A stretch of 20,000 bases of DNA, from sequence record DRR378314_2238; one strand, 5' to 3'. The translations under genes were made by a program, and so were the position numbers. Below the pieces are notes generated by a model that was not told the origin of the DNA, ran no database searches, and saw only the letters and a list, made by a program, of their open reading frames with translations. Of the stretch, positions 1-20,000 are shown piece after piece; within the stretch, counting starts at the first letter, position 1, and every line of letters starts with the position of its first letter.

Positions 1-1
1 C

Positions 2-616
2 GGCTTGGGCACGTCAGAGAATATTGCGAATGCGGATTTCTACTTCAGCCAGATTGCTTATCTGATGGGGTATGTGGCGGGTTCGATGACAGAAACCGAT
101 ACAATCGGGATCATCGCTGCACAGAAGTTCAAATTCACTAATGACACCGTTGCCGGCTATGAAAGTGGCGCCAAGGCTGCCAATCCGGATGTCAATGTGC
201 TGGTTACCTGGACCGGCGATTGGGATGATGTAGCTAAAGGCAAAGAGGCCGCTTTGAACCAGATTTCACAGGGTGCTGATGTCGTCTGGCCAACTATGGA
301 CAGCGCCACCTTGGGCTCGATGCAGGCGGTGCAAGAGAAAGGTGTCTACGGCATCGGCATCTATCGTGACGCAATCAACGAGTGGCCGGAAATTCTGCAG
401 TCGGCCATCCTGGACGTCCGCGGCAACATGAAAAGCTATCTTGAGCTTGCCTCTGCTGGAACGCTTGAAGGCAACCTGTACCGTGGTGACATGTCAAACA
501 GCCAGGCAATGCGCATCGGAACTTTCCACCCCGACATTCCTGAAAGCGTAGTTGAGGAGGTAAACGCTCTGATCGCGCAGATGAATGCGGGCGAATTGGT
601 GATTGAACCAAGATAA
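2..616 (+). CDS. BMP family (PnrA/Med-like) ABC transporter substrate-binding protein, 5'-partial (starts upstream of window)
   Basis: Frame is open from the window edge. Typical BMP segments: AYLMGYVAGSMT-TDTIGII, GYESGAKAANPDV, WTGDWDDVAKGKEAA...QGADVV. Confidence 0.85.
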   Translation, partial: GLGTSENIANADFYFSQIAYLMGYVAGSMTETDTIGIIAAQKFKFTNDTVAGYESGAKAANPDVNVLVTWTGDWDDVAKGKEAALNQISQGADVVWPTMDSATLGSMQAVQEKGVYGIGIYRDAINEWPEILQSAILDVRGNMKSYLELASAGTLEGNLYRGDMSNSQAMRIGTFHPDIPESVVEEVNALIAQMNAGELVIEPR

Positions 617-641
617 CCAAGTCTACCCCCTCAAACAGGTG

Positions 642-669
642 ATGCCCCGGGATATTCCCGGGGCATTTT
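642..669 (+). terminator. Rho-independent terminator after the BMP gene
   Basis: Perfect 11-bp stem atgccccggga (642-652) / tcccggggcat (656-666), 3-nt loop, short T run, 25 nt after the stop codon. Confidence 0.75.
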
Positions 670-818
670 CGTGTTGCTGATCCGTAGGCAGGTGCCTTGG
701 GTTCACCATCTCGTGAAAGCCTGAGCTTGGTTTGGTCGTCGGATGAAGAAAGATCATGCTACGCCACGTGCAAAGGCCTCTATTTTTCAGAGACAAAGAA
801 ACAAACACGGGTAGCACG

Positions 819-1832
819 ATGAAAACTTCCATATACAAATCGCTTCTCACTTCGTCTCTGATCACTCTTGCCGGTATGGCGTATGCCGAGGGGGATGTGG
901 CGTTTTGGGATGACGCCTCCAAATCTGTCAGCGTCCCTGCCGAGGCGCTGTACCCCGAGGGGATCGAGCTGCATCCCAAGACAGGTGAGTTTCTGTTGGG
1001 GTCGATCCGCAAGGGAAAAGTCATCGCCTTGTCCGAGGATGGCAGCGTTCGGACCATCGTCGAGGATGAGCGGCTGCGCTCGGTCGTGGGTATTCGCGTC
1101 GACGAGGCGCGCAACCGTCTTCTGGTGAACAGTTCAGACTATGGCGTGGCCGAACGCAGCGAACCGTCAGACAAGTTCGCAACCATGGCTTTAGGGGTAT
1201 ATGATCTGGATACGGGTGAGCCGGTTCTGTTCGTGAACCTTGCCGGGTTGCGCCCAGATGAGGCGCATTTTGCAAATGATCTGGCGGTAGATGACGCAGG
1301 CAATGCGTATATTACCGACAGCCTAGCGGCTGCAATATACAAGGTTACCCCTGCAGGTCAGGCAAGCGTGTTTCTGACACATGAAGATTTCCGGGGATCA
1401 GGGTTCAATCTGAATGGTATTCAGGTTCATCCCGACGGATACTTGCTGGTAGCCAAGAAAAGCGACGGATCGCTGTTCAAAGTGCCATTGGACCGGCCTG
1501 CGGAATTCAGCCGGGTCGCAACCCCCAAGCCATTGGTCGGAACCGACGGGCTGCTTTTGGTTGATGCGGACACATTGGTTGTGATCACCAATCTTGCCTC
1601 TGGCGTTGAATCAAACACGGTGTTTTCGCTCTCAACTTCGGATGATTGGGGCAGCGCGAATATCGAAGGCCAATTCGAAACCGGCGATGTCTACCCCACA
1701 ACAGGCACCATCAAGGACGGTAAGGTCTTTGTGAATTACGGGCGATTGAACACCCTAGGCGCGACCTTGGAAAACAACGGAGCCCTTCTGGAAGGCTTTA
1801 CAATCCAAGAAGTCGGGCAGTTGAAGAAGTAA
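819..1832 (+). CDS. Secreted SMP-30/gluconolactonase/LRE family beta-propeller protein
   Basis: LYPEGI, FANDLAVDDAGNAYITDS, LNGI and DGL blade motifs. ATG at 819 opens a Sec-type signal peptide (MKTSIYKSLLTSSLITLAGMAYA), so it is preferred over 756. Confidence 0.8.
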   Translation: MKTSIYKSLLTSSLITLAGMAYAEGDVAFWDDASKSVSVPAEALYPEGIELHPKTGEFLLGSIRKGKVIALSEDGSVRTIVEDERLRSVVGIRVDEARNRLLVNSSDYGVAERSEPSDKFATMALGVYDLDTGEPVLFVNLAGLRPDEAHFANDLAVDDAGNAYITDSLAAAIYKVTPAGQASVFLTHEDFRGSGFNLNGIQVHPDGYLLVAKKSDGSLFKVPLDRPAEFSRVATPKPLVGTDGLLLVDADTLVVITNLASGVESNTVFSLSTSDDWGSANIEGQFETGDVYPTTGTIKDGKVFVNYGRLNTLGATLENNGALLEGFTIQEVGQLKK

Positions 1833-1843
1833 CTTCGGGCCCA

Positions 1844-1873
1844 GCCGCACCGGCCAGAATTGGCTGGTGCGGC
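1844..1873 (+). other. GC-rich intergenic hairpin without U-tract
   Basis: gccgcaccggcca (1844-1856) / tggctggtgcggc (1861-1873): 13-bp stem with one G-U pair, loop gaat. Confidence 0.55.
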
Positions 1874-1954
1874 GACCAACATTGATCGCGCAATCGTGAA
1901 GGTGATTGCCAATGGGTTTTAGGGTAGAAACTTGGAAATGAGGAGATTGAACAG

Positions 1955-2353
1955 ATGAACAGACGGATGTTCTGCACCGCGTCGCTTGCTGCGCTCGCTC
2001 TTGGGTTCGCAGGCAAAGTCAAAGCCGGTCAAGATGTGAAGTTCCACTTTTACGGTGCGGAAGATTGCCCACCTTGTATGGCGTTCAAGCGCAACCACCT
2101 GTCAGATGTGAAGGCAGAAGGGCAGGCGCTTGGCTTTGCCGTCGAAGACAATATCATCGCAAAAACCCGTGATGTTCCCAATCCGGGCGTCTATGGTGAC
2201 CGCGACCCAATTCTTCGCTTGGCAGCGCCGCAGCTCGAGCTGGTGTACCCGCCTATATTCTTCGTGTCCCAAGGTGGGGAAATCGTATCGGTTCATGCGC
2301 ATGATTGGCGTGCGGCACTTGAATCCGCTCGGCAATTGGTGGATTCAGCCTGA
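1955..2353 (+). CDS. Tat-exported thioredoxin-like protein (CPPC)
   Basis: Twin-arginine signal MNRRMFC plus hydrophobic stretch ending VKA. FYGAEDCPPC CxxC motif, downstream YPP (candidate cis-Pro loop), gaggag RBS upstream. Confidence 0.7.
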   Translation: MNRRMFCTASLAALALGFAGKVKAGQDVKFHFYGAEDCPPCMAFKRNHLSDVKAEGQALGFAVEDNIIAKTRDVPNPGVYGDRDPILRLAAPQLELVYPPIFFVSQGGEIVSVHAHDWRAALESARQLVDSA

Positions 2354-2454
2354 CGACAGGCGCGCCCTAGCTGTGTATGTAAGGGACCGGCGGGGGGTTT
2401 GAAACAAGGGTTTGGCAGCGACAGGTCAACTAAACCTATGAAAGATAGTTGAAT

Positions 2455-3360
2455 ATGACGAAGAGACGTTCAATCGTGACCGGTGCGTTAGTCGCAGATG
2501 CAGCCTCGCTGGGGCTGCATTGGCTTTATGACCAAGCGCGTATTCAAAAACTGGTCGGACAGACCCCTGAATTCTGTGCTACCACTGCAGCAGATTTCGA
2601 AGGTGTGCCGTCCTATTTTGCACACCCGCTGAAGCAGCCCGGCGACCTTAGCCAATATGGTGAACAATGCCTTGTCCTGTTACGTGCTTTGGCGTCCCAG
2701 CGGGGCGCATACGATCAAGAGGCTTACAATAATGCCTTCGTTTCGCATTACGGATATGGCGGCACCTATTGTGGCTATATCGATGGGGCCACGCGTGGCA
2801 CGCTGGACAACCTTGCCAATGGAAAATCGGATCAGGTGCTTGGCGCACAGGACACTCAATTGCCTGCAATTGCGAAACTTCCGCCCCTGATCGCAGCGGG
2901 GCAGGAGGCACATGCAGAAGAAGCAATTCGCACAACCAATCAGACTGATCTTGCTTTGTCCTACGGCCGTGTTGCCTGTGCGATGCTGATCGCCGCACGA
3001 GACAACGGGACTGTCGGCGATGTGGTCGAGGCTGCGTTTGAAGCGGCGGATAACAACACACGGCCAACGCTGGAATTGGCGCGCGCCTCTACTGATCGGG
3101 ACACTTGCAAATTCACTGAAGAAGTCGGGATGTCGTGTGAGTTGGAATATGGCTTGCCCAGTGTTCTTCATAACCTGTTGACAGCCAAGACGTATCAGGA
3201 GGCCATTCGAACGAATATCCTTGCGGGTGGTGATAATTGCGGTCGCGCTATTCTTCTAGGTGGGGTACTTGGTGCAACCCATGGCATTCCGGAAAGCTGG
3301 GTGTCGAAGGTCCATTCCATGGACGAGGTCGAGGACCTGTTTGAAAAACTGGGCCTCTGA
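2455..3360 (+). CDS. ADP-ribosylglycohydrolase family protein, atypical (SelJ/J1-crystallin-like)
   Basis: N-terminal GALVADAASLG, C-terminal NILAGGDNCGRAILLGGVLGA..GIPESW. The canonical TDD and DxDT metal motifs are replaced. Start is ATG 2455 (TTG 2449 is an alternative). Confidence 0.8.
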   Translation: MTKRRSIVTGALVADAASLGLHWLYDQARIQKLVGQTPEFCATTAADFEGVPSYFAHPLKQPGDLSQYGEQCLVLLRALASQRGAYDQEAYNNAFVSHYGYGGTYCGYIDGATRGTLDNLANGKSDQVLGAQDTQLPAIAKLPPLIAAGQEAHAEEAIRTTNQTDLALSYGRVACAMLIAARDNGTVGDVVEAAFEAADNNTRPTLELARASTDRDTCKFTEEVGMSCELEYGLPSVLHNLLTAKTYQEAIRTNILAGGDNCGRAILLGGVLGATHGIPESWVSKVHSMDEVEDLFEKLGL

Positions 3361-3419
3361 GATTGGATCGGGTAAAATTTGATGCGGCGGGTTCCTGTTT
3401 GGCAAATTGTTAGCCCATC

Positions 3420-3734
3420 ATGGGGGTCCGCGGCGTTAAGTGTGCCCGGAGAAGCGAGATCACTACGCTTGTGAACACTGCCAAAAAGCTGTTGCTACCG
3501 ATCGCAATTCTGCTGATGTTTTTGCTGTCGGTCAGCGCAGTTCCACCCTTCTACCTGGTAGAAGGGTTGGCAAACACGTTTGGCTACGAATTTTCATCAA
3601 AAGAACAATACGTTCAGAGTGTTATGATTGCGCGCGGCCTTTATACAGCCATCGGGCTTATGATCGTCATTTGGATAGGATGGTCGGTTGTTCGGATGGG
3701 GCATAAAAACTCCCGAAATTCCTCGGATATCTGA
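3420..3734 (+). CDS. Hypothetical small membrane protein (two hydrophobic segments)
   Basis: KKLLLPIAILLMFLLSVSAVPP and GLYTAIGLMIVIWIGWSVV segments. Start uncertain (GTG 3471 is plausible). Confidence 0.5.
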   Translation: MGVRGVKCARRSEITTLVNTAKKLLLPIAILLMFLLSVSAVPPFYLVEGLANTFGYEFSSKEQYVQSVMIARGLYTAIGLMIVIWIGWSVVRMGHKNSRNSSDI

Positions 3735-3858
3735 CAACGCCAAAGATCTGGGCTGAATCAGAGGATTCCGGGCGGCATATCCTTGCAGCTGGGGTTGCGG
3801 GACCAAAATCAATGAACACAGGTCTTTTCATTCTTCTGACAAGCCCCATAATGCCGAA

Positions 3859-4758
3859 ATGCGAACGTGGCGGATAAATAGTACGGCTTCGGGACTGCGG
3901 AAATGGCAGGATGGCTTGGCTTCTGCGTTCGTGCGTCTTGATGCCCAAGCCGTCGGAAACCACGATTTTGTCGGCAGGATCGAGCAAGCCCATCTTCCGA
4001 CCGGGCAAGTAAGCCGGGTTCGTGCCGCTCCTCATCGGGTGCTGCGGCGTTCGGAACACGTCGCGCGCAGGCGACGGGATCTGGTCTTTGCCAATCTCCA
4101 ACTGTCAGGACGTGGTTTGGTCGAGATGCCCCAAGGCCGCTACGAAACTGCACCGATGGATTTGTGCTTGGTTTCGACGTCTGAACCGTATTCGATCACC
4201 CATACTGCACCATTTGAATTGATCTCGATCGCAATTCCGCAAGATGCTCTCCCAGCAACACTTGATCCTGGTATTCTGCGCCTGTCTCAAAGCGCTGCTG
4301 GCCGCGAATTGGCAAATGTTCTTGCCGGGCTTGGCGCGTTGGCCTTGCAGCTACCTGCGGCCAACGATGCGTTGAATGCACAGATCCTCAGCACTTTGTC
4401 GCTTGTCACACAGGTTTCTGCGGAAGAAACCGACGACATCGCGCTGCTGGAGGCGATTCAAGCGCATATTGCACGATGTCATATGCAACCAGAGTTATCA
4501 GCGGCGCCGTTGGCCGCGTCGTTTGGGATAACCGAGCGTAAAATACACGCATTGTTTGAAGAAACAGGTCAGACGGTAGGTTCCCGTATCGAGGCTGCGC
4601 GCCTTGCAACGGCGCAGTCGCTGCTGGAAACTACCGACCTGCAAATCTCAGCCATTGCCGCGCGATCAGGTTTCCGCGACCCCAGCTATTTTGCACGCGT
4701 CTTTCGTCGAAAGCATGGGGTAAGCCCGGGCACTTGGCGCGCTGCACAATTGTCCTGA
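3859..4758 (+). CDS. AraC family transcriptional regulator (FeaR-like N-terminal ligand domain)
   Basis: C-terminal double HTH (LSAAPLAASFGITERKIHALF; ISAIAARSGFRDPSYFARVFRRKHGVSPGTWR). The N-terminus has the FeaR-type pattern W...AFV.L...F.GRI...HRVLR...ANLQLSG. Confidence 0.9.
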   Translation: MRTWRINSTASGLRKWQDGLASAFVRLDAQAVGNHDFVGRIEQAHLPTGQVSRVRAAPHRVLRRSEHVARRRRDLVFANLQLSGRGLVEMPQGRYETAPMDLCLVSTSEPYSITHTAPFELISIAIPQDALPATLDPGILRLSQSAAGRELANVLAGLGALALQLPAANDALNAQILSTLSLVTQVSAEETDDIALLEAIQAHIARCHMQPELSAAPLAASFGITERKIHALFEETGQTVGSRIEAARLATAQSLLETTDLQISAIAARSGFRDPSYFARVFRRKHGVSPGTWRAAQLS

Positions 4759-4782
4759 TCGCTCGCATCATTGTCCGCATCG
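4744..4782 (+). promoter_or_regulatory. Putative AraC-type tandem operator (21-bp period) upstream of the flavoenzyme-amidase operon
   Basis: gcacaattgtcctgatcg (4744-4761) and gcatcattgtccgcatcg (4765-4782), 14/18 identical, offset exactly 21 bp. aggagg RBS at 4815-4820. Confidence 0.5.
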
Positions 4783-4825
4783 TGTGTGCCAAACTTCTAC
4801 GCGTTAGCAGTTGTAGGAGGCACCA

Positions 4826-5827
4826 ATGCTGAAAACCCGTTTGACCGAACGCTATGGCGTTAGACATCCCTTCGCCCAAGCTGGCATGGCGTTTGCCGGT
4901 GAAAAGCCTGAGCTGGCTCAGGCTGTGGGGCAGGGCGGTGGAATAGGTGCGATCGGTGTCGGCTTCCTTCCACCTGATGAACTGCGCGAACATATCGCCA
5001 AGCTGCGCGACGCGGGCAAGCCGTTTAACATCAATTTTATCACGTGTTTCGGCAATGATGAGCAGGTCAAGGCAACTGCCGGTGAAAAGGTCCCGGTGGC
5101 CTCGTTCCACTGGGGGTTGCCACCGGATGATCAGGTCAAGATACTGAAGGATTCCGGCGCGGATATCTGGGTGCAGGTCGGCACAGTCGAAGACGGTGAA
5201 AAAGCTGTCGAGCTTGGCGCGGATCTTGTCGTGGCGCAAGGCTGGGAAGCAGGCGGCCACAATTACGGTGGAATGGGATCGATGGCGTTGGTGCCCGCAA
5301 TGGTCGACGCGATCGGTGATAAGGCTATGGTATTGGCTTCGGGCGGGATAACAGACGGGCGCGGCGTAGCAGCGTCGCTGGCACTGGGGGCGGACGGCGT
5401 GTGGGTCGGCACGCGTCTGGTCGCGACCAACGAGGCTTGGGTCCATCCCGAACATCATACCCGCCTTGTCGCCGCATGTGGTGCTGATACAACCCGATCG
5501 GGTGTGTTCGGCCCGGAAATGCCGGATTTTAACCCCATGCGTCTGATGCGTGTCCGACCAACTGAAGAATTCGAAGGCCGCCTGGAAGACGTGCCTAAGG
5601 ACCGCGCGAATGAACCGGTGATCGGCCAGACGCAGTTCCTGGGCCAACCGCATGAAAAGCGCCGTTTCGACGTGATCCTACCCACGCCGGATACCACAGG
5701 AGATTATGAGGAAATGGCCTGGCTGATGGGTCAAGGTGTGGGTTTGATCAAGGATATCCAGCCAGCCGCCGAGATTGTCGAGGAAATGATGGCCGACGCC
5801 GCACGCATACTTGGGGCAGCACAGTGA
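4826..5827 (+). CDS. Nitronate monooxygenase (2-nitropropane dioxygenase)/FabK-like FMN-dependent oxidoreductase
   Basis: N-terminal MLKTRLTE..G..HPFAQAGM, VAQGWEAGGH (conserved His), ASGGITDGRG and GADGVWVGTR FMN-phosphate motifs, C-terminal GQGVGLIKDI. Strong RBS. Confidence 0.9.
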   Translation: MLKTRLTERYGVRHPFAQAGMAFAGEKPELAQAVGQGGGIGAIGVGFLPPDELREHIAKLRDAGKPFNINFITCFGNDEQVKATAGEKVPVASFHWGLPPDDQVKILKDSGADIWVQVGTVEDGEKAVELGADLVVAQGWEAGGHNYGGMGSMALVPAMVDAIGDKAMVLASGGITDGRGVAASLALGADGVWVGTRLVATNEAWVHPEHHTRLVAACGADTTRSGVFGPEMPDFNPMRLMRVRPTEEFEGRLEDVPKDRANEPVIGQTQFLGQPHEKRRFDVILPTPDTTGDYEEMAWLMGQGVGLIKDIQPAAEIVEEMMADAARILGAAQ

Positions 5828-7029
5828 CGGCACTTATCCGCGAAACGAATATCAAAGGCGCCGATTCTGGCGCCTTGCTTGGCGAAACGCTGGCCGTCAA
5901 AGCCAATGTTGCAATCGCCGGTTTACCGTGGGACGGCGCATCTCCGGCGTTGTCGAAGGTTGTCAGCAATGGTCACGCATCAACTGTTGACCGCGCACTG
6001 GCTGCTGGTGCGACGATTATAGGGCAGGCCAATATGCACGAACTTGCGTTTGGCATCACATCTGACAATGCACATTTTGGAGCTGTCGCAGGCCCGCATG
6101 GTGCCATGGCAGGTGGTTCGTCTGGTGGAACCGCTGCGGCAGTGGCGGCCGGCTTGGCGACCATGGGCTTGGCTTCTGACACCGGCGGATCAGGTCGCCT
6201 TCCAGCCGCGTTCTGCGGATGTATTGGCTTTCGCCCGTCTGCCGGGCGCTATCCGGGTGATGGCGTACTGAACCTGTCGATTTCGTTGGATACGATCAGC
6301 GCGATGGCACCGGATATGGACAGGTTGACCCGGCTTGATTCAGCACTGGCCGATGACAAGCCCTCAGAGGCCAGGCCACTCGAAGGTCTTCGACTGGGCC
6401 GTGTTCAATCCGTGTTCTGGGACAATGTCGACAGCCGCGTTGCAGGGCCGGTTGAAGCGGCAATCGAGAGATTGTGTGCCGCAGGAGCGGTGATCGAAAC
6501 ACGCGATGCCCCCGATTTGCACCAGGCGATGGAGGCCATCTCACTTCGGATTGTCATCGCCGAAGCCAAGCGTTGGTGGACATCTTTTCTAGAGCGCGAA
6601 CTTCAACTGGACATCAGTGATTTCGCTGACCAAATCGCCAGCCCCGACGTTGCCGGAATCTTCCGCGAGATTGCCGCGGATGAGACCACCGATTCAGAAC
6701 TGCAGTCCATGCGTACGCAGGGTCGCGATAAGGTATGCGAAATTCTGGAAACCGCGATGGATGGGTTGGATGTGCTTGTCTACCCAACCGTTCCGATAGC
6801 TGCCCCCAAGCTGCATACCGAGGAAGTCCAGCTGAACGGCAAGAGCCACGCCCTGTTCCCACTTCTAACTGATCGCGCCCTTGCAGCATCACTGTCCGGA
6901 AGCCCTGCAATCAGCTTGCCGATATCGGGGTTTGATGATCGTCCCTTGGGGCTGGAGCTAATGGCCCGCCGAGACGATGACCGCAGATTGCTTGGTTGGG
7001 CCACTACCATCGAACAGCTACTCTCCTGA
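5824..7029 (+). CDS. Amidase-signature enzyme, indole-3-acetamide hydrolase (IaaH)-like
   Basis: Lys26-Ser99-Ser123 triad (AVKANV, GGSSGG, DTGGS). KAN, NMHELAFGITS, RYPGD and SPDVA segments match IaaH/Tms2-type amidases as I recall them. GTG start overlaps the upstream TGA (GTGA). Confidence 0.85.
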   Translation: MTALIRETNIKGADSGALLGETLAVKANVAIAGLPWDGASPALSKVVSNGHASTVDRALAAGATIIGQANMHELAFGITSDNAHFGAVAGPHGAMAGGSSGGTAAAVAAGLATMGLASDTGGSGRLPAAFCGCIGFRPSAGRYPGDGVLNLSISLDTISAMAPDMDRLTRLDSALADDKPSEARPLEGLRLGRVQSVFWDNVDSRVAGPVEAAIERLCAAGAVIETRDAPDLHQAMEAISLRIVIAEAKRWWTSFLERELQLDISDFADQIASPDVAGIFREIAADETTDSELQSMRTQGRDKVCEILETAMDGLDVLVYPTVPIAAPKLHTEEVQLNGKSHALFPLLTDRALAASLSGSPAISLPISGFDDRPLGLELMARRDDDRRLLGWATTIEQLLS

Positions 7030-7324
7030 TCTTCGTTTCAGCAGCCGGGTGGTCGTTACAATATCCCATTTTCCGACACGATTACCCACTGCTGGCGCAT
7101 TATGTTTAGATCGTCTTGAGTACAGCATTGCGATCCACGATCCGAGTGATGGATGCAACCTTTACGCGCCCATCCGGATGGTTGGTGCACATTGGGTGCG
7201 GATTGGTTGATTGGTCTGGAATTGCCGTACAAGTCGGTTCTGGTGCCGGGCATGAAAGCCACAACTTCGCTCAACCCGCGAAGAAGGCGATGGCGATAGG
7301 GCTATTCATATACAGCCTGGGCCG

Positions 7325-7954
7325 TCAGTTCGTCTGAGGGTAGCTGATGACCGAGATATAGCGTGCTGGCAACTTGACCAATCGTTCTGGTCCATGTGGG
7401 GCATCTGCGTCAAAAAACAGAGTATCGCCCGGTTTCAGCGGGTAAATTTGATCCCCATGTCGATAGTCAACCTCGCCTTCCAACATGTAAATCGTCTCGA
7501 TTCCGCCATGCTGGAAGGTTGGAAATACATCCGATTCTGCTGTTAGAGTGATCAAATAGGGCTCGACTATCACGCCCGATCCATTGGCTCCAATATGTCC
7601 CAGCAGGTTGTATTGGTGGTTGGCGCGGGTTCCTTCACGTTCCAGCTCTATGCCTTCACCAGCTTTTGTGTGCACGGCTTCCCGGCGTTCCTCGAACTGC
7701 CTAAAGAAGCTTGTCAATGGAACTGATAGGGCATCGGCTAGAGATTGCAGTGTTGTCAATGAAGGCGATGTATTGCCGTTTTCGATTTTCGACAGCATTC
7801 CGATCGACAGACCAGTTAACTGGGCAAGTTCAGCAACCGTGATGTTTTGCTGTTTGCGAAAGGCCCGAACTTCGCGCCCGATCGCAACTTCAAGCACTTT
7901 CTCACGTTCGCCTGCTCGAACGGAATGCGGATCCTGTGTCAGATTGGCCGCCAT
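7325..7954 (-). CDS. XRE family HTH + cupin transcriptional regulator
   Basis: ITVAELAQLTGLSIGMLSKIENGNTSPSLTTL HTH. Cupin motifs FQHGGIETIYMLEG and PGDTLFFDADAPHGP. ATG 7954 (MAANLTQDPH) preferred over 7999. Confidence 0.9.
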   Translation of the reverse strand: MAANLTQDPHSVRAGEREKVLEVAIGREVRAFRKQQNITVAELAQLTGLSIGMLSKIENGNTSPSLTTLQSLADALSVPLTSFFRQFEERREAVHTKAGEGIELEREGTRANHQYNLLGHIGANGSGVIVEPYLITLTAESDVFPTFQHGGIETIYMLEGEVDYRHGDQIYPLKPGDTLFFDADAPHGPERLVKLPARYISVISYPQTN

Positions 7955-8073
7955 ATCGGTGTCGCGTTTTTTCAATTCTGCACTTTCAGCGTATCGCACT
8001 ACATGGCGTGTTTAGTCCCGCAATCGTGCGCTGTGCATTACATATATCAATCCGGGCTACCATAGCGCCAATG

Positions 8074-8088
8074 TTTCCTGATAGTAAA
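8074..8088. promoter_or_regulatory. Candidate palindromic operator between the divergent regulators
   Basis: tttcct-gat-agtaaa, 5 of 6 positions pair. It sits directly upstream of ATG 8095. Confidence 0.3.
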
Positions 8089-8094
8089 ATAGTC

Positions 8095-9099
8095 ATGCTG
8101 ATAGACAAAAGAACTGAGATCGGATTTCTGCTGTTCGACGGTTTTCCAATAGCCTGTCTGACCTCGATTGTAGAACCTTTGCGGGCAGCGAATGAGATCG
8201 CAGGGCAAGAGGCCTTTTGCTGGTCTCTGGTTTCCGAGCTCGGGCAGAAGGTCAAGTCCAGCGCCAATATCGGGTTCGAGGCTGATCGCGATCTATCTGA
8301 TTGCCAATCAATGGATATTCTATTTCTCCTCAGTAGTCCCGTGGCCGGGTTTGGCGATCCGAAACAGGGAAATGGCACATTGCGAATGTTGGCCCGGCAT
8401 GGAACCACTCTTGGCGGCATCAGTGGCGGTGTTTTTCCGTTGGTCCGGTCCGGGGTTATGACCGGGCGTCCGGTTTCTGTTCACTGGTGTTATGAAGCTG
8501 CATTTGAAGCTGAGTTTCCGGACATGGATGCCCGCCGCGAGGTGATCGTATCCGATACCAGCCGTTATACCGCTGCTGGAGCTGCGGCAGCGTTTGATCT
8601 GGCGCTTCATTTGATCGAAGACCGTTTGGGCAGTGATATCGCGCATGAGGTTGCCTGCTGGTTTCAACACCCGATGATGCGGGGGGAAGGCGTGCGCCAA
8701 CAGGTTCCTAATGTCCGTCATTCAGGTTCCGGTGATAAACTACCACCGCTTGTAGCCAAGTCGGTCGAGCTGTTTGCAGGAAATGTCGGTCAGCCCATAA
8801 CAATCGCTGAGGTTGCGCATCAGACTGGTGTCACCCCACGTCAGATCGAACGCGCGTTTAAGCAGGCCACCGGGTTAAGCCCTAGCCATTATTACCGCGC
8901 GATGCGGATGAAGGCGGCCCGGCAGATGGTCGTCTATACAAAAGATCCGATCCCCGAGATTGCTGCGGCAATTGGATATAGTTCGGTCGCGCCATTAGTG
9001 ACGCATTATCGCGCAGCCTTTGGGCTGAGCCCCAGCGAGGATCGCCGTCGGATCAACCGTTTTCGGGTCGAAGACAACGCTCCACTACCCTCTGTTTGA
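8095..9099 (+). CDS. GlxA family transcriptional regulator (DJ-1/PfpI domain + AraC HTH)
   Basis: IGFLLFDGF...VEPLRAANEIAG, GGISGGVF, SVHWCYEAAF, AAAAFDLAL, and a C-terminal AraC HTH (PRQIERAFKQATGLSP; IAAAIGYSS). Start is 8095 or 8071. Confidence 0.88.
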   Translation: MLIDKRTEIGFLLFDGFPIACLTSIVEPLRAANEIAGQEAFCWSLVSELGQKVKSSANIGFEADRDLSDCQSMDILFLLSSPVAGFGDPKQGNGTLRMLARHGTTLGGISGGVFPLVRSGVMTGRPVSVHWCYEAAFEAEFPDMDARREVIVSDTSRYTAAGAAAAFDLALHLIEDRLGSDIAHEVACWFQHPMMRGEGVRQQVPNVRHSGSGDKLPPLVAKSVELFAGNVGQPITIAEVAHQTGVTPRQIERAFKQATGLSPSHYYRAMRMKAARQMVVYTKDPIPEIAAAIGYSSVAPLVTHYRAAFGLSPSEDRRRINRFRVEDNAPLPSV

Positions 9100-9107
9100 T
9101 CCGCGTG

Positions 9108-9668
9108 CTAGAGCGCAGAGTTCATCGCGGCGATAATTGCGTGCTGCAGGGTGCGTGCTGAAGATCGAGGACCGTAGATGCTGAACACATCGGCTGACCG
9201 GCACAGGACAAAACACCCGAGATGATGGATCGAGGTGCGCGCGGCATCCCCTTCTGCCATTTTTCTGCAATCCAGGTTGCACAACAGTTCCAGCACCGCC
9301 CGTACATCGGGGCCCTCCAGGTCAAACCGGGTCCACGCATCTGTTTGCTCGGACACGGAAGCGGCGTCTTTGACGTGGCCTTTCACCATCGACGCAAGGT
9401 CTTCATGTGTCTCGAAGGGTGCCTCAAGCATCCATTGCTCGGGTCCGGTCCAGAAAGCTTTGACCGTATGACCGGATGTCTGTCCGATGTCGGGCGCAGT
9501 ATGCCCGGTCAAGGTAGCCAACGCGGTCCGTGTTTCGGCCTCATGCCACAAACGCGCAGCGACCGAAGCCAGCGCGATATCGGGGTATTCGCGACAGGAC
9601 ACGCTACCAACCGTACAAGATTCCGGGCCGGTTCCACCAAGTGCGGTTAATGCGACAAGATCATGCAC
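9108..9668 (-). CDS. soxG: Sarcosine oxidase family gamma subunit
   Basis: FWTGPEQWML, SVSEQTDAW, GPRSSA motifs. GTG at 9668 overlaps the soxA stop. Last gene of the BDAG operon. Confidence 0.88.
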   Translation of the reverse strand: MHDLVALTALGGTGPESCTVGSVSCREYPDIALASVAARLWHEAETRTALATLTGHTAPDIGQTSGHTVKAFWTGPEQWMLEAPFETHEDLASMVKGHVKDAASVSEQTDAWTRFDLEGPDVRAVLELLCNLDCRKMAEGDAARTSIHHLGCFVLCRSADVFSIYGPRSSARTLQHAIIAAMNSAL

Positions 9669-12606
9669 GAAGCCGTTCTCCCTGTGGATCGACAAAATGG
9701 GCCGAGACGATTTCAACTTCGACGGTCAGTTCAGTCAATGGCGAAACAAGCCGCATCTTTTCACCCTGGCGCTCGCCACCGTTCTTTAAAAAACCAAGAC
9801 CGATATGACTGTCCAGAGACGGTGAGAAAGCCGCCGATGTGATATAGCCCTGATCATTAGCGGCATCCACAGGACCCGAGGCATTCATCAGATGGCCCCC
9901 GGCGGTTACCTTATCGCCTGAGTTAACTGGTTTGACGCCGACCATCATCAATGCGTCTGGTTGGTTCAGTCCCTCGCGCTCGGACAAGGTCGCGCCGATG
10001 CTGTCTTTCTTTTTTGACACCATCCGAGCCATTCCAAGGTTTAGGGCTGAGGTGGTTCCGTTCAACTCGTTGCCCGCCGCGTGACCCTTTTCGATCCGCA
10101 TGACACTCAAGGCTTCGGTGCCGTATGGTACAACGTTGAACTCTTCACCCTCCCGCATCAGGCGCCGCATCAAGGCATCGCCATAACGGGACGGAACCGC
10201 GATTTCAAACGCCAGCTCGCCCGAGAACGAAATACGAAACAGACGCGCCCGCAATCCGCCGCAAACAGTGACGTTGCCACAGCCCATGAAGGGGAAGCCT
10301 TCGTTTGAGATATCGAATTCGGGGTCCACGATCTTTTGCAGAAGTTTGCGCGAATTTGGCCCTGCGACAGCGTATTGCGCCCAGGCTTCGGTGGTCGAGA
10401 TTAGTTGTACGTCCATATCCGGGAATAGGCATTGCCGGACGAATTCCATGTGTTGATAGACTTTGACAGCGTTGGCCGTTGTGGTTGTGACAATGAAACG
10501 ATCCTCGGCTAGCCGCGCAGCGGTGCCATCATCCATCGCAATGCCATCTTCTCGTAACATCAGGCCATAGCGGGTTTTACCCACCGCGAGTTTGGCAAAG
10601 CCGTTGCAATAAATCCGGTTCAGGAAATCCGCTGCATCGGTGCCTTGTACGTCAATCTTGCCGAGCGTGGTGCAATCGCACACCCCGACCGAAGCGCGGG
10701 TCTGACGCACTTCGCGGTCGACGGATTGACGCCAATGCGTTTCACCCGGCAAAGGAAACCATTGCGCCCGTAGCCAATTGCCGACCTCGACAAACACCGC
10801 GCCCCGCTCTTTGGCCCAATAGTGCGAAGGGGTCAGGCGGGTAGGGTGAAACTCCTGCCCTTTTAGACGTCCGGCAAAGGTTGCAATTGGGACAGGCGTG
10901 TAGGGAGGGCGGAAAATTGTGGTGCCGGTTTCAGGAATGGATTTTCCAGCAAGTTCGGCCATGATCGCCAAACCACCCATGTTCGACGTCTTGCCCTGAT
11001 CGGTTGCCATGCCCAGCGTGGTATAGCGTTTGAGGTGTTCGACCGAACGGAACCCTTCCTGATGGCTAAGCTTCACGTCTTTGACGGTCACGTCATTCTG
11101 TTGGTCCAGCCATGCCCGCGAACAGCCCTGCACATACCAGAATGGCGCCTGACGGACCGGCATATCCTCGGCTTCGGGCAAAGCGGGTAGGTCACCTTTC
11201 AGTTCAAGTGCCTGCGCCGCACCTTGGGCGCCAGATTGTAGGGCGCCATAAGTGGTCATGATACCGTTTGCAGCCCCGGCGACTGCCAGACCCGGAGGCA
11301 GCGTTTCTCCGGGGACGAAAGCGGACAGGCCCTCATCCCATGTTGGTCGGCCACGCTGATGGCAGGTCAGGTGTACATTCGGATTCCATCCACCCGAGAC
11401 GCCAAGCGCCCCAACATCCAGAGTGCGGTTCGAGCCGTCGGCTAAACCGACTTCGACAAAAGCCAAGCCAAGGCGGCCTTTGGTATCGATCACCTGTGCG
11501 CCGCGCAGTACTTCGTAATCACCGCTTGTTGGTGCATCTGTCCGCACATCGACAACGGCGGCGATTTTCACTCCTTTGGCATGCAAGTTGGCGGCAGTTC
11601 GGTGACCATCATCATTATTGGTAAATATGGCCACGCGCCGGGCAGGGGTGGCGGCGAACCGGTTAGCGTAGCTGCGCAAGGCACCTGCCAGCATGATGCC
11701 GGGTCGGTCGTTGTTTTCAAAGGCGATCGGACGTTCGGTCGCCCCTGCACATAAGAGCGCGCGCTTGGAATAGATGCGCCACAGGATCTGTCGGGGTTTG
11801 CCTGTGGGCAGGTTGGCCAGATGGTCGCCCGCCTGTTCTACTGCCCCGTAAATCCCGTGATCGAAGGCACCGATGATTGTGGTGCGCGGCATCAGGCGAA
11901 CATTGGGCATCGCCGACAGCTCCGCCACCGTTTGCGCCACCCAGATTTCAGCCTGATCGTCGTTCAGCAAGAAACTCTCGTTGTTCAAACGACCGCCGAG
12001 GACGAAATCTTCATCCGCCAAAATCACCTCTGATCCGGCCCGTCCGGCAGTCAGCGCCGCCATCAATCCAGCCGGGCCCGCGCCGATGATCAACAGGTCG
12101 CAATGTCTGAACCCCTTGTCGTACTCATCAGGGTCGTCCTGCATCGACAATGTGCCCAATCCAGCAGCTCGGCGGATCAGTGGTTCATAAAACTTTTCCC
12201 AGAACACCGCCGGCCACATGAAGGTTTTGTAGTAGAAACCCGCAGTCAGAAAGCCCGACAACTGGTCATTGATCGCCAGCGCATCAAATTTCAGGCTGGG
12301 CCAGCGATTCTGGGAATGGGCTTCGAGCCCGTCAAACATTTCTATGGTCGTGGCGCGGGTATTGGGTTCTTTCCGACTGCCCTTGCGCAATTCAACCAGT
12401 GCGTTGGGCTCCTCCGACCCCGCACTCAGAACCCCGCGCGGACGGTGATACTTGAAAGACCGCCCCATCAGGCGCACGCCATTGGCCAAAAGGGCCGATG
12501 CCAGAGTATCGCCTGGATGTGCCGTGTAATTGCGGTTGTCGAATTTGAAATTCAGGGTTTTGGTACGATCAATCTGGCCGCCGCCCAACCGGTTAACTTG
12601 TGTCAT
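9661..12606 (-). CDS. soxA: Sarcosine oxidase family alpha subunit
   Basis: GDTLASALLANG, RSFKYHRPRG, AGFYYKTFMWP, IIGAGPAG, EHLKRYTTLGMATDQGKTSN, and a C-terminal GcvT-like folate domain (RISFSGELAFEI, RIEKGH). ATG 12606 overlaps the soxD TGA. Confidence 0.95.
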   Translation of the reverse strand: MTQVNRLGGGQIDRTKTLNFKFDNRNYTAHPGDTLASALLANGVRLMGRSFKYHRPRGVLSAGSEEPNALVELRKGSRKEPNTRATTIEMFDGLEAHSQNRWPSLKFDALAINDQLSGFLTAGFYYKTFMWPAVFWEKFYEPLIRRAAGLGTLSMQDDPDEYDKGFRHCDLLIIGAGPAGLMAALTAGRAGSEVILADEDFVLGGRLNNESFLLNDDQAEIWVAQTVAELSAMPNVRLMPRTTIIGAFDHGIYGAVEQAGDHLANLPTGKPRQILWRIYSKRALLCAGATERPIAFENNDRPGIMLAGALRSYANRFAATPARRVAIFTNNDDGHRTAANLHAKGVKIAAVVDVRTDAPTSGDYEVLRGAQVIDTKGRLGLAFVEVGLADGSNRTLDVGALGVSGGWNPNVHLTCHQRGRPTWDEGLSAFVPGETLPPGLAVAGAANGIMTTYGALQSGAQGAAQALELKGDLPALPEAEDMPVRQAPFWYVQGCSRAWLDQQNDVTVKDVKLSHQEGFRSVEHLKRYTTLGMATDQGKTSNMGGLAIMAELAGKSIPETGTTIFRPPYTPVPIATFAGRLKGQEFHPTRLTPSHYWAKERGAVFVEVGNWLRAQWFPLPGETHWRQSVDREVRQTRASVGVCDCTTLGKIDVQGTDAADFLNRIYCNGFAKLAVGKTRYGLMLREDGIAMDDGTAARLAEDRFIVTTTTANAVKVYQHMEFVRQCLFPDMDVQLISTTEAWAQYAVAGPNSRKLLQKIVDPEFDISNEGFPFMGCGNVTVCGGLRARLFRISFSGELAFEIAVPSRYGDALMRRLMREGEEFNVVPYGTEALSVMRIEKGHAAGNELNGTTSALNLGMARMVSKKKDSIGATLSEREGLNQPDALMMVGVKPVNSGDKVTAGGHLMNASGPVDAANDQGYITSAAFSPSLDSHIGLGFLKNGGERQGEKMRLVSPLTELTVEVEIVSAHFVDPQGERLRA

Positions 12607-12890
12607 TTGGAACGCCCTCGTGTCCGGGCAACGTCGCGGGCCAGCTCCACCCTGGATATCTCGTGCGTAACCGTGTTGCGTGTTACGACCAGCCAGGATC
12701 GATCTCCGCCTTCGTGAAACCACAGCTCGCGATGTTCACCGGCGGGGTTGTCGCGCAGATAAGCATAATCATGGAAGGCTTCGGCTGCGTTTTCGGCCTG
12801 CCAGTCGGGCCGATCAATCAGAGACGCGTCGCCCAGATAGACGAACTCGGAACTGTCGCGGGGACCCAGCAAAGGATGTTGGATGATCAT
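12603..12890 (-). CDS. soxD: Sarcosine oxidase family delta subunit (Cys-free variant)
   Basis: GPRDSSEFVYLGDA, YLRDNPAG.HRELWFH, W..VTRNTVTHEI. Lies between soxB and soxA, with RBS gagga before ATG 12890. Confidence 0.92.
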   Translation of the reverse strand: MIIQHPLLGPRDSSEFVYLGDASLIDRPDWQAENAAEAFHDYAYLRDNPAGEHRELWFHEGGDRSWLVVTRNTVTHEISRVELARDVARTRGRSK

Positions 12891-12903
12891 CTTGCGGCTT
12901 TCC

Positions 12904-14154
12904 TCAGTGCAGATTGGGCTGGTTGCCCATACCTTTTTCGTCAATCATCCGTCCGGTACGAAACCGGTCAAGGCGATAGGCGGTTGCGGTTGGGTGGGGT
13001 TCGTCCTTTGCCAGCAGATGAGCGAAACAATGGCCCGACGCCGGAGTGGCCTTGAAGCCGCCATAGCACCAGCCGCCGTTGAAATAGAGCCCGTCAATAT
13101 GGGTCCGGTCGATGATGGGCGAGCCGTCCATGGACATATCCATGATCCCGCCCCACATGCGCAGCAGACGTGCGCGTCCGATCATTGGCATGAGCGCCAT
13201 ACCGCCTTCGCAGACATCTTCGACCACGGGCAGATTTCCGCGTTGCGCGTACGAATTGTACCCGTCCAGATCACCCCCGAACACCAGGCCGCCTTTGTCG
13301 GATTGACTGACATAAAAATGTCCGGCACCAAAGGTGATCACACCTGGCAGCAGAGGTTTCAGCCCCTCCGAGACAAAGGCCTGTAGAACGTGGCTTTCTA
13401 TTGGTAGTCGCATGCCTGCAATACCCATCAGTCGCCCCGAATTCCCTGCGACAGCACAGCCTACTTTGCCCGCTCCGATAAACCCTTTTGAGGTTTCGAC
13501 GCCCAGACATCTACCATTTTCGATGCGGAAGCCGGTGACTTCGCAATTCTGAATGATATCGACGCCATTCTTGTCTGCCGAACGAGCATATCCCCATGCC
13601 ACTGCATCATGGCGAACAGTGCCGCCGCGCCGTTGTGCCAGTCCGCCTTTGATCGGGAATCTTGCATTGTTGAAGTTGAGAAAAGGGTATTCCCTGCGCA
13701 CCTGATCGGCATCCAGCAACTCGGCATCCGCGCCGTTCAGGATCATGGCATTGCCGCGTCGCGTGAAGGCATCCCGTTGGGCATCAGAGTGGATCAGATT
13801 GATAATCCCACGCTGACTGACCATCGCGTTATAGTTCAGATCCTGCTCCAGACCCTCCCACAGTTTCAGAGAGAACTCGTAGAATGGTTCATTTTCGTCC
13901 AACAAATAGTTCGAGCGGATGATGGTGGTGTTGCGCCCGACATTGCCTCCGCCGATCCAGCCCTTCTCGATGACGGCGACGTTGCGATGGCCATACACCT
14001 TGGCAAGGTAATGCGCCGTCGCTAGCCCGTGGCCACCACCCCCGATGATTACGATGTCATACTGCGGCTTGGGCTCAGGGTCGCGCCACGCAGGTTTCCA
14101 GCCTTTGTGACCAGTGAGCGCCTCTTTGATAACTTGAAAGCCAGAGTATCGCAT
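12904..14154 (-). CDS. soxB: Sarcosine oxidase family beta subunit
   Basis: IIGGGGHGLATA FAD motif, GNVGRNTTIIRSNY, RHDAVAWGYAR, LQAFVSE, GGFKATPASG. Confidence 0.95.
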   Translation of the reverse strand: MRYSGFQVIKEALTGHKGWKPAWRDPEPKPQYDIVIIGGGGHGLATAHYLAKVYGHRNVAVIEKGWIGGGNVGRNTTIIRSNYLLDENEPFYEFSLKLWEGLEQDLNYNAMVSQRGIINLIHSDAQRDAFTRRGNAMILNGADAELLDADQVRREYPFLNFNNARFPIKGGLAQRRGGTVRHDAVAWGYARSADKNGVDIIQNCEVTGFRIENGRCLGVETSKGFIGAGKVGCAVAGNSGRLMGIAGMRLPIESHVLQAFVSEGLKPLLPGVITFGAGHFYVSQSDKGGLVFGGDLDGYNSYAQRGNLPVVEDVCEGGMALMPMIGRARLLRMWGGIMDMSMDGSPIIDRTHIDGLYFNGGWCYGGFKATPASGHCFAHLLAKDEPHPTATAYRLDRFRTGRMIDEKGMGNQPNLH

Positions 14155-14204
14155 GAATCGGACCTTTTTTATCAGAATCCACTTAATTACCTAGTTTGAA
14201 CACG

Positions 14205-14242
14205 CTTGAATCCGACATCCACTAACTTGAATCAGACCTCCA
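14205..14242 (-). promoter_or_regulatory. Putative AraC/GlxA-type tandem operator (two 17-mers, 21-bp period) upstream of soxB
   Basis: Plus-strand cttgaatccgacatcca (14205-14221) and cttgaatcagacctcca (14226-14242), 15/17 identical, 4-nt spacer, about 50-90 nt upstream of the soxB ATG. Confidence 0.6.
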
Positions 14243-14425
14243 GCGACGATTGCGTCGTCCTTTGCCGATGGCTTAGTTCCCAAATCGGACTGCTTGTCAG
14301 ATTTCGAAACCCGCATGGCGGTTTGCGCCAGAACCAATCAGACCAGTGCGGCATTGTTAAACGCATCCGCAGGAGCTTGTCTTGTTAATCTTTGCAAACG
14401 GTGATTTGGCAACTAAGAAGGTCGC

Positions 14426-14866
14426 ATGAACAGTCAATCCCATATCAAAAGTACCGCACGATCCCTTCCGATCGCGCTGTTGCGTGCCCGTGAAACTGTG
14501 ATGGCGCCAATCCGCGACATGCTGCAGGATATTCGCCTGACCGAACAGAAGTGGAGAATTCTGCGCGTACTGGATGAATTGGGTGAAGTAGAGCAAAGCG
14601 CAATCGCGCATGAAGCCTGCCTGCTGTTGCCCAGCGTCACCCGTATTTTGCGTGCGATGGAGGCCGACAGCCAGATCGTCCGCCGCAAAGACAAAGAAGA
14701 CAAACGCCGCACCATGGTGCGGATCACCGACGCGGGCCGGATGATATTAGAAAATAACCTTGCCACATCCCACGCGATTTCAAGCAATATCGAAGCGCAA
14801 ATGGGGCGTGAAAAATTGGATCAGTTACTGGACCTGCTTGAGGAATTGCAGAATGTAAAGGTTTGA
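14426..14866 (+). CDS. hpaR: MarR family regulator, HpaR-like
   Basis: RSLPIALLRARETVMAPIR.ML....LTEQKWRILRVL, ACLLLPSVTRIL and DKRRTMVRIT are characteristic of the HpaR subfamily. Confidence 0.75.
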   Translation: MNSQSHIKSTARSLPIALLRARETVMAPIRDMLQDIRLTEQKWRILRVLDELGEVEQSAIAHEACLLLPSVTRILRAMEADSQIVRRKDKEDKRRTMVRITDAGRMILENNLATSHAISSNIEAQMGREKLDQLLDLLEELQNVKV

Positions 14867-15052
14867 GCCCATCTTCGTAAGACCAGTCCAGCGCTATGTG
14901 CACATCATATTTGTAGGCATCTCTGCAATCCTGAAAACAGTTCACTTCTACTTTCTGCGGAATGTTGTCAGGCGCGCAAGTGGTTGATCTCGGGCCGGGC
15001 AGGCAATGCGGCGGTCGCTCCAACTAGAGGCTTCGGATAGGAATACGTCCGA

Positions 15053-16084
15053 TCAACTTGGCAGCCGTCTACCTGTTTCTGGGTCAAACAAGTGCATCTG
15101 CTCTGACGCGATCGAGAACCGAACGGTCGGATGTCTATCTTCAATTGGATGAACACCAGGAAGACTGGCGGTCATCATATCCTGCGTACCGGTCAACCGT
15201 CCGTGCAGCAGTGTGTTTGCTCCCAAAGGTTCGGCCATTTGAACCGCAACTTCCAGCGGGCCATTTTCATCCAGCGACAAGTGTTCGGGCCGAATTCCCA
15301 GCTTCACTGACATATCTAGCCCTTGCGATGGACCAATTTCCAGACCTTCGAATTTGATCATCCCGCCTTCACGCCGCGCGTCAAAGACATTCATGGCTGG
15401 GCTGCCGATGAATTGAGCTGCAAACAGAGTTTGCGGGGTCTCATAGACATCCAGGGGTGTTCCGATTTGCTCGGCAATGCCGCCGTTCATCACGATCATT
15501 CTATCCGCCATCGTCATGGCTTCGACTTGATCATGTGTGACATACAGAGATGTAATTCCAAGCTTTTCCTGAAGTTCACGAATTTCCAGACGCATCTGAA
15601 CGCGCAGTTTCGCATCAAGGTTTGAAAGCGGCTCATCAAATAGAAACACAGCCGGTTCGCGGACAATGGCGCGGCCCATCGCAACCCGCTGCCGTTGCCC
15701 GCCAGACAATTGGCGGGGTTTACGATCCAGTAAAGCTTCAAGTTGCAACAGCTTCGCCGCTTGGTTCACCTTTTGATCGATCTCGGACTTGGGCAATCCG
15801 GCGATTTTCAATCCATATCCCATGTTCTGTCGCACGGACATATGCGGGTAAAGTGCATAGTTCTGGAACACCATAGCGATGTCCCGATCCATCGGTTCTT
15901 TGTCATTTGCCCGCTCATCACCGATCCGGATTTCGCCTGCTGTCACAGTTTCAAGACCCGCCACCATGCGCAGAAGCGTAGATTTACCGCAGCCCGAAGG
16001 CCCGACAATCACTATGAATTCACCATCGGCGATATCAATGTCGATGCCATGAATGACGTCTGTGGCCGAGCCTTTGATCAGCAC
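15053..16084 (-). CDS. ugpC: sn-glycerol-3-phosphate ABC transporter ATPase with native N-terminus lost (possible pseudogene)
   Basis: Walker [11 protein letters not shown]-loop [19 protein letters not shown], Walker [22 protein letters not shown]. The first about 6 codons (VLIKGS) look like ugpA sequence fused at about 16066. Confidence 0.85.
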
Positions 16085-16320
16085 GTCTGCAATAACCTAA
16101 AGAAACAAGACCGGGATCATTGAGCATAGTGTCACAAACGTCGAGAAGATCGCTGTTGTCGCGATTGACGCGCGATAGAACTTGTCGCTGAGAAGGAACT
16201 CGAAGTTGCCAAGCCCGACGAACTGAGACAACAGGCCGAACGGGTCAGGAATGAACAGCGACCGCCATATTGGCTGCGCTGCTGGAAAAAAGAAAAACAC
16301 AGCAGAGGCGATCACCTGCG
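16067..16320 (-). pseudogene. ugpA: Internal fragment of G3P ABC permease
   Basis: PQVIASAVFFFFPAAQ..W.SLFIPDPFGLLSQFVGLGNFEFLLSD...TTAIFS...[13 protein letters not shown]. No start codon, in-frame TAG at 16097-16099, only about 85 codons. Confidence 0.85.
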
Positions 16321-16781
16321 GCCCGTGCAGATGACTTACCATCTTTTGCCCAGTCGCCCATCGCATTCAGTTGTGCCGCCTGCACTAGACCGTTCAATAT
16401 CAACTCGGTATCTAGACCAGTAAAGCCATTATCCTTCGACGCAGATGGCACATCGTGATTAACCGACATGTTTTCCAGATGAATCCAGCTCTGCCATGCT
16501 GAGACCAGCGGGCATTCTTCACCGCCTTCTTTCAACTGATCAAGCACATCACCAACTTTCTCCGATGTTGAAAGGTCGGTGTCTGTATCAGCTCCTGCCG
16601 CCTCCATGGCATCGCGGTTGACCCATAGAACCGGCGTGGATGAGTTGAACTCTTCAACCTGTGCTTTCACCAGATCACCAAGACGGCCCGTAAAGGCATG
16701 CCAGAATTGGACTTCGGTTTGCGCCATTGCCGCCACAAAGGACAAGACAGTTGCTACGGCGAGAGCGCCATACCCTAAGAA
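16321..16781 (-). pseudogene. ugpB: Deleted remnant of G3P ABC substrate-binding protein
   Basis: Signal peptide remnant FLGYGALAVATVLSFVAAMAQ, then EVQFWHAFTG, FNSSTPVLWVNRD, WQSWIHLEN, KDNGF.G, WAKDGK. Native start missing, internal deletion, C-terminal half missing. Confidence 0.88.
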
Positions 16782-17676
16782 TTCGACAGCTTGAAGCGCT
16801 GATGGCGGTGACGACCAATGGGTCGATCACATCGGCGGCCGCTGATCTGGGGGTGAGTCAGCCAGCCGTGAGCAGGCTTATCTCCGATCTTGAAAAGTCA
16901 CTGGGGTTTCAACTTTTTGACCGCCGCGAGGGTCGGTTGGTACCCAAGCAGGAAGTGCGATATCTGCAACCCAGCGTCGAGCGTGTTCTGGAACTGATGA
17001 AGCAGATTGCTGACGTCAGTCAGGACATAACGCAACGAAAGGCCGGGCATATCCGGGTGGCCTGCCTGCCTGGGTTTGCCACCAGCCACCTACCGAAAGT
17101 AATTGCCGATTTTCTAAAAGACCGCCCCGGTGTCACCATGACGATTGAGCCGGATCGGCCCGAGCGCATTCTGGAATGGATGATTGGCGAGCAATATGAC
17201 TTTGGAATCACCGACAGCTTTAATGGCCATCCGGCCGTTCAAAGTACAGATGTTGACGTGCGTACGGTCTGCGTGTTTCCAAGCGGTCATGATTTGGAAG
17301 GTGTTTCTGAGGTGACACCCAGAGAGCTTGCAAATGAGAAAATCATTCACACCCGTCGCGATAGCGACTTTTTTGCGCGCCTTTCAAAGACCTTTCAAAG
17401 CGCAAATGTCGAGTTGAATTCCCATATCGAAGTCAGGCAATTTACGGCGGCATGTGATCTGGCATTAAAAGGCGTCGGCGTTTCGGTCGTGAGCGAACTG
17501 GATGCCGTGCAATATGCCAATCAAGGCCTAAGCACAGACCGTTCAAACCGTTGTTGCCTCATACGCTTTCAATGGTGCGCCCCATATTGAAACAACCCTC
17601 TTTGGTGACGCTGGAGTTCATCGAGCAGTTCAGTGAAAGCCTGAACCCGTTTCGGGTAGATTCTGGCAAACACTGA
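16775..17676 (+). pseudogene. LysR family regulator pseudogene (start deleted, C-terminal frameshift)
   Basis: LRIRQLEAL...GSITSAAADLGVSQPAVSRLISDLE..LGFQLFDR HTH with no native ATG, directly abutting ugpB. Frameshift at about 17533; the shifted frame continues RPFKPLLPHTLSMVRPILKQPSLVTLEFIEQF to TGA 17676. Confidence 0.85.
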
Positions 17677-17937
17677 TTGCCAACCCTTCGGAAATTCGCG
17701 CTATTCTCGGGTTTGATTGCGAAATCATCAACGATTGCTCAGATTGGGTCGACCCGTTTCAACAAAAAAAATATCCACTTGAGACTTCGACCCGCTTTAC
17801 GATGTACCACTTTGGCGGCACAGTATCGGTAATCTCAACCACAGTTCGACGCTTGATCGGCTTAGGTGATCTTTAGTCATCATTGTTACATTCACCATCT
17901 AAGTGGCGTATCGAACATATTCCAAGAAAGGTGTCAC

Positions 17938-19914
17938 ATGCCCTTTTCCAGCCGTAATGTTTCTCGCCGTCAGTTTCTTGCCACCACAACGGCCAGTGCA
18001 GCCGCAATCACACTGCATCCGTTTTCCGCATCAGCCGCCAACAATCAGGCGCACCTGAGGATCATGGAGACGACCGACATCCACGTGCATGTCTTCCCGT
18101 ATGACTACTATGCCGACAAACCTCGGGACACGGTGGGACTGTCGCGTACTGCATCGATTATCAATGACATTCGTTCCGAAGCGACAAACTCGATTCTCGT
18201 CGACAACGGTGACTTTTTGCAGGGTAATCCGATGGGCGACTACATTGCCTACGAACGTGGAATGAAGGCGGGTGACAGCCATCCGATCATCGCTGCCTTC
18301 AATACTGTTGGCTACGATGCGGCCACCTTGGGCAACCATGAGTTCAACTACGGCCTGGAATTTCTTGACAAGGCACTTGCCGGGGCCGAGTTCCCTGTGG
18401 TTCTCGCCAATATCGCCAAGAAGAAAGGGGCCAATCCACGCGACGACGAAACTTTGGTAAAGCCCTACGCCATTTTGGATCGGGAGATCGAATTGGGTGA
18501 CGGTTCGAAACATCCGATCAAGATCGGTGTCATCGGGTTTACTCCGCCACAAGTCATGAATTGGGATCGCAAACATCTCGAAGGCAATGTTGAGGCCCGC
18601 GATATCGTCGAGACGGCCAAGGCATACGTACCTGAGATGAAAGAGCAAGGATGTGATCTGATCATCGCGCTGTCGCATTCAGGTATTGGTGAGGCAGATC
18701 ATTCGGAGGGGATGGAGAATGCCTCGGTCGTTCTTGCAGGGGTAGACGGGGTTGACGCGTTGGTCACCGGTCACAATCATCTGGTCTTCCCCTCGCCAAC
18801 ATTTGCAGATCGGCCCGGTATTGACGTGGAAACTGGCACGCTGATGGGTAAGCCTGCGGTCATGGGTGGATTTTGGGGGTCACACCTTGGTCTGCTTGAC
18901 CTGCTGTTGGAAAGGGATGGTAATGAATGGCACGTGGTTACAACTACGTCAGAAGCGCGGCCTATCTCAAAACGGAACGAGGATCGATCAATTACCGCTC
19001 TGGTTGGTGATGATCAGAAGGTTCTCGACTCGGTCGCAAAAGATCACGATGAAACACTGGCCTATGTCCGTCGCGCTGTAGGCAAGACCTCGGCCCCGCT
19101 TCACAGCTATTTCGCATTGGTCGCGGATGATCCGTCTGTGCAGATCGTTTCGATCGCGCAGAAATGGTATGTCGAACAGATGTTGAAAGGGACCGAGCAT
19201 GAGGGATTGCCAATCCTGTCTGCGGCGGCCCCTTTCAAGGCCGGAGGGCGTGGCGGTCCCGAGTATTACACCGACGTGCCGGTCGGGGACGTAGCGATCA
19301 AGAATGTCGCCGATCTTTATCTGTATCCAAATACTGTACGAGCGGTTCGCGTGAACGGCGCGCAGGTCCGAGGTTGGTTGGAGCGATCGGCTGGTATGTT
19401 CAACCAGATAGATACCGGCTCAACAGATGCAGTGCTTTTGAACCCAGAGTTCCCGTCTTACAATTTCGATGTAATGGACGGTGTGACCTATCAGATCGAT
19501 CTGTCCCAGCCTTCACGATTTGGCCCCAAGGGCGAAGAAACAAACCCAGATGCAGCCCGGATTGTGAACCTTGCCCTCAACGGTGTGCCGGTTACGGATG
19601 ATATGGAATTTATCATTGCGACCAACAATTACCGTGCATCGGGCGGGGGCTCTTTCCCCGGTGCGTTGGGTGACACGGTGGTATTTGAAGCCCCGGATAC
19701 CAACCGTGACGTCATTGTTCGCTATATTGTCGAGCAGGGTACAATCAATCCCAAGGCAGATGCGAACTGGTCATTTGCGCCGCTTGCGGACACGACGGTC
19801 CTATTTGAAACCGGACCAAAGGCACGCGATTATATGAATGATGTCAAAGGCATAGCCATCGAAGATGCAGGGGAAGGTGCAGATGGATTTGCGGCGTTCC
19901 GTATAAGGCTCTGA
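17938..19914 (+). CDS. cpdB: Bifunctional 2',3'-cyclic-nucleotide 2'-phosphodiesterase/3'-nucleotidase, Tat signal
   Basis: LRIMETTDIH, YDYYADKP, DNGDFLQGNP, GNHEFNYG, SHSG, GHNH, LSAAAPFKAGGR, ADLYLYPNT, ATNNYRA. SRRQFL twin-arginine after ATG 17938, RBS aaggt. Confidence 0.95.
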   Translation: MPFSSRNVSRRQFLATTTASAAAITLHPFSASAANNQAHLRIMETTDIHVHVFPYDYYADKPRDTVGLSRTASIINDIRSEATNSILVDNGDFLQGNPMGDYIAYERGMKAGDSHPIIAAFNTVGYDAATLGNHEFNYGLEFLDKALAGAEFPVVLANIAKKKGANPRDDETLVKPYAILDREIELGDGSKHPIKIGVIGFTPPQVMNWDRKHLEGNVEARDIVETAKAYVPEMKEQGCDLIIALSHSGIGEADHSEGMENASVVLAGVDGVDALVTGHNHLVFPSPTFADRPGIDVETGTLMGKPAVMGGFWGSHLGLLDLLLERDGNEWHVVTTTSEARPISKRNEDRSITALVGDDQKVLDSVAKDHDETLAYVRRAVGKTSAPLHSYFALVADDPSVQIVSIAQKWYVEQMLKGTEHEGLPILSAAAPFKAGGRGGPEYYTDVPVGDVAIKNVADLYLYPNTVRAVRVNGAQVRGWLERSAGMFNQIDTGSTDAVLLNPEFPSYNFDVMDGVTYQIDLSQPSRFGPKGEETNPDAARIVNLALNGVPVTDDMEFIIATNNYRASGGGSFPGALGDTVVFEAPDTNRDVIVRYIVEQGTINPKADANWSFAPLADTTVLFETGPKARDYMNDVKGIAIEDAGEGADGFAAFRIRL

Positions 19915-19929
19915 GCCATATAGGATCAG

Positions 19930-19969
19930 AAAAACCCCGCCAATTTTTTGGCGGGGTTTTTTGTGTTTT
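19930..19969. terminator. Bidirectional Rho-independent terminator
   Basis: aaaaaccccgccaa (19930-19943) / ttggcggggttttt (19948-19961) perfect inverted repeat with A and T tails and a further T-rich run. Confidence 0.9.
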
Positions 19970-19980
19970 GTGTTTTGTGA

Positions 19981-20000
19981 TTATTCTGCGGCGTCTTCGT
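19981..20000 (-). CDS. Possible extreme 3' end of a convergent gene
   Basis: Minus strand reads ...EDAAE-TAA, ending just beyond the bidirectional terminator. Only 6 codons are visible. Confidence 0.3.

Follow-up and report, generated by a model that had tools for sequence, protein, structure and literature searches.

What does a small gene set consisting of a regulator, a flavoenzyme and an amidase do? We addressed this question for a locus in the window, by which we mean the whole stretch of 20,000 nucleotides analyzed from sequence record DRR378314_2238. An earlier note had called the three genes a self-contained cassette for an uncharacterised amide or auxin-type pathway and had stressed the likeness of the amidase to the indoleacetamide hydrolase IaaH. 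Our analysis upheld the word "uncharacterised" for the pathway substrate and shifted the emphasis away from auxin. The features of the locus are as follows:

3859–4758, plus strand: AraC-family regulator gene (ORF of 299 aa; FeaR-type architecture, Pfam AraC_binding_2 and HTH_18)
4744–4782, plus strand: tandem direct repeat, GCACAATTGTCC... and GCATCATTGTCC..., 21 bp from start to start; candidate AraC operator
4813–4818, plus strand: AGGAGG ribosome-binding site, 7 nt 5' of the flavoenzyme ATG, read from the sequence
4826–5827, plus strand: gene for an NMO-family FMN TIM-barrel oxidoreductase, FabK/PA1024-like (333 aa; Pfam NMO PF03060, 155 bits)
5824–7029, plus strand: gene for a short-form amidase-signature amidase (401 aa; Pfam Amidase PF01425, 221 bits)
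7119–7160, minus strand: possible scar of an IS3-family (rve) transposase, whose translation resembles the IS in locus L090

All three reading frames are intact. Translational coupling of the flavoenzyme and amidase genes, claimed earlier from a GTGA overlap at 5824–5827, is borne out at the junction ...GCACAGTGACG..., where the amidase GTG (5824–5826) overlaps the flavoenzyme TGA (5825–5827). This GTG is the earliest in-frame start codon, and the orthologues begin at the same place with MTALIR. Start and stop codons also overlap in the related cassettes L095 and L212. The best NCBIfam model for the regulator is FeaR (NF007243), with which it shares its domain architecture, but the score of 111.2 bits over residues 8–296 lies below the cut-off of 199. 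Orthologues of the regulator, 38–64% identical, occupy the same position in L089, L091, L092, L094 and L211. A repeat search revealed the tandem repeat, which overlaps the AraC stop codon. The same two-box pattern (G..C....GTCC, boxes ∼21 bp apart) aligns 5' of the NMO gene in all six AraC-bearing cassettes. For the bare pattern GTCC-N17-GTCC, we counted one occurrence in the window versus 0.57 expected, so the evidence for an operator is conservation rather than rarity. We infer that the repeat is a candidate site through which the AraC protein might control the downstream operon.

The amidase belongs to the amidase-signature (AS) family: its PF01425 score is far above the cut-off of 27 bits and it carries the GGSSGG signature and the catalytic triad. 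The triad residues that the earlier note had reported as intact (Lys26, cis-Ser99 and Ser123) are invariant in a 27-sequence alignment, and the KAN, NMHELAFGITS, RYPGD and SPDVA segments that it listed are each found in the sequence. The AF2 model (pLDDT 92.1) has the AS fold, with TM scores of 0.86 to the Thermus thermophilus amidase 2dc0 and 0.84 to malonamidase E2. Like these enzymes and the PRK08310 family, the amidase is a compact AS protein without extra domains, and it matches the 395 positions of the PRK08310 NCBIfam model nearly end to end. It differs from all three in being ∼36–47 residues shorter at the N-terminus, and identities are 26–29%. The best NCBIfam model is indoleacetamide hydrolase (NF005688), at 345.5 bits against a cut-off of 532; the next model reaches 216. 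Only positions 67–466 of the 474 in NF005688 are covered, and the protein therefore lacks ∼57 N-terminal residues, an absence common to its relatives of 400–404 aa.

We then compared the flavoenzyme with solved structures. In phmmer searches, its best relatives were Thermotoga maritima FabK (enoyl-ACP reductase II; 5.8e-44, full-length alignment) and then PA1024, whereas the proven nitronate monooxygenases 4q4k and 6bka aligned to about residues 86–224 of 333 only (86–214 for 4q4k). Foldseek searches with the AF2 model (pLDDT 91.3) gave the same order: FabK came first, PA1024 ranked 13 and nitronate monooxygenases appeared from rank 17, with 4q4k at rank 32 (26% identity). FabK and PA1024 also share the GWEAGGH motif with the flavoenzyme (TM ∼0.8). 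However, their identity to it is 27–32%, the FabK model (TIGR03151), although the best in NCBIfam, scores 168.5 bits against a cut-off of 453.1, and the genetic context is an amidase/MOSC-type module rather than fatty-acid synthesis. The class I nitronate monooxygenase of Pseudomonas aeruginosa, PA4202, has the Pfam family and the FMN barrel in common with the flavoenzyme, but its sequence alignment is limited to the central FMN-binding stretch and its fold ranks below FabK and PA1024. Thus, FabK and PA1024, which depend on NAD(P)H, appear to be closer to the flavoenzyme than the proven nitronate monooxygenases are, by a modest margin (32 versus 26% identity). This argues against the term "oxygenase" used earlier; because the margin is modest, the enzyme may still act as an oxidase.

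The three genes do form a self-contained, conserved unit, as had been proposed. The order AraC-NMO-amidase recurs in three genomes (G053, G232 and G389) and on one metagenome contig, and a co-occurrence check found the NMO-amidase pair in other lineages as well, with linkage outside the family in Hoeflea (L001), Rhodobacter (L078) and betaproteobacteria (L033, L041 and L024). Of 401 genomes in the family sample, seven carried NMO orthologues (E ≤ 1e-70); the amidase gene adjoined in six, five of which also had a MOSC gene. One genome, G016, keeps AraC-NMO only, without amidase or MOSC, so the flavoenzyme may be able to work alone. The amidase was found in eight of 401 genomes (E ≤ 1e-60). Five of these had matches of at least 47% identity, four of them NMO-adjacent; in the fifth (G193) the amidase is truncated by an IS, MOSC is still next to it and the NMO gene is lost. 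These closer relatives came from genome searches, as a profile search of contigs with the amidase alignment gave at most 42% identity among the matches listed. Of 80 metagenome loci retrieved with the NMO protein, 11 showed linkage; the other 69 (56–64% identity) had neither amidase nor MOSC, and 20 of them have flanks of at least 1.5 kb in either direction. The NMO tree places the window in a clade of 15 rows (support 94), all of them with a linked amidase and/or MOSC gene. Recurrence of the trio or pair in a few roseobacters, Hoeflea, Rhodobacter, betaproteobacteria and metagenome contigs indicates that the linkage is real, and the distribution of NMO-linked amidases over at least three amidase clades fits repeated recruitment, i.e. 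a functional tie. The window shows one of the two features by which we define the module: its NMO orthologue adjoins an AS amidase gene, and a dedicated regulator accompanies the pair. The other feature, a MOSC gene beside the amidase or NMO gene, is absent. The flanking genes of the cassettes included no shared transporter or further recurring enzyme. Seven longer NMO homologues were returned and none was an NMO-MOSC or NMO-amidase fusion, which carries little weight. In L212, a 150-aa ORF that lies between NMO and amidase was taken as spurious: it is rich in Pro and Arg, matches no Pfam or NCBIfam model, and otherwise has matches only within the same genome, G318 (L212 and L209).

The related cassettes contain a fourth gene, which encodes a MOSC_N+MOSC molybdoenzyme and adjoins the amidase or NMO gene (L089, L090, L091, L092, L094–L103, L001, L033, L041, L078, L212 and L213). 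The cysteine motif RT.RC.AT.VNP is kept in all ten module MOSC proteins that we aligned. FNR/2Fe-2S (FNR-Fer2) reductase genes are present in L095–L103, L041, L033 and L078. In the accessible text of the mARC review, all MOSC proteins assayed so far are N-reductases that convert, for example, hydroxamic acids to amides, and YcbX is stated to require a 2Fe-2S domain and a flavin reductase, a need that these FNR-Fer2 genes match. The cassettes thus resemble YcbX/CysJ and mARC in the conserved cysteine and in the electron chain, which is, however, split over separate genes. In contrast to the cassettes, YcbX/CysJ and mARC are stand-alone detoxifiers. No MOSC gene is present in the window: its best MOSC match had an E value of 0.019 and lay elsewhere, and no MOSC, FNR or LuxR remnants were found in the window. 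The nearest genome also lacks MOSC, and L108 is an amidase-NMO pair with no MOSC within 1.5 kb. The idea of an N-oxygenated substrate consequently rests on the relatives of the window. At 30 loci in alphaproteobacteria, MOSC relatives (tblastn identity 35–46%) had no NMO, amidase or FNR gene within 1.5 kb.

Taken together, these results lead us to favor, tentatively and at a little under an even chance, the view that the AraC-controlled two-gene operon is a trimmed copy of a conserved module in which an NMO-like flavoenzyme, an amidase, a MOSC N-reductase and in some cases an FNR/2Fe-2S reductase are encoded together with a regulator. This module would process N-oxygenated amide-type compounds. 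The AraC protein would sense the substrate or an intermediate and activate transcription from the tandem repeat at 4744–4782. The FabK/PA1024-like FMN enzyme would act on the substrate in an NAD(P)H-linked redox step, and the coupled Ser-cisSer-Lys amidase would hydrolyze the resulting carboxamide to an acid and ammonia or an amine. Where the module is complete, the chain would begin with the MOSC molybdoenzyme, which would strip the N-bound oxygen, for example converting a hydroxamic acid or amidoxime to an amide or amidine; it is this step that makes an N-oxygenated amide-type compound the most likely substrate class. The module might serve catabolism, detoxification or nitrogen scavenging.

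The operon probably does not encode an auxin pathway. In such a route, which we consider highly improbable, the amidase would hydrolyze indole-3-acetamide or another aryl-acetamide and the flavoenzyme would take the place of IaaM and form the amide, starting from an amino acid or an amine. The earlier statement that IaaH pairs with an FAD oxidoreductase is correct, since the two genes adjoin on a Ti plasmid (T-DNA) and on Pantoea agglomerans pPATH, and here too a flavoenzyme gene adjoins an AS amidase gene with NF005688 as by far its best model. The residues around the catalytic lysine form an unusual K-A-N, as in the Ti IaaH clade (L184, L070 and L061), while most other relatives have K-D-N, and the FeaR-like architecture of the regulator fits aromatic substrates. 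However, the IaaH partner is an FAD amine-oxidase-fold monooxygenase whereas the partner in the window is an NMO-family FMN TIM barrel, and we know of no NMO-family enzyme that makes amides from amino acids. The amidase is only 34% identical to Ti-plasmid IaaH, scores below the NF005688 cut-off and lacks the N-terminus. In an IQ-TREE amidase phylogeny of 60 rows, Ti IaaH (L184) falls in a different starred group, and a joint clade was rejected (AU p 0.0008, for a group named after the tree had been inspected); the Pantoea IaaH is a long, unplaced branch. The same broad NF005688 model is matched by all NMO-linked amidases, from several clades. A Ti-plasmid IaaM query found no relative at E ≤ 1e-5 in G001, G053, G232 or G016, and gave only a 44-residue match in G389. 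Finally, an auxin route has no place for the MOSC partner. If the module does handle N-oxygenated compounds, "indoleacetamide hydrolase" annotations in roseobacters would call for caution as evidence for auxin synthesis.

The flavoenzyme could instead release nitrite as a true nitronate monooxygenase or nitroalkane oxidase; the substrate of the amidase would then be a nitro-amide or a product derived from the same compound. The Pfam NMO domain of the flavoenzyme and its structural neighbors, which include nitroalkane oxidases and nitronate monooxygenases at TM ∼0.77, agree with this, and all three partners could share nitrogen-oxygen chemistry, as MOSC enzymes act on N-O compounds too. Yet FabK and PA1024 outrank these enzymes by both sequence and fold, and PA1024 itself, once annotated as a nitronate monooxygenase, was found to be an NADH:quinone reductase without nitronate activity, according to the part of bioRxiv 10.64898/2026.09.13.751228 available to us. 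The consulted portion of PMC11510023 gives Met18, Asn67, His176, Tyr297 and Lys305 as the class I residues; the alignment to 4q4k and 6bka omits the C-terminal part that bears the Tyr and the Lys. We regard this nitro-compound route as unlikely, if still worth considering. A FabK-like enzyme might also reduce the C=C bond of an α,β-unsaturated amide (acrylamide- or cinnamamide-like), after which the amidase would hydrolyze the saturated amide. The full-length alignment to FabK enoyl reductases and the translational coupling speak for this reading, which we nonetheless judge doubtful: the enzyme falls far short of the FabK model cut-off, no cassette contains an ACP- or CoA-handling gene, and the recurrent MOSC and FNR-Fer2 partners are left unexplained. 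Alternatively, a general-purpose flavin reductase and an amidase may merely travel together on mobile DNA, the copy in the window being in decay. The module is indeed patchy, has mobile-element neighbors (TraG/VirD4 in L089, IS elements in L090 and L078) and is lost piecemeal (MOSC in the window, amidase and MOSC in G016, NMO in G193), and both the NMO and the MOSC family occur mostly outside it, on their own. We find this improbable because the linkage recurs across sets that differ in amidase clade, regulator (AraC or LuxR) and gene order, start and stop codons overlap in three cassettes, and the window has intact genes and a conserved operator-like repeat.

NMO-family flavoenzymes, amidases and MOSC proteins are each well known as families. 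The literature that we searched contained no description of a joint, repeatedly assembled module of these families, and no report of an N-reductive MOSC system that is linked to, and shares a dedicated regulator with, an amidase and an NMO-family flavoenzyme. PMC12546762 names a 2-nitropropane dioxygenase and an amidase together, but as separate fungal genes. Few in vivo substrates are known for bacterial stand-alone MOSC proteins and "NMO-annotated" flavoenzymes, as far as the accessible parts of the mARC review and the above preprint go. If our preferred reading, a role in processing N-oxygenated compounds, is true, both groups would gain a physiological role, and marine and freshwater bacteria could recover nitrogen from hydroxamates or related compounds. 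A bolder version, which we offer as a long shot, is that the regulator/NMO-like/amidase/MOSC set (with or without FNR-Fer2) constitutes an undescribed pathway that funnels N-oxygenated carbon compounds, among them primary nitro/aci-nitro compounds, hydroxamic acids and amidoximes, through hydroxamate and amide to carboxylate and ammonium. The NMO-family enzyme would make or prepare the N-oxygenated intermediate, MOSC would remove the oxygen and the amidase would free usable nitrogen. The window, as a natural "MOSC-minus" variant, would then show which steps can stand alone.

How might the window have become MOSC-minus? No rve domain was detected by Pfam in the window at 7062–7301 (minus strand), and a DNA search of G001, G193 and G053 found no further copies of the scar beyond the locus itself. 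The stretch at 7119–7160 translates to GCIHHSDRGSQ, versus GLVHHSDRGSQ in the L090 IS that truncates the amidase there (9 of 11 residues, pairwise E 1e-4; 23 of 25 nt at the DNA level). It lies just 3' of the amidase gene, the place of the MOSC gene in related cassettes. This is a weak hint of an IS3 scar. In our preferred reading this genome has lost the MOSC gene, possibly by an IS event, with the flavin and amidase steps alone staying linked.

The flavoenzyme and the amidase form a conserved, translationally coupled pair that is linked to a regulator and retains its catalytic residues; in its relatives, a MOSC N-reductase is usually encoded alongside, in some cases together with an electron-transfer partner. 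The three open reading frames (ORFs) of the cassette were confirmed where the earlier note had placed them, all on the plus strand:

3859-4758, plus strand, AraC-family regulator (AraC_binding_2 and HTH_18 domains)
4826-5827, plus strand, NMO-family flavoenzyme (Pfam NMO domain)
5824-7029, plus strand, amidase-signature enzyme (221 bits)

The TGA stop codon of the flavoenzyme gene and the GTG start codon of the amidase gene overlap as GTGA (5824-5827), as previously described. The window sequence holds no earlier in-frame amidase start codon, and the amidase orthologues share this start point, beginning with MTALIR in the alignment. An AGGAGG site lies upstream of the flavoenzyme ATG. The best NCBIfam model for the regulator is FeaR, with a score below cut-off (111 versus 199). 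The AraC stop codon is overlapped by an 18-nt direct repeat (4744-4761 and 4765-4782; spacing 21 bp). Its two-box pattern, which in bare form is too common to count alone (1 observed versus 0.57 expected), lines up ahead of the NMO gene in 6/6 AraC-containing cassettes. The AraC proteins of these cassettes are only 38-64% identical. We infer that the repeat at 4744-4782 may be bound by AraC.

How widely is the cassette kept? The three genes had been described as a self-contained unit, and they do co-occur in synteny: G001, the nearest genome, carries all three at 98-100% identity, and the AraC-NMO-amidase order is also found in the genomes G053 (64/88/64% identity, respectively), G232 (40/73/46%), and G389 (38/77/44%). 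G016 has AraC and NMO only (62/87%), while G318 and G292 combine the NMO gene with an amidase of another clade, a MOSC gene, and a LuxR-type regulator. Among 401 same-family genomes, a sample and not a census, 8 have amidase matches at E <= 1e-60 and 7 have flavoenzyme matches at E <= 1e-70. Beyond the family, 5 of the 80 genome loci listed from an amidase-alignment scan have an NMO orthologue (45-66% identity) beside an amidase (Hoeflea, Rhodobacter maris, Zoogloea, Polaromonas, and a Burkholderiales MAG). When metagenomes were scanned with the flavoenzyme, 11 of the 80 loci obtained carried an amidase and/or a MOSC gene; the remaining 69 (56-64% identity, mostly from soil) lack both, with at least 1.5 kb of flank on both sides in 20 and on one side only in 38. 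In a FastTree of 90 NMO proteins, the window protein belongs to a clade of 15 rows (support 94), all of them linked, and a 52-row clade (95*) is entirely unlinked.

The match to the window in G308, a genome of the same genus, starts only at about 7365 and continues onward, and the cassette therefore lies in a variable region. In G193 (locus L090, 7461-9535), an IS3-family element (rve, HTH_21) breaks the orthologous amidase near residue 118; neither the NMO nor the AraC gene is left, and the MOSC gene still lies 3' of the broken amidase. The full four-gene cassette of G053 (locus L089, 5565-8138) adjoins genes for a TraG/VirD4-type coupling protein and a ribbon-helix-helix protein, which suggests carriage on a conjugative element. 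Mere co-travel of the genes on mobile DNA was considered as a rival reading.

The flavoenzyme had been called an NMO-family oxygenase. The family assignment holds at the level of the Pfam domain; the oxygenase part is weakened, since FabK enzymes and PA1024 are nearer than proven nitronate monooxygenases by both sequence and fold. Solved relatives over the full length are FabK enzymes (5gvh, 5.8e-44), with PA1024 next, and proven nitronate monooxygenases align to residues 86-214 only. The fold ranking for the confident AF2 model (pLDDT 91.3) agrees with this sequence order: FabK chains come first, PA1024 is 13th, and nitroalkane oxidases and NMOs appear from rank 17. PA1024 itself is described in a recent preprint as annotated NMO but actually an NADH:quinone reductase (bioRxiv 10.64898/2026.09.13.751228). 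These rankings bear on two rival routes that we considered, one in which the flavoenzyme is a true nitronate oxidase, for which the NMO domain speaks, and one in which it is an ene-reductase.

An auxin route was also considered, and the earlier note had stressed the likeness of the amidase to IaaH. We used true IaaH genes from a Ti plasmid and Pantoea pPATH as references, each of which adjoins an FAD oxidoreductase gene. The window amidase shares 34% identity with Ti IaaH. Two trees, a 123-row FastTree and a 60-row IQ-TREE (larger trees were FastTree or quick IQ-TREE), place it in a clade with support of 95* and 97*, respectively, whose context-known members are all NMO- and MOSC-linked (6/6 including the window, and 5/5). 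Ti IaaH falls in a different starred group in both trees, which goes against the IaaH emphasis. An AU test rejected a joint window-amidase/Ti-IaaH clade (lnL difference 117, p 0.0008), the group having been picked after tree inspection. The K-A-N motif noted previously is indeed present and is common to the window amidase and the Ti IaaH clade (most relatives have K-D-N); on the amidase tree, this sharing reads as a parallel change or an old trait. The IaaH model NF005688 is also the best match for NMO-linked amidases of other clades and is thus a broad-subfamily model. With Ti IaaM as query, no IaaM relatives were found in G001, G053, G232, or G016.

The amidase itself is a standard amidase-signature enzyme. 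Its AF2 model is confident (pLDDT 92.1; TM 0.86 to 2dc0), the reported K26-S99-S123 triad is intact and invariant across a 27-sequence alignment, and all sequence segments named earlier were found. Of the 474 positions in the IaaH model, it covers no more than 67-466, and its score is below cut-off (345.5 versus 532). The short N-terminus is common to relatives of 400-404 aa (57-65% identity), whose source-record names include Pontivivens ytuae and Roseobacter weihaiensis. Many other IaaH-model amidases, with no NMO gene nearby, adjoin a LuxR-type (GerE) regulator of ~270 aa (loci L010, L015, L019, L020, L028, L029, L038, L051, L064, L068, L074, L075, and L086-L088); the N-terminal part of these regulators has no known family, and the amidase-regulator pair is recurrent.

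Most related cassettes encode a ~260-aa MOSC_N + MOSC protein directly after the amidase or NMO gene. Its RT.RC.AT.VNP motif, cysteine included, is kept in 10/10 aligned module proteins. An FNR-type reductase whose C-terminal domain is of the 2Fe-2S type is additionally encoded in loci L095-L103, L041, L033, and L078. A mARC review states that every MOSC protein assayed reduced N-oxygenated compounds, that hydroxamic acids are reduced to amides, and that YcbX works via a fused 2Fe-2S domain and the flavoprotein CysJ. The module thus resembles a YcbX-type N-reductase in split form, combined with an amidase and an NMO-family flavoenzyme: the 2Fe-2S domain is fused in YcbX, whereas in these loci it sits on the separate reductase gene. 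MOSC relatives are common (43/401 Alphaproteobacteria genomes; tblastn identities 35-46%), and none of 30 loci examined has an NMO, amidase, or FNR gene beside them, so the module brings together, as a special case, parts that generally occur independently. The window contains neither a MOSC gene nor a remnant of one; in G001, three genes with MOSC domains lie elsewhere in the genome. An 11-residue stretch at 7119-7160 (minus strand; 23/25 nt) resembles the IS3-type transposase that interrupts the L090 amidase. It has no Pfam match and no further copy in three genomes searched, and IS-mediated MOSC loss is therefore only a possibility.

We propose that the MOSC step would convert an N-oxygenated amide precursor to the amide, that the amidase would release acid and ammonia, and that the FabK/PA1024-like enzyme would act on the same skeleton in a redox step linked to NAD(P)H; the window copy has lost the first (MOSC) step. 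Full-text literature searches returned nothing relevant on this gene combination.

Other features of the window are:

2449-3360, plus strand, ADP-ribosylglycohydrolase-family gene, flanked by ORFs 756-1832, 1955-2353, and 3420-3734
7325-7999, minus strand, PuuR-like HTH_3/cupin regulator ORF, overlapping the GbdR-like ORF by 64 nt at the 5' ends
7936-9099, plus strand, GbdR-like AraC/DJ-1 regulator, adjoining the sarcosine oxidase cluster
9108-9716, minus strand, soxG of the heterotetrameric sarcosine oxidase cluster (9108-14154)
9661-12723, minus strand, soxA of the same cluster
12904-14154, minus strand, soxB of the same cluster
16245-16745, minus strand, UgpB-like 166-aa ORF
17866-19914, plus strand, CpdB-type 2',3'-cyclic-nucleotide phosphodiesterase / 3'-nucleotidase, weakly matching a twin-arginine signal

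The ADP-ribosylglycohydrolase-family gene and its three flanking ORFs are 97-99% conserved in G001 and have no match in the same-genus G308. None of the flanking ORFs reaches the cut-off of any family model; the ORF of 358 aa gives a weak SGL match only (E 0.0028). The sox cluster and the GbdR-like regulator appear to form a unit for glycine-betaine/sarcosine catabolism that has no relation to the cassette. The soxB-soxA gap has space enough for a small soxD, and the unit is the sole part of the window's left 12 kb shared with a same-genus genome. Alignment to the GbdR model begins only at residue 58 of the GbdR-like ORF, so the true start probably lies further downstream. The UgpB-like ORF matches the 439-position UgpB model at 142-252 only and is probably a substrate-binding protein gene fragment; an intact UgpC-type ATPase gene (15053-16084) adjoins it.
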